64,000 bases of DNA, taken from the NCBI GenBank assembly GCA_963780425.1, contig CAWABZ010000001.1, positions 13,084 through 77,083 of the forward strand, given 5' to 3'. The position numbers and the translations under genes were made by a program. This DNA comes from an uncultured Chloroflexia bacterium. GTDB lineage: Bacteria; Chloroflexota; Limnocylindria; Limnocylindrales; CSP1-4. Of the stretch, positions 1 to 64,000 are shown piece after piece. Below the pieces are notes generated by a model. It did no database searches. It saw only the letters and a program-made list of their open reading frames with translations, and was not told the origin of the DNA. Numbering within the stretch: the stretch's first letter is position 1; each line of letters starts with the position of its first letter.

Positions 1-453
1 TTCAGTGCGGACGCCCCCGCGGTCGACGTCGCGACGGTGGGCGCCGCGCCCGCCGATGCGGTCGTCAAGAACCTCGAGTACCCGAACGCTACGGACTACC
101 TCGATCTGCCTGGTGGCACGTATGACCTCGAGGTCCGACTGGCGGGGGAGACCACCGTCGCCCTGCCGCTCCCCGATGTGACCATCGAGGATTGCCGTGC
201 CTACTCGGTCTTCGCCGTTGGATCGGCGGCCACGCCGGCCGTCGGTGACAACGCGCTCCGGGCCGTCGTCGCCGTGGACGCGACCGCGACCGCGAGTGCT
301 GCCGGAACGCTACCGCCGAGTGACACGATCCCGACAGAGCGCGGATCGTCGTCGGCTGGCATAGGCCCGGGAACGATCGTGTTGATCGCGATCGCCCTCG
401 CCTCGTTCGCCATCGCGTCGATCGCCAGCTCCCGTCGGCTGCGGCAGGACTAG
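1..453 (+). CDS. DUF4397-domain surface protein, 5' truncated by the window edge, with C-terminal membrane anchor
   Basis: Frame open from base 1: FSADAPAVDV...KNLEYPNATDYLDLPGGTYDLEVRLAG...RAYSVFAVG is DUF4397-like; ends in LPPSDT, hydrophobic helix and RRLR tail. Confidence 0.75.
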   Translation, partial: FSADAPAVDVATVGAAPADAVVKNLEYPNATDYLDLPGGTYDLEVRLAGETTVALPLPDVTIEDCRAYSVFAVGSAATPAVGDNALRAVVAVDATATASAAGTLPPSDTIPTERGSSSAGIGPGTIVLIAIALASFAIASIASSRRLRQD

Positions 454-521
454 TGTCGCTCGCGCGCAATCTCCCGCGCATGGATCCGGCCGTCGCCTCC
501 CGACGGCCGGATCCACGCGAA

Positions 522-1514
522 TCACTCTGGCGGTGGATCGCGCACCCGCGCCGCAGCGACCACGGTGTCCCACAGACGCCGCCGGTCCGCGCGGGCCAGT
601 CGCGTGATCGGCGCCCGATCGAAGGGCCGCGGTCGCCGATCCAGGAACAGACGACCACTCCAGTCCGCGCCTTCCCCGGCGGTCGCCAGCCAGAGGAGCG
701 TATCGATCCCTTCGGCCGGCGACCGCAGGACGGGCCGCATCACCCGCGCGAAACCCGGCAGAGCCTCGGCCAGACCGGGCGTATCGGCCCAACCCGGGTG
801 CATGGCGTTGATCGCGACGCCGCTCGTGTTCGGAGGCCCGAGGCGGCGAGCCCACTCGCGCACGAGGGCGACCTGGGCGCGCTTCGCCCGCGCGTAGGCT
901 CGCGTCCCCGAGTACGTCCCGATGCGAGATTGCAGATCGTCGAGATCGAGGCGCTGGGCATACATGCCGCCGGACGTCACGGCGATGACCCTCGACCCCC
1001 CGGTCCTCCGCAGGAGGTGGAGCAGTCCGGACACCAGCGCGAATGGGCCGACGACCATCGTGGCGAACGTCGCTTCGATCCCGTCGACGGTCTCGCGACG
1101 GTCAGGAAAGATCGCGCCGGCGTTGTCGATAAGGACGTCGAGGCGACCCTCCGTCGTTGCGACACGCTCGACCGCGTCGGCGACAGAGGCGAGCGACGCC
1201 ATATCCGCGACCACGATGGGGAATCGGTCGACGCTGTGTGCAGCGATGAGCGTGGAGCGGAGCTCCGTGAGCCGCGATGTGGTCCGCCCGACGAGGACGA
1301 CCCGCGCCCCAAGCGCGGCGACCGCTTCGGCTGCGGCACGTCCGAGGCCCGACGTCGGTCCGGTGACGAGGACCGTTTTCCCGGCGAGCGCATCGGGCCG
1401 CGGGTCCGACCAATCGTAGAGCCGACGTCGCACGGCGTGGCCGATCCGCGAAAAGGAGCCGACCACGGTCAGTTCGAGGCCGCCGTCGATGAGCGCGCGT
1501 GGGCCGATGTCCAT
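522..1514 (-). CDS. SDR family oxidoreductase (DHRS12-like)
   Basis: TGPTSGLG Rossmann motif, NNAG-like DNAG, YARAK catalytic motif, MHPGWADT; probable start ATG 1514. Confidence 0.85.
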   Translation of the reverse strand: MDIGPRALIDGGLELTVVGSFSRIGHAVRRRLYDWSDPRPDALAGKTVLVTGPTSGLGRAAAEAVAALGARVVLVGRTTSRLTELRSTLIAAHSVDRFPIVVADMASLASVADAVERVATTEGRLDVLIDNAGAIFPDRRETVDGIEATFATMVVGPFALVSGLLHLLRRTGGSRVIAVTSGGMYAQRLDLDDLQSRIGTYSGTRAYARAKRAQVALVREWARRLGPPNTSGVAINAMHPGWADTPGLAEALPGFARVMRPVLRSPAEGIDTLLWLATAGEGADWSGRLFLDRRPRPFDRAPITRLARADRRRLWDTVVAAARVRDPPPE

Positions 1515-1549
1515 CCCCAAAGCATGACCCACGAGCCTTGGAGGCATCC

Positions 1550-2008
1550 ATGACGCGCCTGCATGAACGGATCGACACCGTGCTACCGATCGACGACACG
1601 TTCTCTCTCATCGGCGATTTCGCCAACGCCGAGGTCTGGGACCCGGGTGTCGTGAGATCCCGCCAGATCGGCGCCGGGCGACTCGCCGTCGGGGCCCGAT
1701 ACCACCTCGAGGTCCGGATGGGCGGGCACGTCGCTCCGATGGAGTATCGCGTGGCTGAGCTCGAGCGACCGCGACGGGTCGTGCTCGTCGGTTCGGGATC
1801 GGGCGTCGACGCCGTCGACGAGATCCGTTTCGACCGAGTCGGAAGCGGCACCCGGATCGAGTACATCGCCGACATCCGCCTGCGCGGATGGCGCCGCTTC
1901 GTCCAACCGTTCCTCGGCCGTGTCTTCGACGGCATCGGTCGCGACGCTGCGAACGGCATGCGCGTCGCACTTGATGAACGCGCCGCTGCCGGAGGTCGCG
2001 AGTCATGA
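1550..2008 (+). CDS. SRPBCC (polyketide cyclase/dehydrase-like) lipid-binding protein
   Basis: [12 protein letters not shown] pattern, about 150 aa, GGAGG RBS; stop overlaps next start. Confidence 0.75.
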
Positions 2009-3276
2009 AGGTCGCGATCGTCGGGTCGGGAGTGAGTGGACTGAGTGCCGCATACGCGTTGCGCGAAGAGCACGAGGTCCGGTTGTTCGAGGGGGAGTCC
2101 GCTGTCGGTGGCCACGTCAAGACGGAGGTCGTGGAGACACCGGACGGCGACCTGCCCGTCGACACGGGCTTCATCGTCTTCAACGAGCGCACATACCCGA
2201 CGTTCATCCGGATGCTGTCCGAGCTGGGCGTCGAGCACCAGCCGACCGACATGTCGCTCGGCTCCTCGTGCAGATCGTGCGGGCTCGAGTTCAGCTCGAG
2301 GGGTCCGGGTGGCTGGTTCGCCCAGCCGACCGCGCTCGCCAAGCCGGCGCACTGGCGGATGTTCCAGGACATCATCCGGTTCTATCGCCAGGCGCGTGAG
2401 CGGCTCAGCGGTGCCGCTGACTCTCGCGTGACACTGGGCGCATTTCTCGATCAGGGGGACTTCGGCTCCGCGTTCCGACGCCATTTCCTCATCCCGATCA
2501 CGTCGGCCGTGTGGTCGACGGGCTCGACGCGCGTCCTCGAGTTCCCGATCGACTACCTTCTGCGCTTCCTCGACCATCACGGACTCATCGGCGCGGGGAA
2601 CGCGCTGCCATGGCTGACGATCCGCGGTGGCTCGAAGACCTACGTGGAGCGCATCCTGGCGCTGTTGCCGCGTGACGCCATGCGGCCCGGAGATCCGGTC
2701 GTTGACATCCAGCGTGGCCCGTCGGGCGTCACCATCCGGACGGCGCGCGGCTGGTCCGAACATTTCGATGCGGTCGTGATCGCCACTCACGCCGACGATG
2801 CGCTCGGATTGCTGCAGGACGCCGACATGCGAGAACGCGCCGCGCTGGGGGGGTTCGAGTACTCGACCAATCAGGTCGTCCTCCACACGGACGCGCGTCT
2901 CTTGCCGGGCCGCCCTCGGGCGTGGGCGGCATGGAACATCGATCAGGCCGATTGCCGGACGCCAGAAGACGTGGTCACGATGACCTACCATATGAACCGA
3001 TTGCAGCGTCTGCCGGGCCGCGTCGACTACTGCGTGTCGGTAAACCCTGGTGACAGGATCCGACCCGAGCATGTCCTCGTCGAGCGCACGATGCGGCACC
3101 CGATGTACACGGTCCGGACGCTCGAGGCGCAGGCCGCGGTCCGCTCGCTACAGGGTCATCGGCGGACCTACTTCGCCGGTGCGCATCTTCACTACGGGTT
3201 CCATGAGGACGGCTGCCGATCGGGATTCGAGGCGGCGGCGCTGGTCGGTGCCGAGCGACGCGAGATCGCGGCATGA
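2005..3276 (+). CDS. FAD-dependent oxidoreductase, COG2907 / UfaD-like
   Basis: GSGVSG dinucleotide motif, GGH...[19 protein letters not shown] terminal motif. Confidence 0.88.
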
Positions 3277-4013
3277 GCTCGCACCTGCTCGAGGGGAAGG
3301 TCCGTCACCGACGGGCCCACCCCGTCACGTACCACCTTGAGCACGACGTGTTCTACGCGGCACTCGACCTCGATGAGATCGACACGGCGGTCTCATCGCT
3401 ACGGCTCATGGCCCGCAACCGCTGGAACGCGCTGACGTTCCGCGACGACGATCATCTGGACCCACCCGCCGAGGACCTGGCCGCGGCCGTCCGCGCCCGC
3501 CTGACGGCCGACGGGCTGGACCCGACCGGCTGGCAGGTGACGTTGGTCACGAACCTGCGGGTCTTCGGGTACGTGTTCAACCCGGCGAGCTTCTACCTCT
3601 GTCGGGACGCCGTCGGTTCCCTTCGCGTCGTCATCGTGGAGGTTCACAACACCCACGGTGAACGGCACCTGTACGTCCTTCAGCCGCGGGACGACACGTC
3701 CGACTTCACCGATTCGATGGACAAGACGTTCTATGTCTCGCCATTCATCGAGATGACGGGGCAGTACCGTGTCCATCTCCGAGATGAACCGTCCCGTCTC
3801 CGAATCACGATCAATCTCGAACGCTCCGGCGACCTCGTGCTCCACACCAGCCTCGACTTGGAGCGTCGCCCGTTGACCGATCGCACCATCCTGCGGATGC
3901 TGGTCCGACACCCGCTGGTCACACTCAAGACGATCGCCCTCATCCACTGGCACGCATTTCACCTCTGGCGGCGCGGGTTGCCCTTCCACCGACACGGGGA
4001 GGTCAGTCGATGA
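3273..4013 (+). CDS. DUF1365 family protein (UfaO-like)
   Basis: [40 protein letters not shown]. Confidence 0.88.
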
Positions 4014-5251
4014 GCGACAGGGCAGCGGTCGCTCGGACACCGGGTTCCTCCGGGACGCTGTTGGAGCGGGTGGCCTGGCGCGTGGCCCTTGGGGCGGCAG
4101 AACGGATCCGCGTTGGGGCGCTGACGGTGGTCCTGCCGGACGGATCCCGCCGGTCCTTCGGGCAGGACGACGGTGATCTCCGCGGTGAGATCCACATCCA
4201 CCAGCGTGCCGCGCTTGTCCGGATCCTGCTCGACGGGGAGACCGGCGCCGGCGAGGCATACATGGATGGACAGTGGTCGAGCCCAGATCTGGCAGCGCTC
4301 CTCCGCTTGGCCGCCAGGAACCGCGAGGCTCTGTCTCTGGATCGCGGCTGGTTCAGGATCCCAGGTCAGGCCGGCCGGACGATCGCCCACCGCATCCGTC
4401 GCAACACGATGGCCGGCAGCCGGAGGAACATCGCGGCGCACTACGACCTGGGGAACGACTTCTACCGGCTGTTCCTCGACGAAACCCTCACCTACTCGAG
4501 TGCGGTCTTCGAGCGGCCTGATCAATCGCTGGCGGACGCCCAACTCGCCAAATACCGACGTATCGCCGAGGGTGCAGGACTGCGTCGCGGACAGCACGTC
4601 CTGGAGATCGGGACCGGCTGGGGCGGATTCGCGCTGTACGCCGCCGGGGAGCTCGGCTGCCGGGTGACCTCGATCACGATCTCGCGTGAGCAGCACGACC
4701 TTGCGCGCCAGCGTATCCGCGCGGCAGGCCTGGAGGAGCTCGTTGACATCCAGTTCCGGGACTATCGCGACGTCGCCGGCAGGTACGACGCGATCGTCTC
4801 GATCGAGATGCTCGAAGCGGTCGGCGCGGAATACTTCGCGACGTTCTTCGAGACGTGCGACCGCGCGCTGGCACCGGGCGGGCGGATGAGTATCCAGGTC
4901 ATCACGTTCCCCGATTCGGCCTATGAGCGCCAGCGTCGCGGGGCCAACTGGATCCAGACGTACATCTTCCCCGGTGGCATATGCCCGTCTCTCGCCGTCA
5001 TCGAGCGCTCGACCTGGGACACGCGGCTCCTGGTCACGAGCGTGCGGGACATCGCCGCCGACTACGTCCGGACGCTGCGCTCCTGGCGGACGCAGTTCAT
5101 GGGCCAGCTCGACGACGTGCGTGCGCTGGGTTTCGACGACCGGTTCATTCGGATGTGGGAGTACTACCTCGCTCTCAGCGAGGCAGGGTTCGCGACCGGT
5201 CTCAGCCAGGACCTCCAGATCGTGCTTGAGAAACGACGCGGGATGGCATGA
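4010..5251 (+). CDS. cfa: Cyclopropane-fatty-acyl-phospholipid synthase family SAM methyltransferase (Cfa/UfaM-like)
   Basis: NIAAHYDLGNDFY, YSSA, LEIGTGWG, SIEMLEAVG, YIFPGG, WEYYL. Confidence 0.9.
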   Translation: MSDRAAVARTPGSSGTLLERVAWRVALGAAERIRVGALTVVLPDGSRRSFGQDDGDLRGEIHIHQRAALVRILLDGETGAGEAYMDGQWSSPDLAALLRLAARNREALSLDRGWFRIPGQAGRTIAHRIRRNTMAGSRRNIAAHYDLGNDFYRLFLDETLTYSSAVFERPDQSLADAQLAKYRRIAEGAGLRRGQHVLEIGTGWGGFALYAAGELGCRVTSITISREQHDLARQRIRAAGLEELVDIQFRDYRDVAGRYDAIVSIEMLEAVGAEYFATFFETCDRALAPGGRMSIQVITFPDSAYERQRRGANWIQTYIFPGGICPSLAVIERSTWDTRLLVTSVRDIAADYVRTLRSWRTQFMGQLDDVRALGFDDRFIRMWEYYLALSEAGFATGLSQDLQIVLEKRRGMA

Positions 5252-5682
5252 CGGCCACCCCCACGCTCCAGCGGTTCCCGATCGAACTCGGCCGTCGGTC
5301 CCGTCCCCTGCTACGCGTCCTGTTCGGCGTTCGGCCGGACCGCGCCTATGTCGACATCGATGACGACCTCGACGCGCGGTTCGGCTTCGGTCACCTGCGG
5401 ACGCCGCTGACCAACGTCGTGTCGTGGCGGATCGAAGGGCCGTGGCTGTGGATCACCGCGATCGGGATCCGGCGGAGCGTCCGTCACGGCGATTTCACCT
5501 TCGCGGGCACCCATCGCGTTGGCGTGCGGCTCGACTTCCGAGAGCCGGTCCGCGCGATGGGTTTCCGGGTCCCGGCCCTGTATGTGACCGTCGAGGATCC
5601 CGCGGCGTTCACGGCGACCCTGGTCGCCCGCGGCATCCCCGGGGAGGACGCCCGGCGCACTGCTGGTGACCGATCCGCCTAG
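5248..5682 (+). CDS. Conserved hypothetical protein (PH-like fold possible)
   Basis: Translationally coupled to cfa (ATGA overlap); normal composition; no motif recognised. Confidence 0.6.
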   Translation: MTATPTLQRFPIELGRRSRPLLRVLFGVRPDRAYVDIDDDLDARFGFGHLRTPLTNVVSWRIEGPWLWITAIGIRRSVRHGDFTFAGTHRVGVRLDFREPVRAMGFRVPALYVTVEDPAAFTATLVARGIPGEDARRTAGDRSA

Positions 5683-5747
5683 CTCGGCCCGTCCCCATGC
5701 GCAACGACCGGTCGGCGGCACCAGCGCGGCGCTAGCATCGCCGCCAC

Positions 5748-7430
5748 ATGGCCCGGCAGTTCGACTACATCATCGTCGGCGGTGGATCGGCGGGTTCGGT
5801 GCTCGCAAACCGCCTCACCGAGGACCCGCAGACGCGCGTTCTCGTGCTGGAGGCCGGGCGCTCCGACTGGCGGATCGACCCCTTCATCCACATGCCGGCG
5901 GCCCTCACGTTTCCGATCGGCAGCCGGTTCTACGACTGGCGGTACGAATCCGAGCCCGAGCCGTTCATGCACGGCCGTCGGATCTTCCACGCACGCGGCA
6001 AGGTCCTCGGGGGCAGCAGCAGCATCAACGGTCAGATCTTCCAGCGCGGCAACCCACTCGATTTCGAACGGTGGGCGGCCGACCCGGGTATGGAGACGTG
6101 GGACTTCGCCCACTGCCTGCCGTATTTCAAGAAGATGGAGACCGCGCTCGCCGCGGACCCGGACGACCCGTGGCGCGGTCATCACGGGCCGCTCGTCCTC
6201 GAGCGCGGGCCGGCGACGAATCCCTTGTTCAGAGCGTTCTTCGACGCCGCACAGGAGGCGGGCTACCCGCGGACCGAGGACGTCAACGGTTACCGGCAGG
6301 AAGGCTTCGCCGCGTTCGACCGGAACATCCATCGCGGTCGGCGGCTCAGTGCGGCACGCGCGTACCTCCATCCGATCCTGCGCAGCCGCGGGAACCTCGC
6401 CGTCTGGACGCAGCGATTCGTGACTCGGGTGCTGTTCCAGGGATCGCGCGCGATCGGGGTGGAGGTCGCCCGTGGTCCCGGCGGACGCGGCGGCATCGAT
6501 CGGTTGATGGCCGGCGAGATCATCCTCGCCGGTGGCGCCATCAACAGTCCGCAGTTGCTGCTCCTCTCGGGGATCGGCGCGGCGGCCGACCTCGGCGAAC
6601 TCAGGATCCCGGTGGTCGCCGACCGGCCGGGCGTCGGCCGCAACCTGCAGGATCACCTCGAGGTGTACGTCCAGCACCAGAGCCTCAAGGCGGTGTCCAT
6701 GCAGCCGTCGGCGACGGAGCTCTGGCGACGGCCGTTCATCGGCGCCCAGTGGCTGTTCCTGCGCACGGGACCCGGCGCCACCAACCACTTCGAAGGTGGC
6801 GGGTTCGTTCGCTCGAATGACGACGTGACCTACCCGAACCTGATGTTCCACTTCCTGCCGCTCGCGATCCGCTACGACGGCTCGGCGGGTGCGACGGGGC
6901 ACGGCTACCAGGTCCACGTCGGGCCGATGTACTCGGACGCGCGCGGGACGTTGACGCTGAAGAGCAGCGACCCGCGCGAGCATCCCGCCCTGCGGTTCAA
7001 CTACCTGTCGACCGAGCAGGACCGGCGCGAGTGGGTCGAGGCGATCCACGTCGCGCGCTCGATCCTGGGTCGACCGGCGATGTCCGAGTTCGACGGTGGC
7101 GAGACGTCACCCGGGCCGTCGGTCGAGACCGACGAGCAGATCCTCGACTGGGTGGCGCGCGACGCGGAGACCGCTCTGCACCCGTCGTGCACCGCACGGA
7201 TGGGTGTCGACGATGCCTCCGTGGTCGATCCGCTGACGATGCGGGTCCACGGCGTCGACGGGCTGCGGCTGGTCGACGCGTCGGCGATGCCGTACGTCAC
7301 CAACGCCAACATCTACGCGCCGGTGATGATGCTGGCCGAGAAGGCCGCGGACCTCATCTCAGGGAACACGCCGCTGCCGCCGGAGCCGCTGCCGTTCTAC
7401 CGCCACGGAGTGTCAGCGCCGCCGGACTGA
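5748..7430 (+). CDS. betA: Choline dehydrogenase (GMC oxidoreductase)
   Basis: [39 protein letters not shown]...[14 protein letters not shown]. Confidence 0.88.
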
Positions 7431-7457
7431 GCCGGGCGGCAGCGGCGCCGACGGACG

Positions 7458-8512
7458 CTACGCCTCGTGCCGGATCGCCGAGCGCCTCACCACGAGCCGC
7501 GGCGTCAGCACGACGTCGGCCACCTCGGACCGATGCCGCCCGTTGTCGATCATGTCGAACAGCAGCTCGGCCGCGACCCGACCCATCTCGAGGCCGCCCT
7601 GGCTGATCGTCGTCAGCGGCGGGATGGTGAAGGCGGCCACATCGATGTCGTCGAAGCCGATGATCGAGAGGTCGCTCGGGGATCCCGATCCCGGCCTCGT
7701 ATGCAGCCTGCATCAGGCCCAACGCGATCGTGTCCGACGTGGCGTACACCGCAGTCGGGTGCTTCCGGCCGCGGCCAATCGGCGAAGACGCGGCGACCGA
7801 GCTCGAGGCTCGGTTCGGGGTCCTGGTCGGTGATGAACACGCCGATCTGATCGGCAACCCCACGCTCGCGCATGAACTGCTCGTACAGGTCGATCCGCTG
7901 GCGACCGTCGTACGTGCGGGTGTCCGACACGCAGATGATCGCGCGATGGCCGAGCTCCCAGAGATGTTCGAGTGCGAGGCGGGTGCCGGCCACGCCGTCC
8001 GCGTAGACGCCCGGGATCTGGCGGCGGGTCGTCCGGTCCGTGACGCCGATCACGTAGCGGTGTTGCTGCGCCAGCTGGTCGAGCGTGTCGTCGCCACCGT
8101 CGATGTCGCCGATGACGATGATCCCGTCCGCGTGCGAGCTCTCGAACATCGAGCCGTACGAGAGCGCGACGTCCGGGCGGTAGTCGACGTGGCCGAGGAA
8201 GAGCCGGTAGTCGCGCACCCGGGATGCGTCGTTGATGCCGCGCAGGATCTGGATGTGGAACGGGTCCGAGATGTCGCGCGCGATGACCCCGAGCAGTGAG
8301 CTCGGGCTGCCGCGCAGGCCGCGGGCGAGCAGGTTCGGCTTGTAGCCCAGTTCCGCGGCGACGGCGAGCACGCGCTGGCGTGTCTCTTCGCGGATGGGGA
8401 CGCCCGATTCGCGCCCGTTGAGGATGCGCGACACGGTCGTGATCGAGACCCCGGAACCGTGCGCGACGTCGCGCAGCGTCACCGTCGCCTGGCCGGATCT
8501 GGGCGTCTCCAC
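7458..8512 (-). CDS. LacI family transcriptional regulator (frameshifted near 7690-7770)
   Basis: N-terminal TLRDVAHGSGVSITTVSRILN HTH and PNLLARGL hinge; C-terminal PPLTTISQ in a second frame; GTG 8512 with GGGAGG RBS. Confidence 0.85.
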
Positions 8513-8539
8513 CTGGGCCGTCGCCTCCCGGAAACCCTC

Positions 8540-8587
8540 TTGACTCGCCGTTCGGCCGGAGTATATCCTCCGCACGCTTAGCGTCAA
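8540..8587. promoter_or_regulatory. Overlapping divergent sigma70-type promoters
   Basis: Plus strand TTGACT(8540)-N18-TATCCT(8564); minus strand TTGACG(8587-8582)-N16-TATACT(8565-8560). Confidence 0.65.
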
Positions 8588-8627
8588 GCGCAAACGTTAA
8601 GCGCTAGCGATAAGCCTAAGCGTTAAG
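8576..8627. promoter_or_regulatory. Three LacI-type operator-like palindromes
   Basis: GCTTAG-CG-TCAAGC (8576-8589), TTAAG-CG-CTAGC (8597-8608), CTAAG-CG-TTAAG (8616-8627); central CG; AT-rich island between LacI gene and operon. Confidence 0.6.
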
Positions 8628-8672
8628 CCAGTCATGAGCCGATCAGGCCAGCCGGGTCCCAGAGGAGCAACG

Positions 8673-9444
8673 GTGGCGGACTACCCCAGCTTCGCGCTCA
8701 CCGGGCAGGTCGCCCTCGTGACCGGCGCCGCCCGCGGACTCGGCCGGGCGATCGCCCTTGCCCTCGCCGATGCCGGCGCCGACGTCGCGCTGGGGCTCCG
8801 GCGCGCCGGCACCGCCGATGACCTGCGCGCCGAGATCGAGGCGATGGGCCGACGCGTCGCTCGACGTCCCGATGGACGTGACCGACCTCGCGCAGATCGG
8901 ACCGGCCGTCGACGCCGTCGTCGAGGGCTTGGGACGACTCGACATCCTCGTCAACAACGCGGGTCTCGGGCCGGCCAATCGCGCCGAGGACGTCAACGAG
9001 GCGGACTTCGACCTGACGATGGACGTCAACGTCAAGGGCCTCTTCTTCGCGAGCCAGGCCGCCGGTCGCGTGATGATCCGTCAGGGCTCGGGGCGCATCG
9101 TGAACCTCAGCTCGCAGGCCGGCTTCGTCGCGCTGCCGACCGAGGCGATCTACTGCGCATCCAAGGCAGCGGTCTCCCACCTGACGAAATGCCTGGCCGT
9201 CGAATGGGGCCAGTACGGCATCACCGTCAACGCCGTCGCCCCGACCTTCATCCGCACCGACGGCACCGCCGCCGACCTCGCCGACGCGGCCTTCGAGGCG
9301 GACGTCCGGGAGCGGATCGCCGGGCTGCACCGGATCGGCGAACCCATGGACGTCGCGGGCGGGGTGGTCTTCCTCGCCTCTCCCGCTGCCAGCCTGATCA
9401 CCGGGACGACCCTCCTCATCGACGGCGGATGGACGGCCCGTTGA
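8673..9444 (+). CDS. SDR family sugar/sugar-acid dehydrogenase (frameshift near 8860)
   Basis: TGAARGLG, LVNNAG, NLSS, YCASK, NAVAPT, GTTLLIDGGW; AGGAG RBS before GTG 8673. Confidence 0.85.
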
Positions 9445-9458
9445 GCGATGGACCCGAC

Positions 9459-10487
9459 ATGACCGACGCCAGACCGGCGACGTCCGACGCGGTCGACCCG
9501 GGCACGCGGCGTCGGTCGGACGCGCGAGGCCCGCCAGCGTGCGGCCCGTCTGCTGCGCGGCAGCGGGATCCTGCTCGCGTTCGTCGTCCTCATCGCCTTC
9601 GGCGCCCTGCAGTCCGAGCACTTCCTGACATTCGACAACTTCTCGAATGTCGCTCGCCAGGCGTCGATCACAGGGATCCTCGGCATCGGGATGACGTTCG
9701 TGATCCTGACCGCCGGGATCGACCTGTCGGTCGGCTCGATCCTCGGCATCGTCGCGATCGGCTACGCCTCGATCCTGGCCGGCGGTGTTCCGTGGCCGCG
9801 TGGCCATCGTGATCGCGCTCGGCTTCGGCGCGTTCGTCGGGTCGATCAACGGCCTGGGCATCACGAGGGGCGGCATCCAGCCGTTCATCATGACCCTGGG
9901 GATGCTCGTCATCGCCCGCGGCGTGACGCTCACCTACTCCGACGCGAAACCGATCCGCGTCGGCGAGGCGGCGGCGGACATCGCCTGGATCGGCACGGGT
10001 ACGATCGCTCGGGCTGCCCGTTCCCGTTCATCCTGTTCATGGGCATCGCCGCGCCTCGCCTGGTTCTCCCTGAAGTACACGACCTTCGGGCGCCAGGTCT
10101 ACGCGGTCGGCGACAACCTCGAGGCGGCCCGCCTGTCGGGCATCCCGACGCGGCGGGTGATCTTCAGCGTGTACGTGATCAGCGGCCTGTGCGCCGCGGT
10201 CGTCGGCGCTCATCGTCGTGGCCCGGCTCGGCGCCGCCGAGGCGACCCAGGGCGAGGGCTTCGAGCTCGATGCGATCGCCATCGTCGTCATCGGTGGGAC
10301 CAGCCTGTTCGGCGGGTCCGGCGGGATCGGCGGGACGCTCGTCGGTGCCGGCATCGTGGCTGCGGTCAACAACCTGCTCAACCTGCTTGGCGTGCCGCCG
10401 TTCTCGCAGCGCATCGCCAAGGGCCTGATCATCCTCGGCGCCGTCCTCCTGGAGCGGCGGACGAGAGGCCAGGAGGAAGGCAGGTGA
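9459..10487 (+). CDS. Sugar ABC transporter permease, RbsC-like (several frameshifts)
   Basis: MTFVILTAGIDLSVGS, TTFGRQVYAVGDNLEAARLSGI, GFELDAIAIVVIGGTSLFGG across successive frames. Confidence 0.85.
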
Positions 10488-10611
10488 GCCCTTGATCGAG
10501 GGAGGTCGATCGAGGGTTGCCGCTCGCCGTCAAGGCGGCAGGACCCACCGACAAGGTCCAGGCAGGGAGAGACGGGAGTCCGGAATGGAACGAGGCAGGA
10601 GGAACGAACGG

Positions 10612-11566
10612 ATGGCATGGAAGCGATCTTTCGGGGCAGTCGCCGTCATCGCGGTCATCGCGGTGCTCGGCGCGTGCTCGGCAGCCACGCCGGGTGGCGG
10701 GTCACAGAAGCAGGTGATCGGCTTCTCGCAGGCGAACGGCAGCGACGAGTGGCGGACCAACCAGAACAAGAAGGTCGCCGAGAACTGCAACCCGGTCGCG
10801 CAGACGCTCGTCTCGGACGCGCTCGGTGACGACGCAGTCCAGTCGAGCCACGTCGACGAGTTCGTCAGCCGGCCGGTCAGCGTCCTGCTGCTGACGCCGA
10901 ACACCGCGGCCGGCCTCACCGAGGCCGCCAAGCGTGCGCTCGACAAGAAGGTCCCGGTCATCACGCTCGACCGCAGCGTCGATGTCGAGGTCACCCAGCA
11001 CATCGGCGCCGACAACAAGCTCATCGGCAAGACCGCCGCGGAGTACGTCAGCAAGACGATCCTCGGCGGCAGCGGGCGGCAAGGTCATCGAGATCCAGGG
11101 CACGGCCGGCGCCTCGGCGACGACCGACCGCCACGACGAATTCGTCGAGCTGGCTGACCGCCAACGACCCGAAGGTCGAGATCGTCGACAGCGTCGTCGG
11201 CCGACTACAAGCGCGAGAACGCGCTGACGGCGATGAACGACCTGCTCCAGAAGTACGGACCGGGCGAGGTCGACGTGGTCTACACCCACAACGACGCGAT
11301 GGCGCTCGGCGTCGTCGCCGCGCTCGAGACCGCCGAACCGGCTCGACGAGTTCAAGGTCGTCGGCATCGACGGCCAGAACGAGGCGATCCAGGCGATCAA
11401 GGACGGCAAGATCGTCGTGACGTTCACGTACGACAACGCCGGCAAGGAAGCCTGCGAGACGGCGGCCAAGCTTCTCAAGGGCGAGACCGTCGACAAGCAA
11501 TGGGTCCTGCCGACCAACACGATCGACGCCGCGAACGTCGACGAGTGGCTCGGCAAGGGCTTCTAG
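10612..11566 (+). CDS. Sugar ABC transporter substrate-binding lipoprotein, RbsB-like (several frameshifts)
   Basis: Lipobox VLGAC, IGFSQAN..DEWR, VPVITLDR, IGADN..IG, YTHNDAMALG; AGGAGG RBS; TAG 11564-11566. Confidence 0.85.
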
Positions 11567-11597
11567 CACAACCCGGTCCCCCGGACCGGTGACAGCC

Positions 11598-11629
11598 GGG
11601 GACGCGGCAGTCTCCTCCGCCGCGTCCCC
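11598..11629 (+). terminator. Intercistronic hairpin between the SBP and ATPase genes
   Basis: GGGGACGCGG / CCGCGTCCCC perfect 10-bp stem; typical stabiliser or attenuator position. Confidence 0.5.
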
Positions 11630-11648
11630 GACACATCTGCGAGACCGA

Positions 11649-13154
11649 TGACCGAACACCGAGCGCATCCTCGAGATGCGCGGCATCGACAAGACCTTTC
11701 CGGGCGTCCACGCGCTCCGCGCCGTCGATCTCGACGTCCGGGTCGGTGAGATCCTCGGCCTCGTCGGCGAGAACGGCGCCGGCAAGTCGACGCTCGTCAA
11801 GATCCTGGCCGGTGCCTACGGGCGCGACGCTGGCGAGATCCTGATCGCCGGTGAGGCGGTCGAGGCGTCGAGCCCGAACGAGATGATCGGGCGGGGGATC
11901 GCGGTCATCTACCAGGAACCATCACTGGCGCCGCACCTGTCGGTCGCCGAGAACATCTTCATGGGCCGCCTGCCGACGCGCCGGTTCGGCATCGTCGACC
12001 GTCGCAAGCTGGTCGAGGACACCGCGGTCGTCGCCGAGCGGCTCGGCCTCGACATCGACCCGCGGAGCGCGAGTCGGGACGCTGAGCGTCGCCCGGCGCC
12101 AGATGGTCGAGATCGCCAAGGCGCTGTCGCGCGACGCGCGCCTGATCGTGCTCGACGAGCCGTCCGCTGTCCTTGCGGATGCCGAGCTGGACGGACTCGT
12201 GCGGGTCATGCACCGCCTCGCCGAGAAGGGCGTGGCGTTCATCTACATCTCGCACCGACTCAATGAGGTCTTCCGCATCACCGACCGCGTGACGGTGATG
12301 AAGGACGGCCGGGTCGTCGCGACCGAGCGCACCGCCGACATGACCCCCGATCGGCTCGTGCGCCTGATGGTCGGGCGCGACCTGGGCCAGATCTACGGGG
12401 AGCGGCACGGCGGGGCCGCGGGCGACGTGGCGCTCGAGGTCCGCGGTCTGACCCGCGTGGGCGTCTTCGACGATGTCGACGTTCGTGGCACGAGCCGGGG
12501 AGATCGTCGGGATCGCCGGGCTGGCCGGCTCCGGCCGGACCGAGGTGCTGCGCGCGATCCACGGCGCCGACCCGATCGATGCGGGCACGATCGAGATCTT
12601 CGGGCAGCCGGTCACGATCCGGTCGCCGCGCGACGCGATCGCGCTCGGGATCGGGCTGCTGACCGAGGACCGCAAGGCCGACGGACTCCTGCTGCTGCAG
12701 GCAGTCGGCACGAACGTGACGATCTCGCGGATGGACGAGGTCGCGCCGTCGGGCGTGATCCGCACCGACCGCGAACGACGGGTCGTCGCCGGTTACATCG
12801 ACCGGTTGTCGATCCGGACCCCGAGCGGCCGCACCCGGGTCCGGAACCTGTCCGGCGGCAACCAGCAGAAGGTCATCTTCGCGAAGTGGCTCAACGCCCG
12901 GTGCAGGATCCTGCTCATCGACGAGCCGACGCGTGGCGTCGACGTCGGGGCAAAGCGCGAGATCTACGCGCTGCTGCGGGACCTCGCGGCGCGCGGCACC
13001 GCGATCGTCATGGTCTCGTCGGAGCTGCCCGAGGTGATCGGCATCAGCGACCGGATCGTGGTGATGCGCGAGGGCCGCATCGCGGTGACGCTCGACGCGG
13101 CCGAGGCCACCGAGGAGACGGATCATGTCCTACGCGACCCGGGTCGCGGCATGA
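11649..13154 (+). CDS. Sugar ABC transporter ATP-binding protein, RbsA-like (frameshifts)
   Basis: GENGAGKST Walker A, MVEIAKAL..LDEP, second domain LSGGNQQKV and IDEPTRGVDVGAK. Confidence 0.88.
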
Positions 13155-14198
13155 CAGAACGGCTTCACGACCGTCTATGGCCGGAACCTCGTCGCCGAGC
13201 TGCCGGCGTTCGTCCATCGGCCGTATCTCGTGGTCACGATGGACGACCTGTGGCCGACGTTCCGGCCGCAGCTCGACGGTCCTCACCTCGCCGGCGTGCA
13301 CACCGTCCGGACGCTGGAGCTCGACGAGCTCGAGGCCGGGCTGGACGCGCTGCCTGCCTGCGCGAGCGTGATCGGGCTCGGCGGCGGCCAGGCCGTCGAC
13401 GTCGCCAAGTTCGTGGCGTGGCGGCGGAACATCCCGCTGTTCCAGGTGCCGACCGCGATGACCGTCAACGCGCCGTTCGGGCACCGCGCCGGGCTGCGCG
13501 TGGATGGACTGGTGCGCTATCTCGGGTACGCGATCCCGGAGGCGGTCTACGTCGACTTCGACGTGATCGCGAGCGCGCCGGCGAGGCTCAACCGCGCGGG
13601 AGTCGGGGACATCCTCTGCTATCACACCGCGCACCTCGACTGGCGGCTGACCCGTGATCGAGGCCGCGAGGAGCCCCAGTGGCCATACGACGAGCGGCTG
13701 GTCGCCGAGGCGCGCGAGCGGCTCGACTCGGTCCTGGGCGCGCTCGACGACATCCATGACGTCACGGACACCGGGATCCGGACGCTCATGGACGCGCACC
13801 GCTGGGGAGGCGACACCTTCCACGCGGCGGGCTGGAACCCCCGCCACATCGAAGGGGTCGAGCATTTCTTCTTCTACAACCTGGAGAAGCGAACCGGCCG
13901 CCACTTCATCCACGGCCAGCCGGTCGGGCTGGGGATCGTGCTGGGATCCGTGATGCACGGCAGCGGCGCCGACGAGATGGTCGCGGCCCTGGCGCGCGCG
14001 GGCGTCGACATCCGGCCGGAGGCGATGGGCGTCACGTGGGCCGACGCCGAGGCCGCGATGCGCACGCTCGGGACGTTCGTCCGCGAAGCCGGCCTGTGGC
14101 ACTCGGTCGCCGACGAGCGGGTCGTGGACGACAGCATCGTCGACGAGGTGCGCGAACGGCTGCTCGGCGCCTACGGCGCCTGGGAGGATGCGCCGTGA
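13151..14198 (+). CDS. Glycerol-1-phosphate dehydrogenase-like (EgsA/AraM) metal-dependent dehydrogenase (frameshift near start)
   Basis: GGGQAVDVAK, PTAMT, NRAGVGDIL..TAHLDW, EHFF, HGQPVGLG match the DHQ synthase-like/G1PDH pattern. Confidence 0.7.
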
Positions 14199-15088
14199 AG
14201 GTCGGCATCACCCTCCCGCAGGGCTGCGACCGCGAGTATCTCGGCCTCGATGGGCCGACGGCCTGGGCGAGGACGGTCGATGCGGCTCGCCAGGCCGAGG
14301 CCCTGGGCTTCGAGTCACTGTGGCTGTATGACCACTTCCAGGTCGACCCGCCCCTGATCGACGCTCCCGTCTTCGAGCCATTCGTCGAGCTGACCGGGAT
14401 CGCGATGGCGACGTCGCGTGCTCGGCTCGGCCACCTCGTGCTCGCCGCCGCGTATCGGCCGGCAGGGCTGACGGCCAAGATGATCTCGACCCTCGACGTG
14501 ATCGCCGGCGGTCGGGCCGAGCTCGGCATCGGGGCGGGCTGGAAGGAAGACGAGTGGCGGGCCTACGGGTACGGCTTCCCGGACGCGCCGGAGCGGCTAG
14601 CGATCCTGTCCGACCACCTCGAGGTCATCAGCCGGATGCTGGCTCCGGGCCACGCGACGTTCGTGGGGCGCCACGCCCGCGTGGAGGACGCGCTCCACGA
14701 GCCAACCTCGGCCGGCGGCCGGATACCGGTCCTCATCGGCGGCAACGGCCCGAAGGTGACGTGGCGCCTCGCCGCCCGTTTCGCCGACGAGCTCAACCTG
14801 GACGCGCTGATGCCCGACGAGGTGGACAAGGCGTTGCCGGTCATCGCTTCGCGCTGCGAGGAGATCGGACGGGACCCGTCCACCCTGCGCGTGTCGGTCC
14901 ACGTGTGGGGCCGGCCCGATGCACCGGCGGGCGCGCCTCGTCGGGAGCGGCTCCGCGCGTACCGTGACGCTGGGGTAGCGCGAGTGATGCTCCAGGGCTT
15001 CGGGGCGGTCTCGGATCCGGGTCTGCTCGACGGGATCGCCGACGACTGCGCCGCGGTCGGTCTGCTGGAGGGTGGCGGGCCGGCGTAG
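14195..15088 (+). CDS. LLM-class (luciferase-like, probably F420-dependent) oxidoreductase
   Basis: WLYDHF, ISTLDVIAGGRAELGIGAGW, LIGGNG. Confidence 0.85.
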   Translation: MKVGITLPQGCDREYLGLDGPTAWARTVDAARQAEALGFESLWLYDHFQVDPPLIDAPVFEPFVELTGIAMATSRARLGHLVLAAAYRPAGLTAKMISTLDVIAGGRAELGIGAGWKEDEWRAYGYGFPDAPERLAILSDHLEVISRMLAPGHATFVGRHARVEDALHEPTSAGGRIPVLIGGNGPKVTWRLAARFADELNLDALMPDEVDKALPVIASRCEEIGRDPSTLRVSVHVWGRPDAPAGAPRRERLRAYRDAGVARVMLQGFGAVSDPGLLDGIADDCAAVGLLEGGGPA

Positions 15089-15135
15089 GACTCTCGGCCC
15101 TCTCTGCACCTTCGGCGAGGGCCGTCCGTCGTGAA

Positions 15136-15247
15136 CGCCACTCACGGTGGCGCGAACGGCACAGCCGAAAGTGGACTCGCCGCCGAGGGTGCAGCGTGGG
15201 TGATGATCCACGAGGGGTTCGTCCCTGAGGCGCCACCACGAGTGGCG
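15136..15247 (+). ncRNA. Candidate structured RNA or inverted-repeat element upstream of the BBE oxidase
   Basis: 16-bp closing helix CGCCACTC+GGTGGCGC / GCGCCACC+GAGTGGCG enclosing four hairpins, one with a UUCG loop. Confidence 0.45.
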
Positions 15248-15415
15248 CAGCTCGGTTTGCCGCCTGAAGCCGCATCGTCATCCGTCGCATCCGGGTCGTC
15301 ATCCGTGGGCGCCAGCGCGCCGACTCGTGCCCGCAGCGTCCCCCACCGTGGGGCTCGACCATCGCCGCACACCCCCAGACACCGGCGCCCCTCCACCCGA
15401 AAGGAAGACCCCACG

Positions 15416-16822
15416 ATGGCCCTTGCCCGCATCCCCGCCTACGACTCCTTCGGCCCGCACGACCTGACGGCGTTCGCCGCCGGGATCAGCGGCACGGTCA
15501 TCCGTCCCGACGACGAGGGCTACGAGCTGGCCCGCCAGGTCCACCACGCGAACACCGACCTGCGCCCGATCTGCATCGTCCAGGCAGCGTCGGCGGCGGA
15601 TGTCGCACGGACCATCGTGTTCGCCCGCGAGACGGGTCTCGAGCTCGCGGTCCGTGGTGGGGCGCACAGCATCGCCGGCTACGGCACGAGCGAGGGCGGC
15701 ATCGTGCTCGACCTCGGCACGATGAAGGGCCTCCACATCGACCCGGCCCGGCGGCTTGCCTGGGCTCAGGCCGGCCTGCGCGCCGGCGAGTACACCGCGG
15801 CCGCCGCGGAGCACGGCCTCGCGACGCCGTTCGGTGACACGGGCAGCGTCGGGATCGCCGGCCTGACCCTCGGGGGCGGGATCGGCTGGCTCGTCCGCAA
15901 GTACGGCCTGGCGATCGACGCGCTCGTGTCGGTCGAGATGGTGCTGGCCGACGGCCGCATCGTCGTCGCCAGCGAGACCGAGCACCCCGACCTGTTCTGG
16001 GCGGTCCGTGGTGGCGGCGGCAACTTCGGGGTCGTCACCCGGTTCCAGTTCCGCCTGTACCCGGTCTCGACGATCCTCGGCGGAGCCCTGTTCATGCCGC
16101 CGACCCGCGAGGTTCTGCGCGGCCTCGAGTCGGTCGCCGCCGCGGCGCCCGAGAGCCTCTCGACGATCTCGTTCCTGATGCCCGCCCCGCCCGCGCCGTT
16201 CATCCCCGAGGCGATCCACGGGCAGCCGACCCTCGCGATCATGTTCGTCTACGACGGCGACGCCGAGTCCGGTCAGGCCGCCCTCGAGCCGTTCCGACAG
16301 CTCGCGACACCGATGGCCGAGCTCGTCATGCCGATGCCTTACGTGGGCATCTACGAGATGCTCAAGGACGCCGAGCAGCGCAGCCCCGCCTCGCATCGGT
16401 CGCTGTTCCTCGAGACGCTCGACGACGCCGCGATCGACACGATCCTCGAGCGGATGGCGGCACCGAGCTCGCCGGTCGCGATGACCCAGATCCGGATCCT
16501 GGGCGGCGCGATGGCGCGGGTCGGTGCCGAGGAAACGGCGTTCGCCCACCGCGACGCCCCGGTGATGGTCGTGATCGTCACGCCCTTCGAGGACATGGCC
16601 GAGGCTCCTGTCCACGCCGCCTGGACCCAGGCGTACTACGAGGCGCTCCGGCCACGGGCGACCGGCGTGTACTCCAACTTCCTCGAGGCCGAGGGTGAGG
16701 ATCGGATCCACGAGGCGTATCCCGAGGCGACGTATCGACGGCTGGCTGACATCAAGCGCCGCTACGACCCGTCCAACCTCTTCCGCCGCAACCAGAACAT
16801 CGCGCCCGCGACCGCGCGGTAA
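15416..16822 (+). CDS. FAD-linked oxidase, berberine-bridge-enzyme/VAO family
   Basis: RGGAHS covalent-His motif, GSVGIAGLTLGGG, LFWAVRGGGGNFGVVT, KRRYDPSNLF BBE motif; AAGGA RBS. Confidence 0.9.
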   Translation: MALARIPAYDSFGPHDLTAFAAGISGTVIRPDDEGYELARQVHHANTDLRPICIVQAASAADVARTIVFARETGLELAVRGGAHSIAGYGTSEGGIVLDLGTMKGLHIDPARRLAWAQAGLRAGEYTAAAAEHGLATPFGDTGSVGIAGLTLGGGIGWLVRKYGLAIDALVSVEMVLADGRIVVASETEHPDLFWAVRGGGGNFGVVTRFQFRLYPVSTILGGALFMPPTREVLRGLESVAAAAPESLSTISFLMPAPPAPFIPEAIHGQPTLAIMFVYDGDAESGQAALEPFRQLATPMAELVMPMPYVGIYEMLKDAEQRSPASHRSLFLETLDDAAIDTILERMAAPSSPVAMTQIRILGGAMARVGAEETAFAHRDAPVMVVIVTPFEDMAEAPVHAAWTQAYYEALRPRATGVYSNFLEAEGEDRIHEAYPEATYRRLADIKRRYDPSNLFRRNQNIAPATAR

Positions 16823-16846
16823 GTCTCGACGACGCGATCCCGCGCG

Positions 16847-17191
16847 CTATTTGGCCGGCAGCGTCTTGCCGTGGTCGATGGCGCGCCGGATCCAGTCGTC
16901 GAGCTGCCCGTCGTCGTCCACGACGTCAGTCGGCAGCGTGGCGTAGCCCTTCATCGGCTTGCCGGGCATGGGCTCGAACGGGCCGGCACCGGGCAGCGCC
17001 AGGAGTGCCGTTCGGTCGTCGTCGCCGAGGCGGATCATCCACGACCGGGCGAACAGGCCGGTCACGAGATTGCCGCCGACGAACAGCGCCGGATAGCCGA
17101 ACATCTTGCGTCGGACAGCCTCGGGGAATCGCTCCGCGGCTGCGTCGAAACGTTCCACGAGCTCGGGTGGTGACTTCTCGAATGTCGGCAT
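16847..17191 (-). CDS. TfoX/Sxy N-terminal domain protein
   Basis: RKMFGYPALFVGG, FEPMPGKPMKGY. Confidence 0.85.
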   Translation of the reverse strand: MPTFEKSPPELVERFDAAAERFPEAVRRKMFGYPALFVGGNLVTGLFARSWMIRLGDDDRTALLALPGAGPFEPMPGKPMKGYATLPTDVVDDDGQLDDWIRRAIDHGKTLPAK

Positions 17192-17224
17192 GCGGGCGAC
17201 CTCCAGGCGACGAGCAGCGTAGCG

Positions 17225-18137
17225 TCAGATGCCCTCGATGCGGCGCGGCGCGAGGCGCGGACCGTAGCGCGGCGCGCGCACCCCGCTGAGCTCCAGCAGA
17301 CGGACCACCAGCGCGCGCCGTCCCCGGTACGGCTCGAGGAGCTCAAGCATCCGCGTATCGGTCGCGCGCGGCTCACCGGCCAGAGCGAACGCGACGAGAT
17401 GTGGCAGATGGAAGTCGCCGACGCTCACCGCGTCCACGTCGCCGAGGGCTCGGACACCGACCTCCGCCGCGGTCCACGGTCCGATGCCTGGCACGGCCTG
17501 GAGACGCCGATATGCATCGGCGAACGGCATGTCGACGATCGCCTCGAACGTCGACGCGCGCCGCGGCGATCGCCCGGATGAGGTCGGCCCGACGACGCTC
17601 GACCCCGAGCGTGTGGTACGACCAGTAGGGCAGCGCCGCGAGCGTCGCCGGTGCGGGCAGCACCCGCAGGCCGAGCTCCGCTGGACCTGGCGCCGGCTCG
17701 CCGTACCGCCGAACCAGGCCGTGCCAGGCGCGATGGGCCTCGGTGCCGGTCACCTTCTGTTCGAGGATCGCCGCGACAAGCGATGGGAAGACCGCCCGCG
17801 TGCGCAGGATCCGGACGCCCGGGCGGCGGCGCGATAGCCCGGCGATGAGCGGGTCCGCCGTGTCACCGAGGGTCTCTGTCCCGGCGCTGAAGAGCCCCGG
17901 GACCGCCTCGAGGGCCCGATCCGCGCCGGGGCCCCACCCGTCAGCCGTCAACCGCCGCCCGGCGATGGTCAGGCCAAGCGTGGCGACGCCGTCCCGGGTC
18001 CTGGAGGCGATCCAGGCCCTCCCCGAGGCGAGGCGGATCGTCCGGTCACCGCGTCCGCGCACGAGCGGGCCGAGCGACGCCGCCAGGTCGAGTGGGCCAT
18101 CCAGGGCGAGTTCCAGGCGGGCATCGGGCAGCGGCAC
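17225..18137 (-). CDS. AlkA/HhH-GPD family DNA-3-methyladenine glycosylase-like protein (frameshift near 17545)
   Basis: AILEQKVTG, HhH LQAVPGIGPWTA, GDVDAVSVGDFHL. Confidence 0.85.
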
Positions 18138-18223
18138 ACGCCGAGTCTGTCATGGATCCGATAGGGTCGCGAGGCGGTGCGCGCAGGCCACGAAATGCCA
18201 TTCGATGGTACCGTCGGCTAGAC

Positions 18224-18832
18224 GTGCGACGCCCCAGGGTGGTCGCGAACATGGCGCTCATCGCCATGGTCGCCTCGGTCGCCGTCCCCGGATCGGTGGG
18301 TTCCTGGCTCTCCAAGCCGAATGGAACCCCCTCCGTCGATCACTTCGCGGACGCGGTGGAGATGGTCGCGGCTGTCCGTGGGCCGGTGTCGACCCCCTTG
18401 CCCCTCGATCCGGGGGCCCGATCGGACGGGAACCTGGATCAAGGCTCGAAGCTGTTCGAGCCGAACATCGCGAATGAGCCACCCCAGGCTCGGCCGGAGG
18501 CTGCCCAGCCCGACGCCCGGCCCGTCGTCGTGGCCAAGCCACGCTGGCGCCTCGACCGCAACGTGTCGTGGTATGGCCCTGGCTTCTACGGCAAGCGGAC
18601 GGCGTGTGGCCTCGAGATGACGAAGACGCTCGTCGGCGTCGCTCATCGCACCCTGCCGTGCGGCACGAAGGTCACCTTCAAGAACCCGGCCAACGGCCGG
18701 ACCGTGACCGCACCTGTGGTCGACCGTGGACCGTACATCAGCGGACGGCAATGGGACCTGACCGGCGGCTTGTGCACGCGCCTCGATCATTGCCAGACGG
18801 GTTCGCTGTACTGGCGGCTCACCAGCCCCTGA
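18224..18832 (+). CDS. RlpA/DPBB-domain lytic transglycosylase-like secreted protein
   Basis: Signal-like N-terminus; SWYGPGFYG..TACG, AHRTLPCGT, VVDRGPY; start uncertain. Confidence 0.8.
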   Translation: MRRPRVVANMALIAMVASVAVPGSVGSWLSKPNGTPSVDHFADAVEMVAAVRGPVSTPLPLDPGARSDGNLDQGSKLFEPNIANEPPQARPEAAQPDARPVVVAKPRWRLDRNVSWYGPGFYGKRTACGLEMTKTLVGVAHRTLPCGTKVTFKNPANGRTVTAPVVDRGPYISGRQWDLTGGLCTRLDHCQTGSLYWRLTSP

Positions 18833-18929
18833 TCGCAGTCCCCGCGACCCGGATCCGCGCGCGTTCGAGCAGGGACTGGCGCGCCAGCGTCGCGCGGTTC
18901 AGCTCGCGGAGCGAGCGGGTCCGTTGTCG

Positions 18930-18978
18930 GCCACCGCCCGAGGATAGCCGCCGGAACGGCTACCCCTGGGCGGGTGGC
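18930..18978. terminator. Long hairpin between convergent genes
   Basis: GCCACCGCCC..TAGCCG / CGGCTA..GGGCGGGTGGC imperfect stem of about 20 bp. Confidence 0.45.
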
Positions 18979-18987
18979 TGACTCACG

Positions 18988-21348
18988 TCAGCGAAGGACG
19001 AAGATCTGGTCGAGCACGACGCCCGGGTGACCGGACGTTCCGACCACCACGATGCGGATCGTGTGGTTCCCGATCGCCGACCAGGACCGCACGAAGACCA
19101 TCTTGCGATCGGTCACCGTGGCGGCGTTGAGGTTGACTGTCTTGACCAGCGAGCCGTCGATGTAGACGCGGGCCGACCCGTACGTCGGGCCGGTGCGGCT
19201 GAGCCAGGCGAGGCGGTTGCCGTTGAAGGCGAGCGTCGCCGATCGGCCGGCCACGCTGCCGACCCGAGCCTTGCCGCCGACGTACACCGGCGACGTGGAC
19301 AGACCCCACGTGGCGCTGTACTTCACGGCGGTGCTCGATTCGCTGTAGCTGATGGTCCTGAACGTCGGGCCGGTCCGGAAGGCGCTGTAGTTCACGCCGT
19401 CGAAGGCCCGGACCCGGAACTGGTAGTTGTGCGCCGAGTTGCTCAGATCGATCGACCAGCCGGTGGCAGTCGTGGTGCCGACGTCCTGGTACAACCCGCC
19501 ATCGATCCTGTACTGCAGGTGATAGCTGGGCGGGCCCGCGTTGTCGGTGCTGGCCGCCCAGGTGATCCGCACGGGGACCCCGAACCGGCCCGATCCGAAG
19601 AGCGTGTGAGCCGGCACGCCGGGCGTGCTCGGTGCGACGGGGTCGCTCGTGTCGACGGTGATCGTGTCATTCGCGACGCTCGACCAGTTGCCGGCGGCGT
19701 CGCGCCACTGGACGTAGACGGTCTTGACGCCGTCACCGGCGGTCAGGGTCCACGCGATCGGCGTGGTGTACACGAAGGTCGAGCTGCTGCTCATGTCGGA
19801 GTTGTTCGACAGCTTGACGAGGCTGACACCACTCCCGGCGTCGGTCGCGGGGACCGCGACCGTGGCAGCCTGGCTGCTCGCCGTCGCCGCGCCGCCGTTG
19901 ATCGAGACCGTGCCGGTCGGCGCGGTGCCGTCGGAGGCCGGGATGTCCATGACGTTGTGGAGATAGACCTTGGCGTTGCCACCGGCCGACGACGTCAGGT
20001 TGTTGGCGATCACCGCGATGCCGCTGGTGGACGTCACCGTCTGCTTCGTCGTGGACGGGTCGTCGATCAGCGTCTCGGTGGCGCTCTTGATGAACGGGGT
20101 GCCGCGCTGGATGGTCTGGTCCGCAGCCCCGCGGAACTTGAAGGCTTCGGGGCCCGTGAGCGGGGCGGACTTCGTGTAGACCGTCCCACCGCCGTTGGGC
20201 GAGGTCATGAACAGGTACGCGACATCGAGCTGCTCGCTGATCGCGATCTGGGGTCGGGTGTTGCAGTCGCCGACGGTCCCGGCGAGGTGCGCCGACCAGG
20301 CGCCGGCAGCGGTTCGCTGGAAGAACTCGACCAGCGGGTGCTGCTTGCCGGTCGCGCAGGCCACGGTGTCGCGGCCGGTCTTGCCGACCATGTAGACACG
20401 GCCGTCGCTGGTCTTCTTGAGGTTGATGTGGTTGTCGGCGATCTGGGTGTTGCCAACCTGGTTCAGGGTCGGCAGCTCCTCGAGCGACCAGCTCCCCGCC
20501 AGCGTCGGATCGGCCACGCCGGCATCCGCCACCGCGAAGTAGAAGCCGTTGTCGGCGCCCAGAGTCGCGCCGGAATCGTCCTGGTCGCTCCAGGCGACGC
20601 CGATCTTGGTGCCGAACGAGATGACGCTCGCGATATCGCTATCGACCAGGCCGTCCGAGTTGATCGGGTTGCCCGTTTGCGCGGGGAGTTGCGCAGGGGC
20701 GGTCCAGTTGACGCCGTCATCGTCGGAATAGCTGTACATGACGGCCGTGCCCTTGGCCCAGACGACCCACAGGCGATCGCTCGAGTCCTTCTCGATCGTC
20801 ACGGAATACGCACCGCCGCGGAATGCCGGCGAGGCTGTGCTCGCCGTCCCGGCGATCGACTTGATGCCGCCGACCTGGGTGTACGCCCCAGCCGCATACG
20901 TGTACTTGAAGAACCGGATGTCGTCCGGGGTGGCCGGCACCGCGAACGGAGCCGAGACGTTGACGGGTGGTACGGAGGCGACGTACAGGGTGCTCGCGCC
21001 CTGGTCCCAGAGGTAGTCGGCGTGCGAGGTGTCGCGACCATCGACGACGGTGGTCGTGGCCGTCCAGCCGGTCTTGTCCGCCGTGAGCTTGAAGATGCGG
21101 TAGTCCGAGATGGACGGGGAGACGCTGTACCGGAACATGCCGGCCCACCAGCTGCCATCGGCGAACCAGGTCTTGGACTGCGGCTTGTCGCTCGACGGGC
21201 GGAAGGCGCCGCCGCCGTAGGCGTGGTCGCGATAGCCCTCTGTGACCGGCGTCCCCGCGAGGACTGAGCCGGACGCGAGAATGGCAGCCAGGCCGATGGA
21301 CATGAGGACCGTCGCGAGGCGACGACCAGAGCGCAACGCGTGAGTCAT
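18988..21348 (-). CDS. Large secreted protein: predicted beta-propeller/BNR-like N-terminus, Ig/FN3-like domains and C-terminal beta-sandwich
   Basis: Signal peptide, KPQSKTWFADGSWW, S.D.G..W Asp-box (YSDDDGVNW), DGVKTVYVQWRDAAGNWS, FN3-like ITWAASTD..YQFRVRAFD. Confidence 0.75.
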   Translation of the reverse strand: MTHALRSGRRLATVLMSIGLAAILASGSVLAGTPVTEGYRDHAYGGGAFRPSSDKPQSKTWFADGSWWAGMFRYSVSPSISDYRIFKLTADKTGWTATTTVVDGRDTSHADYLWDQGASTLYVASVPPVNVSAPFAVPATPDDIRFFKYTYAAGAYTQVGGIKSIAGTASTASPAFRGGAYSVTIEKDSSDRLWVVWAKGTAVMYSYSDDDGVNWTAPAQLPAQTGNPINSDGLVDSDIASVISFGTKIGVAWSDQDDSGATLGADNGFYFAVADAGVADPTLAGSWSLEELPTLNQVGNTQIADNHINLKKTSDGRVYMVGKTGRDTVACATGKQHPLVEFFQRTAAGAWSAHLAGTVGDCNTRPQIAISEQLDVAYLFMTSPNGGGTVYTKSAPLTGPEAFKFRGAADQTIQRGTPFIKSATETLIDDPSTTKQTVTSTSGIAVIANNLTSSAGGNAKVYLHNVMDIPASDGTAPTGTVSINGGAATASSQAATVAVPATDAGSGVSLVKLSNNSDMSSSSTFVYTTPIAWTLTAGDGVKTVYVQWRDAAGNWSSVANDTITVDTSDPVAPSTPGVPAHTLFGSGRFGVPVRITWAASTDNAGPPSYHLQYRIDGGLYQDVGTTTATGWSIDLSNSAHNYQFRVRAFDGVNYSAFRTGPTFRTISYSESSTAVKYSATWGLSTSPVYVGGKARVGSVAGRSATLAFNGNRLAWLSRTGPTYGSARVYIDGSLVKTVNLNAATVTDRKMVFVRSWSAIGNHTIRIVVVGTSGHPGVVLDQIFVLR

Positions 21349-21429
21349 GGATCGAGGAACCCCCACAGATGATGGCGTGCTTCCCACACCCGGTAGGACT
21401 TTCGTCGCTATCGGCAACGGGCGACTGGG

Positions 21430-22389
21430 TTAGTCAGGATACGCGACTCGTCCAGAACGAGGGCCGGCCCCGACATCCTTTCCGGTGACCGACGGCAACG
21501 CGAAGCCCGCCCGTCGCGCGGCCTGCACCAGCTCCGCTGCGGCCGCGATCACGAGATCGGGGCGGTCGGCCTGGATGATGTGACCGGCACCCCAGGCGAT
21601 CTCGTACCGGACGTGTCCGGGCGACAGCGAGCCGTATCCCTGCTCCCACGCGCTGGCGATCGCCACGTTCGTCGGGCCGTCGAGACGCGGTTCCTCGCGC
21701 GCTGCGCGGAGCACGACGATCGGCAGTCCTGACACATCGGCGGCGCGAAGTTGGGCCTCGGATGTCGGCCAGTCGAGGTCCTCGACGCCGGCCACGAGAT
21801 CGCGCAGCTGCTGAGCGCGCTGCTCGTACTCGGGTCGAAAGTCGCCGAGGAGCGGGTGGATCCAGTCGACCTCCAGATCGACGCTGAAGCCATCGACGAG
21901 GACGAGACCGGCGACATCGGCTCGATGGCGATGCGCGAAGACGCGCGCGTACACCTCCCCGAGCGAATGCCCGATGACGATGAACGGCGGCGACTCCCCG
22001 GCGACCTCCAGGAGGTTGTGCAGGTCGTCGGTCGCGTCGGCGACCGTGTGCTGCCCGCGGGCGTCGCTCGACCCGCGACCGGCTCGGTCGTAGGCGCACG
22101 TGCGCGTGGTGGCCGCCATCCCGTCGTGCACGGGCGTCCAGCCTGCGACCCCGTCACCCATCCCGGCCTCGAGCACGATCGTCGGCGAGCCCGTGCCCCG
22201 ACAATCGAGGTACAGCGACCGCCCTCCGAGGTCGATGCGCTCACCCTGCCCGATGACGACGGGCGCGACGCGGTGACGCGCCAGCCACGCCCCTGGACCG
22301 CCGACGCGGGCGATATCGATCAGGAGTGCCAGGACCAGCCCGACCACCACCGCGAGCAGCAGACGCGACGGCTGGCGAAGGACGGCCAT
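21430..22389 (-). CDS. Alpha/beta hydrolase with N-terminal membrane anchor
   Basis: YDRAGRGSSD, GHSLG nucleophile elbow, AGHIIQADRP. Confidence 0.85.
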   Translation of the reverse strand: MAVLRQPSRLLLAVVVGLVLALLIDIARVGGPGAWLARHRVAPVVIGQGERIDLGGRSLYLDCRGTGSPTIVLEAGMGDGVAGWTPVHDGMAATTRTCAYDRAGRGSSDARGQHTVADATDDLHNLLEVAGESPPFIVIGHSLGEVYARVFAHRHRADVAGLVLVDGFSVDLEVDWIHPLLGDFRPEYEQRAQQLRDLVAGVEDLDWPTSEAQLRAADVSGLPIVVLRAAREEPRLDGPTNVAIASAWEQGYGSLSPGHVRYEIAWGAGHIIQADRPDLVIAAAAELVQAARRAGFALPSVTGKDVGAGPRSGRVAYPD

Positions 22390-22395
22390 GCGCCC

Positions 22396-22402
22396 TACCG
22401 TA
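22396..22402. promoter_or_regulatory. Overlapping -10 elements for two divergent leaderless genes
   Basis: TACCGT plus 6 nt to ATG 22408 on +; TACGGT plus 7 nt to ATG 22389 on -. Confidence 0.55.
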
Positions 22403-22407
22403 GCGGC

Positions 22408-22665
22408 ATGTGCCGAAGCATCAAGACCCTCCGTCGTCCGGGTGAAGTGGCGACGACCGGGGAGCTGGAGGCGGCCGCCCGCCAGTTCGTCCGCAAGGTC
22501 AGCGGCTATCGCGAGCCGAGCGCCCGCAATCAGGAGGCCTTCGAGGCCGCGATCCGCGACGTCGCCGCCGCGAGCCGCCGGCTCGTGGAGGCCATCGGTG
22601 TCGACGTCGAGGATGGCCCGAACCACTGGGTCGGCCGTGACGGCGTGGTCCACACCGGGGCGTGA
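22408..22665 (+). CDS. DUF2277 family small protein
   Basis: MCRSIKTL..AAARQFVRKVSG....SARNQEAF. Confidence 0.85.
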   Translation: MCRSIKTLRRPGEVATTGELEAAARQFVRKVSGYREPSARNQEAFEAAIRDVAAASRRLVEAIGVDVEDGPNHWVGRDGVVHTGA

Positions 22666-23894
22666 CGACGGTCGCCGCCCCGTGGTGGGTCCGCCCCGGA
22701 CTCGATGTCGTTGACGGCCGGCTGACCATCGCGGGGCGTGACCCCGAGGCGCTGGTCCGCGAGCACGGGACGCCGTTGTTCGCCTACGACCTCGCCCGCT
22801 TCGGCGAGAACGCCCGCGCGATCCAGGCCGCGTTCTCGCCGACCGGCCTGCCGTTCCAGCTCCGGCTCGCCCTCAAGGCGAGCCCTTTTCCTGAAGTGCT
22901 CGGCGTGTTCCGTTCGCTCGGCGCGCCCGGCGAGCCGGGCTCGGTCGGTATCGACGCCTGCTCGCCCGGCGAGGTGCTGCGTGCGCTCGAGTGCGGCTGG
23001 CGGCGCGACGAGATCAGCTACACCGGCACGAACGTCTCCGAGCGCGATCTCGACGTGCTGCTGGCGCACGGCATCCACCTCAACCTCGACGCGATCAGCC
23101 AGATCGCCCGGTATGGCCGCCGCGCCCCGGGCACGGCGATCGGGATCCGTATCGATCCGGGCACGGGCGCCGGCTACAACGCCCACCTCGAGTACGCGGG
23201 CGACCGGCCGACGAAATTCGGCATCGGTCTCGAGCGGTTCGACGAGGCGCTCGCCGTGGCCGCGGAGCACGCGCTGGCGATCGACACGATCCACTTCCAT
23301 GCCGGGTCCGGCTGGCTCGCCGAGGGGCTGGATGCCTTCGAGCAGGCGCTGCCGGTCGCGGTCGAGGCGGTCGGGCGGGCGCGCGCCGCCGGCCACGCGA
23401 TCACCGAAGTCAACGTCGGGGGCGGGCTCGGGGTGCCGGCACGGTCGGACGAATCGGGGGTCGACCTGGCGCGGTATGCGGCGGTCGTGGCGCGACATCT
23501 CGGGCCTCTCGGCGTCACCGTGACCGCGGAGCCCGGCGACGCGCTGACGAAGGACGCCGGGATCCTCCTGGCCGAGGTCGTCACGGTCGAGACCCGGCGG
23601 GGCGTGACGTTCGTCGGCCTCGACATCGGCTGGAACGTGAACTGCGCCTACTTCATCTACGGGTTCGCGCAGGAGATCGTCCCGTGTCGCGACCCGGCGT
23701 CCGAGCGGACCCAACGGGTCACGATCGCGGGCCACATCAACGAGGCGAGCGACGTGTTCGCCGAGGACTATCCGATGGCGCCGGTGGCGGAGGGCGACGT
23801 GGTCGCCCTGCTCAACGCGGGCGGCTATCACCAGGCGATGAGCTCGACCCATTGCCTGCGGCCGACCGGGACCGCGCTGTTCCTCGAGCGCTAG
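22662..23894 (+). CDS. Diaminopimelate decarboxylase-like PLP enzyme (alanine racemase fold) with atypical active site
   Basis: ALKAS PLP lysine, KFGI, HFHAGS, NVGGG, EPG; the catalytic Cys motif reads GHINEASD. Confidence 0.75.
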   Translation: MTTVAAPWWVRPGLDVVDGRLTIAGRDPEALVREHGTPLFAYDLARFGENARAIQAAFSPTGLPFQLRLALKASPFPEVLGVFRSLGAPGEPGSVGIDACSPGEVLRALECGWRRDEISYTGTNVSERDLDVLLAHGIHLNLDAISQIARYGRRAPGTAIGIRIDPGTGAGYNAHLEYAGDRPTKFGIGLERFDEALAVAAEHALAIDTIHFHAGSGWLAEGLDAFEQALPVAVEAVGRARAAGHAITEVNVGGGLGVPARSDESGVDLARYAAVVARHLGPLGVTVTAEPGDALTKDAGILLAEVVTVETRRGVTFVGLDIGWNVNCAYFIYGFAQEIVPCRDPASERTQRVTIAGHINEASDVFAEDYPMAPVAEGDVVALLNAGGYHQAMSSTHCLRPTGTALFLER

Positions 23895-23936
23895 GAAGGC
23901 GGGGCTGCGCGATCCGCGCGCCCCGCGCTCGGAGCG

Positions 23937-24626
23937 TCAGGCGGCGGAGCGCCCCAGCGACCGCGACGGGATCGCGAAGGCCTGGAACAGGGCGATCGCC
24001 CAGAACACCAGAGTGAGCGGGTCGGCCTGGACCGAGTCCATGACCACGCTGATGATGAAGTCGGGCGGCTGGATGACCTCGAGGGTCAAGCCTTCGGCGG
24101 CCAGCTCCTGGCCGACGAAATGGGCGACGATCAGGTATTCGCTGATGACCAGCGCAAGAAGCGTCAGGACGACGGAGATGGCCACCAGGACGACGGATCC
24201 GCGGCGGTTCGCGCCGAGGACGACTCCGTAGCCGACGATGAAGCCAACGGCGATCGCCACCAGTCCGACCTGATACTGGGTGACCGCGACGACGCCATAC
24301 CAGATGCCGGTCGCAAGGACCGCGGCCACGAGGCCGGCGAGCAGGCCACCGACGATGTCGCTCGTGCTCGCGGGTTGCTTTGGGGTGGCATCGGGGGCGC
24401 TGACGGCCGGTCCGCCGACCATGGTGCCCGGGTCGAGCGGCGATGCGAGAGCCGCGACCCCGACACCGCCATCGGCCGCGGCGAGGGTCGACGGTGGTCC
24501 CGATACGCCGCCGATCGGTCGTGGCTCGGACGCGGCGACGATCTCACGCGCGCCGCCACAGCTGTAGCACGAGCTCGCCGAGGCGCGGTTGATCGACTTG
24601 CAGTTGCCGCAGACCCAATCGTTCAC
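23937..24626 (-). CDS. Membrane protein with N-terminal RanBP2-type zinc finger
   Basis: WVCGNC..N....SSCYSC followed by linker and 4-5 hydrophobic helices. Confidence 0.7.
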   Translation of the reverse strand: MNDWVCGNCKSINRASASSCYSCGGAREIVAASEPRPIGGVSGPPSTLAAADGGVGVAALASPLDPGTMVGGPAVSAPDATPKQPASTSDIVGGLLAGLVAAVLATGIWYGVVAVTQYQVGLVAIAVGFIVGYGVVLGANRRGSVVLVAISVVLTLLALVISEYLIVAHFVGQELAAEGLTLEVIQPPDFIISVVMDSVQADPLTLVFWAIALFQAFAIPSRSLGRSAA

Positions 24627-24739
24627 GAACGGACCCCCTTGCGATAGACCGGTCCTCGACCGGGCGGGCCGAAGTATGGCGACGGCCCTCCGTGCGAACG
24701 ACCATCCGACGGTCCGGGGGTCGACCAGTACACTCGCCG

Positions 24740-25615
24740 GTGATGACGCAGAACGCCGAACGAGATGCCCCGCCGACGCGTCACATCACGACGCGGTCGA
24801 TCGTGGCCGTGCGGGGTTCGACGCTCGAGATCCGCGGGGACAGGGTCGTCGGGGAGGCACCGCTCGAGATCCGCGCGGCGGGCCCCGACCAGGATCCGGT
24901 CGCGGTCGCCGTCACGATGCGGACGCCCGGGCACGAGGCAGAGCTGGCAGTCGGCTTCCTGCGCACGGAGGGGCTGATCGACGGTCCCGAGGTCGTCGGC
25001 ACGGAAAGCGGCGATCCGGTCACGCTCAACCAGCCGGATGACACGATCGTCGTGCGCCTGTCCACCCCGTTCGACGACTCGGCCGTGGCGGAGCGCCATT
25101 TCGTCGCGACCGCCTCGTGCGGGATCTGCGGCAAGGCGTCGATCGACGAGGTCGTACTGCGCTGCGAGGTCCTGCCGGAGGGGCCGGTCGTGCCACGGTC
25201 CGTGGTGATCGCCCTGCCCGACCTGCTTCGCGCCGCCCAGAAGGCGTTCGATGAAACGGGCGGGCTCCACGCTGCGGCGCTGTTCTCGCCGCGCGGCGAG
25301 TTGATCGCCATCCGCGAGGACGTCGGCCGGCACAACGCTCTCGACAAGCTCGTCGGGTCGCAGGTCTTCGCGGGTGCGCTCCCGCTGCACGACAGGATCC
25401 TGATGGTCTCGGGTCGGGTCAGCTTCGAGATCGTCCAGAAGGCCGCGGTCGCGGGCGTGCCGATCGTCGCGGCGGTGTCGGCGCCATCGGATCTGGCGGT
25501 CGAGACCGCGGAGCGTCTCGGTGTGACGCTCGTCGGGTTCCTGCGCGGGGACCGGTTCAACGTCTACAGCCACGACCGCCGGATCGACCTGCGCGACCTG
25601 ACGGGCTGGGGCTGA
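24740..25615 (+). CDS. fdhD: Formate dehydrogenase accessory sulfurtransferase
   Basis: MRTPGHEAELAVGFL, SCGICGK, TGGLHAAALF, REDVGRHNALDK, SGRVSFEIVQKA; TACACT -10 just upstream. Confidence 0.93.
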   Translation: MMTQNAERDAPPTRHITTRSIVAVRGSTLEIRGDRVVGEAPLEIRAAGPDQDPVAVAVTMRTPGHEAELAVGFLRTEGLIDGPEVVGTESGDPVTLNQPDDTIVVRLSTPFDDSAVAERHFVATASCGICGKASIDEVVLRCEVLPEGPVVPRSVVIALPDLLRAAQKAFDETGGLHAAALFSPRGELIAIREDVGRHNALDKLVGSQVFAGALPLHDRILMVSGRVSFEIVQKAAVAGVPIVAAVSAPSDLAVETAERLGVTLVGFLRGDRFNVYSHDRRIDLRDLTGWG

Positions 25616-25624
25616 CGGCACGTC

Positions 25625-25654
25625 CCCGCCCATGCCCAGCCCGCCCATGCCCAG
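25625..25654 (+). repeat. Two tandem copies of a 15-bp unit
   Basis: CCCGCCCATGCCCAG at 25625-25639 and 25640-25654. Confidence 0.8.
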
Positions 25655-25661
25655 CCAGACG

Positions 25662-25807
25662 GGTGTGCCTCTCAGACTGCAGACGGTGCTCGAAGGAGGG
25701 CTGGGGTGCGCCCCGAAGGCCCATGCGTGCTTGCGGAAGCACAGCCCAGGGTCCAAGACAGACCCACGGGCATGCTCGAGGTCCGTTAGCAGTCTGGGAA
25801 GCACACC
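25662..25807 (+). ncRNA. Candidate structured RNA or long inverted-repeat element upstream of the HTH-nuclease gene
   Basis: 19-bp stem 25662-25680/25789-25807 with one mismatch and one G-U, extended by GACGG/CCGTT and CTCGA/TCGAG, plus internal hairpins. Confidence 0.5.
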
Positions 25808-25859
25808 TCGCGCTCCGAGCGATAACGGCCGGTTGAGCGCCTCGTGGTTCCATCACCTG

Positions 25860-26626
25860 ATGCAGCGCGACCTGCCTCGCGATCGCCTCATGCAGCGCGA
25901 GGTCCAGACCCGTCTCCGTCGACTCGAACGCAAGGTCGGCGACGACCTGTTGCGATTGCGAACGGACGCCGCTGCCACGAAAGCGCAGGTCGCACGCGCC
26001 GCGGGTGTCGACCGAACGTTCTACGGTCGTGTCGAATCTGGGGATGCCCATCCGAGCCTGAAATCGCTTACGGCGGTCGCAGCGGCACTCGGGGCAGAGG
26101 TTCTGTCCGTCTGTACGCGGGTAGTGGCCCTCGGCTCACCGATCGTCATCAGGCGCGGATGGTCGAGGCCGTCCTTGGTCAGCTTCATCATGTGTGGCGC
26201 CCGCATCTTGAGGTCGCCGTGAGCCGGCCGGTCAGGGGGGTCATCGACGCCGTGCTCGAACGTCGAGATGGGCCGCTGTTGGTGATCGGTGAGTTCGAGG
26301 CGGCCCTTCCGCGGCTTGAACAGCAGATCCGATGCGATGTCCGAGAAGGCCGCATCGATCGGGTCGAGTGACCTGGTCGGGCCGCGGCCCGATGCCTGCT
26401 GTGTCGAGGTTGTTGATCTTGCGCTCGACCGAATCGACGAGGTCGGTCGCTCATCGACTCGAGGCGACCCTCCGGGCGGCGTACCCGGCCTCCACGCGCA
26501 AGGCGATCGCCGCGCTGTGCACGGGGTCGCAGTGGCCAGGCAATGCGATCGTCTGGGTACGGATCGAGGGTGACCGGGTCGAACTGCTCGATGGCCCACC
26601 GAGAGGTGTCGCCCGTAGGGCGGTGA
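25860..26626 (+). CDS. XRE-type HTH fused to PD-(D/E)XK-like nuclease domain (about 4 frameshifts)
   Basis: KAQVARAAGVDRTFYGRVESGDAHPSL HTH, then LEVAVSRPVRGVIDAVL..LLVIGEFE; pieced from ORFs starting 25632, 25844, 26289 and 26332. Confidence 0.65.
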
Positions 26627-26629
26627 GAC

Positions 26630-27733
26630 CTAGGCCTTTCGGGCGCTCGTTCACGAATTCGAAGCCGAACCGGCCCTTGATGCAGAGGTGGCCGTCCGTG
26701 ATGGACGAGTCGAGAGGCGATGTGACCTTCAGGATGCGATCGTCCTGGACGTGCAGGTCGACGGCACAGCCCACGCCGCAATACGGGCAGATCGTCGATG
26801 TGACGGTCTGGGCGGACTCGTCCCAGGTGCCGGCCTCGCGCATGTCGTACTCGGGCTTGGCCATCAGCGCTCCGGTCGGGCACACGCCGATGCAGTTGCC
26901 GCAGTACACGCAGGCCGATTCGGGGAGCGGGACGGCCTGTTCGGTCGAGATCCGAGCGTCGAATCCGCGACCCGCCACCGCGATCGCGAACGTGTTCTGG
27001 GCATCCTCGCCACACGCCTCGACGCACTTGTAGCAGAGGATGCATTTCGCGTAGTCGCGCACGTAGAGGTCGTTGTCGATCTTCGTCGGCTGGCGCGACA
27101 GTCGCCGCGAAGGCCGCCTCCTCGCCGGTCGGCGCGTGGTGGTGCCCCGCCTCGTGCGTGTCGCGCTCGCCGGGTGCCGCCGGCGCCGCAGGCGCGCCGA
27201 ACCGTCCCGGATCGGCGCCGTACCGGTCCATGTACGCGTGGATCGTGCCGTCGGGCGCGGCGGGGCCCGCGAGCGAGACGTCGACCGACGAGCCGAGGAA
27301 CTCCAGCACGACCTTGCGCGACGTGCGGACGCGGTCCGAGTCGGTCTGGACCTCCATCCCCGGTTCGACCGGTCGCGAGCAAGCGGGGGCGAGCACGCGG
27401 GAACCCGTGACTTCGACGACGCAGACCCGACAGACGTTGACCGGCGTGAGGTTGTCGGCGTAGCACAGGGTCGGCGTGTCGATGCCGAGCACGCGGCACG
27501 CTCCCAGGATCGTCGTCCCGGCGGGCACCGTCACCGGTCGTCCATCGATCGTCAGCTCGACGGGCGGTGGCGCCGCGACCGGCGGTGGCGCCGGCGGCCT
27601 GGACGGGTCGGGCCGGCGGGCTCAGGACGATCTCGGTAAGCGGCTGTGCCGCCGGCGCCTGCCCGGCATGCGGCGAGTTCGGGTCCGGCGCAGGGTCGCG
27701 TGACATCGACAGCCCGGTCGTGTCCTCGCTCAT
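26630..27733 (-). CDS. FDH iron-sulfur subunit (2Fe-2S, two 4Fe-4S, and the Mo-bisPGD N-terminal 4Fe-4S motif); frameshifted; 3' end uncertain
   Basis: PTLC..VNVCRVC..ACS, CILCYKCVEAC, CVYCGNCIGVCP, TICPYCGVGC..HLCIKGRFG; given frame runs on to 26451. Confidence 0.85.
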
Positions 27734-29580
27734 AGCGCCACCAGATCGGGCTGGCGCAGCGCCGATTCGATCGCCGACGAGGCGGTCTGACCGAGCCCGC
27801 AGATCGACGCATCGCGCATGGCCTGCCCGACCTCACGCAACAGCGTGAGCTCCTCATCACGCGATCGGACGCGCGAGCCGGCCGCGAGGCGCGCCAGCAG
27901 TTCTTCCTGGCGCACGCTGCCCACGCGGCACGGCACGCACTGGCCGCACGACTCGTCGCGGAAGAAGCGGGCGATGCGCCGCAGCGTGTCGACGAGGTCG
28001 ACGGTCTCGTCGAACACCATGATCACGCCGGAGCCGAGCGTGGCGCCGGCCGCGCGGGTCGCCTCGAACGTCAGCGGCAAGTCGAGGGACGATCGGCCCG
28101 ACGAACACCCCGGCCGCACCGCCGAGCAGGATCGCCCGGATGGAGCGCCCGCCCGGGACGCCCCCCGCCATCGCGATCAGGTCGCCCAGCGTCGCCCCGA
28201 ACTCGACCTCGTAGACCCCGGGCCGCGCGACGTGCCCCGACAGGCAGAACAGCCGCGGGCCGGTCGAACCGTCCGTGCCGATCGCCGCGTACGCCTCACC
28301 GCCCATCTCGATGATCAGCGGGACGTTGACCAGGGTCTCGACGTTGTTCACGACGGTCGGCTTCCCGAACAGGCCGACCTCGACCGGGAACGGCGGCTTG
28401 TTGCGCGGCTCGCCGCGCTTGCCCTCGATCGACTCGAAGAGAGCGGTCTCCTCCCCGCAGATGTAGGCGCCGGCGCCGCGGCGCACCTCGATATCGAACG
28501 CGAAACCCGCGCCCAGGATGTCCGGCCCGAGCAGGTTCGCGCCACGTGCCGCACCGATCGCGCCGCGGATCGCGGCCTCGGCTTCCGGGTACTCGCCGCG
28601 GATGTAGATATAGCCCTGGCTGGCACCCGTGGCGAAGGCGCCGATCGTCATCGCCTCGACCACAGCGAAGGGGTCGCCCTCGAGCAGCACCCGATCCTTG
28701 AACGTGCCTGGCTCCGACTCGTCGGCGTTGCAGACGAAGTAATGCGGCTGCGCGGCCTGCGATGCCACGGCCGCCCACTTGCGACCCGTCGGGAAGGCGG
28801 CACCGCCGCGGCCCATCAGCTTGGACGCCGTGACCTCGGCGATGACCGCCTCGCTGCCCATCTCGATGGTCTTCGCCAACGCCGCGTACCCGCCGTGTGC
28901 CCGGTAGTCGTCGAGGGACGCCGGGTCGACCACGCCGACCCGCCGGAGCAGCCGCAGCGACGGATCGCCGGTTCTGCGGGACGGGCGGCGGCAAGCGGCG
29001 TGAGCTGCGCGCCGTCGAGACGCGCGACGATCCCCGCGGCGTCGATCGGGGCAGCGCTTGCGACGGTCGGGTGCTCGCCTGCCGTCGTGAGCATGGCCGC
29101 CGGCGCGAGGTCGCACAGCCCAAGGCAGGGCGAACGGTGCCAGCCGACTTGACCGTCGCGCGCCGCCGCCCCCTCCGGACCGACCGACCGGCCGAGGTCC
29201 TCGCAGATCCGCTCCGCCCCGGCCAGCCGGCAGGCGATGTCGTCGCAGACGTGGGCCATGATCGGCGGTCGCGGGGTCGTGGCATACAGCGCGTAGAACG
29301 TGGCGACGCCGTACGCCTCCGCGGGCGCGACCGCGAGGCGTCTCGAGATGTAGTTGAGGGCAGGCTGGCTGATCCAGCCGATCCGATCCTGGACGGCGTG
29401 GAGGGCCGGGAGCAGTTGGGACCGCCTCGCCCGCGTCTCGTGACCGCCGCGCGCGGCGTGGCCGTCGACACCGGGCCGCCGGGCGCCGCCCGTCCAACCG
29501 GATTCCGGCGGACCGAGGGCCGCGTCCACGGCGGCACGCTCGGCCGGGGAAGCCAGCGGCCCGATGACGTGCAGGTCCAT
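27730..29580 (-). CDS. NuoE-NuoF fusion: NAD/FMN-binding diaphorase subunit of FDH (frameshifts near 28975 and 28090)
   Basis: [74 protein letters not shown]. Confidence 0.9.
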
Positions 29581-29629
29581 CGCGCCGAGTGTAGCCCCGA
29601 GGCGACGATGCGGGCGTACGATGCGGGCC

Positions 29630-30205
29630 ATGCCGAAACGCCGCTGGATCCAGTTCAGCGTCGACTGGCTGGAATGGTCGCAGCGCAACCTCGTGGCTGC
29701 CGTCCGAGCGACCGATCCGGCCAACCTCCACCGGCGGCCGGGGCCGCGGGCGCCATCCATCGCCTTCCACGCCTGGCACATGGCACGCTGGGCCGATCGA
29801 TACCAGGCCACCCTGCCGACCTCGGCCGCGCCGACCGACGTCGATGGGTCCCGCGAGATCTGGATCCGAGACGATGTCGTCGGGCCGTGGGGCCTCCGCG
29901 ACATCAGCCTCGGTGACTTCGGCGGGACCGGTGCGGGCCTCGACGACGAAGCCTCAGCCGCGCTTCCGCTCCCAGACGCCTCGGCGTTGCTCGACTACAT
30001 GACCGCCACGTTTGGTGCATTCGAGGATCGCGTCCGTGCCATCGACGACGACGCCGTACTCGACATCGTCTATGTCGACCTGTATGGCGACGAGTCGACC
30101 ATCGCCGATTCGATCGCGAATGCCACGTCGCACGCGGATCGCCACCTCGGCATGATCGAGGCGCTCCGTGGTGTGCTCGGCGACCCCGAGACGGTGACGG
30201 TCTAG
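29630..30205 (+). CDS. DinB/YfiT family protein
   Basis: [17 protein letters not shown] metal-His pattern; TACGAT -10 seven nt upstream. Confidence 0.8.
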
Positions 30206-30218
30206 ACGGATCGGGCGC

Positions 30219-31037
30219 TCAGACCCTCAGCACACGGACGTCCAGCGGCTCGGTGCGGCCGCGCAGCGTGAGTGTCCGCAGCTCGAGGCTGTCGTCCAGG
30301 CCCGCGGCGGTCGCCGATGTCGAACTCACGAGGATCTCACCAGCGCCCGCCGCCGAGGCGAGCCGGGCGGTGACGTTCACGCTGTCGCCAAGCGCCGTGA
30401 AGTCGGTGACGGTATCGCCGACGGTGCCGACGTAGGCGTCGCCCGTGTGGATCCCGATCCCGAGTGGGAGCCACGGCTGCCCGGTCTCGCCGTGGCCGGT
30501 GGCCAACAAGAGGTCGCGTCCTGCTGCGACTGCTGCGTTCGGGTGCTCGGGGCCGGCCAACGCGGGGATGAATAGGGCGACGACCTCATCACCCACGTAC
30601 TTGTCGATCACTGCATTGTTTTCCAGGAGCACGCGCGTGGCCTCGTGGTAGAAGCGATCGAGGAGCCTCCTGAACGCTCCGGCACCCATACCCTCGGCCA
30701 TGGACGTCGAACCGCGGACGTCTGCAAAGAGCAGCGTCAACTCGATTTCGGCACCACCGCGTCCCCGTTCGAGGGCCTTGAAACAGAACCCGCAGATGCT
30801 CGGGCTCTTGGCCCATGGGCCCCGGTCGAATAGGCGCATGATCGGCGCGCCGGGTCCGGCGAATGGAGCGGCACACATCTTGCAGCGAGGCGAGCTCGGA
30901 ACCATCCGGAGGAAGCCTCGCCCGGTTGCGAATTCCCCGGCCTTGCCCTCGAGGATCGCCTTCCACATCGGGTCGGAGACGAAGGTGGAATCCCCCTCGG
31001 GATGGTCGCCGGGTGGCTGGTCCGGGGCGTCGCTCAT
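30219..31037 (-). CDS. Class III adenylate cyclase with N-terminal CxxC..CxxC module
   Basis: FADVRGST, KYVGD, GIGIHTG, DFTALGDSVNVTARL; CKMC and CGFC. Confidence 0.88.
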   Translation of the reverse strand: MSDAPDQPPGDHPEGDSTFVSDPMWKAILEGKAGEFATGRGFLRMVPSSPRCKMCAAPFAGPGAPIMRLFDRGPWAKSPSICGFCFKALERGRGGAEIELTLLFADVRGSTSMAEGMGAGAFRRLLDRFYHEATRVLLENNAVIDKYVGDEVVALFIPALAGPEHPNAAVAAGRDLLLATGHGETGQPWLPLGIGIHTGDAYVGTVGDTVTDFTALGDSVNVTARLASAAGAGEILVSSTSATAAGLDDSLELRTLTLRGRTEPLDVRVLRV

Positions 31038-31041
31038 GTGG

Positions 31042-32956
31042 TCACGCCGGAACGGCCTCCCCGAGCTTCTCGATACGGATCGCCGTCGCCTTGAATTCCG
31101 CGGTTCCGGACTTCGGGTCGGTCGCGTCGATCGTCAGCAGGTTCGTCGCCACGTCGTCCTGGAAATGGAGCGTCATGAAGGTCAGGCCCGGCCGCAACGA
31201 CGGGTCGATCCGGATAGGTACCTCGACATGCCCACGTCGAGAGACTGCACGCACGCGCTCGCCATCGGCCAGACGATATGCCTCGGCGTCTTCCGGAGAG
31301 ATATCGAGGGACTCGCCCCGCCGCAGCGGCGAGGTGTAGCCGGCGGTCTGGACGCCGGTGTTGTACGAGTCGAGCCGTCGACCGGTGGTCAGCCGGATGG
31401 GGTAATCGTCGGTCAGCTTGTCGACCGGCGGGTCATGGTCGACCGGCACGAACGGCGCCCGGTTCCCCGGCACCGGGTCCTCCCACAACCGACTGTGGAG
31501 GAATAGCTCGCCGGGATGGGTCTCGTCGTAGCACGGCCACTGGATGCCGCCCAGCTCCTCGAGCCGCCTGTAGGTCATCCCGGCATGGACCGGCGAGAGC
31601 GACCTGACTTCGTCCCAGACGGCCTCTGCCGACGAATCGCCCCAGTCGGAGCCCATCCGCTTCGCGAGCTCGAAGATGATCTCGAGGTCGTCGCGGGCGC
31701 CGTCGGGCGGGTCGACCGCCTTGCGGACCCGCTGCACCCGTCGTTCCGAGTTGGTGACCGTGCCCTCGCCCTCGGCCCAGGCCGCGCTAGCCGGCAGGAC
31801 GACGTCGGCGAGCTCGGCGGTCCGGGTCAGGAACAGGTCCTGGACGACCAGCATGTCGAGGCCCTCGAGCAGCCGAATGGCGCGCTTCTGATCGGCCTCC
31901 GACTGGACCGGGTTCTCGCCGATGCAGTAGACGGCGGTCAGCTCGCCTCGCTCCATCGCGTCGAACATCCCGGACAGGTGCCAGCCGCGCGTCGGCGGGA
32001 TGGTCACGCCCCAGGCGGCGTCGAACTTCGCGCGGAGCGTGTCGTTCTCGACGTGCTGGAAGCCGGGCAGTCGATCGGGGAGGGCGCCCATGTCGCCGCC
32101 ACCCTGGACGTTGTTCTGGCCACGGAGCGGGTTCACGCCACTCCCGTACCGCCCGACGTGGCCGGTCAGCAACACGAGGTCGATCAGCGACAGGACGTTG
32201 TCGACCGCGTTGTGGTGCTCGGTGATCCCGAGGGTCCAGCAGATCATCGCCCGCGGCGCCGTCGCGAAGGCATGGGCGAGGTCGCGAATGGCCTCGGCCG
32301 GCACGCCGGTCTCGCGCTCGGCGTAGTCGAGCGTGTACGACTCGACCTTGGCCTTGTAGGCGTCGAAGTCGGCGGTCGCGCGCTCGATGAACGCGCTCGT
32401 CGTGAAGGCCGGCGGCGATGATCTCGCGCCCGACCGCGTTCGCCAGGGCGATGTCGCTGCCGACGTCGAGGCCGAGCCAGCTGTCGGCCCATTCCGCGGA
32501 GGACGTTCGACGTGGGTCGACGGCGTAGAGGCGCGCGCCCTTGCGCACCGCCTTGAGCACGTGATGGAAGAAGATCGGATGCGTCTCGCGGGCATTGCTG
32601 CCCCAGAGGACGATCAGATCGGTGTCCTCGACCTCACGGTATGAACTTGTGCCGCCACCGGCACCGAACACGGTCGCCAGACCGGCGACGCTTGGGGCGT
32701 GTCAGGTCCGGTTGCAGCTGTCGATGTTGTTGCTGCCCAGCACGACCCGGCTGAACTTCTGTGCCGCGAAGTTGACCTCGTTGGTCGCCTTGCTGCAGCT
32801 GAAGGTGCCGAACGTGGTCGGGCCGTGGGCCGCTTTCGCCGCCTGGAATCCGGCGACCACGCGGTCGAGTGCCTCGTTCCAGGTGGCGGGTCGCAGCTCA
32901 CCGCCTTTCGCGTCACGGACCAGTGGCTGGGTGAGCCGAACGTAGGGTTTCGCCAC
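31042..32956 (-). CDS. fdhF: Selenocysteine-containing formate dehydrogenase catalytic (molybdopterin) subunit; UGA at 32704-32702; frameshift near 32400
   Basis: NNIDSCNRT-UGA-HAPSVAGL in frame, GSNARETHP, PLRGQNNVQG, LTTGRR, EFKATA. Confidence 0.9.
32673..32689 (-). promoter_or_regulatory. Bacterial SECIS hairpin
   Basis: GUCGCC-GGUCU-GGCGAC beginning 12 nt after the UGA; loop and position resemble the E. coli fdhF SECIS. Confidence 0.85.
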
Positions 32957-33106
32957 TCAGGTGCCTCTTACGGATGACGACCGCCCGAGTGTACGCCGGG
33001 CACGATCGGGGCGACGCGGTTGAGCAATTCGTACCCTTGACGGGCGACCGGGTGGGACCCACCCTTCCGCTCGACCGCCGATGGGCAGTGGCGGTCGAGG
33101 GGAACG

Positions 33107-33667
33107 ATGACCAGCGACGCCGTCACCATCGACCATTCCGAACCAGCTCCGCTCTACTGCTATCGACATCCGGACCGCGAGACCTACGTCCGATGCGGTC
33201 GCTGCGACCAGCCCATCTGCATGGGCTGCGCGATGCAGGGTCCGGTCGGCATGCGCTGCAAGAAGTGCGGCACGCCCTCGCGCGATCCGCTGACGATGAT
33301 GACGCCACAGCAGCTGGCGTTGGGTGGGTTGGTGGCGATCGGCGCCGGGACGATCGGTGGGTTCATCGGCATCCAGATGGGCTTCTTCCTCGCGTTGTGC
33401 CTCGGGCCCTTCGCCGGGGGATTCATCAGCGAGGCGGTCCAGCGCGTGACCGGGTATAAGCGCGGCGTTCGGATCAAGGCACTCGTCCTGGGCGGCATCC
33501 TGGCCGGCGTGTTGATCGCGGCGGCCGTCTACGTGCAGATGTCATTCGGCGCGTACGTCGGTGAGGAGGGGGCGCCCGGGATGGAATTCCTGTACACGAC
33601 GGTGCTCACCGGGGCGCTCGTCTATGTGGTGGCCGCGATGATCGGGGCGTATTCGCGGCTTCGCTAG
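33107..33667 (+). CDS. B-box-like zinc-finger membrane protein (rhomboid N-terminal-type finger, no protease domain)
   Basis: CYRHPDRET..RCGRCDQPIC..C..GPVGMRC..C followed by four TM helices. Confidence 0.75.
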   Translation: MTSDAVTIDHSEPAPLYCYRHPDRETYVRCGRCDQPICMGCAMQGPVGMRCKKCGTPSRDPLTMMTPQQLALGGLVAIGAGTIGGFIGIQMGFFLALCLGPFAGGFISEAVQRVTGYKRGVRIKALVLGGILAGVLIAAAVYVQMSFGAYVGEEGAPGMEFLYTTVLTGALVYVVAAMIGAYSRLR

Positions 33668-34714
33668 TTCAGGGCCACCCCCGCGCCTGACTCGACCCCA
33701 CCGACCTGCCACGTCTCGACGCCTTCCGCGTTGAGCCTGGCGATCAGCGCCCCGACCTGGTCGCCCGCGACCGCAGCGAGCAACCCGCCGCTCGTCTGCG
33801 GGTCGTGCGCGAGCGCGACGCAGCTCCGGCGCGCACGTCGGCGGCGACGCCCAGCGCATCGGTGACGAAACGGCGGTTGTGGGTCGCGCCATCGGTCTCG
33901 ACTCCCGCGCGAGCCATGTCGAGTGCGCCCGGGAGCACGGGCAGGGCCGCCGCATCGAAGACGAGCCGTGCCCCCGACGCGCGCGCCATCTCGAGTCCGT
34001 GGCCGAGAAGCCCGAACCCAGTAACGTCGGTCGCGGCGGTCACGCCGTTCGCCACGAGCACCTCGGACGCGGCCCGGTTGAGGGTGCGCATCCCCTCGAT
34101 CGCGGCGGCCAGGTCGGCCGGATCCGTCCGCCCTTGACGCGAGCCGCTCACCAGCAGACCCGTGCCGAGCCGCTTCGTCAGGATCAGGGCGTCGCCGGGT
34201 CGCGCCCCGCCCTTGCGCAGCAGGCGGTCGGGATGGCCGCTCCGATGACCGCGAGCCCGTACTTCGGCTCGGGGTCGCGGATCGTGTGGCCGCCGGCGAG
34301 CGTGCCACCCGCCGCTCGGACCGTGTCGGACGCGCCGCCGAACACCTCCGCCATGATGTCGCGCGGCAGCTCCTCGGGGAATGCCGCGATCGACAGCGCG
34401 AACAGGACGCGGCCACCCATCGCGAAGACGTCGCTCACCGCGTTCGCGGCCGCGATCTCACCGAACGTCCGGGCGTCGTCGACCAGCGGTGGGAAGAAGT
34501 CGAGCGTCCCGATGATCGCGAGGTCGTCGCTGACCCGGTACGCGGCTGCGTCATCCGGCGGGTTGAGACCCGCGATCAGCTCGTCCGGCGCCGCCTCGGC
34601 GCCCAACCCGGCGAGCGCATCCGACAGCAGGTCGGCGCCCAGCTTCGCGGCGCAGCCTCCGCAATCGGTCAGCGTCGTGAGGCGCAGGGCCGGGATGTCG
34701 GACAGCGTCGTCAC
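33664..34714 (-). CDS. selD: Selenide, water dikinase, Cys-type (frameshifts near 34240 and 33830)
   Basis: CGGCAAK, DDAAAY, TLDFFPP, AANAVSDVFAMG, GGHTI, TDVTGFGLLGH, DPQTSGGLL. Confidence 0.92.
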
Positions 34715-34778
34715 CCGGCGATGATAGGCGTGCTCGTGCGTCGGGTCCCCGTTTCGCGGCCACGATTACCATCGTGTC

Positions 34779-34875
34779 GGGAGCGGTCGGGTCCCGGTGG
34801 GTCCCCCGGTCTTCAAAACCGGTGACGCCGCGCTCGGCGTGGCGTGGTGGGTTCGACTCCCACGCGTTCCCGCCA
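34779..34875 (+). tRNA. selC: tRNA-Sec (anticodon UCA)
   Basis: CCGGT-CTTCAAA-ACCGG anticodon arm, long variable arm, GTGGG-TTCGACT-CCCAC T arm, G discriminator and encoded CCA; TACCAT -10 six nt upstream. Confidence 0.95.
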
Positions 34876-34885
34876 TGGAGGATCG

Positions 34886-36295
34886 ATGTCGTCGAAGCCG
34901 GTCGTCCACCCGCGCCCGCCCAGCGTCGAGACCGTACTCAAGGTATTGCGGCAGCGCCACGGGGAGATCATCGACGACGCCGATGAGTCTGGTGCTCTCG
35001 TCGCCGTCGCGCGCACGACGATCGATGACGAGCGCACCCGTCTCGGTGCGGGTGAGCCTCCGCGGTCGATCGAGGCGATGGCCGACGCCGCGGAAGAACT
35101 GCTCGATCTGTACCTCGATCCACATGCCGCCGTCCCAGAGCCGGTGATAAACGCGACGGGCGTGATCCTCCACACCAACCTCGGACGAGCGACGTGGCCC
35201 GACGTCGCAGTCGAGGCCGTGGGTCTCGCTGCTGGGTGGGGCATGCTCGAGCTCGACCCGGCAGACCGGGCGGCGTGGGCCACGGTTCCACCTGGCGGAG
35301 GACCACCTCGTCGCCTTGACCGGTGCGGGTGCCGCGATGGTCGTCAACAACAACGCGGCGGCTGTCGCCATCGCCGTCGGCTTGGCGGGTACGGGCGGCG
35401 TCATCGTGTCGCGCGGCGAGCTCGTCGAGATCGGTGGCGGCGTCCGGATCCCCGAGATCGTCGAACGTGCGGGAGCGCGCCTGATCGAGGTCGGGACCAC
35501 GAATCGCACACGCACCGCGGACTTCGAACCGCCACTTCGCTCTGGCGACGCGCGGGTCGTGCTGCGTGTCCATCCGTCCAACTTCACGATGGCCGGCTTC
35601 GTCGAGGAGCCTGATGCGGCGGCAGTGGCCCGGCTGGCCCACGAGCACGGCGCGATCGTCATCGATGACCTTGGATCGGGAGCCTTGCTTGACACCGAAC
35701 GGTTCGGACTGCTGCACGAGCCGACGCCGAACGAACGACTGGCGCTTGGCGCCGATGTCGTCACGTTCAGTGGCGACAAGCTCATCGGGGGACCGCAAGC
35801 CGGTCTCCTGGTCGGCCGCGCCGACCTCGATCGAACGACTCCGGCGCGATCCGCTGGCTCGGGCGATGCGTCCGGACAAGGCGATCCTCGCCGCCGTGGC
35901 CGCCACGCTCGGCCTCTATCGGGCCGGTGTCGCCGCGACGGAGATACCCGTGTGGCAGCGCATCGCGACTCCCGCCGACGAACTCAAGGAGCGCGCCGGC
36001 TGGATCTCGCAGATGTGCGCGGCGTTCTTCGCGCCACGCGCCGGCGTCGAGGTCGTTGAACTCGCGTCGCCGATCGGCGGGGGCTCATTGCCCGGGTCAG
36101 ACGGTCCCGTCCTGGGGGATCAAGGTGCCATTCCGATCTGCGACGGATGCGGCTGCGGCGCTGCGCCTCGGAGACCCATCGATCCTGGCACGAGTCAGCG
36201 ACGACGCGGTCGTCTTCGATCTTCGGACGGTCGGCCCTGGTGCCGACGGGGACATCGTCCGGCGGATCGGGGAACTCTCAGCGACCGGCGCATGA
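34886..36295 (+). CDS. selA: L-seryl-tRNA(Sec) selenium transferase (frameshifts)
   Basis: [61 protein letters not shown]. Confidence 0.92.
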
Positions 36296-38066
36296 CCGTC
36301 GTCGTCGGCACCGCGGGTCACATCGATCACGGAAAGACCACGCTGCTGAGGGCGCTCACCGGCATCGACGCCGACCGGTTGCCGGAGGAGCGACGACGCG
36401 GGATGACGATCGACGTCGGCTATCGCGCACCTCGCCCTCGACGACGGATCGACGATCGACTTCGTCGACGTGCCCGGACACGACAAGCTGGTCGGGCAAC
36501 ATGCTCGTCGGGGCCGGCGAGATCGATGCCGCGATGCTCGTCGTGGCCGCGGACGACGGGTCGCGCGCGCAAACGCTCGAGCACGTCGCGCTGCTCGACG
36601 CGCTCGGGATCGCGCCGGCGATGGCGGTCGTGACGAAGATCGACGCCGTCCCGTCGGAGCGGGTCGAGGAGGTGCGCGGGCAGGTCGCCGCGCTCCTCGC
36701 CTCGACCTCACTGACCGGCGCGCCCGTGCTCGCCGCCTCCGGCGTGACCGGCGAGGGCGTGGACGCTGTGCGCGCAGCGCTCGAGGAGCTGCAGGGTCGC
36801 GTACGCCACTCGGCCCGCCCGGCGACCCTCGCGATCGATCGGGTGTTCACGATCAAGGGTCGCGGCGTGGTGGTGACCGGCACCCTTCGCGGCGGGCCAC
36901 TCGCCCGCGGCGAGGACCTTCGACTCGTTCCCGGTGAGCGCAGCGTGCGGATCCGCGAGATCCAGGTCCACGGGACCGCGGTCGAGCGGGTCGGCGAGGG
37001 CGGTCGGACCGCTCTGAACCTGGCCGGCGTCGCCGAGGCCGACCTGCATCGGGGGATGGTGCTGACCGCCGACCCGGCGGTCGCGGCGACCGACCGCGCT
37101 CCTCGCCGCGTTACGGACGTCGGTCGTCGACCGGACCCGAGGGCGCATGCATGCCGGCACGGCAGCCGTCGATGCCACGGTCGGGCGGAGCGGGCGCGAT
37201 GCCCTGACGCTGCCCGACGGGCGAGCCGCCGGGATCGTGCGTCTTGCCGCGCCGATGGCACTCCGGCCGGGCGATCGCTTCGTTGTGCGGCGCGGCGCTC
37301 AGGCAGACCCAGTGGGCGGGGTCGTCCTCGACACCCTGCCTCCGCGCGGGGTCTCCCGGCGACGCCAGACCGTGGAGCGGGTGGCGGCGCTCGCGCGATC
37401 CGGCTGGCGCCGCTGACGCTCGGATCGACCTGCACGGTGCCGTCGACGGCCGACTGGCGGCCGATGTAGCCGTGCTCGCCGCGGATGCGGCGATCGCTGC
37501 CGTCGATCCCGAGGCCCCGCTCGTCGATGGTTCGCAACGCCGTGGCTCGAGCACTGCGGCGGGCGGTGACGATCCGGCGCGATGAGTCGGCCGCCGCCGC
37601 CGCAGCCGTCGTCGACCGGCTCGTCCGAGAGGAGCGGCTGGTTCGCGACGGCGAGATCGTCCGCCGACGCGGTGTGCGTGCCGCGGCCCCCGACCCCGCG
37701 CTGTCGGCCGCGATGGACCGGCTGGAATCGGTTCTCGACGTTGCCGCACCGCCGTCCCTGGCCGACGCGGCGCGCGCCGCAAGCTGTCCGCCCGCAGGCA
37801 TCCGGGAGCTGGAACGGGCGGGGCGCATCGTCATCCTCGACGCGGACCTGGCCTACGCCATGAGCACCTATCGCGACCTGACTGCGCGCGCCCTGTCGAT
37901 GGCCGCGGACGCCCCGCTCACCCCTGCCGCCCTCCGCGATGCCACAGGTACGAGCCGGAAATACGTGATGGCGCTCCTCGAGGACCTCGACCGCCGGGCG
38001 ATCCTGCGGCGGACGCCGGCCGGGCACGTGCCGGGGGCGAAGGCACCCGCCGCCGTCGGGCGATGA
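36292..38066 (+). CDS. selB: Selenocysteine-specific translation elongation factor (frameshifts)
   Basis: [47 protein letters not shown]-terminal winged helix [10 protein letters not shown]. Confidence 0.92.
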
Positions 38067-38647
38067 CCGAGCGGATCGTCGGAGTCGTCCTCGCTGGGGG
38101 TCGCTCCGCACGGTTCGGACGCGACAAGCTCGCCGAGCCGATCGAGGGTCGGTCGATGCTCGATCATGCGATCGCGGCGGTCGAGCAGGTCGCCGGCACC
38201 GTCCTCGTCGTGGCGCCACCCGATTCGGTGCCCGCGATGGCGTCGGACGCGCGCCTCGTCCACGACTCGCATGCCTTCGAAGGGCCGCTCGCTGGGCTCG
38301 CCACCGGGCTCAAGGCGATGGATCCGGGACTCGAACGCATCATCGTGGTCGGTGGCGACATGCCGACCCTCCTGCCCGCGGTCCTGCGCCGACTCACCGA
38401 CGCACTGGACACGCACGAGGCGGCGGTGCTCGCAGACGACGCCGGTCCGCGACCCCTCCCGATCGCGCTTCGTCGGTCCGCCGCGGCCCCGGCCCTCGAG
38501 CGGCTGCTCAGCACGGGGGAACGGCGGCTCCGCGCCCTGCTCGTCGAGCTGGATGTCGTTGTCGTCCCATCGGCCACGTGGCGTCAGGACGACCCCGAGG
38601 GTCTGACGCTGCGCGACGTCGATGTCCCCGGCGACCTTCCGCTCTGA
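38063..38647 (+). CDS. mobA: Molybdenum cofactor guanylyltransferase
   Basis: LAGGRSARFGRDK, EGPLAGL, GGDMP. Confidence 0.88.
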   Translation: MTERIVGVVLAGGRSARFGRDKLAEPIEGRSMLDHAIAAVEQVAGTVLVVAPPDSVPAMASDARLVHDSHAFEGPLAGLATGLKAMDPGLERIIVVGGDMPTLLPAVLRRLTDALDTHEAAVLADDAGPRPLPIALRRSAAAPALERLLSTGERRLRALLVELDVVVVPSATWRQDDPEGLTLRDVDVPGDLPL

Positions 38648-38650
38648 CCG

Positions 38651-39091
38651 CTACTCCCTGGGGAAGGCGATACGGCCGTCCTCGCGGATCGGCCAGAACG
38701 GGTTGAACGCGATTTCCCAATGGTGGCCGTCGGGATCGGCGAAGTAGCCGGAATAGCCACCCCAGTCGGTCTCGACCGGCGGCTTCACGATGCGCGCGCC
38801 GCGCTCCTCGAGCTGCCCGAAGATCGCGTCGACATCCTCGCGCGACCGGGCGTTATGGGCGAGAGCGACCCCGTCGGACGTTGCACGACCGTCGACGGCG
38901 ATGCCGATATCGGCCGCGAGATCCGTGAACGGCCAGAGCGCGAGGATGAAGCCACCGAGGTCGAAGAAGGCGACGCCGTCCTGATCGGACGCGGGCGTCC
39001 AGCCGACCACGTCGCGATAGAACGCGACCGCGCGAGGCAGATCCTCGACGCCCAGCGTGATCAGCGTGATTCGCGGCTCCACGCGGGGCAT
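38651..39091 (-). CDS. VOC/glyoxalase family protein
   Basis: ITLITLGVEDL..A..FY, AHN, WGGYSGYFADPDGHHWEIAFNP. Confidence 0.9.
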   Translation of the reverse strand: MPRVEPRITLITLGVEDLPRAVAFYRDVVGWTPASDQDGVAFFDLGGFILALWPFTDLAADIGIAVDGRATSDGVALAHNARSREDVDAIFGQLEERGARIVKPPVETDWGGYSGYFADPDGHHWEIAFNPFWPIREDGRIAFPRE

Positions 39092-39106
39092 CGTACGGCA
39101 GACACA

Positions 39107-39139
39107 CGACGACCCCCGTTGGAGGGACGGGGGTCGTCG
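39107..39139 (-). terminator. Intrinsic-terminator-like hairpin after the small ORF
   Basis: 13-bp perfect stem CGACGACCCCCGT / ACGGGGGTCGTCG, followed on the minus strand by TGTGTCT. Confidence 0.65.
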
Positions 39140-39169
39140 CGGGTATGGACGGAGCTAAGGGAGGAGGCC

Positions 39170-39379
39170 TTAGCTCCGGTTGGGCGAGTCGTCGAGCTTC
39201 GGAAACAGCGTGCCCCGGTTATCGGTCGGCATCGCCAGTGTGGCGATGCGGTTCGACGCAGCGGAGCGGATCCGCTCGAACAGGGACGGGTGGTCAACCC
39301 GGTAGCGGCGATGCTCGGCGGCTTCGTCGAGCAGGCCTTGCAGGTGTGCGTTCACGTACAGGATCGCGAGTGCGTTCAT
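39170..39379 (-). CDS. Small hypothetical protein (69 aa)
   Basis: MNALAILYVNAHLQGLLDEAAE..; AGGAAGGAG RBS upstream and terminator downstream. Confidence 0.6.
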   Translation of the reverse strand: MNALAILYVNAHLQGLLDEAAEHRRYRVDHPSLFERIRSAASNRIATLAMPTDNRGTLFPKLDDSPNRS

Positions 39380-39510
39380 GGCTTGATCGCTCCTTCCTGC
39401 GTCTTCCGGTCTCTCCGGTGCGCAACTGAAGCATCGCGGAACGAGCGCGCTGTCGACACCGACGTCCGATGCCGAAACGACATCGTCATCCGTCCATGCC
39501 GGACAGTCGC

Positions 39511-41167
39511 TCAGCCGCCGAGCTCGCTGGTCTCGTAGACGGACACGCCTTCGACGAACGTGCCGATCACGCTCGCATCGCCGATCGCGCCGGCGCCGCG
39601 GTCGAATAGGTCGCGGTCGAGGATCGCGATGTCGGCGAGCTTCCCGACCTCGAGCGTGCCCGTGTCCTGATCGAGATGGTTCACGTAGGCCGAACCGATC
39701 GTGAACGCCGCGAGCGCGTCGATCAGGTCGAGCCGCTCCTCCGGCAGGAGGACACCCCGGTCCCCGGCGTACGACGCGGGCGCCTGGCGCTCCACCGCGA
39801 TGTGCATCTCCCAGATCGGGTTCGCGCTCGAGACGCTCCAGTCCGAACCCATCGCGAGCACGGCTCCCGCGGCTCGAAGCGAGCGGAACGGGTACTGCCA
39901 GCGCCACCGCTCTCCGAGGAACGGGATCGTCAGGACGTCCATCTGATCGTCGTGGGCGGCCCACAGCGGCTGGGCGTTGGCGGCGACGTCCAGCTGCCGG
40001 AAACGCGCGATGTCGTCCGGGTGGATGACCTGGATGTGAGCGATGTGGGGCCGCGTGTCGGACGGACCGTTGGCGCGTCGAGCGGCCTCCACGGCATCGA
40101 GAGACGCGCGCACCGCCCGGTCGCCGATCGCGTGGAAATGGGGCTGGAAGCCGAGTGCGTCCAGCTGCGGCACCCAGCTCGCGAGCCCGTCTGGGTCGAT
40201 CTGGAGCAGGCCGCGGTTGTCCGTCGTGCCGTCGTGGCCGTCCGCCATACGGCTCGAGCATCGCACCGGTGAAATTCTCGAGGACGCCGTCCATCATCAA
40301 CTTGACGCTCGTCGGCGCGTACCGCCCGATGGCCGTCGCGCGGCGCCGCTCCACGAACTCCTCGATCTGCTCCGCTCCGCGGCTGCGCTCCCACCACAGT
40401 GCACCCACGACTCGTCCTGTGAGCTCGCCACGCGACGCGAGCGCGACATAGGCGATCTCCTCGGCCTCCGGTCGGATGATCGCGTCCTGCCAGGCTGTGA
40501 TGCCGAACCCCTGCAGGTGCCGCTGGCCCAGGCGGAGGGCTTCCTCGAGCTCGGCCGGCGTGTCGTCGGGTAGGAACTGGGCCACCAGATCCATCGCGCC
40601 TTCGTGCAGCGTCCCGCTCGGAGTGCCATCCGGGTCGCGTTCGATGCGCCCGTCGGATGGATCCGGTGTCGCTGCCGTCACACCGGCGAGCTCGAGCGCC
40701 TTCGTGTTCACCCACGCCCCGTGGCCGTCCCGGTTCGTCAAGTAGACCGGGCGATCCGGGACGATCCGGTCCAAGGCCTCCCGACGCGGCGTCCCGCCAT
40801 CGAATGCCGCCATGTACCAGCCGCCGCCCCGGATCCACGCCGCGTCCGGATGTGACTGCGCGTATGCCGCGATGACATCGAGCCCAGGGCCGGACTGCGC
40901 ATCAGCGTGGAGGTCGCAGCGAAGCATCGCGAGGCCGCCATGGATCGGATGCACGTGGGCGTCCTGGAAACCAGGCGTGACGGTTCGGCCACGGAGGTCG
41001 ATGACGCGCGTCTTCGGTCCGACGTGCGCCTTCGCGGCGCTGTCCGGTCCGACCATGCTGATCCGGCCGCCAGTCACAGCGAGTGCGCTCGCCCAGGATC
41101 GGGCGCTATCCATCGTGGCGATGCGGCCACTGAGGAGGACGAGGTCGGCGTGCTGGTCGGTCGTCAT
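39511..41167 (-). CDS. Amidohydrolase, YtcJ-like (frameshift near 40250)
   Basis: PGFQDAHVH, DGHGAWVN, KLMMDG, HFHAIGD, IAHIQ, GSDW, GTLEVGKLAD. Confidence 0.9.
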
Positions 41168-41243
41168 GCAGGCGAGTCTCGCAGCGTCGCGCGAGGCGGC
41201 TCGCCGGCATCCCGCACCATGCGACGCGCTAGCATCGCGAACC

Positions 41244-41792
41244 ATGACCACCGTCCACCTCCTGCACGCCGGCTACACCGGCGAGCGCACCGCGTCCTCG
41301 ATCACCTTGGTCCGCGACGGGGACGCGCTCATCGTCACCGACCCTGGGATGGTCGCGAACCGCTCACGGATCCTCGATCCGATCGCAGAGCTCGACGTCG
41401 CCCCGGGCGACGTGACCCACGTCTTCCTCAGCCATCACCACCCGGATCACACGATGAACGTCGCGCTGTTCCCCAATGCAGAGGTCGTCGACTTCTGGGC
41501 GCGCTACCGGGACGACCTGTGGCTCGACATGCCGGGCGACGGCTACCGCTTGTCGCCCAGGACGCAGCTGTGGCTGACTCCCGGCCATACCGGTGAGGAC
41601 GCGTCGTTGATCGTCGAGGCCGAGGACGGGGTCTATGCGATGACCCACCTGTGGTGGCACGCGGATCGCTCGCCTGAGCTCGATCCGTACTGCGACGACC
41701 AGGCAGCGATCGAGGTCGGTCGTGCCCGCGTACTGGCGATCGCCGACGTCGTCGTCCCCGGCCACGGAGCGCCCTTCCGGGTCGAGCGCTAG
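41244..41792 (+). CDS. Metallo-beta-lactamase fold protein
   Basis: SHHHPDH, TPGHT, VVPGHG. Confidence 0.88.
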   Translation: MTTVHLLHAGYTGERTASSITLVRDGDALIVTDPGMVANRSRILDPIAELDVAPGDVTHVFLSHHHPDHTMNVALFPNAEVVDFWARYRDDLWLDMPGDGYRLSPRTQLWLTPGHTGEDASLIVEAEDGVYAMTHLWWHADRSPELDPYCDDQAAIEVGRARVLAIADVVVPGHGAPFRVER

Positions 41793-41822
41793 GAACCGGC
41801 TCACACTGGCCGGCGATCCGGA

Positions 41823-42572
41823 TCAGCGAGATCCGCGTCGACGCGCCGCGATGTTCAACCGGACGTAATCGATGACAGGCTCGCCGACCGCGTCCGCCAC
41901 GGCGCGGACGAAGCTCTCGTGCTCGTCCGCCGGCAGTCGATCGAGGTGTGGCCCGAGGACGACCGCCCTCAGGTAGGCCTCGAACGGCTCCCCGGGCTCG
42001 ATCCGGGTGGGCTCGTCGGTCAGCCAGCATTCGACGTCCACGTAGCCGGCGGCCTCGAGCCGGCGCGTGGTCGCTAGCGGCGTCTCGTAGTGAGCAGGCC
42101 CGAGCCAGCCGTCGCCGATCGTGGCCAGGGCGCGTTTGATCCGCCCGATGTTGCCGGCGCCACCGCACTGCGCGACCAGCCAGCCGGCGGGACGGGTGAC
42201 GGCCGCGAGGTTATGGAAGAGCGCATCGTGGTCGGGGACCCAGTGGAATGTCGCAGTCGAGAAGACGGCATCGACCAGCCCATCCAACGGCAGCGGTCGA
42301 CCCAGGTCGGCGACGACGTACTCGATCCGATCCCCGAAGCGGTCGAGCCGCGCGTGGGCGGCGTCGATCATGGCCGGCGATCCGTCGAGGGCGACGACCC
42401 TGCCCCGCGGGAGGCGGTCAGCGAGCTGCTCGGTCACGCGGCCGGTCCCGCAGCCGGCATCCATGACCCGCTCATCGCCGGCCAGCGGGAGGCGGTCGAG
42501 GGTCCCCATGCCCCAGCGCGTCATCGGATCGGCGACGCGGTCGTAGGTGAGGGCGTCCCAGTCGCGCGCCAT
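41823..42572 (-). CDS. Class I SAM methyltransferase (Tam-like)
   Basis: DAGCGTG, LDGSPAM, FSTATFHWV; TGATG overlap with MFS. Confidence 0.85.
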   Translation of the reverse strand: MARDWDALTYDRVADPMTRWGMGTLDRLPLAGDERVMDAGCGTGRVTEQLADRLPRGRVVALDGSPAMIDAAHARLDRFGDRIEYVVADLGRPLPLDGLVDAVFSTATFHWVPDHDALFHNLAAVTRPAGWLVAQCGGAGNIGRIKRALATIGDGWLGPAHYETPLATTRRLEAAGYVDVECWLTDEPTRIEPGEPFEAYLRAVVLGPHLDRLPADEHESFVRAVADAVGEPVIDYVRLNIAARRRGSR

Positions 42573-44119
42573 CAGCCTGGTGCCTCCTGGGGCCGCAGCC
42601 CGACCCACGAGACCGCCCCACCGACGGCGACGAGCGCCGCGGCCACGCCCATCGCCAGGTGGAACGCCTCGATCGAGGCGCTGGCCGCGGCGGCGATCTG
42701 GTCCGGCGTCGCCCCCGGCCGTGGCGGGTTCAGTGGCGGGAATGCGGCCCTGACCGCCGCCGACGACGTGTCGATGTCCGGCGCGATGGCGGCGAGGTTC
42801 GTGTAGAAGGTCGTGCTCAACGCGAGGAAGATGACGGCGCCAAGGAGCGGCTGCCCGACCCGCGCGATGGCGTTGTTGATCGCCGAGCCGAGGCCCGAGA
42901 AGCGTGCCGGGATCGAGCCCATCAGGGTGTTGGTGAGCGGGGCGACGACGCAGGCGATGCCGACCCCGAACAGCACGACGGCCGGCAGGACGTCGATGAG
43001 GACTGCGGCGGGCGGGATGAGGGAGGCTGGCTGTTCCACGCTCGCTTTCCAGGGGGTGGAGGTCGCGGGAAGGCGCGTGAACCACAACAGGCCGAGCGCC
43101 ATCAACGCAGGCCCGAGGGTGAGGAAACGTCGCGAACCCGAACGTCCCGCGAGCGTGCCGATTCGGGTCGACAACGTGATCAGGCAGATCCCCACGGGCA
43201 GGACCGCCGCGCCGGCAGCGAGCGCCGTGTAGCCGAGCGCGCCTTGGAGCGTGATGCTCAGGTAGCTGAGCATCACGTACAGGCCGCCGTAGACGAAGAA
43301 CGTCGCGACATTGATCGTCGTGAACGCCCGTGACCGGAACAGTCCGAGAGGGACGAGCGGGTCGGGACGGGTGGCCATCAGCATCGGGAAGGCGACGAGA
43401 GCGATGGCGCCGATCGCGATCGCGATCCACGCGGCGGCATCCTGCCACTCGTTCGCGCCGCCACGGATCACGCCGAACGACAGGCCGCCCACGGCGAGAG
43501 CCGCGACGATCGAGCCCAGCCAATCGAACCGGCGCCGCGTATCGACGTCGCGCGACTCGGCCACGTGCCGCAGCGTGATCACCAGCGCGATGGCGAGGAT
43601 CGGTACGTTGACGAGGAAGGCGATCCGCCAACCGATCGTGTCGACCAGCAGGCCGCCGGCGAGCGGTCCGACCAGGGCAAGAGCCGACGTCGCCGATGTC
43701 CACAGGCCGAACGCGCGACCGCGCTCGGACTCGGAGAACGTCTGCGTGATGATCGAGAGGGCGCCCGGAACCATGAGCGCGCCGGCTGCGCCCTGGAGGA
43801 GGCGCGCGACGATCAGGACCTCGAGCGTCGGAGCGAGGCCGCACAGGCCCGACGTGATCGCGAACCCGGCGAGGCCGATGGCGTACACCCGGCGCCGGCC
43901 GTACCGGTCGGACAGTGCCCCGGCGAGGATCAGGAGCGCGGCAAGGACCGCCAGATAGCCGCTGATGACGTAGGTCTGACCCTCGAGGACGCCGACCAGG
44001 GTGGCTGGCAGCTCGCGCCCGATCCGGGGCAGCGCGGAGTTGACGATCGTGCCATCGAGGAACACGGCGCCGGACCCGATGACCGTCGCGACGAGGGTCC
44101 ATCGTTGGCGCGGCGTCAT
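42572..44119 (-). CDS. MFS transporter, DHA2 (EmrB/QacA-like)
   Basis: FLDGTIVNSALP, GALSDRYGRRR motif A, RLLQGAAGA, about 14 TM helices. Confidence 0.9.
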   Translation of the reverse strand: MTPRQRWTLVATVIGSGAVFLDGTIVNSALPRIGRELPATLVGVLEGQTYVISGYLAVLAALLILAGALSDRYGRRRVYAIGLAGFAITSGLCGLAPTLEVLIVARLLQGAAGALMVPGALSIITQTFSESERGRAFGLWTSATSALALVGPLAGGLLVDTIGWRIAFLVNVPILAIALVITLRHVAESRDVDTRRRFDWLGSIVAALAVGGLSFGVIRGGANEWQDAAAWIAIAIGAIALVAFPMLMATRPDPLVPLGLFRSRAFTTINVATFFVYGGLYVMLSYLSITLQGALGYTALAAGAAVLPVGICLITLSTRIGTLAGRSGSRRFLTLGPALMALGLLWFTRLPATSTPWKASVEQPASLIPPAAVLIDVLPAVVLFGVGIACVVAPLTNTLMGSIPARFSGLGSAINNAIARVGQPLLGAVIFLALSTTFYTNLAAIAPDIDTSSAAVRAAFPPLNPPRPGATPDQIAAAASASIEAFHLAMGVAAALVAVGGAVSWVGLRPQEAPG

Positions 44120-44151
44120 CGCGGCAGTGTCGCAGATAGACTCTCGGCGCT

Positions 44152-44859
44152 ATGCCCGGACCCGTGGCACTCGTCGGCGCCGGCGAGTTCCTCCCATCGA
44201 TGTCGTCGTTCGACGCGAGCATGCTCGCCGCGACCGGCGTTGCGCGCCCGCGCGTGGTGATCCTCCCGACCGCCTCGTTCCCGGACGGCGAGGCCGTCTT
44301 CAGGCGCTGGGCGGATATGGGTGTGGCGCATTTCGCGGGTCTCGGCGCGGAGGTCGAGCCGGTCATGGTGCGCGATCGTTCCGATGCCGACGACCCGGCT
44401 GCGGTCCAGGCCGTCGGCGAGGCGGACCTCGTCTACCTGTCCGGCGGGAAACCGTCCTACCTCCTCGAGGCGCTGGCCGGGAGCGCGGTCGGTCGGGCGT
44501 TGGCCGCTGCCCATCAGCGGGGCGCGGCGCTCGCCGGCTGCTCGGCCGGGGCGATGGCGCTGGCCGGGCACTCGTTCGACTTCCGCGTGCGCCTGATGCC
44601 GTTCCCGCTGCGCTGGGGGAGTGGCTTGGGGTTCGCGCCGGACGTCTCGGTGGTGCCGCACTACGACGCCTGGCCGGAGCCGTTCTCGGCCATGATCGCG
44701 TTCCAGGCACCGCGCGGCTCGACCGTGCTCGGGATCGACGAGGACACGGCCGTCGTCGGTCACGACGGCGGCTGGCAGGTGCACGGAGCGTCGCGGGTCA
44801 CGGTCTGGCGCGGCCGGCGCAGGGAGCGATTCCGCGCTGGCGAGGTGTTCCGGGTCTAG
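44152..44859 (+). CDS. Peptidase S51 / cyanophycinase-like (class I glutamine amidotransferase fold)
   Basis: ILPTAS, YLSGGKP, GCSAGAM nucleophile, VPHYD, GIDEDT. Confidence 0.8.
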   Translation: MPGPVALVGAGEFLPSMSSFDASMLAATGVARPRVVILPTASFPDGEAVFRRWADMGVAHFAGLGAEVEPVMVRDRSDADDPAAVQAVGEADLVYLSGGKPSYLLEALAGSAVGRALAAAHQRGAALAGCSAGAMALAGHSFDFRVRLMPFPLRWGSGLGFAPDVSVVPHYDAWPEPFSAMIAFQAPRGSTVLGIDEDTAVVGHDGGWQVHGASRVTVWRGRRRERFRAGEVFRV

Positions 44860-44987
44860 GTCGGGGCCGGGCGGCGGCCGGCGGCCGGCTCGTGCCCTGG
44901 TCCCCGGCGCGCGTGGCCGGCGGCGACCCGGCGCGGTCGCCGACCCAATCGTCAACCCTCTCGCCCACCCTGTCGCCCACCCGTCGC

Positions 44988-45302
44988 TTGGAACATCCCC
45001 ATGTTCCGTCGCGCACGTGAAGCGGGGTTTCGAGCCCCTTCCGGTGCGATCTGGAACGTCACCGCGTTCCGAACCGCGCCGGAAACCACGTCGCCCAGGT
45101 GCTTACGCTGAGTTCGTAACGTCGGGAGGTTCCACCGGCCTGCTTGGAACATCCCCATGTTCCAATCAGCGAAGGGCAGCGCCCTCGGCTCCGGCTCGAT
45201 CGCCCATTGGAACTCTATGGATGTTCCAAACGGCGAAGCAGCGCCCGATTCCGGCGGTCACTCCTTCGCTCAGCCTCTGATTGGAACCTCGTGATGTTCC
45301 AA
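44988..45302. repeat. Array of five interspaced palindromes TTGGAAC-N8/9-GTTCCAA
   Basis: Copies start at 44988, 45051, 45144, 45207 and 45281; gaps 41, 71, 41 and 51 nt; copies 1 and 3 share CTTGGAACATCCCCATGTTCC. Confidence 0.8.
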
Positions 45303-45312
45303 ACGCGAACGA

Positions 45313-45500
45313 GGGCCGGGATGGGCCGGATGCGCCGGGCAGGTCCGGGATAGGCCGTAGAGCCGAACGCGCCGGGATGGCCGGTTGGCCGGGTATGGCC
45401 GGACGCGCTGGGCCGGATGGCCGGATGGCCGGGTAGGGCCGGGATGGGCCGGATTGGCCGGGTGCGCCGGGTAGGGCCGAACTGCGCCGAGATGGGCCGA
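45313..45500 (+). repeat. Degenerate 9-10 nt GC-rich tandem repeat (GCCGG-core units)
   Basis: Runs such as GCCGGGATGG GCCGGATGG CCGGATGG CCGGGTAGG over about 190 nt. Confidence 0.75.
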
Positions 45501-45529
45501 CCGCGCGCCGACCCCGCCCGAGGACCCCG

Positions 45530-45868
45530 TCAGTCGGGCCGGACCGTCCGGAAGCAGTCCGAGCAGTACACCGGGCGGTCCATCCGGGGTCGGAACGGGA
45601 CCTGCGCCTGGTTGCCACACGACGAGCAGACCACCGCGAAGTACTCGCGATCGGGACGCTCGACGCTCCGCTCGTAGCCGCGCGGGCCGCCGATCTCGCG
45701 GACGTCGTAGCCCCCATCGCGGGCCGCCCGACGGCTGGCGCGGCAGCTCGTGCACCGCTTCGGGTCGGAGGCGAAACCCTTCTGGGCGTAATACTCCTGA
45801 TCGGCCGCCGAATGGATGAATTCGACGCCGCAGTCGACACAGGTGAGGGTCCGATCAGCGTAGGTCAC
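45530..45868 (-). CDS. Zinc-ribbon / CxxC-x17-CxxC domain protein (probable nucleic-acid binding)
   Basis: TLTCVDCG.EF.HSA.DQEYY..KGF...PKRC..CR and VCSSCG..AQVPFRP...RPVYCSDCF; GGAGG RBS. Confidence 0.9.
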   Translation of the reverse strand: MTYADRTLTCVDCGVEFIHSAADQEYYAQKGFASDPKRCTSCRASRRAARDGGYDVREIGGPRGYERSVERPDREYFAVVCSSCGNQAQVPFRPRMDRPVYCSDCFRTVRPD

Positions 45869-46236
45869 GTTGCTCCTCCGGGACGCGGTGGTCGGCTGGG
45901 TGCGCCTGCGGAGGGCGACCGCATCGGCAGTCGGGAAAGCGAGGTCTGGCGAGAGAAGCCGGGCCCCGGCGACCCAGGTGCCGATGTCGGAATCCCTGTC
46001 TGCGGGGCGCACCGGTTCGTTCGTGCGGCGCAGGATACAACGGCTTCGAAAATCGGACATACCAGCGGCGTGAAGCCGGCTGGCGGCCGTGACAACGTAC
46101 CTGTCACAATGGCGCGCGAGGATCCGGGCTGGCGAGCGGGGAGTCATGGGGGCGCCTCGCTCGCGCCATACCATCAGGGGTAGCGCCGGATCGTGATCGC
46201 CCGACCCGTCAGCACTGAGAGGGCAGACCCGAGCGG

Positions 46237-47427
46237 ATGCTACGGATCATCCACACCGCGGACGTCCACCTCGGCGCGCGCCACGACGACCTCGGTGAGC
46301 AGGCCAGCGCCCAGCGCGAACGCCAATTCGCCGCCTTCGCGGCCACCGTCGATCTGGCGCTGGCCGAGAAGGTCGACCTCGTCCTGATCGCCGGCGACCT
46401 GTTCGACAGCAACGTCCAGCCGCGGCGGTCGGTCGAGCGCGTTGCCGCGGAGATCAAGCGGCTCGCTGGCGGCAAGATCCGGACTGTGATCGTGCCCGGG
46501 ACCCACGATGCATACGACCGGTCGTCGATCTACCGCGCATACGACCTGAAGGCCCTGTCCGGGAGCACGCCGGACGACGACTGGGTGACGGTCCTCAGCC
46601 CGGAGCTGCCGCGGATCCACCTGTCGGCCTGCGACGTCGTCGTTCATGGCCCCGTCTTCGCGACCAAGCGTGCGCCGCACAGCCCGCTGCGCGACCTCGA
46701 TGTCGCGTCTCACAAGGGCACCGCGACGTGGCAGGTCGGCGTTCTCCATGGTTCGGTCGCGATCCCCGGCAAGACGGACCGCGACGATGTCGTCATCACG
46801 ACCGACGAGATCGGGACGAGCGGCCTCGACTACCTGGCGCTCGGCCACTGGCATTCGGCGCGCCAGGGCAAGGCCGGCGGCGTGACCTTCGCCTACTCGG
46901 GCGCCCCGGAGCCTGTCGCGCTCAACCAGGATCGAGCCGGCAGGGTCCTGCATGTCCAGCTCGAGGCGACCGGTCCCGGGCGCACCGTAGGCGTCACCGA
47001 GCGATCGGTCGGCAAGACGCGTTTCGAGAAGTTGGAGCTCGACGCCGCCGGAGTGACGACCCAGCCAGCGCTGATCGACAGTCTCAAGCGCAAGGGCGAT
47101 CCCGACCTGGTCCTCGACGCCCGGATCGTCGGCGTGCGCCCGGACGAGCTCGACCTCAACCCCGAGGAGATCGAGACCGCCCTCGCTCCGTCGTTTCTGA
47201 AGGTGCGCGTCCGCGACCTGAGCTCGCCTGCGCTCACCGAGGGAACCCTTCCATCACCCGACACCATCTCCGGCGCCTTCATCCGCGATCTCGAGGCTCG
47301 CATCGCCGAGCTCGAGGCGGCACCCACGTCCGACTCCAGCGTCGACACCGCGGCCGAAGCGGCCGAGCTGCGCGACGCGCTCCGGCTAGGCCGGCTCCTG
47401 CTGGACGGCCACGAGGTGTCCCTGTGA
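46237..47427 (+). CDS. Mre11/SbcD-like metallophosphoesterase nuclease
   Basis: HTADVHLG, AGDLFD, PGTHD, LHG, ALGHWH, YSGAPE. Confidence 0.9.
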   Translation: MLRIIHTADVHLGARHDDLGEQASAQRERQFAAFAATVDLALAEKVDLVLIAGDLFDSNVQPRRSVERVAAEIKRLAGGKIRTVIVPGTHDAYDRSSIYRAYDLKALSGSTPDDDWVTVLSPELPRIHLSACDVVVHGPVFATKRAPHSPLRDLDVASHKGTATWQVGVLHGSVAIPGKTDRDDVVITTDEIGTSGLDYLALGHWHSARQGKAGGVTFAYSGAPEPVALNQDRAGRVLHVQLEATGPGRTVGVTERSVGKTRFEKLELDAAGVTTQPALIDSLKRKGDPDLVLDARIVGVRPDELDLNPEEIETALAPSFLKVRVRDLSSPALTEGTLPSPDTISGAFIRDLEARIAELEAAPTSDSSVDTAAEAAELRDALRLGRLLLDGHEVSL

Positions 47428-49634
47428 GGATCCGCCGGCTGCAGCTCCGGGATCTGCGCCGGTATCGCGAGCTCGATATCGATCTTGCCCCTGGCGTCAC
47501 CGTCGTCCGCGGCCCGAACGAGGCCGGCAAGAGCACCATCCAGCGAGCCATCGAGCTTGCCCTCACTCGCCGGGTAACGAGCAACGCCGGCGACCTCGAG
47601 ACCCTGCGACCGTGGGATGCGGCCGCCGATGCCCGCCCGTGGGTCTCGATCGAATTCGAGCAGGACGAGGAGGACGGACGCACCGCCACGGGGACCCTCG
47701 AGAAGTGGTTCGGGGGTCAGAAGGGCACCGTCGATCTCGTGTACGACGGTCAGCGCGTCACCGACCCTGCGCTCGCGGACCAGGTCCTCGCCGAGCTCTC
47801 TGGCATCCCGACCGAGGCGTTCTTCCGGTCGACCGCGTCTGTCCGCCATCACGAGCTGAGCGATGTCGCCCGTGACGAGGCGGCGCTGCGGGACCGGCTC
47901 CAGGCCAGCATCAGCGGCGCCGATCGCGGCACGGGCCGCGCCAAGAAGAAGCTCGAGCGGGCGATCTTCGATCTGACGACGAAGGGTGACAAGAACCCTG
48001 GCAGGCTCAAGATCGCGGAGGCGACCGTCGCCCAGGCGGTGGTGGCGGTCGAGAAGGGCGACCTCGACCTGGCCCAGCTCGAGCGCGACCGCGACACGCT
48101 GTCGAGCGCGCGCGAGCGCCGGACCGAGGCGGAGCGCGGCCTGGCGGAGCGCCGCGCCATGCTCGAGAAGGCCCGTCAGGCCGAGCGTCTCGAGGCGGAG
48201 CGAACGTCCGCTCGCGAACGGTATGAGCGCTTCCGCGAAGCGGTCGAGGTCTCGACCGAGCTCGACGAGCTCGCCCAGACCCACCCCTCGCCGAACCCGT
48301 TGCCGGTGATCCGCCAGGCAGTCGAGCGTCTGCGCGTGCTCGACACCCGGATGCGCGAGCTGCGGGCAGCGCTCGCAGGCGAGATCGACGTGAACTTCGA
48401 CGTTGCCCCCGAGCCGACCTGGCGGCCGCTCGCGCGCTGGGGTCTCCTCGCCGTCCTGATCGGGGTGCTGGTGGCCGGCGGCAGCTTCGTCCTGCAGGCC
48501 CTCGGGATCGTCAACCTCGGCATGCCGCCCCTGTACATCGGCGCGGCCGTGGCGCTGATCGGCGGGATCCTGAGCGCCGTCGCGTTGTGGCTGCGACGGG
48601 GCTCGTCGATGCAAGAGCAGCTCCGCGGCGACGAGATCGACCGTCGGCTGCGCGGCCGCTCAGACATGGAGGCGGAGCTCCGCCAGGCGGAGCTGGATAC
48701 GGAGCAGCAGCTCGGGACGCTCGGCCTGGACGACCTGGCGGCCGCGGAGGACCTCCTTGCACGCGAGGACGCGCACGTCGCGCGGATGGACCAGATGACC
48801 GCGCAGCTCGATGGGCTTGTCGGCAAGGAGCCGCGCGAGGCGTTGCCGAAACTGCGCGATGGCGCGGCCCTGGAGATCGAGCAGAAGACCAGCGCGCTGG
48901 ATGCCCTCGGGCCGATCGCCAAGGAACCCCGGGCACGGGAGCGCCTGGAGGTCGAGGTTCGCGACGGCGAGGCCGCGCTCGACCGCGCGCGCGACGACGA
49001 GGCCAACGCCCGCGCGCGCGTCGAGAACAACCGCGTGGACGCGGAGGAGGTCGCGGCCGAGGCCGAGCGCCTGGCCGTGTGGCGCGAGCAGCTCGCGCTC
49101 CTCCAGCGCCGGCACCGCGTGCTCGACACGACGTTGCGCGCGATCGAGCGCGCCGAGACCGCCACGATGAAGACCGCCACGCGCTACCTCGAGGGCCACA
49201 TGGTGCGCGACGTCGCGACCGTCACCGGCGGTCGCTATCGGCGCGTACGTGTCGACGACAAGACGCTCGACATCGACGTCCACGCCCCCGAGCGAGGCGA
49301 CTGGGTGCCCGTCGGCTCACTCAGCCAGGGCACGCTGGACCTGGTGTACCTGACGGCGCGGCTGGGCCTGGTGCGTCTCGTGACGGGGGATCGGCGCCCG
49401 CCGCTCGTCCTCGATGACCCGTTCGTCACCCTCGATGACGAGCGGGCGACGCGCGCCCTGGCACTCCTGAAGCGCGTCGCAGACGACTTCCAGATCATCT
49501 ACCTGACGACATCGGACCGGTACGACGGCGCGGCGCATGCCGTCGTCGAGTTGCCCGGGCCGGCCACGATCGACGACGGGGTCGCCGATCCGTCGCTCAC
49601 CCCGGTCGAGAGCGCGAGCGGGGCGAGAGCCTGA
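47424..49634 (+). CDS. Rad50/SbcC-like (YhaN-type) SMC ATPase with central transmembrane hairpin
   Basis: GPNEAGKST, coiled coils, two hydrophobic helices, LSQGT signature, LVLDDPF; GTGA overlap with the nuclease gene. Confidence 0.88.
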   Translation: MRIRRLQLRDLRRYRELDIDLAPGVTVVRGPNEAGKSTIQRAIELALTRRVTSNAGDLETLRPWDAAADARPWVSIEFEQDEEDGRTATGTLEKWFGGQKGTVDLVYDGQRVTDPALADQVLAELSGIPTEAFFRSTASVRHHELSDVARDEAALRDRLQASISGADRGTGRAKKKLERAIFDLTTKGDKNPGRLKIAEATVAQAVVAVEKGDLDLAQLERDRDTLSSARERRTEAERGLAERRAMLEKARQAERLEAERTSARERYERFREAVEVSTELDELAQTHPSPNPLPVIRQAVERLRVLDTRMRELRAALAGEIDVNFDVAPEPTWRPLARWGLLAVLIGVLVAGGSFVLQALGIVNLGMPPLYIGAAVALIGGILSAVALWLRRGSSMQEQLRGDEIDRRLRGRSDMEAELRQAELDTEQQLGTLGLDDLAAAEDLLAREDAHVARMDQMTAQLDGLVGKEPREALPKLRDGAALEIEQKTSALDALGPIAKEPRARERLEVEVRDGEAALDRARDDEANARARVENNRVDAEEVAAEAERLAVWREQLALLQRRHRVLDTTLRAIERAETATMKTATRYLEGHMVRDVATVTGGRYRRVRVDDKTLDIDVHAPERGDWVPVGSLSQGTLDLVYLTARLGLVRLVTGDRRPPLVLDDPFVTLDDERATRALALLKRVADDFQIIYLTTSDRYDGAAHAVVELPGPATIDDGVADPSLTPVESASGARA

Positions 49635-49657
49635 TCGACGGTCTCCCGGCGGGGACA

Positions 49658-50491
49658 TTGACCGTGGTCTTCGGTCTGGCAGCGGCCGTGGCCTGGGGGG
49701 CGGGCGATTTCGGCGGCGGCCTGGCGACCCGTCGGGTGCCCGTCTACGGGGTGGTCCTCGTCTCCCAGGCGACTGGCTTCCTCATGTGCGTCGCGGCAGC
49801 GATGATCCTCGGCGAAGCCTTCCCGACCGGGAGCGACCTCCTCGTCTGCGCGATCGGCGGGGTCTTGGGCGCGTTCGGGATCACGATGCTCTATCGGGGC
49901 CTCGCGATCGGCCGGATGGGGATCGTCGCTCCCGTCACGGGCGTCCTCGCTGCGGTGATCCCGGTCGTTGCCGGGTTCGTCATCGAGGGCGTGCCACCGC
50001 CGCTGGTCCTCGTGGGGATCGTGATCGCGGTCGTGGCGGTGATCCTGGTGTCACGCGTCGCCGACGAGACCGGCAATCGCGCCGGCCTCATGGAAGCACT
50101 GACCGGAGGGATCGCGATCGGCCTATTCGGCGTGGCGATCTCGCAGCTGAGCCCGGGCGACGTGTTCGGTGACCTGGCGGTCATCCGGCTGGTCCAGGGC
50201 GTCCTCGTGGCGGCCGCGGTCCTCGCGATGCGAGCGGCGTGGCGGCCGGGCCGATCGCTCCTGCTCCCGCTGATCGTCATCGGCGTCCTGGATACGGCAG
50301 GCAATGCGTTCTACCTGGCCGCCGTGCAGACCGGCCAGCTCGCGATCGCGTCTGTGCTGTCGGCGATGTATCCGGTTGCCACGGTCGTCCTCGCCGCGGT
50401 GGTGCTGCGCGAACCGGTGACGCGCGATCACACCATCGGGATCCTCCTGGCCGGTGCGGCGATCGCGCTGATCGGCGCCGGCGGCGCCTAG
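49658..50491 (+). CDS. DMT/EamA family transporter
   Basis: AWGAGDF.GG, GRMGIVAP, SVLSAMYP.VTV; about 10 TM helices. Confidence 0.85.
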   Translation: MTVVFGLAAAVAWGAGDFGGGLATRRVPVYGVVLVSQATGFLMCVAAAMILGEAFPTGSDLLVCAIGGVLGAFGITMLYRGLAIGRMGIVAPVTGVLAAVIPVVAGFVIEGVPPPLVLVGIVIAVVAVILVSRVADETGNRAGLMEALTGGIAIGLFGVAISQLSPGDVFGDLAVIRLVQGVLVAAAVLAMRAAWRPGRSLLLPLIVIGVLDTAGNAFYLAAVQTGQLAIASVLSAMYPVATVVLAAVVLREPVTRDHTIGILLAGAAIALIGAGGA

Positions 50492-50495
50492 ACGC

Positions 50496-51029
50496 CTAGG
50501 CGCCGGCGCCCGGCCCTCCTCGCACGACGATCAGCTCGGCGGCCTCGATCGGACTTCGCAGGATGACGATCGGGTCGAAGCCCTCGAGCGCCAGGAGCCC
50601 GCCGTCGACCGTGGTCCGGATGGCCGCCAGGTGCCGGTCGACGACATCCGGGTCGACGATCCGCCGTCGCGCGGCGTTCTGGGCCAGGACGGTCTCAGCG
50701 TCGAGGTCGAGGACGATCGCCGCCGCCGGAAAGCCCAGGCTTTGCGCCCGACGGATCAGGGGACGGCGGGCAGCGGGCGCGAGGTTCGTCGCATCGACGA
50801 CGGTGAGTAGGCCGTCCCCGAGGCGCCTGTCCACGGTCCGATGAAGGATGCGGAATGCCACCTTCGACACGCTCTGGTCGTCCTCGTCACCGGACACCAC
50901 GGCGCGCAGCGCGTCGGACGACACGACCTCGTCGGGCGCGAAGAGACGCGCCGCGAGGGTCGATTTGCCGGAGCCGGCTGCCCCGATGAGCACCACGAGC
51001 GACGGATCCGGGATGACCAGGGTCGACAC
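50496..51029 (-). CDS. AAA_33 / polynucleotide-kinase-like P-loop protein
   Basis: GAAGSGKST, SSDALR, VVDATNL; kinase domain only. Confidence 0.8.
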   Translation of the reverse strand: MSTLVIPDPSLVVLIGAAGSGKSTLAARLFAPDEVVSSDALRAVVSGDEDDQSVSKVAFRILHRTVDRRLGDGLLTVVDATNLAPAARRPLIRRAQSLGFPAAAIVLDLDAETVLAQNAARRRIVDPDVVDRHLAAIRTTVDGGLLALEGFDPIVILRSPIEAAELIVVRGGPGAGA

Positions 51030-51090
51030 GCGTCGATGATGCCGCGCCGGCCGGTCGAGCGACCGGCCGGTACCGCTACGGTCCGGGACG

Positions 51091-51963
51091 CTACGGCGTC
51101 GCCGCTCGGCGGACCTCGTAGCCGCCGCCCTCGGCGACACGGATCTCATAGCTCGGCTGGTCGTAGACCGTCGGGCCCCGTCGGGCGAGGCCGTCGGTCA
51201 GGCGGTATCGCGAGAAGTGCCAGGGGCACTCGATGCAGCCGTCGACCAGCCGGCCCTCGTTCAATGGGCCCCCTGCATGAGCGCACACGTTGTGCATCGC
51301 GTGGACCGTGCCCCCGATCCGCACCACCATGAGGTCGTTGATGCCGGCGCGCATCTTGGTCGGGGTCGCCTCGGGAAGTTGGTCGAGATCGGTCACGGTG
51401 CCCGTGTCGAGGCGGACCCACTTGGTGCCGGCGCCGCGGAACGCGTGGCGGCTGACCATGTTGCCGAGCACATACGCGACGTCCCCGCCGACGAACGCCC
51501 CTGCGGTGACGACGAGGAACGCGATGATCGACAGCGCGATCGGCACGGTCCGGTCGGCGGGCGCGCCGGCGCGCATCAGCGCCGAGACGACCAGGATCAG
51601 CAGGCTCACCGTCATGAGCGATGCGTGCAGGGTCGCCCGGGTCAGTGGCGCGCCGGTCGTCTCGCTGTAGTCGGCCAGGCCTGACACCGCCGACAGGAGC
51701 ATGAATAGGATCGTCCCGATCAGGACGATGTCGGCCGCCGTCGGCTGACCGAGCACATCCAGGATGACCACCCCGAGCAGCATCCCGATCGGGATGTCGG
51801 TCGACGCGGCATGGAGCGGGTGGCCGAGCCAGCGGCCGTTGAGCAGATCCCGGATCGGCGGCATGGCGCGGAACAGGGCCGAGGTCCAGCGATGGTTGAA
51901 CTCACCGAATGGCCGTGCCCAGCCGTCGTTCAGTGATACCAGTCGAGCCAGCAGTCGTGCCAT
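51091..51963 (-). CDS. DUF2231 membrane domain fused to Rieske 2Fe-2S domain
   Basis: WLGHPLHAASTDIPIG, GLADY, CAHAGGPL..CPWH; GGAGG RBS. Confidence 0.85.
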   Translation of the reverse strand: MARLLARLVSLNDGWARPFGEFNHRWTSALFRAMPPIRDLLNGRWLGHPLHAASTDIPIGMLLGVVILDVLGQPTAADIVLIGTILFMLLSAVSGLADYSETTGAPLTRATLHASLMTVSLLILVVSALMRAGAPADRTVPIALSIIAFLVVTAGAFVGGDVAYVLGNMVSRHAFRGAGTKWVRLDTGTVTDLDQLPEATPTKMRAGINDLMVVRIGGTVHAMHNVCAHAGGPLNEGRLVDGCIECPWHFSRYRLTDGLARRGPTVYDQPSYEIRVAEGGGYEVRRAATP

Positions 51964-52106
51964 CGACCCACCTCCCGTCGAAGGAATCTACGCCGTCCCT
52001 GACTTGCATGGATGTTGCAGGACTGGCCGTCCACATTCCGTCCACACCGGCGGAAAACTCGGGGATAAGCCAAAGGCGATTCGGACGAAGTTCGTGGATA
52101 AGGCGG

Positions 52107-52136
52107 TTGTGGCCGTGTCGACCCGGCGGGTACATT
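52107..52136 (+). promoter_or_regulatory. Candidate sigma70 promoter for the downstream RNA
   Basis: TTGTGG(52107)-N18-TACATT(52131), ending 5 nt before the 5' end of the predicted helix. Confidence 0.45.
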
Positions 52137-52141
52137 TCGTC

Positions 52142-52328
52142 GTGCCCGAAGGGGCAGGTGCGAACCGCCAGACCGCACCGGGGAGTGATCCTCGGGACGG
52201 TCCCGGGAGCCGGGTTCGATGGTCGCAAGGCCGTCGAGCGAGGAACCCGGGCGGAGCGTAAGGACTCCGGACTTGTTCGGAGCCGTTACGAGACGACAGG
52301 TGGTCCTCCCACCAGTTCCTTCGGGCGC
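52142..52328 (+). ncRNA. 187-nt rod-like non-coding RNA candidate, possibly 6S RNA
   Basis: 5' GTGCCCGAAGG pairs with 3' CCTTCGGGCGC; imperfect helix continues to 52169/52299; central bubble; CCGGGTTC/GAACCCGG stem; GCAA tetraloop; TTTCG tail. Confidence 0.5.
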
Positions 52329-52681
52329 TTTCGTGTGCGCGGGAGCTCTCCGTCGCCCTCCGATGCGCCGCGAACGTGTTTCCTGGACTGCACAACCGGG
52401 CCGAAGCGATCTCGCCGTCGCTCCGCAGCGCCCGACCTTGTCTGTGAGGTACGGGATCTCGTCGCCGCGTCGGTCCGACCATGAACTACGCGGATGGCAG
52501 CGTCCTTAGGTCCGCAAGAGGTCGGTTAGACCTCGCTCTAGGCCCCTCCGACCAGCCATAAGGCCTCTCTGGATGCGCGATGTGCATGGTCGACGGCGCT
52601 GAAGGAGTCGATGGCGGCCCGGATCTCGACTTTGCGTCGCTGTGATGCGCGTATTTCATGGTTGGGGCGGGGATTTACGAC

Positions 52682-52750
52682 GCCGGGCGGGAGCTCGGGA
52701 GGCCGGGCGGGAGCTCGGGAGGCCGGGCGGGGATTCGGGCGGCCGGGCGG
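52682..52750 (+). repeat. About 3.5 copies of a 20-bp unit
   Basis: GGCCGGGCGGGAGCTCGGGA repeated, last copies degenerate. Confidence 0.8.
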
Positions 52751-52823
52751 CGGCAGTCTGCCAGGCACGCGTTCGACCGATCACCGTGTGCGCCGACACG
52801 CTCGGCACGTTAGCCTCGCGCCG

Positions 52824-54083
52824 GTGACCCCGCCTCCTGAGCCCCGCCCCGCCGAGGACTGGCGCCGTCTGCTGCTCGTCTTCTGGCTCACCTCGATGGT
52901 CGAGGCGCTCGGCGTCAGCCAGATCTTCGCGCTCGTCCCGACGTACCTCCGCGAGATGGGCGTGGCGCAGGACGACCGGCTGGCGTTCGTCGGCCTGTTC
53001 AGCGCGCTGATCTTCGTCGTGGGCATGCCGCTCGTTCCGCTGTGGGGCGTGTGGGCCGACAAATACAGCCGCAAAGCCGTCATCGTGCGGAGTGCGCTCG
53101 TCGAGGCCGTGGTGTTCGCCGGCGTGGCGTTGTCGCGCGAACCCTGGCAGCTCGCGCTGAGCATGCTGCTGATCGGCTTCCAACTCGGCAATACAGGCGT
53201 GATGCTGGCCGGCATCCGCGACGTCACGCCGCGCGCCCGGCTCGGCACGGTCATGGGGGTCTTCGGTGCCTCCACGGCCGTCGGCTTGGCGCTCGGGCCA
53301 GCATTGGCCGGACTCCTGATCGACGGCTTTGGCTGGTCGTTGTCGGCAGTGTTCTGGTTGTCCGCGGGCCTGTCGATCGCGACGGCACTGCTGGTCACGT
53401 TCGGCTCACGCGAGGTGCGCCCATCCGTGATCCCGCAGGGACGGGTCGTCACCCTCGCGTTCGGGGCGATGCGGGCCGTTCTGACGGACGCGACCGTCCG
53501 CCGGATCTTCCTGATCTTCGGCGTCTCGTTCCTGGCCACGCAGATGAGCCGGCCATACCTTCCGGTCGTCGTCGAGGGTCTCGCCGGGACGGGTGCCGGC
53601 CTGGCGTCAGCGATCGCGCTCGTGATGGGCACCGCTGCCCTCGTCGGCGGGCTCATCGCGCCGCTCGGTGGCTGGCTAGGTGACCGGGTCGGGTTCCGGC
53701 CGGTCCTCGTGGCGGCTCTCGCGGGTGGCGGCGTGGTCCTCGCGCTGATGCCGTTCGTGCCGTCGGTGGCCGCGCTCGCCGGTCTGGCAGTGATCCTCGC
53801 CGCGGCCACGGCGACGGTCAGCGCGATGGTCTTCGGCATGTTGGCGACCGACGTGCCGGCCGACCGCCGCTCCGCCACGCTCAATCTCGTCTACCTGCCG
53901 CTCTACGCGGCGGGGATCGTCGGGCCGGCGCTCGGTGCCGCCGTTGTCGGCGTCGGTGGGCTTCCCGCACCGTTCGTCCTCGGCGCGGCGGTGTTCATCG
54001 GTGGCGCCATCGTGATCGCGACGCGCCGGTCGGTCAGGCCGGCCGTCGCTGCGGCCGCTGGTACCGCGAGTCTTGATCCTTGA
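52824..54083 (+). CDS. MFS transporter (DHA1-like)
   Basis: WGVWADKYSRK and GGWLGDRVGFR motif-A variants, about 12 TM helices; TAGCCT -10 seven nt upstream of GTG. Confidence 0.88.
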   Translation: MTPPPEPRPAEDWRRLLLVFWLTSMVEALGVSQIFALVPTYLREMGVAQDDRLAFVGLFSALIFVVGMPLVPLWGVWADKYSRKAVIVRSALVEAVVFAGVALSREPWQLALSMLLIGFQLGNTGVMLAGIRDVTPRARLGTVMGVFGASTAVGLALGPALAGLLIDGFGWSLSAVFWLSAGLSIATALLVTFGSREVRPSVIPQGRVVTLAFGAMRAVLTDATVRRIFLIFGVSFLATQMSRPYLPVVVEGLAGTGAGLASAIALVMGTAALVGGLIAPLGGWLGDRVGFRPVLVAALAGGGVVLALMPFVPSVAALAGLAVILAAATATVSAMVFGMLATDVPADRRSATLNLVYLPLYAAGIVGPALGAAVVGVGGLPAPFVLGAAVFIGGAIVIATRRSVRPAVAAAAGTASLDP

Positions 54084-54102
54084 CGGACGACCGGAAACGG
54101 AG

Positions 54103-54138
54103 GCGCCGACGGACGCCCCCCAGACGAACCGTCGGCGC
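54103..54138. terminator. Hairpin between convergent genes
   Basis: GCGCCGACGG / CCGTCGGCGC perfect 10-bp stem. Confidence 0.5.
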
Positions 54139-54248
54139 AGGGATCCAGCAGCTGTGTTCATACATCCATACGACGCAGCGTCGCCGTCGGATCATCTGCC
54201 GGCCAGCCGTCGCATCCCGATCCGCCGGGTTAGGCCTAGGTCGGGTCG

Positions 54249-54320
54249 CGGCTGGACCGGGTCGCCTGGACCGGGTCGCGCCTGGACCGGGTCACCTGGA
54301 CCGGGTTGCGCCTAGACCGG
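54249..54320 (+). repeat. Tandem CCTGGACCGGGTCG(CG)-type units (5-6 copies)
   Basis: Alternating 14 and 16 nt units, visible directly in the sequence. Confidence 0.75.
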
Positions 54321-55202
54321 CTCGATCGCTGCGCGGGTCGGCGCCCGGCCGGCCGGGCGCATGGGCGCAACGGGTTCGCGCAGCGCGATGACCGCGAGGA
54401 GCATCGACAGCCCGCCGTACCACAGTGCCGGCAGGGCCAGCATCCCGGCGACGGGGACCGTCCAGCGGCGGCCCGTCCAAGCGCCCCAAACGACGAGCGC
54501 GATCGCGAACGGCAGCCGCACGACGAACGGGATCGGGATGGCGGCCCATGTCCCGTCCCGACCCGCGACTCGGCTCAGGACCTCGCCCCATGCGAGCCAG
54601 GCATCGGGCCACACGAGGAACGACACCCCCACGATGGCCGCCGTGGCCCCGAGCGCGATCGCCAGCTCCCGCCATTCGCGCCGCACGACGAACCACAGCA
54701 AGCCGATGCCGGGCGTGATCTTCGTCAGCAGCACGAGCGCCCACATCCATGGCCAGCGGAACGCGAGCACGATGGCGGCGGCCAGCAGAAGGTGGATGTT
54801 CCCGCCCGCAAGCTCCATCGCACCGAGCACGATGCCGACCGCCAGCCAGCGTCGACCGGTCAGAACGTACGTCGCCCCGAGCAGGATCGCGGTCCAGGCC
54901 GCCATGAACGCCTGCCACGGCAGCACCCGGATGGGCTGCAGCAACTGCAGGAACGCGGGCGAGTAGACGTAGGCGATCGGATCGGTCCAGTCGGACCGGG
55001 CGTACGGGTCTGCGAGGGTCGGGAACCAGTAGCAGTAGGCGTCCTGGCCGGTCCCCCACAGGCGGCCCCACGGGGACGAGAACGCGACGATCGCCGCCCA
55101 CGCGACGACGGCCATGCCCGGGCCGACCCATGGATGCCGATCGAGCCAGTCCCCGAGGCCCCGGGACCACGCCTGGAACCGGTCGGCGAAGGGTCCGGTC
55201 AT
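54312..55202 (-). CDS. GT87 / DUF2029 membrane glycosyltransferase
   Basis: QDAYCY, YVYSPAF, GNIHLLL, LTKITPG; multiple TM helices. Confidence 0.8.
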   Translation of the reverse strand: MTGPFADRFQAWSRGLGDWLDRHPWVGPGMAVVAWAAIVAFSSPWGRLWGTGQDAYCYWFPTLADPYARSDWTDPIAYVYSPAFLQLLQPIRVLPWQAFMAAWTAILLGATYVLTGRRWLAVGIVLGAMELAGGNIHLLLAAAIVLAFRWPWMWALVLLTKITPGIGLLWFVVRREWRELAIALGATAAIVGVSFLVWPDAWLAWGEVLSRVAGRDGTWAAIPIPFVVRLPFAIALVVWGAWTGRRWTVPVAGMLALPALWYGGLSMLLAVIALREPVAPMRPAGRAPTRAAIEPV

Positions 55203-55228
55203 CGCATCCCGTGCCGTACCATTCCGCC

Positions 55229-56224
55229 GTGCCCAACCTGCCTTTTCCGCGCGGCCCGCGCCGTCGTCGCCCCGGCGACGAGGCCGATGTCGTCATGCCC
55301 GAGACGGTCGCAGATCCGGACATCATCGAGGCTGCCGGCATCCGCTGGATCCACATCGAGTCGCCGCGCACCGCCGACCGCGACTGGCTGGAAGAGCACT
55401 TCGATTTCCACCCGCTCGACTATGAGGACGTCTTCTCGCGCAACCAGCGCCCGAAGCTCGATCAGTACGACGACTACGTCTTCATCGTGCTGCACTTCCC
55501 ACTCTTCGACAAGGACAGCGGGCGCATCCTGACGGCCGAGCTCGACCTGTTCATGGGGCCCGACTACGTCATCACTCTGCCCAACATCCCGCTGCCGCCG
55601 CTGTCGGCGATGTTCGAGCGCTACCGGGAGAAGGACGACCTGCGCCAGGAGATCTTTGCGCAGGGGCCTGGCTACCTCCTCTACAAGATCGTCGACACCG
55701 GGGTCGATGCGTCGTTCCCGATGCTGCGCAAGACGCTGCTCAAGCTCGAGCGGCTCGAGGACGACATCTTCGAGGGCCGCTCCTCGGAGATCGTGCGCGA
55801 CCTGTCCGACACCAAGCAGGAGATCATCAACTTCCGCAAGATCGTCCGCCCCCAGCGCGCGGTGCTGCGCGACCTCGAGCGCACGAAGCAGCGCTACCTC
55901 CAGGAAGGGCTGGAGATCTATTTCGACGACATCTCCGACGCCGCGGAGCGAATCTGGGAGCTGCTCGAGAATTACAAGGAGGTCATCGAGGGGCTCGAGT
56001 CGACGAACAAATCGGTGCTGTCGCACCAGCTGAACGAGTCGTTCCGGATCCTTACCGCGGCGAGCGTCGTGTTGCTGCCGTTGACGCTCATCGCGAGCAT
56101 CTTCGGGATGAACGTGCACTTCCCGGGCGAAGGTGAAGCCATCACCTTCTGGATCATCCTCGGGCTACTCGCCGCGCTCCTGGTCGGGCTCGTGATCCTA
56201 TTCCGCCGCCGCGGCTGGCTGTAG
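55229..56224 (+). CDS. corA: CorA family Mg/Co transporter
   Basis: HPLDYED, QRPKLD, PLTLIASIFGMN; TACCAT -10 six nt upstream. Confidence 0.9.
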   Translation: MPNLPFPRGPRRRRPGDEADVVMPETVADPDIIEAAGIRWIHIESPRTADRDWLEEHFDFHPLDYEDVFSRNQRPKLDQYDDYVFIVLHFPLFDKDSGRILTAELDLFMGPDYVITLPNIPLPPLSAMFERYREKDDLRQEIFAQGPGYLLYKIVDTGVDASFPMLRKTLLKLERLEDDIFEGRSSEIVRDLSDTKQEIINFRKIVRPQRAVLRDLERTKQRYLQEGLEIYFDDISDAAERIWELLENYKEVIEGLESTNKSVLSHQLNESFRILTAASVVLLPLTLIASIFGMNVHFPGEGEAITFWIILGLLAALLVGLVILFRRRGWL

Positions 56225-56241
56225 CGCATCTCGACAGGACG

Positions 56242-57375
56242 TCAGCCCGGGAGGTCGCGCTCCCCGGGGCCGACATAGTTCACGTCCGGGCGGATGAGCC
56301 GGTTGTTGGCCGCCTGCTCCAGGACATGGGCGGTCCAGCCCGCATGACGGGCCAGCGAGAACGTGGCCGGGAACAGGTCCGGACTCAGCCCGACGCCCAT
56401 GAGGACCGGCGCCGCGTAGAACTCCACATTCGTCTTCAGCGGGCGCTCGGGGTGCTTCTCGGCAAGGACACGCAGGGCGACGTCCTCGACCTCGGTCGCG
56501 AGCTGCAGCCAGTCGGGCTTGTGCTCCATGCCCTCCGCAACTTTCCGGAGAGCCGCGGCGCGCGGGTCGTAGGCGCGGTATACGCGATGCCCGAAGCCCA
56601 TGAGCCGCTCGCCGCGTCCCAACGTCTCGCGGATCCATGCCTCGGCGTGATCCGCCGAACCGACCTGCGCCAGCTGGTCGACAACTTCTGAGGGTGCCCC
56701 GCCGTGGAGCGGTCCCTTCATCGTGCCGATCGCGCCGACGACCGCCGACGCGATGTCGGACCGAGTGGAGGTGATCACGCGCGCCGCGAACGTCGAGGCG
56801 TTGAAGCTGTGTTCGGCGCCGACGATGAAGTACGCATCGAGCGCCTTGGCCGTGCTCGCGTCGGGCCGCTGCCCGGTGAGCTGGTACAGGAACCCGGCCG
56901 TCAGGTCGAGGTCGGGATCGGGATCGACCGGCTCCTTGCCGGAGCGGAGCCGGGCGAAGGCCGCCAACGCCGACGGCGAGAACGCGGTAAGGGCCCGTGC
57001 CTGCTCGACGGTCGGTGGCCAGGGCAGGTCCTGTGTCGCCCCCCAGGCCGACACCGCCGTCCGAAGCGCATCCATCGGCTTGGCTGCCGAGGGCAGTGCG
57101 CGCAGGACGTCCATGACGGCTTTCGGGACGGCCGTGGTCGGGAGCCGCTGGGACGGATCCCAGTCGCCGGTCCACAGCAGATGCGCGATCGATGCGTAGG
57201 TGCCCCGGTCGACGAGGTCGCCGATCCGATACCCGCGGTACAGCAGGCGGCCTGCGGCGCCATCGACGAACGACAGGCTGGTTTCACCGGCGATCACGCC
57301 CTCAAGACCGGGGGAGTACGGCCGCGCGGCCTGGAGGTCCTCGGTCGGAGCGTCGGCAGGGGGAGAGTCCGTCAA
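56242..57375 (-). CDS. Citrate / methylcitrate synthase family protein
   Basis: PGLEGV, LLYRGY, AEHSFNAST, GPLHGGA, GFGHRVY, NVEFY; TTG start overlaps upstream stop. Confidence 0.9.
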   Translation of the reverse strand: MTDSPPADAPTEDLQAARPYSPGLEGVIAGETSLSFVDGAAGRLLYRGYRIGDLVDRGTYASIAHLLWTGDWDPSQRLPTTAVPKAVMDVLRALPSAAKPMDALRTAVSAWGATQDLPWPPTVEQARALTAFSPSALAAFARLRSGKEPVDPDPDLDLTAGFLYQLTGQRPDASTAKALDAYFIVGAEHSFNASTFAARVITSTRSDIASAVVGAIGTMKGPLHGGAPSEVVDQLAQVGSADHAEAWIRETLGRGERLMGFGHRVYRAYDPRAAALRKVAEGMEHKPDWLQLATEVEDVALRVLAEKHPERPLKTNVEFYAAPVLMGVGLSPDLFPATFSLARHAGWTAHVLEQAANNRLIRPDVNYVGPGERDLPG

Positions 57376-57632
57376 CGGTCCCTGTCCAGCGCGTTCAGGA
57401 TGAGCCGGACGACGATCGATCCGAGCGTGGCCGCGACGATGGCGGCGATCAGCCCGTTGACCGGGCCGAAGCCCAGCTGCTGTGCGAGCCAGCCGCCGAC
57501 GATCCCACCGACGATGCCGACGACGACGTTCGGCAGGCAGCCGCGCGCCGTCCGACCGCCGACCAGCGCGCCCGAGATGGCGCCCGCGATGAGGCCGACG
57601 AAGATCCACCCGAAGATCCCAAGATCAAGCAC
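57372..57632 (-). CDS. GlsB/YeaQ/YmgE (transglycosylase-associated) membrane protein
   Basis: GWIFVGLIAG.I, NVVVGIVGGIVGG. Confidence 0.85.
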   Translation of the reverse strand: MLDLGIFGWIFVGLIAGAISGALVGGRTARGCLPNVVVGIVGGIVGGWLAQQLGFGPVNGLIAAIVAATLGSIVVRLILNALDRDR

Positions 57633-57700
57633 GGTCGGAGTATCCCACGGCGACGCCGCGCTCGAGGCGCGGTGCGACGACCGTCGCCGTCACGAAGGCC

Positions 57701-58519
57701 TCACGGCTCGACGAGGAACGAAGCGATCGCCTCGACCATCGTGTCCGGATGGGTGTGATGCGCGGCGTGGCGTGCCCCGTCGATCACCACGACCCGCCCG
57801 TCCGCGAGTCGCTCGTCGAGCGCGACGGTGGCCTCGCGGAAGGCGGCCACGCTGTCGCCGCCCAGGATCTGCAGCACCGGCTGGCGCACTCGACCGAGCG
57901 CGTCGAGACCCGCGGCACCCGCCTTGCCCTCTGCCGCCAGCTCCCGTGGGATCGTGTGCGCGGCCGCGACGCGCAGCGGCCAGACGGGGTCGGCCCGATA
58001 GGCCGCGAGCGCCGCGTCGTCCATCCCGACGACGCGGCGCATGAAGGCTTCGAGCACCGCCTCGGGGCGACCCGCCCGATCGAGATCCGCCAGCTCATCC
58101 GCCAGGGTCTCGTCGCCGTAGCGCACGTCCACCGTCGCCGGCGCCCCCTCGTAGGACACGACCCGACGGATGGACTCCGTTAGCCGCGCGGCCCCGAGGG
58201 CGCATCGACCGCCATAGGAGTGACCGATCACAACGACGCCCGCGCCGGTCTGGGTCGCGAGGCTGTCTGCGACGGCCGCCACGTCCTCGAACTCCCGCTC
58301 GATGGCGTACGGCGGCGTGTCGCCCGAAGCACCGCGACCGCGGCGGTCGATCGCCTGGACCGTGAACCTCTCGGCGAGCATCGGCCCGATCACCCGGAAC
58401 GTGGTGTGGTCGGCGGCGGCGCCATGGACGAGGACGATCGACGGCCCAGCACCTCTCGTGAAGACGGCGATCGGCGTGCCGTCGCGCGACTCGACCAGCT
58501 GCGACGGTGCAGCCGTCAT
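57701..58519 (-). CDS. Alpha/beta hydrolase
   Basis: VHG, IDRRGRGASGD, GHSYGG, ARHAAH. Confidence 0.88.
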   Translation of the reverse strand: MTAAPSQLVESRDGTPIAVFTRGAGPSIVLVHGAAADHTTFRVIGPMLAERFTVQAIDRRGRGASGDTPPYAIEREFEDVAAVADSLATQTGAGVVVIGHSYGGRCALGAARLTESIRRVVSYEGAPATVDVRYGDETLADELADLDRAGRPEAVLEAFMRRVVGMDDAALAAYRADPVWPLRVAAAHTIPRELAAEGKAGAAGLDALGRVRQPVLQILGGDSVAAFREATVALDERLADGRVVVIDGARHAAHHTHPDTMVEAIASFLVEP

Positions 58520-59019
58520 GCAGGGGGCTCAGCCGCGACCACACCACCCTCAGGACGCCAGCGGTAGAGCACGTCCGGCTGGCGCTCCTCGTTCCCGGAC
58601 CCGTCGCCGAACGCGATGGGTACGAACCCATGGCTCTCGTAGAACCGGCGGGCGAAGGCATTGACCTGGAAGCAGTACAGGTCGAGCCCCTCCGGACGGC
58701 GCGCCTTGGCGAGCGCGATGAGACGCCGGCCGAGACCGAGGCCGATCCACTCGGGCGCGACGTACAGCTGCTCCACCTTGGTGTCCGACAGCGCCATCAG
58801 AGCGACGACGCGCCCGTCCTCGCGCGGGTCTGCGGCGACCCACGTCTCGTGCTTCGGCACGAGCTCGGTCGCCAGCCAGCGGCGGACGTCGTCGTCGGGA
58901 TGACTCGGCGGGAAGTCGAACGTGGCACGCCAGGACGCCAGCCACACCTCGCCGATATCGGGTGCGTCGTCGACTGCGGCACGGCGGATGGCCAGTCGAT
59001 CGCTCTCGGACGAGGTCAC
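58516..59019 (-). CDS. GNAT family N-acetyltransferase
   Basis: LYVAPEWIGLGLG, N..ARRFYESHGF, NEERQPD. Confidence 0.85.
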   Translation of the reverse strand: MTSSESDRLAIRRAAVDDAPDIGEVWLASWRATFDFPPSHPDDDVRRWLATELVPKHETWVAADPREDGRVVALMALSDTKVEQLYVAPEWIGLGLGRRLIALAKARRPEGLDLYCFQVNAFARRFYESHGFVPIAFGDGSGNEERQPDVLYRWRPEGGVVAAEPPA

Positions 59020-59819
59020 CTCGCCAGACGCGCCGCGGCCGCCTCGTCGAGGAGCCAGGTCGCGCCGTCGCGCAGCGCGAGCTGTGCGGGGAGCGCCGAC
59101 GGATCGACATCGGGCCCGAAGATGCGGCCGACGATGTCGGCCTTGCCGGCGCCGTAGGCGACCACCAGCACGCGCTCGGCCACCGTGACCACGGCAGGGT
59201 TGAGCGTCACGCGCTCCACGTGCGGCTCGATATGGGTCGGCGCCGGGATCGCGAGTGCCCACCGTTTCGAGTCGAAGGCGCCCGACCCGGGGAACACCGA
59301 CAGCATGTGGCCGTCGCTGCCGACGCCGAGCAGGATCAAGTCGAAGACCGGCCAGCCATCGATCTCCGGGAGGCCGGCCGCCCGGAGCTCTTCCACCAGC
59401 TCCGCCGCACAGGCGGCGGCACTGCGTCCCTGACCGATCGCTTCGCCCGTCTGGAACGGGTGGACGTTGGCGACCGGGATGCGGACCCTGTCTCGGTGGT
59501 CGTCCGAATGGACGCTCTCCCAGCCGCCCGCCTCAAGGAGGATGTCGTCGAAGGGCCGCACGTTCGAGAGGGGGTGGTCACCGGGCACGAACCGGTCGTC
59601 GCCCCACCACGTGTGGACGTCGCGCCAGGGGATCCGGGCGCGGAGATCCGGTGTGAGCATCGCCTGGTAGATCCCGATCGGGGTACTACCCCCGGTCGTC
59701 GCCCAGTCGGCTCGACCGCGTCGCGCGACGGCGAGGCTGAGCGCGTCGGCGATGATCGTCGCGGCGCGAGCCGCGCCGATCACTTTGTCTGGGACGACGA
59801 CCACCTCGGGTCCGCTCAC
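59016..59819 (-). CDS. pgl: 6-phosphogluconolactonase
   Basis: TGGSTP, WWGDDRFVP, DLILLGVGSDGHMLSVFP, RVTL. Confidence 0.9.
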   Translation of the reverse strand: MSGPEVVVVPDKVIGAARAATIIADALSLAVARRGRADWATTGGSTPIGIYQAMLTPDLRARIPWRDVHTWWGDDRFVPGDHPLSNVRPFDDILLEAGGWESVHSDDHRDRVRIPVANVHPFQTGEAIGQGRSAAACAAELVEELRAAGLPEIDGWPVFDLILLGVGSDGHMLSVFPGSGAFDSKRWALAIPAPTHIEPHVERVTLNPAVVTVAERVLVVAYGAGKADIVGRIFGPDVDPSALPAQLALRDGATWLLDEAAAARLAR

Positions 59820-61056
59820 GAGCGGCCGCCTGCCGCGGGTGACTCGCCGACCATTCGCGCCGCCGTCCGCAACGTCCCGACCGAGACCGGATCGCGGCGG
59901 CCCGCTTCGATCGCTTCTGCAAGCAGGTCGACGTCCCCGCGACGCGGAGCGAGGAAGTGCCGCTCGAGAGCCTCGACGCCGTCCTGCCAGACCCGGACGT
60001 GCACAGTCTCGGCCTCGGCGGTCACATCGGCCCGGAGCTCCGAGCCGCGACGCTCGCACAAGAGCTCGACGCGGAGCGTCGTGCCCGCGGGCATCGACGA
60101 GACGACCGGTCTGATCACCACGGACACGTCCGCTCGCCCATCGGACAGGGTGGCCGCCAAGCCTCGGCTCAGCGTCGCGCGACTCGAGGAGCCCGCCCGC
60201 GGCTTCGAGGCGCTCTGGCCCGACCCCGTCACGACGGCCAGCGCCTTGACCACGTTCAGCCCGAGCCGCGATGCCAACCACGCGACGTGATAGACGGGTT
60301 TGACGAGGTTCGTCGTCCCCGGGGCGCCGGTCTCGTCGTGGGTCCCGTATGTCACGGAGATCCGCCGGAGGGAGCGCAGGTACGGCAGGAAATCGGGGTC
60401 GTCGAAGATCGACGCGATCGCCTCGCGCCAGCGCGATTGGCGCATCAGGGCGAAGTCGCTCACGGCCAGGTGGGCCTTTTCGGCGACCGACGCCATCTCC
60501 GCGAGCCGCGCCAGTCCGTCACCGTTCCATGTCGAGCCGTCCACGACGAGCCGGTCCGACGCGTTGAACAGGTCGATCGATGGAGTGGCTGAGAACGGCG
60601 GCTCGCCCGGCCACCAGACCGTCGTCGGCAGGTCGTGGATGATCAGCGGCGTGACGATCGCCGACAGGTGTCGCCCGGCCTCGCCGCCCGCGATCAGGTG
60701 GATGGTCTCGGCGCATGTCTCCGGGGCGTCCTCGCGCGGCAGGATGCAATGCGCCTCGACCCGGGCATCGATCCACGACGGACCGTCGGGATCGGCCGAC
60801 TGGACCACGATCGTCCGCGACGGATGTTTGCCGGTCAGCGCCTGGATCGTGGCAGCTCCCCGTTCCGCGATCTCCGGCCGCCGCGCGATGACGACGAGGT
60901 TCATCACGCTCGTCCGGGCCGCGACGTGACGGCCGGGCTGGCCCTCCATCCGGGTGGTCAGGTCCTGCCTGGCCCAGATCCTCGACAGCTCCTTCTCGAT
61001 GTCGGGGATGCTGCGCGCCCGCGCCGACCAACGCAGGACGGGCTCGTTGAGCGCGA

Positions 61057-61072
<16 letters not shown>
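59816..61072 (-). CDS. opcA: G6PDH assembly/activator protein OpcA
   Basis: ARTSVMNLVV, HPSRTI, IIHDLPTTVWW, DRLVVD, SDFA..RQSRWR; between zwf and pgl. Confidence 0.85.
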
Positions 61073-62734
<1,662 letters not shown>

Positions 62735-62777
62735 GGTGCTACGAAACCTCGGGCCGAATGGCGTCGCGGGGCTCCGC

Positions 62778-63683
62778 TCATTCCGTCTTGACCTCATGGC
62801 CACCGAACTCATTTCGGAGCGCGGCCAGCACCTTGGCGCCATACGAATCGTCCTGTCGGGAGCGGAACCTGGTCAGGAGCGACAGCGTGATGACCGGCGC
62901 CGGGACGTCCTTGTCGATGGCCTCCTGGACGGTCCACCGGCCCTCCCCCAAATCGGCGACCCAGCCCTTCAGGTGCTCCAGGTCCTGGCCGTTCGTCTTG
63001 AAGGCGCGAGCCGCCAGCTCGAGCAGCCACGAGCGCACGACCGAGCCCTGCATCCAGAGATCCGAGATCGCAGCCAGATCCAGCGTGTAGTCGCTCGCGT
63101 GCATGATCTCGAAGCCCTCGGCGTACGCCTGCATGAGGCCGTACTCGATGCCGTTGTGGACCATCTTCACGTAGTGCCCGGCGCCAGGTCCCCCGACATG
63201 GAGATAGCCACCCGGCGGCGCCAGGGTCGTGAAGATCGGCTCGAGCGGTCGGACGGCCTCCTCGTCGCCGCCGACCATCAGGCAGTAGCCCACCTGCAGG
63301 CCCCACACCCCGCCCGATGTCCCGGCATCGACGTAATGGACGCCATGCTCCTTCAGGGCGTCGTGGCGCCGGACGTCGTCGTGGAAGTTCGTGTTGCCCC
63401 CGTCGATGATCGTGTCGCCCGGCTCGAGGTGCTCGAGCAGCTCGGTGATCTGGGCCTCCGTAGCATCGCCTGCGGGGACCATGACCCAGACTGCCCGCGG
63501 CTTTTCGAGCTTGGCCACGAGCTCCTCGATCGTGAAGGTCGCCTTCGCTCCCTCGCCCTCTCCCTCGATCTCCTTCGACTTCTCCGGCGTCCGGTTGTAG
63601 ACCATGATCTCGTGGCCGTCCCGGACCAGGCGGCGGACCATGTTCCCGCCCATCCGACCGAGACCGATGAAGCCGAGTCGCAT
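62778..63683 (-). CDS. gnd: 6-phosphogluconate dehydrogenase, short NAD-type
   Basis: GLGRMG, MVPAG, DGGN, DAGTSGG, KMVHNGIEYG. Confidence 0.92.
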   Translation of the reverse strand: MRLGFIGLGRMGGNMVRRLVRDGHEIMVYNRTPEKSKEIEGEGEGAKATFTIEELVAKLEKPRAVWVMVPAGDATEAQITELLEHLEPGDTIIDGGNTNFHDDVRRHDALKEHGVHYVDAGTSGGVWGLQVGYCLMVGGDEEAVRPLEPIFTTLAPPGGYLHVGGPGAGHYVKMVHNGIEYGLMQAYAEGFEIMHASDYTLDLAAISDLWMQGSVVRSWLLELAARAFKTNGQDLEHLKGWVADLGEGRWTVQEAIDKDVPAPVITLSLLTRFRSRQDDSYGAKVLAALRNEFGGHEVKTE

Positions 63684-63688
63684 GTGCG

Positions 63689-64000
63689 TCACACCTCCGG
63701 CAGGTTGGCGAGCGCGGCGTCGAACGCGTGCTCGAGGGCGGCGAGCCCGGCGTCCGCGTCGACGCCGAGATGGATCCTCATGATCGGCATGTCGTGCGCC
63801 GCGATCGCGGCGTGATCGCCATCCGCCTGGGCGTCGATGAGCTGGCCGAAGGTGTACGGCCAGCCGGGGATCGGCCGATCGTTCGGGTGGTCCGCGATGA
63901 GCTGGAGGAACCAGCCGATCGGCGGGCCACCCTTGTGCAGCTGGCCCGTCGAATGGAGGAAGCGCGGCCCGTAGCCGGCCGTCGTCGCGTTGCGGGTCGC
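63689..64000 (-). CDS. C-terminus of glucose-6-phosphate isomerase (Tal-Pgi type), truncated by the window edge
   Basis: GYGPRFLHSTGQLHKGGP, FGQLIDAQADGD. Confidence 0.85.
   Translation of the reverse strand, partial: ATRNATTAGYGPRFLHSTGQLHKGGPPIGWFLQLIADHPNDRPIPGWPYTFGQLIDAQADGDHAAIAAHDMPIMRIHLGVDADAGLAALEHAFDAALANLPEV

Follow-up and report, generated by a model that had tools for sequence, protein, structure and literature searches.

The window, i.e. the whole 64,000-nt stretch of DNA analysed here, comes from a MAG of 3.6 Mb (19 contigs, 86% complete). The names of matched proteins and of related contigs assign it to Candidatus Limnocylindria (Chloroflexota). Around the element under study the gene order is lysA, a gene for a 229-aa membrane protein, fdhD, the element, a gene for a helix-turn-helix (HTH) protein, a convergent gene for an Fe-S subunit and a NuoF-like gene (table 1). 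In this MAG the HTH gene is broken by 1-nt indels near positions 26100, 26335, 26384 and 26610, and it is intact in contig L055. As L055 is 99% identical to the window, the indels in the HTH gene and its neighbours are probably errors of the assembly rather than signs of gene decay. Single-base indels were also seen at 26637, in the Fe-S gene (26188-27534) and in the NuoF-like gene (27730-29779), and the affected genes are intact in near-identical or related contigs. The possibility that a formate dehydrogenase gene had been truncated by an insert was rejected, the 366-aa Fe-S protein being the product of a normal gene in relatives.

Table 1. Features at the fdhD locus (window positions) and examples of a further palindrome family in the same genome (G000, contig and position).
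Feature	Position	Strand	Evidence or remark
fdhD, upstream neighbour	24692-25615	+	Pfam FdhD-NarQ 3e-65; element begins 46 nt past the stop codon
15-bp tandem duplication CCCGCCCATGCCCAG x2, perfect	25625-25654	+	7 nt upstream of the element
Element, assigned as a type A copy of the ~145-bp palindromic intergenic repeat family	25662-25807	.	fold z-scores on both strands; best match of covariance model R1, 120 bits
Left terminal inverted repeat GTGCCTC-TCA-GACTGCAG	25665-25682	+	conserved in every type A copy
Central palindrome GTGCTT-GCGG-AAGCAC, half-site as in the termini	25727-25742	.	81.5% paired across copies; 64 nt from each end
Right terminal inverted repeat, minus-strand reading GTGCTTC-CCA-GACTGCTA	25787-25804	-	
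Short conserved spacer CGCGCTC..GCGATAAC.GC.GG, from element to gene start	25808-25832	+	found after both tandem copies in L056
Partner gene, XRE-type HTH plus ~170-aa C-terminal domain	25833-26626	+	Pfam HTH_31 and HTH_3
Convergent Fe-S subunit gene, frameshifted in the MAG	26630-27534	-	Fer2_4, Fer4, Molybdop_Fe4S4; intact 366-aa orthologue in L056
CGCGACTG-N-CAGTCGCG family, examples	G000:C8:370434-370512, C8:411697-411775, C9:240083-240161, C11:131360-131500, C16:70050-70193		

The 146-nt element has a predicted minimum free energy (MFE) of -86.3 kcal/mol, compared with -59.3±4.0 kcal/mol for dinucleotide shuffles (z = -6.8), and none of 200 shuffles equalled this value. The strongly folded element that a first-pass annotation had described from the sequence is thus real and far beyond chance. 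Its closing helix, given there as about 29 pairs including G-U, was counted as 28 pairs (7+11+5+5), two of which are G-U, and the 32-nt arms are 81% complementary. Among the internal hairpins that had been proposed, GTGCTT-GCGG-AAGCAC and GGGTC-CAAGACA-GACCC are part of the MFE fold, whereas the GGGCTG/CAGCCC pairing is not, GGGCUGGGG..CCCC..GGCCC being used there instead. The minus strand gave -85.3 kcal/mol (z = -7.35), i.e. a fold equal to that of the plus strand.

The 15-bp tandem duplication ahead of the element was found as described. It is present in L055 and absent from L056 and L017, and is a local slippage that lies outside the repeat family; as a tandem repeat on one side only, it was rejected as a target-site duplication. 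In L055 one base of the central loop (25734) is missing, so that the true length of the element is probably 145 nt, the modal length of its family. The distance from the end of the element to the first ATG (25860) is 52 nt, in agreement with the earlier description, and that to a TTG at 25833 is 25 nt. The TTG is probably the start of the gene rather than the ATG, since the orthologues begin with MSAPWFHH. As the spacer between the element and this start is too short for a promoter, transcription of the HTH gene would begin inside or ahead of the element; a scan of the sequence for promoters and terminators found nothing.

In a BLAST search of the element against its own genome and relatives, the element was found once in its own genome, and otherwise only fragments of the arms were matched. 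Because the interiors are too diverged for BLAST, a covariance model (R1) was needed, and it was built from nine hand-collected copies. All nine are 144-146 nt long and have conserved ends, and their alignment is nearly gapless. Conservation is seen in the 5'-terminal GTGCTTC-N3-GACTGCAG and its complement at the 3' terminus, in the hairpin at the centre (GTGCYT-loop-ARGCAC) and in a small number of short words of the interior. With R1, about five copies (on contigs C1, C8, C5, C12 and C16) and one weak match were detected in the own genome. Within the genus, copies were present in 14 of 61 genomes, at 1 to ~12 loci each, and a search of 400 genomes of the family with the 3'-arm pattern gave only control-level matches outside the genus.

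The orthologous locus in L056 (82% identical) carries two tandem copies between fdhD and the HTH gene, and in G021, a member of the same genus, one copy with a quite different interior occupies the syntenic place. No HTH gene was encountered within 1.5 kb of another five copies, which belong to G021, G260 and G391. Genes were called by a crude GC3-based method around 58 copies; roughly half of these copies follow a stop codon at a distance of 7-80 nt, and several are located between convergent genes. We consider, with a probability of about 0.7, that the element is one copy of a dispersed, palindromic non-coding DNA repeat which is recognised by a protein and resembles REPINs or MITEs, and not a dedicated RNA gene.

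For an empty-site test, three copies of the own genome (on C12, C5 and C8) were compared, flanks included, with relatives. The copy on C12 is located in a 228-nt gap between two conserved genes; in 60 of 60 other genomes of the genus this gap measures only 2-60 nt and holds no copy. The C5 copy is absent from G344, where the flanks (93-94% identical) abut, and also from G021, G456 and G247. The C8 copy is common only to the own genome and G021. Its site is empty in G344 and G034 (gaps of 4 and 16 nt), and in G456 and G247 the copy is absent and unrelated spacers of 47-69 nt are found. Since all three copies are missing at the same sites in close relatives, the element is, judging from these genome comparisons, one that moves or gets inserted as DNA. 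The suggestion that it could be the end of a palindrome-associated mobile unit was therefore correct in that a mobile, insertion-polymorphic palindromic repeat is involved, and incorrect with respect to the word "end", the element being the whole unit.

The inserted stretches (165-240 nt) are longer than the 145-nt core and have boundaries that are not clean. The C12, C5 and C8 loci yielded neither a clean target-site duplication nor a precise border of the insertion; at C5 only, TACTG occurs at both junctions and is a possible direct repeat. The gene downstream of the C12 insertion is preceded by a promoter-like stretch, TTGGCCGCCTATACTGGGCC (G000:C12:457030-457100), which is strongly conserved in all genomes of the genus.

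A role as RNA had been proposed on the grounds that G-U wobbles favour an RNA or single-stranded DNA structure. Rfam searches of the element with gathering scores and with permissive thresholds gave no match, the best local matches (E 0.65-7, to miRNA models) being noise. The only Rfam match in the window at the gathering score was tRNA-Sec; the tRNA-Sec gene (34779-34871, 70.6 bits) fits a selenocysteine formate dehydrogenase locus. A G-U pair on one strand is an A-C mismatch on the other, so that an RNA is expected to have a per-element excess of one of the two kinds. Over 58 copies the sum of |GU-AC| was 88, compared with 85.1±8.7 expected (p = 0.41), and the overall G-U:A-C ratio of 123:83 reflects only the strand picked by the model. 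Without strand bias of this kind, the wobbles do not speak for RNA or single-stranded DNA.

Element interiors (24 nt trimmed from each end) had a mean z of -0.47 relative to shuffles, and 10% of them were below -2. When the MFE structure of the window copy was projected on the nine-copy alignment, 81% pairing was obtained for the closing helix and 81.5% for the central hairpin; the three other hairpins were 50-54% paired, compared with 34-45% in slid controls. Arm identity in a common register was 15.39 of 22 within elements and 14.95 between elements (p = 0.05). For the variable arm triplet the within-element agreement was exactly as expected, and an excess was observed only at arm positions 5 and 14, where the weak covariation may indicate some selection for pairing. 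The "stem" is accounted for almost entirely by the agreement of both arms with a single consensus, as in an inverted repeat recognised by a protein, rather than by a selected helix. The best-scoring strand was not constant relative to the adjacent HTH gene. Two known types of structured element were also rejected: for a retron msr-msd RNA there is no reverse transcriptase nearby, the neighbours being only fdhD, the HTH gene and the Fe-S gene, and for an integron attC site cassette arrays are lacking and the core sites are wrong.

The relation between the repeat and the HTH gene was studied in the sample of 61 genomes of the genus. Repeat copies were present in all six genomes with an HTH homologue of at least 60% identity, versus 8 of the 55 genomes without one (hypergeometric p ~5e-5, a value that treats related, non-independent genomes as separate). 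Two of the eight genomes that have copies and no close homologue are very incomplete. In G453 the homologue at the same locus (C7:127036-127570) is in pieces, with stop codons, and no repeat copies were detectable. Copies lie on both sides of the HTH gene in five genomes, namely G031, G464, G010 (there around a 46% paralogue) and the two GTDB genomes L022 and L023, which came from a search for related loci. A copy is located downstream of the gene in G463, one copy upstream in the window and in G021, and two upstream in L056; weaker matches abut several paralogues of 40-50% identity. The first-pass annotation had proposed to compare the upstream regions of homologous HTH genes by means of a covariance model: comparable elements are indeed present at homologous genes, in many cases flanking them on either side, and the stem shows no real covariation.

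All six carriers have a single homologue of at least 60% identity, which always sits between fdhD and the Fe-S gene. On account of this constant position the HTH gene looks vertically inherited and not itself mobile. The paralogue in G010 is at another locus, and this gene is likewise flanked on both sides. Across the genus the fdhD/Fe-S gap acts as a gene flux hotspot. At least 12 genomes have an empty gap of 6-44 nt, and inserts of ~250-760 nt occupy it in about 15 others, the five that were read out encoding small unrelated proteins; it measures ~1.2 kb, with the HTH gene, in six or seven genomes and 2-3 kb in a few.

Three types of repeat ends were distinguished. Type A (GTGCTTC..GACTGCAG) is found in G000 (the own genome), G021 and L056, and type B (GTGCCTG.CAGACAGCAC) in G031. 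Type C (GTCGACTG.CAGTCGAC) is found around the 46% paralogue of G010 and in all solo copies of that genome. The end type thus co-varies with the clade of the resident protein, and the sequence of the central palindrome changes together with the ends. The termini matched the centre of their own element at 11.9 of 16 positions, compared with 11.06±0.15 for the centres of other elements, and none of 2000 shuffles reached as high a value. Because the motif changes with the protein clade, it can be expected that the HTH protein recognises the terminal and central motif. The HTH protein may also mobilise the repeat. In the own genome, which is 86% complete, a search for the Y1/RAYT family (PF01797) gave no match while controls were matched, and a search of this incomplete genome for longer elements with type A ends on both sides found none.

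The HTH protein has more than 1267 homologues, typically of 254-263 aa. By Pfam its N-terminal part is an XRE-family HTH domain (HTH_31, 32.1 bits, cut-off 27; HTH_3, 30.3 bits, cut-off 23), and this domain resembles C-proteins and ClgR-type regulators. For the C-terminal domain of ~170 aa, Pfam (even at E<=10), NCBIfam, PADLOC and PHROG searches gave no match, PADLOC and PHROGs matching the HTH only, and a profile search of the PDB with this domain gave no meaningful match either. An AF2 model based on 76 homologues (pLDDT 89) places a low-confidence linker at residues 98-103 after the HTH domain. The predicted C-terminal core consists of helix 105-116, strands 122-130, 136-144 and 149-156, helix 162-174 and strand 189-197, i.e. 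alpha-beta-beta-beta-alpha-beta, which in this AF2 prediction is the order of the core of restriction-type nucleases. E127, D139, R161, E163 and R167 are invariant, and almost the same is true of E112, E154 and K172; the canonical (D/E)xK position lacks a lysine. A Foldseek search of the full model against the PDB and BFVD returned HTH matches only and no nuclease fold, and the C-terminal domain modelled alone from 4 sequences had a pLDDT of 49.6. The designation of the product as a nuclease in the earlier annotation fits the predicted core and the invariant acidic residues and did not receive a confirming fold match; from the model, a nuclease function of the C-terminal domain is plausible.

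The full-length copies of the repeat form three tight size groups, of 143-147, 154-156 and 165-166 nt, and no intermediate lengths occur. Where the centre was clear, the distances from centre to end were 64/64, 64/74, 74/64 and 72-74/72-74 nt. Each unit of ~145 bp has terminal inverted repeats of ~20 bp and three sites spaced ~62-64 bp apart, variants with 72-74 bp giving the 155- and 165-bp units, and the DNA between the sites varies freely. One turn of B-DNA is ~10 bp. The ~10-bp steps would keep the sites on one face of duplex DNA, and cooperative binding to the double strand would then be more likely than a fold of RNA or of a single strand; insertions of 10 nt passed on by descent could give the same appearance of helical phasing.

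Three other palindrome families in the own genome show similarly phased spacings between neighbours. In the CGCGACTG-N-CAGTCGCG family neighbours are spaced by 60-62; this family is commoner than the repeat studied here and has the same three-site layout. The spacing in the TTGACCG-N-CGGTCAA family is mainly 62 and 72. Five palindromes of the latter family fill the 300 nt before the start of a 43%-identical paralogue of the HTH gene (region C18:10203-10652, gene C18:10653-11450), and similar sites occur at C9:137277 and C8:44426-44628; this paralogue seems, from the arrangement of the sites, to have a repeat type of its own. The TTGGAAC-N8/9-GTTCCAA family, observed over the whole own genome and among other places at 44988-45302 of the window, has spacings of mainly 63-64, 72-74, 82-84 and 91-93. 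At 52374-52772 of the window a left end similar to those of the studied family (GTGTTTCCTGGACTGCAC...) and a right end (GGCAGTCTGCCAGGCAC) are ~400 nt apart, with a sequence like the central hairpin (GTCTGTGAGGTAC) after the left end. This may be an element that was split or enlarged by an insert, and it adjoins a proposed "6S-like RNA" at 52142-52328.

A tentative mechanism can be formulated. The half-sites GTGCTT/AAGCAC would be the target of the HTH protein, probably as double-stranded DNA and with helical phasing, and the three sites of a unit would be bound cooperatively on the duplex. If the acidic residues are catalytic, the C-terminal domain would cut at the ends of the unit and in this way propagate or maintain the repeats. 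The copy ahead of the gene itself would probably double as an operator or leader, there being no room for a promoter after the element. In its full form the proposal states that an HTH-guided enzyme with a core of the restriction-endonuclease type propagates a new class of three-site palindromic DNA elements, phased by 62 + 10n bp, and that a partnership like that of REPs and RAYTs evolved independently, with an unrelated catalytic fold, in Limnocylindria. We consider the proposal in this full form possible, and less likely than not. The copy number of type A, 1-12 per genome, is low and unlike that of REPs.

Three other explanations have to be weighed against a protein-recognised DNA repeat that the HTH protein propagates. 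A structured RNA, acting from the plus strand as a cis-regulatory leader or as an antitoxin or guide RNA with or on the HTH protein, would account for the very stable predicted fold and for the position of the copy 25 nt ahead of the likely start codon, probably within the mRNA leader, as well as for the upstream copies at orthologous genes. The reverse strand folds equally well, however, and neither an Rfam family nor a G-U strand asymmetry was found. The interior folds at chance level, its helices are not kept in other copies, and the arms show no covariation of the kind expected from a selected helix. The best-scoring strand relative to the gene also varies, and most copies follow unrelated genes and have no HTH gene within 1.5 kb. 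An RNA function, including the guide or antitoxin RNA suggested by the first-pass annotation, is accordingly regarded as very improbable.

The remaining two explanations accept that the element is DNA. According to the one, it is an ordinary MITE whose movement depends on an unrelated DDE-type transposase supplied in trans, and the HTH gene is only a frequent neighbour or an insertion hotspot; terminal inverted repeats, a length of ~145 bp, insertion polymorphism, patchy copy numbers, the possible TACTG direct repeat at the junctions of one locus and the variable gap between fdhD and the Fe-S gene across the genus all agree with this. A plain MITE would not need a central palindrome that repeats the terminal half-site, nor would a quantised length be expected of it. 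Moreover, the genome yielded no longer element that carries these ends, the end sequence changes with the clade of the adjacent protein, and at least six independent genomes have copies flanking the gene, which makes a MITE of this kind unlikely. According to the other, the repeat is a module of binding sites for a non-catalytic protein (a regulon operator, a nucleoid organiser or a silencer), with a C-terminal domain that only oligomerises and copies that spread by recombination. Three phased sites per unit with ~10-bp steps do point to binding or looping of double-stranded DNA, the HTH is like that of C-proteins and ClgR-type regulators, and the canonical catalytic lysine is missing. On the other hand, most copies follow the 3' end of a gene, in many cases with a convergent gene on the other side, rather than occupying promoters; for whole units to be inserted anew at unrelated sites, DNA has to be cut and joined, and acidic residues on the core strands are invariant. 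A purely binding protein is thus also unlikely, if slightly less so than a transposase-borne MITE. The preferred reading therefore remains a palindromic DNA repeat with the HTH protein as its partner.

To our knowledge, the spread and persistence of short palindromic repeats in bacteria are understood for only one type of enzyme, the Y1/HUH RAYTs, and no published description of such repeats in Limnocylindria was found in the literature. If the proposed partnership is true, it would be a second, unrelated one between a protein and a repeat, in an abundant uncultured soil lineage, indicating that this lifestyle evolved more than once. It would also provide a new sequence-specific DNA-binding and possibly DNA-cutting module, the recognition sites of which can be read from the repeats. 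In addition, very stable, GC-rich, "RNA-like" folds upstream of genes in such genomes can be inverted-repeat DNA elements.

Several known systems are similar to the one described here. Bacterial MITEs (the Correia elements of Neisseria, ERIC/IRU and RUP) are intergenic elements of 100-160 bp with terminal inverted repeats, which are insertion-polymorphic and can be co-transcribed with their neighbours. The repeat studied here shares with them its size, terminal inverted repeats, intergenic location and insertion polymorphism. It differs in that no parent insertion sequence with the same ends and no clear target-site duplication were found, in that the gene next to it, with which its ends co-vary, does not encode a transposase, and in that the terminal half-site recurs in an internal palindrome.

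C proteins and XRE repressors (C.AhdI, C.BclI, C.Esp1396I and ClgR) match the N-terminal domain of the partner protein in fold. The central GTGCTT-N4-AAGCAC also has the form of a dimer operator, and the copy close to the gene may serve autoregulation. Unlike the sites of these regulators, those described here occur genome-wide as 145-bp modules, and the protein has an additional conserved domain of ~170 aa.

The closest parallel is with REP and REPIN repeats and the genes for RAYTs (REP-associated tyrosine transposases), which together are reportedly known as "REPtrons", a term said to be that of Bertels and Rainey from 2011. REPINs are extragenic palindromes with inverted ends and a spacer that differs from copy to copy; the RAYT gene occurs once, is inherited vertically and has repeats at its flanks, and there is one repeat type per partner clade (PMC3337134). 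The same holds for the present repeats, which are extragenic palindromes with inverted ends and copy-specific spacers, and for the partner gene, which is single-copy, apparently vertical and flanked by repeats of a type that corresponds to its clade. In contrast to the Y1/HUH enzymes, the partner here is an XRE-HTH protein with a domain that is without a Pfam match and has a predicted core like that of restriction enzymes. The unit is longer (145 bp), with a third, central site and spacings that change in 10-bp steps. Its spacer is without sign of selected folding, and it is present at 1 to ~12 loci per genome rather than at tens to hundreds.

Follow-up and report, generated by a model that had tools for sequence, protein, structure and literature searches.

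A helix-turn-helix protein with a predicted PD-(D/E)XK-like domain and its candidate partnership with dispersed inverted-repeat DNA elements in Limnocylindria

Why does a gene for a DNA-binding, nuclease-like protein, broken into pieces and preceded by a long hairpin, sit between genes for formate dehydrogenase (FDH)? The question is raised by a 64,000-nucleotide stretch of DNA, here called the window (C1:13084-77083), from the genome of an uncultured Chloroflexia bacterium (3.6 Mb in 19 contigs, 85.7% complete, about 70% G+C). Homologues carry the names Candidatus Limnocylindria or Limnocylindrales (Chloroflexota); the Limnocylindria are an abundant, uncultured lineage of soil and freshwater. 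First come lysA, a membrane-protein gene and fdhD (plus strand), followed by a 245-nt spacer and the broken helix-turn-helix (HTH) gene (plus strand); past it lie fdsA-N and fdsB/fdsG on the minus strand. Next are a DinB-like gene, a cyclase gene and the gene for the catalytic FdhA. An original prediction, made from this sequence alone, had taken the HTH gene for a compact inserted element and a candidate RNA- or hairpin-associated nuclease system.

The neighbors on either side are FDH genes. To the left of the cassette, fdhD (24692..25615, plus strand), encoding the FdhD/NarQ sulfurtransferase, is intact as a single 307-aa ORF (Pfam FdhD-NarQ, 220.6 bits). To the right, fdsA-N (26630..27733, minus strand) encodes, by its Pfam matches, the short Fe-S subunit (2Fe-2S, 4Fe-4S, Molybdop_Fe4S4) of a split NAD-linked FDH. 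The HTH gene and fdsA-N are convergent, as had been noticed, with the HTH stop codon at 26624-26626 and the end of the Fe-S gene at about 26630-26640. The match to catalytic FdhA (31072-32944, minus strand) contains one in-frame TGA, besides a frame change near 32409, and a tRNA-Sec gene (34779-34871, plus strand; Rfam, 70.6 bits) is present in the window; the FDH is therefore probably a selenoprotein. The FDH genes (26630-32944) are split, and their order is permuted: the 2Fe-2S/4Fe-4S/Molybdop_Fe4S4 module has a gene of its own downstream of fdsGB, and the catalytic subunit is encoded upstream of fdsGB, with the cyclase and DinB-like genes in between. In some other genera the fdsA-N match lies in an open frame of 930-1230 aa, which might be an unsplit gene. 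The idea that the Fe-S gene is an fdhA cut by insertion, the rest of Fdh-alpha (31072-32944) being left on the 'wrong' side, was rejected, as short fdsA-N is intact elsewhere. Its orthologue in genome G006 is an intact 401-aa frame with the same end point, and the same end residue recurs in many other genomes, so that the short form is natural and involves no truncation.

The HTH gene itself (25860..26626, plus strand; 254 aa) is split by 1-base indels at 26100, 26335, 26384 and 26610. These were typed by alignment with L029, a 1,664-bp short-read contig that is 98% identical to the window and carries the gene intact (P0001, 305-aa ORF): the window lacks one T at 26100 and has an extra C at 26335, an extra G at 26384 and an extra C at 26610. 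Three-frame translation gives MQRDLPRDRLMQREVQ...GVDRTFYGRVESG for the HTH piece and ...HLEVAVSRPVRGVIDAVLERRDGPLLVIGEFEAALPRLEQQIRW..., then ...VSRLLILRSTESTR...WPGNAIVWVRIEGDRVELLDGPPRGV, for the later pieces, with the core motif (HLEV..RGVID..VIGEFE..RLEQQIRW) spread over three frames. The initial reading of the gene as an XRE-type HTH followed by a restriction-endonuclease-like core, obtained after about four indel repairs, is upheld by this translation, by Pfam, by AF2 modeling and, weakly, by Foldseek. Further indels relative to L029 are found in fdsA-N, at 26637 and 27092, and several occur in the spacer; fdsA-N has another indel at about 27560. The indel at 27092 accounts for a long ORF (26188..27534) in which the Fe-S gene reads through into the HTH gene. 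This read-through, pointed out in the original prediction, exists, but it is a wrong-frame continuation, most likely an assembly artefact.

Whether the frameshifts are errors or decay was weighed at the scale of the genome. A codon-model Viterbi scan identified about 541 candidate frameshifts, present on all 19 contigs and moderately clustered, at a mean of 1.5 per 10 kb. Related metagenome-assembled genomes (MAGs) with few, long contigs bear 'MFD' isolate names, which we take to denote long-read assemblies, and relatives in few contigs are less complete than many-contig relatives. All window-L029 differences are single-base indels except for one 2-base intergenic deletion; there are no larger deletions and no nonsense changes. 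Given the intact 98%-identical contig and a long-read MAG profile with some 540 candidate frameshifts, the four indels are probably assembly errors rather than signs of gene decay. The competing explanation, which we find somewhat doubtful, is that the indels are real, the window copy is a true pseudogene and the cassette is decaying in this strain together with the FDH and selenocysteine genes. The local density fits it, at about nine indels in 1.5 kb and about 14 apparent frame changes in about 11 kb (26000-37100), roughly eight times the genome mean. The genes hit (the HTH gene, fdsA-N, fdsB/G, fdhA and the sel region) form one functional block, and the neighbors fdhD and lysA, like the distant rpoC, are intact. 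Against decay speak the purely single-base character of the differences in genes, the occurrence of comparable clusters elsewhere in the genome, and an assembly profile typical of an uncorrected long-read MAG. Two other clusters, at C5:225-229 kb and C13:210-213 kb, favor neither error nor decay. The 26000-37100 cluster may mean that this region is poorly polished, perhaps at low coverage, or that the formate/selenium block is truly decaying. On the practical side, frameshifts and ORF read-throughs in long-read MAGs can pass for pseudogenes and gene overlaps.

The N-terminal part of the protein is an XRE-type HTH (25947..26108, plus strand) with the recognition helix DRTFYGRVE. On the read-through it scores 31.9 bits with Pfam HTH_31 (cut-off 27) and 30.4 bits with HTH_3 (cut-off 23), and the same two families are annotated on intact homologues, which confirms membership of the XRE family. 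In the full-length AF2 model the HTH was matched by Foldseek to C.BclI, C.AhdI, ClgR and HipB. Since the full-length model gave only HTH matches, the C-terminal domain of about 170 aa (26104..26626, plus strand) was modeled alone.

With an alignment of 62 orthologues and paralogues, AF2 produced a model of this domain with a pLDDT of 90.8 and a pTM of 0.86, containing an alpha-beta-beta-beta-alpha-beta core (H14-26, E31-39, E45-53, E58-65, H71-83 and E98-106) that has the topology of the PD-(D/E)XK core. Foldseek searches against the PDB returned weak matches (best E 5e-3, probability 0.99, TM 0.33-0.41), and the top neighbors were nearly all PD-(D/E)XK proteins: AF1548, Bax1, the R2 RLE domain, Can2/Card1, MGME1, McrC, XisH and AddAB. 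Residues E36, D48, E63 and R70-L-E-Q..R-W..K81 (numbering of the C-terminal construct) are invariant across the 62 sequences, at identities down to 43%. The three acidic residues fall on strand 1 (Glu), strand 2 (Asp, in GxID) and strand 3 (Glu), followed after strand 3 by the helix RLEQQxRW..K; in the window their codons are 26210-26212, 26246-26248 and 26291-26293. The usual Lys slot (26297-26299) is occupied by Glu in the window copy, ahead of the helix RLEQQIRW..EK, and across the family it varies among Q, E, Y, H, M and F, so the canonical D...(D/E)-x-K motif is missing. Active PD-(D/E)XK variants with E or Q in the Lys slot exist, namely BamHI (E-x-E) and BglII (E-x-Q). Assignment of a PD-(D/E)XK-like fold is thus reasonable on the strength of the model, and the possibility raised at the outset that the protein lacks a nuclease fold is not what the prediction returned.

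Profile searches of Pfam, PDB sequences, PADLOC and PHROGs gave no match for the C-terminal domain. The earlier statement that the unit carries no known transposase also stands, Pfam and NCBIfam yielding HTH matches and no transposase profile. No methyltransferase or endonuclease genes are adjacent; the neighbors are fdhD and fdsA-N both in the window and at no fewer than 17 other loci. Clustering at 50% identity puts this small family in 825 clusters, out of 1.84 billion representatives; it consists of proteins of about 250 aa with an N-terminal XRE HTH and a C-terminal PD-(D/E)XK-like domain, seen here only in Limnocylindria.

The spacer upstream of the gene holds an inverted-repeat (hairpin) element of about 146 nt (25662..25807), identified by its minimum free energy (MFE) fold and by a covariance model (CM), R1, which matches it at 89.3 bits (C1:38747-38888, corresponding to 25664-25805 of the window). 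The 5' arm begins GGTGTGCCTCTCAGACTGCAG and the 3' arm ends GCAGTCTGGGAAGCACACC. Inside lies a central palindromic hairpin, GTGCTT-GCGG-AAGCAC (25727..25742), which forms a conserved column block in alignment A3 and has GTGCYT/AAGCAC half-sites in common with the arms; each element contains three copies of the GTG..CAC half-palindromic motif. The element was originally regarded as a structured leader, and it is indeed located about 50 nt upstream of the first ATG of the HTH gene, with an MFE fold that is a four-way junction (z = -2.5 against shuffles). That it is an RNA leader or riboswitch acting in cis on the HTH gene is nevertheless highly improbable. Rfam gives no match to the 146-nt hairpin even at E = 10, arm mismatches are G-U in 29 cases and A-C in 42, R1 scores both strands of the element, and copies occur downstream of the gene and at unrelated sites. 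As there is no G-U excess in the arms, the constraint appears to act at the level of DNA rather than on a plus-strand RNA, and the RNA half of the predicted RNA- or hairpin-associated nuclease system is not supported.

A 15-bp tandem duplication (CCCGCCCATGCCCAG x2; 25625..25654) adjoins the 5' arm of the element. It was at first described as flanking, a label that does not apply because the window contains no repeat downstream of the HTH gene; only the upstream element remains there. Short tandem repeats adjoin hairpin elements in many other loci as well, for example in the spacers of L034, L037, L038, L040 and L043, with units of 12-25 nt and up to about 14 copies in L034, and may represent hairpin slippage or element history. 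Between element and start codon, most orthologous loci conserve a GATAAG-N10-15-GTTCA(C/A)T motif (region given as 25995-25860; e.g. GATAAGC ... GTTCACT), which may be the promoter or operator of the HTH gene. Elsewhere in the window, at 52753..52768 on the minus strand, a pattern search and genome scan located a lone exact type-A arm motif (GTGCCTGGCAGACTGC) for which no partner arm was recognizable. The pattern search gave three matches against 0.75 expected, and the lone copy may be a relic half-element.

The window element belongs to a dispersed family. In 16 further species the spacer separating fdhD from the gene is occupied by elements of the same architecture, which combines long arms with a central GTG..CAC hairpin and inner stems that contain TCGA. 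These elements were aligned by plain MAFFT and the covariance model, with manual anchors, as a naive inverted-repeat finder had given non-homologous stems in several loci and was replaced. Across the 16 orthologous loci, 83.9% of arm cells are paired, compared with 73.7% after shuffling and 30-38% when the arms are slid against each other, and 42 arm cells have changed on both sides, compared with 18 in shuffles. The genome that contains the window has solo copies at C5:238479, C8:632384 and C12:456842, besides some weaker matches. These copies occupy unrelated intergenic sites, mostly just after gene 3' ends; one is between two convergent genes. Six other genomes searched with R1 have about 4-19 copies each, and 16 of the 23 best elements in these six have no family gene within 1.5 kb. 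Solo elements, all intergenic, number 5-20 per genome.

Three arm types were distinguished: A (GTGCTTCnCAGACTGCAG), B (GTGACnnnCAGTCAGCAC) and C (GTGCCTGnnAGnCCCCA). Arm types differ between genomes, and in six of seven genomes the solo copies have arms of the same type as the gene-linked copy; the seventh, G044, has solo arms of another type. Among copies within one genome the interiors have diverged while the arms are kept. Type A arms go with the HTH recognition helix DR[TS]FYGR, type B arms with DRSH[VI]TR and type C arms with DRSYYSR. Helix sequence thus seems to track arm type, a correspondence that is confounded by phylogeny, as is the match between arm type and genome.

The elements are also tied to the gene. 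In most orthologous loci a second copy lies directly 3' of the gene, and R1 also detects copies flanking several paralogues, making element-gene-element the basic unit. The gene is not single-copy. R1 places elements to its left and right in L031-34, 36, 38-40, 42-45, 57, 64, 89, 92 and 149, and on one side only in about ten more loci. Orientation of the downstream element relative to the upstream one, judged by CM score, is inconsistent, being minus in seven cases and plus in six. In the family loci (950 kb), about 40 of some 47 elements abut the gene. In a test free of assumptions about the repeat, 19 of 55 loci had an upstream flank that matched the downstream one, against 5% expected; among them are loci missed by R1 and paralogues whose repeats are quite different. 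For many paralogues no flanking repeat was detected. One locus with no R1 match, L058, has 117-nt inverted repeats that are 95% complementary. The paralogue there (L058:6762-7959) lies within nested inverted repeats of 117 nt at 95%, 29 nt at 97% and 22 nt at 86%, which give this 1.2-kb unit the look of a small insertion sequence (IS).

The 145-nt elements could in principle be associated with the gene by accident, as miniature inverted-repeat elements (MITEs) of some other transposon or as REP-like terminators. Most elements are indeed solo, as are the 16 of 23 counted above, and accessory DNA collects generally in the fdhD/fdsA-N gap, a hot spot for it. We consider this improbable, for besides the abutment of most family-locus elements with the gene, distribution across genomes follows the protein. 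In a family-level sample of 30 FDH loci, elements occur in the two that have the gene and in none of the 28 devoid of it; in L149, the gene-bearing locus from another genus, they lie on both sides. Of 81 family-level genomes, 32 encode the protein, and the six in which R1 elements were found all belong to these 32 (hypergeometric p about 0.003). Moreover, one distant family member has repeats of another family around it. This gene, at C8:25031-25684 of the window's genome, is intact, encodes 217 aa with an HTH and E..D..EAE, and has GGAAC/GTTCC palindromes (TTGGAAC..GTTCCAA) on both sides, within C8:24780-25920. GGAAC/GTTCC palindromes form a second dispersed repeat family, with 48 motif matches in the genome, including window positions 45051-45302.

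How the unit came to lie in the FDH locus was approached by comparing the same gap in related genomes. In several other genera the fdhD/fdsA-N gap is empty (72-330 nt), and in others it holds different cargo: a VapBC-like pair in L134 (genome G023, of the same genus as the window's genome) and in L147, a chloramphenicol-phosphotransferase-like P-loop kinase in L135 and L142, or membrane-protein genes. With the gap empty or otherwise occupied elsewhere, this convergent gap is, as gene content indicates, a variable spot and recurrent landing site for accessory genes, of which the element-gene-element unit is one occupant. These comparisons agree with the suggestion that the HTH gene has no functional relation to FDH. 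At the gap, the gene and its elements either both occur or are both missing, and the protein is absent from most genomes with an FDH locus.

The description of the gene as a compact inserted element is therefore right in part: it sits in a variable spot whose counterparts are empty or differently filled elsewhere, but the insertion is not recent. At least 17 species, with proteins 57-75% identical, have the unit at this one site, which argues that it is not actively hopping. Synteny across relatives, one of the observations that were to speak against an inserted nuclease system, is thus present, while the gene has paralogues and a nuclease-like fold in the model. The window's genome (G000) lacks, at orthologous sites, solo elements that other species have. 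Intergenic spacers and flanks are too diverged for exact boundaries to be read, and neither a target-site duplication nor a precise empty site is definable at orthologous sites.

Taken together, these data lead us to hold, with slightly better than even confidence, that the HTH and PD-(D/E)XK-fold protein forms a REPIN/RAYT-like partnership with the inverted-repeat DNA elements of about 145 nt. In such a partnership the HTH would read the 18-nt arm sequence of the elements, and the putative Glu/Asp/Glu metal site of the nuclease-fold domain would nick or cut at the hairpin or cruciform. Cutting would copy, move or maintain the elements in trans, much as RAYT/TnpA(REP) acts with REP/REPIN, although the enzyme would be unrelated. 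What the data show is the architecture, the association of gene and elements, the genome-specific arms, the polymorphism in presence and absence and the predicted fold; arm reading by the HTH, cleavage activity and mobility of the elements are inferred. The hairpin-associated part of the original prediction survives in this form, through the tie to hairpin repeats and the predicted nuclease fold.

The main competing explanation sees in the protein either an ordinary XRE transcription factor that regulates its own gene or a DNA-binding protein of the nucleoid type; its nuclease-fold domain would be catalytically dead and serve oligomerization, DNA looping or ligand binding, the repeats being operator arrays. 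Several features of the protein fit this picture: its HTH is closest to controller proteins of restriction-modification (R-M) systems, ClgR and HipB, and its canonical Lys is missing from a slot that varies. The three GTG..CAC half-palindromes per element resemble operator sets, the lack of G-U strand bias puts the constraint at the DNA level, and the gene keeps a stable place beside FDH genes in many species. Regulation alone is still unlikely in our view. Elements flank the gene to left and right and also occur at the 3' ends of genes, one of them between convergent genes where there is no promoter, and the complementarity of the arms is kept by two-sided changes that independent operators would not need. 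The three acidic residues at catalytic positions are invariant down to 43% identity, and gene and elements are gained and lost as a unit, the protein being absent from most genomes with the FDH locus.

If the partnership is real, it could go further than a variation on a known theme. It is possible, though we put it forward tentatively and as short of probable, that the family represents an undescribed repeat-enzyme class, in which an HTH-guided PD-(D/E)XK nuclease processes hairpin or cruciform elements of about 145 nt, spreading or maintaining them as an independent analogue of RAYT/REPIN, with paralogues serving different repeat families in the same genome. In the literature we found no description of such an HTH-nuclease/hairpin-repeat partnership. 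REP/REPIN-RAYT is, to our knowledge, the main case in bacteria of a 'sequence population' maintained by an enzyme that is dedicated to it and inherited vertically, and that enzyme is, as far as is known, always an HUH transposase. REP/REPIN-RAYT 'REPtrons' were reportedly treated by Nunvar (2010), by Ton-Hoang (2012) and by Bertels and Rainey (2011); the literature on them includes PMC3479197, PMC5581495, PMC8266576 and PMC3733652. A second, unrelated enzyme class in the same job would mean that partnerships of this kind evolve convergently. It would also provide a new DNA-processing protein, specific for both sequence and structure, whose HTH/arm code can be read, and would account for a number of 'orphan' palindromic repeats and 'XRE regulators' found in Limnocylindria.

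With the REP/REPIN and RAYT (TnpA-REP) 'REPtrons' the Limnocylindria system has several traits in common. Dispersed intergenic palindromes accompany one dedicated gene bracketed by copies; the genome-specific repeat sequence is that of the copies beside the gene (in six of seven genomes, phylogeny being a confounder); the gene persists vertically at one locus for long periods; and solo copies are polymorphic in presence and absence. It departs from REP/RAYT in having an XRE HTH and PD-(D/E)XK-fold protein in place of an HUH/Y1 (IS200/IS605-like) transposase, and elements of about 145 nt, whose arms measure 18-34 nt and whose interior is branched, in place of 20-40-nt REPs or REP doublets. Copy number is low, at 5-20 per genome, and the host is an uncultured class of Chloroflexota rather than Proteobacteria.

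With the PD-(D/E)XK superfamily the protein shares the predicted a-bbb-a-b core with E, D and E at the ends of strands 1-3 and, like BamHI and BglII, a Lys slot with Glu or Gln. Some members of that superfamily, to which the Rpn/YhgA-like 'transposase_31' proteins also belong, are multi-copy and linked to DNA rearrangement. Unlike known members, the protein has no sequence-level match in Pfam or the PDB, no conservation of any kind in its Lys slot, an invariant RLEQQxRW..K helix after strand 3 and no methyltransferase partner, and its activity is putative. The HTH superposes on those of C.BclI, C.AhdI, C.Esp1396I and ClgR at 0.5-1.0 A rmsd with 25-35% identity. C proteins and small XRE regulators bind repeated palindromic sites beside their own genes, a likeness to the candidate sites here. 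Unlike C proteins, the protein is three times longer, carries a nuclease-fold domain and has no adjacent R-M genes, and its candidate binding sites are 145-nt repeats that flank the gene on either side and recur at other places in the genome. Finally, like MITEs and their parent IS, the elements are short, non-coding, bounded by inverted repeats, located between genes, and present or absent among related genomes. They differ in that no target-site duplication is definable and no known transposase family is involved, and in that interiors have diverged while arms are kept, the gene being flanked by whole elements with both arms rather than by single terminal repeats.

Follow-up and report, generated by a model that had tools for sequence, protein, structure and literature searches.

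A REP/BIME-like family of compound palindromes in a Limnocylindria genome, with an HTH-nuclease-like protein as its candidate partner

A tight cluster of similar palindromes lies between the 3' ends of two convergent genes in an uncultured member of the Limnocylindria (Chloroflexota), and raises the question as to whether it is a regulatory site, a structured RNA, or one copy of a mobile repeat. The locus is part of the window, by which we mean the whole stretch of 64,000 nucleotides that was analysed (C1:13084-77083 of the source genome, G000, whose assembly comprises 3.6 Mb at 70% G+C and is 85.7% complete). Between positions 44988 and 45302 we found five GGAAC-N8/9-GTTCC palindromes, where the chance expectation is none, and the pattern TGGAAC-N7..10-GTTCC gave 10 strand-hits in the window against 0.03 expected. 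The sequence and the five centres are as the original prediction gave them, the flanking Peptidase_S51 and treble-clef zinc-finger genes are convergent as it had stated, and TRF finds the low-complexity repeats that it described on both flanks (Table 1); the stated pairing of GTTCCAATCA (45159-45168) with TGATTGGAAC (45278-45287) is confirmed. The arms had been described as conserved over 7 bp, which applies in full to three of the five sites: the three downstream ones match TTGGAAC-N7..10-GTTCCAA exactly (0 occurrences in 100 dinucleotide-preserving shuffles), whereas the first (TTGGAAC..GTTCCgt) and second (cTGGAAC..GTTCCga) retain the core only, and the arm in the family logo is 9 bp long. 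A sixth, degenerate hairpin, GTAAC-GTCGGGAG-GTTCC, had been overlooked. The rejection of CRISPR, attC, and parS stands: unlike those of a CRISPR array, the intervals follow no regular period (28-74 nt) and homologous spacers recur from copy to copy, and the TTGGAAC/GTTCCAA arms resemble neither the RYYYAAC..GTTRRRY cores of integron attC sites nor the TGTTNCACGTGAAACA consensus of parS.

The segment 44985-45309 is a tandem pair of repeat units, an A-type unit followed by a B-type unit, and both have the same architecture, with three palindromes (H) and two spacer hairpins (S) in the order H1, S1, H2, S2, H3 (Table 1). The hairpin logo reads tTGGAACAT-S-NN-S-ATGTTCCAa, with four free central bases that are often CCCC or GGGG, and the spacers, of ~45-70 nt, have a modest tendency to self-fold (mean z, -1.0). 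Each repeat unit is also quasi-palindromic over its full length and matches itself on both strands, which accounts for the nested long-range pairing noted in the original prediction.

Table 1. Features of the palindrome array and its surroundings (window positions).
Feature	Position	Strand	Evidence	Remarks
Peptidase_S51 family gene, left	44152-44859	+	Pfam PF03575, E 2e-16	Stop codon towards array
Left low-complexity flank	44865-44982	.		(CGGCCGG)x3 at 44868-44889; within segment missing from relatives
Left 12-nt tandem repeat, TCGCCCACCCTA x3.8	44937-44982		TRF	
A-type unit	44985-45140	+	nhmmer with family profile, E 2e-29	G000:C1:58068-58223
A unit hairpins	H1 44988-45009; H2 45051-45072; H3 45116-45133			H3 degenerate (GTAAC..GTTCC)
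A unit spacers				Two, 45 nt each; first self-folds, second does not
B-type unit	45140-45309	+	nhmmer, E 1e-41	G000:C1:58223-58392
B unit hairpins	H1 45144-45165; H2 45207-45229; H3 45281-45302			Spacers 45 and 55 nt
B unit tail				Conserved aACGCGAACGa
Right low-complexity flank	45313-45499	.	TRF	~20 copies of 9-10-nt unit GGGCCGGAT
Treble-clef zinc-finger protein gene, right	45530-46174	-	Pfam PF13451, PF23477	

The array had been taken for an orphan, a single local feature, and this is not the case. In a pattern search of the genome, the strict TTGGAAC..GTTCCAA motif recurs at 11 places and the looser GGAAC-N7-10-GTTCC at 74, mostly in clusters of two to six whose spacings recur. Profile searches recover 14 to 17 copies of A/B units (14 full and ~3 partial) of ~165-175 bp; ten B units align from end to end, other A units lie at C8:59047, C13:69927, and C12:28960, and A+B tandem pairs are present at three loci, the window, C8:58841-59212, and C13:69710-70091. 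A C subtype of ~145 bp, with the same arms and the centre CGCCAGC, contributes 16 copies, and because its profile also matches B copies, A, B, and C form one superfamily of ~33 units. The compounding is BIME-like, with H-S-H-S-H units that carry conserved junction motifs (aatcaGCGAAgg and ..ctgatt). Judged by a codon-position G+C heuristic, all 12 A/B loci are intergenic (five between convergent, five between tandem, and two between divergent genes), and unit copies, found in every gene context and in both orientations, do not keep to one direction with respect to genes.

Within the genus (36 genomes), TGGAAC-N7-9-GTTCCA is frequent in six genomes (28 occurrences in G000, and 24, 17, 14, 9, and 8 in the others) and occurs zero to two times in each of the other 30; the reversed pattern, used as a control for these genus-wide counts, occurs zero or one time per genome. 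Several of the motif-poor genomes are assembled in only 3-20 contigs, so the absence of the motif is not an assembly effect. Public contigs include at least four related loci (L070, L073, L096, and L123), and most of the matches listed are unrelated single sites in Pseudomonas.

Comparison with relatives shows that copies come and go as insertions. The gene pair that flanks the array is syntenic across the genus, in ~30 congeners, and the gap between the two genes varies from 4 to 925 bp (4 bp in G021, 48 bp in G024, and 670 bp in G000), with content that is unrelated between species. The window copy together with its flanking short tandem repeats makes up an insertion of ~650 bp, and the closest relatives keep the genes 4-50 bp apart. 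At C7:62518-62760, an element and a 42-nt tandem duplication constitute a 355-bp insertion that seven relatives lack; in four of these, the family is present at other sites. Both loci are occupied in G000 only, among the relatives compared, and other loci are common to relatives (C9:234397 corresponds to L073, and C17:106244 to a locus in G233). At these two filled/empty pairs, where the empty spacers are short and variable, neither a target-site duplication nor exact element ends could be resolved. The junction occupied in the window holds other material elsewhere, with a different insert of ~200 bp in G046 (L146, G046:C1) that contains GTTCC..GGAAC pieces resembling the C type, and unrelated inserts of 780-925 bp in G001 and G008; these differing inserts mark the convergent-gene junction as a recurrent landing site.

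It is secure that 44985-45309 consists of two tandem units of a compound palindrome that is dispersed, extragenic, restricted to a lineage, and polymorphic for insertion. We further think it likely that the segment is a mobile repeat of the REP/BIME/REPIN or MITE-like kind, with a candidate partner enzyme of a non-HUH type. The original prediction had offered three options, and the one that gains support is a BIME-like element spread by a mobiliser: the copies are dispersed, extragenic, and variable between lineages, they are insertions relative to close relatives, and a candidate partner protein can be named (see below).

The pattern of conservation bears on whether the palindromes act as DNA or as RNA. 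Across 15 B units, which come from at least six genomes, the TGGAAC and GTTCC arms do not vary in any of the three hairpins, and mean pairwise identity is 82% in the hairpins versus 42% in the spacers (90% and 70%, respectively, in the orthologous pair C9:234397 and L073). RNAalifold applied to the 15 units recovers only the three invariant hairpins, with no compensatory pairs, and folding energies have no consistent strand bias (differences of +13 to -14 kcal/mol for units; spacer z of -1.0 forward and -0.8 reverse). The conservation of sequence and not of pairing, together with the lack of a strand preference, argues for a sequence-specific DNA-binding protein rather than an RNA fold, and the alignments point to the invariant arms as recognition sites of such a protein. 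The option of a protein-loading site cluster is partly compatible with this, since invariant arms resemble protein recognition sites.

The same observations make it distinctly unlikely that the units are transcribed as a structured RNA, whether a protein-sequestering multi-hairpin sRNA, a processed array, or 3'-UTR hairpins that stabilise or terminate transcripts. A unit can be folded as five hairpins or as one long one (MFE, ~-73 to -100 kcal/mol), but neither strand is consistently more stable, and the copies lie in both orientations and in every gene context. Although the spacer stems vary yet still pair (GCGAAGG:CCTTCGC versus GCGCTTGAG:CTCAGGCGC versus GGAGCTGG:CCAGCTCC), and the loops are often CCCC or GGGG, the arms are without covariation. 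REPs do act as RNA elements in some bacteria (PMC3733652), but here neither a sigma-70-like promoter nor an intrinsic terminator signal was found in the window segment, and an Rfam scan of 44000-46500 at E<=1 returned no family apart from one spurious match to a plant miRNA; moreover, the window copy is missing in close relatives, and is thus not essential at the locus. The processed multi-unit RNA array of the original prediction accordingly finds no support, having neither an Rfam match nor strand asymmetry, compensatory arm changes, or a fixed gene orientation. Our preferred reading remains a mobile DNA repeat whose arms are recognised by a protein.

Which protein might do so? The Y1/HUH transposases (RAYT/IS200, PF01797) score in 6 of 14 control genomes and in none of G000 (85.7% complete) and 25 relatives, and a RAYT gene is likely to be absent from G000, incomplete as the assembly is. 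The motif was followed through the genome and its relatives, as the original prediction had proposed, and this located the family elsewhere; genes for XRE-HTH/nuclease-like proteins adjoin copies of these repeats or lie between them. G000 encodes at least six such paralogues. One of these genes, which is intact and encodes 216 aa (C8:25031-25678), lies between two C units of like orientation (E 2e-15 and 9e-22); another, frameshifted, at C17:105552-106204, begins ~45 bp downstream of a B unit. Close orthologues of the latter (>=67% identity) are present only in G233, G041, G024, and G186, such that the C17 clade, G000 included, is represented in five family-bearing genomes out of six, and the 30 motif-poor ones lack it. 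An array of three or four hairpins lies directly 5' of every one of these orthologues; the G186 orthologue carries a frameshift, as does the C17 copy in G000, and in either case this may be genuine or a consensus error. Synteny, with an HAD-like gene downstream, is common to all five gene-plus-array arrangements, which therefore represent one maintained ancestral event, not five. G021 is an exception, with 24 motif sites and no close orthologue of the array-preceded clade.

Flank repeats around the homologues were sought by left-versus-right flank BLAST and by profile searches. Over 275 kb surrounding 79 homologue loci, the A/B profile has matches only beside the C17 clade and, weakly, the C8 clade, where the weak matches lie on both flanks of the genes in G000 and G008. 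Other paralogues are accompanied by repeats of their own. At L209 and L213, the paralogue lies between repeats of 165-171 nt (E 3e-23 and 1e-15), and an intact 258-aa paralogue at C18:10680-11453 is preceded by five TTGACCG-N-CGGTCAA palindromes (C18:10340-10620) spaced at 60-105 nt. A second family, TTGACCG-N-CGGTCAA, is in this way linked to another paralogue; small clusters of it also occur at C8:44438-44614, C9:137277-137339, and C12:499200-499376. By left-versus-right flank BLAST, many homologue loci are without a detectable flanking repeat. The window itself contains a broken paralogue (25860-26626, plus strand) that is split over three frames, and neither BLAST nor nhmmer finds a further genomic copy of the 146-nt structured segment upstream of it (25662-25807). 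G233 has a further subfamily, whose centres are 7 nt long and whose arms are hybrid (GGAAC..GTTAC and GTAAC..GTTCC), often in tandem with B-type triplets (C2:232793-232922, 945594-945855, and 994236-994570; C3:363598-363933), and the array before the nuclease orthologue of G024 is of this hybrid-arm type. Among the matches listed, no clean correspondence between the GGAAC and GTAAC arm variants and the nuclease orthologue emerged, and G233 has both variants.

The protein family is widespread: of 201 genomes of the taxonomic family, 151 encode it, with one to six copies per genome. Its public annotation is that of an XRE regulator; searches with Pfam, NCBIfam, and PADLOC detect nothing beyond the XRE HTH at the N terminus, and a profile search against PDB sequences likewise matched the HTH domain alone. 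An alignment of 24 members shows D127, E140, E142, K158, and D173 to be invariant. With a full-length AF2 model (pLDDT 84), Foldseek matches HTH proteins only, the best being restriction-modification controller proteins. The C-terminal domain modelled alone (pLDDT 85, pTM 0.82) has an alpha-beta-beta-beta-alpha-beta topology, and its top Foldseek hits are all PD-(D/E)XK proteins (NucS, OkrAI, Hjc, Bax1, R2 endonuclease, EcoT38I, and EndoMS), these matches being weak (E 9e-3 to 0.1; TM 0.36-0.46). The Lys of the canonical (D/E)XK is a Glu in the candidate partner. From the predicted structure, it is plausible that the C-terminal domain is PD-(D/E)XK nuclease-like.

The association of arrays with these genes could also reflect ordinary MITEs, mobilised by a conventional transposon (DDE, HUH, or serine/tyrosine recombinase) that is elsewhere or lost, their proximity to HTH-nuclease genes being a chance result of insertion preference. 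As MITEs would, the elements are short and palindromic, encode no protein, vary in copy number, and are polymorphic for insertion, but we saw no transposase gene enclosed in a full-length element that shares their ends. The assembly is 85.7% complete and a transposase gene could be missing from it, but PF01797, the sole transposase family searched, was not found in 25 relatives either. G021, with many copies and without the closest nuclease clade, fits this reading; on the other side, with ~33 elements in 3.6 Mb, occupancy of both C8 flanks and the C17 5' flank by chance is very unlikely, and other genomes, too, have paralogues that are each paired with a distinct repeat. We judge this account to be very improbable. 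In their dimensions (~130-180 bp), non-coding character, quasi-palindromic structure on both strands, and insertion polymorphism, the units do resemble MITEs and ERIC/IRU elements; terminal inverted repeats distinct from the internal palindromes were not found, the unit ends being palindromes themselves, and neither a target-site duplication at the two comparisons nor a parent IS in the search for PF01797 was seen.

A simpler role for the protein must also be weighed, in which the palindromes are operators of a transcription factor (for example, the XRE-HTH protein as a mere repressor), and the dispersed copies are a regulon or decoys that this protein does not mobilise. Arms that are conserved in sequence without covariation are expected of a dimeric HTH site. 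The array directly 5' of the HTH gene in five species has the classic layout of plain autoregulation, and the HTH domain is nearest to the controller proteins of restriction-modification systems, which bind paired palindromes upstream of their own genes. However, 5 of the 12 A/B loci, the window among them, lie between convergent 3' ends with no promoter to control, and no sigma-70-like promoter was found in the window segment. Furthermore, the copies are species-specific insertions beside unrelated housekeeping genes, the full 170-bp unit is repeated with its spacers and tail and not the sites alone, and an invariant acidic triad is kept in the nuclease-like domain. On balance, we consider the operator explanation unlikely. 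C proteins (C.AhdI and C.BclI), which have C-box operators, provide the best structural matches of the HTH domain, and the array-preceded clade similarly has palindromic sites upstream of its own gene. C proteins are ~80 aa in length and have no nuclease domain, and C-boxes are not dispersed around the genome. In contrast to restriction-modification systems, no methyltransferase adjoins the array-preceded HTH-nuclease genes.

Few non-coding elements of bacterial genomes are as abundant as REP-type repeats. The Limnocylindria family shares many properties with the REP/BIME/REPIN repeats and RAYTs of Proteobacteria (Di Nocera et al. 2013, PMC3733652): extragenic palindromes of ~22 bp in compound units with variable linkers, tens of copies whose abundance differs sharply between close relatives, sites mainly after genes or between convergent genes, and a single-copy, vertically inherited gene for a DNA enzyme that is flanked by the same repeats. 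There are also clear differences. Unlike REPs, the hairpins carry no GTAG/CGTC tag at a fixed stem end, the stems being flanked as t/TGGAAC..GTTCCA/a; GTAG follows only some C-type hairpins (three of eight), and not at a fixed, cleavage-type position. A BIME consists of two inverted REPs, whereas each unit here has three palindromes and two modestly self-pairing spacers. The host belongs to the Chloroflexota (Limnocylindria) and not to the Proteobacteria, and where a REPtron has a RAYT, we found no RAYT or other Y1/HUH transposase, the candidate partner being a protein with XRE-HTH and PD-(D/E)XK-like domains. The element behaves much like REP/BIME/REPIN repeats, and yet fails two of their defining tests, the GTAG/CGTC tag and the RAYT. 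The RAYT tyrosine transposase is the only enzyme firmly tied to REPs, and CGTC-type REPs are without a known enzyme (PMC3733652). In the literature searched, we did not find the pairing of such a repeat with an HTH-nuclease.

For the joint proposition that a protein recognises the arms and that the HTH-nuclease family supplies it, in an arrangement like that of REPs and RAYTs, we see the case as evenly balanced. More tentatively, we suggest a second, independent partnership of the REP-RAYT type, in which a vertically inherited sequence-specific nuclease recognises the 22-bp TTGGAACAT-N4-ATGTTCCAA and drives the copying of units, and paralogues each maintain a palindrome family of their own; this is possible, but we hold it with some doubt. 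Its starting point would be the three 22-bp palindromes of each unit, tTGGAACAT-N4-ATGTTCCAa, which could form hairpins with 9-bp stems, 52-136 nt apart. Speculatively, the XRE-HTH/PD-(D/E)XK-like protein might bind these palindromes, either as duplex or as extruded hairpins, and nick or cut nearby, and repair or recombination might then copy units to new intergenic sites and give rise to local tandem duplications. Short tandem repeats near the compound units would be copied along with them into new sites, and different paralogues could maintain different palindrome families within one genome. At the window locus the element is probably without a dedicated cellular function, and the 3' hairpins that it places on both convergent mRNAs, if they have any effect, would be a by-product.

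In an uncultured soil class without RAYTs, copies of a repeat family organised comparably to REPs are gained and lost between sister species, and the one kind of gene that repeatedly adjoins them encodes an uncharacterised HTH-nuclease-like protein. Were the link to hold, it would offer a testable second mechanism for the origin and spread of REP-like repeats, as well as a sequence-specific DNA enzyme with a defined 22-bp site. For annotation, recognition of one repeat superfamily in the Limnocylindria avoids the misreading of its arrays as operators or RNAs.

Two minor observations concern the surroundings of the units. Public contigs that encode close homologues of the 216-aa C8 protein are mostly 1-2 kb long, which may fit a repeat-bracketed gene that breaks short-read assembly, or may merely reflect the short median contig of the collection. 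Short tandem repeats with units of 9-42 nt adjoin palindromic units at several loci (window 45313-45499, C13:69610-69690, C7:62770-62850, and C8:25820-25920), and at both loci tested, the window and C7, they fall inside the lineage-specific insertion; such repeats may be by-products of breaks or of replication stalling at the hairpins.
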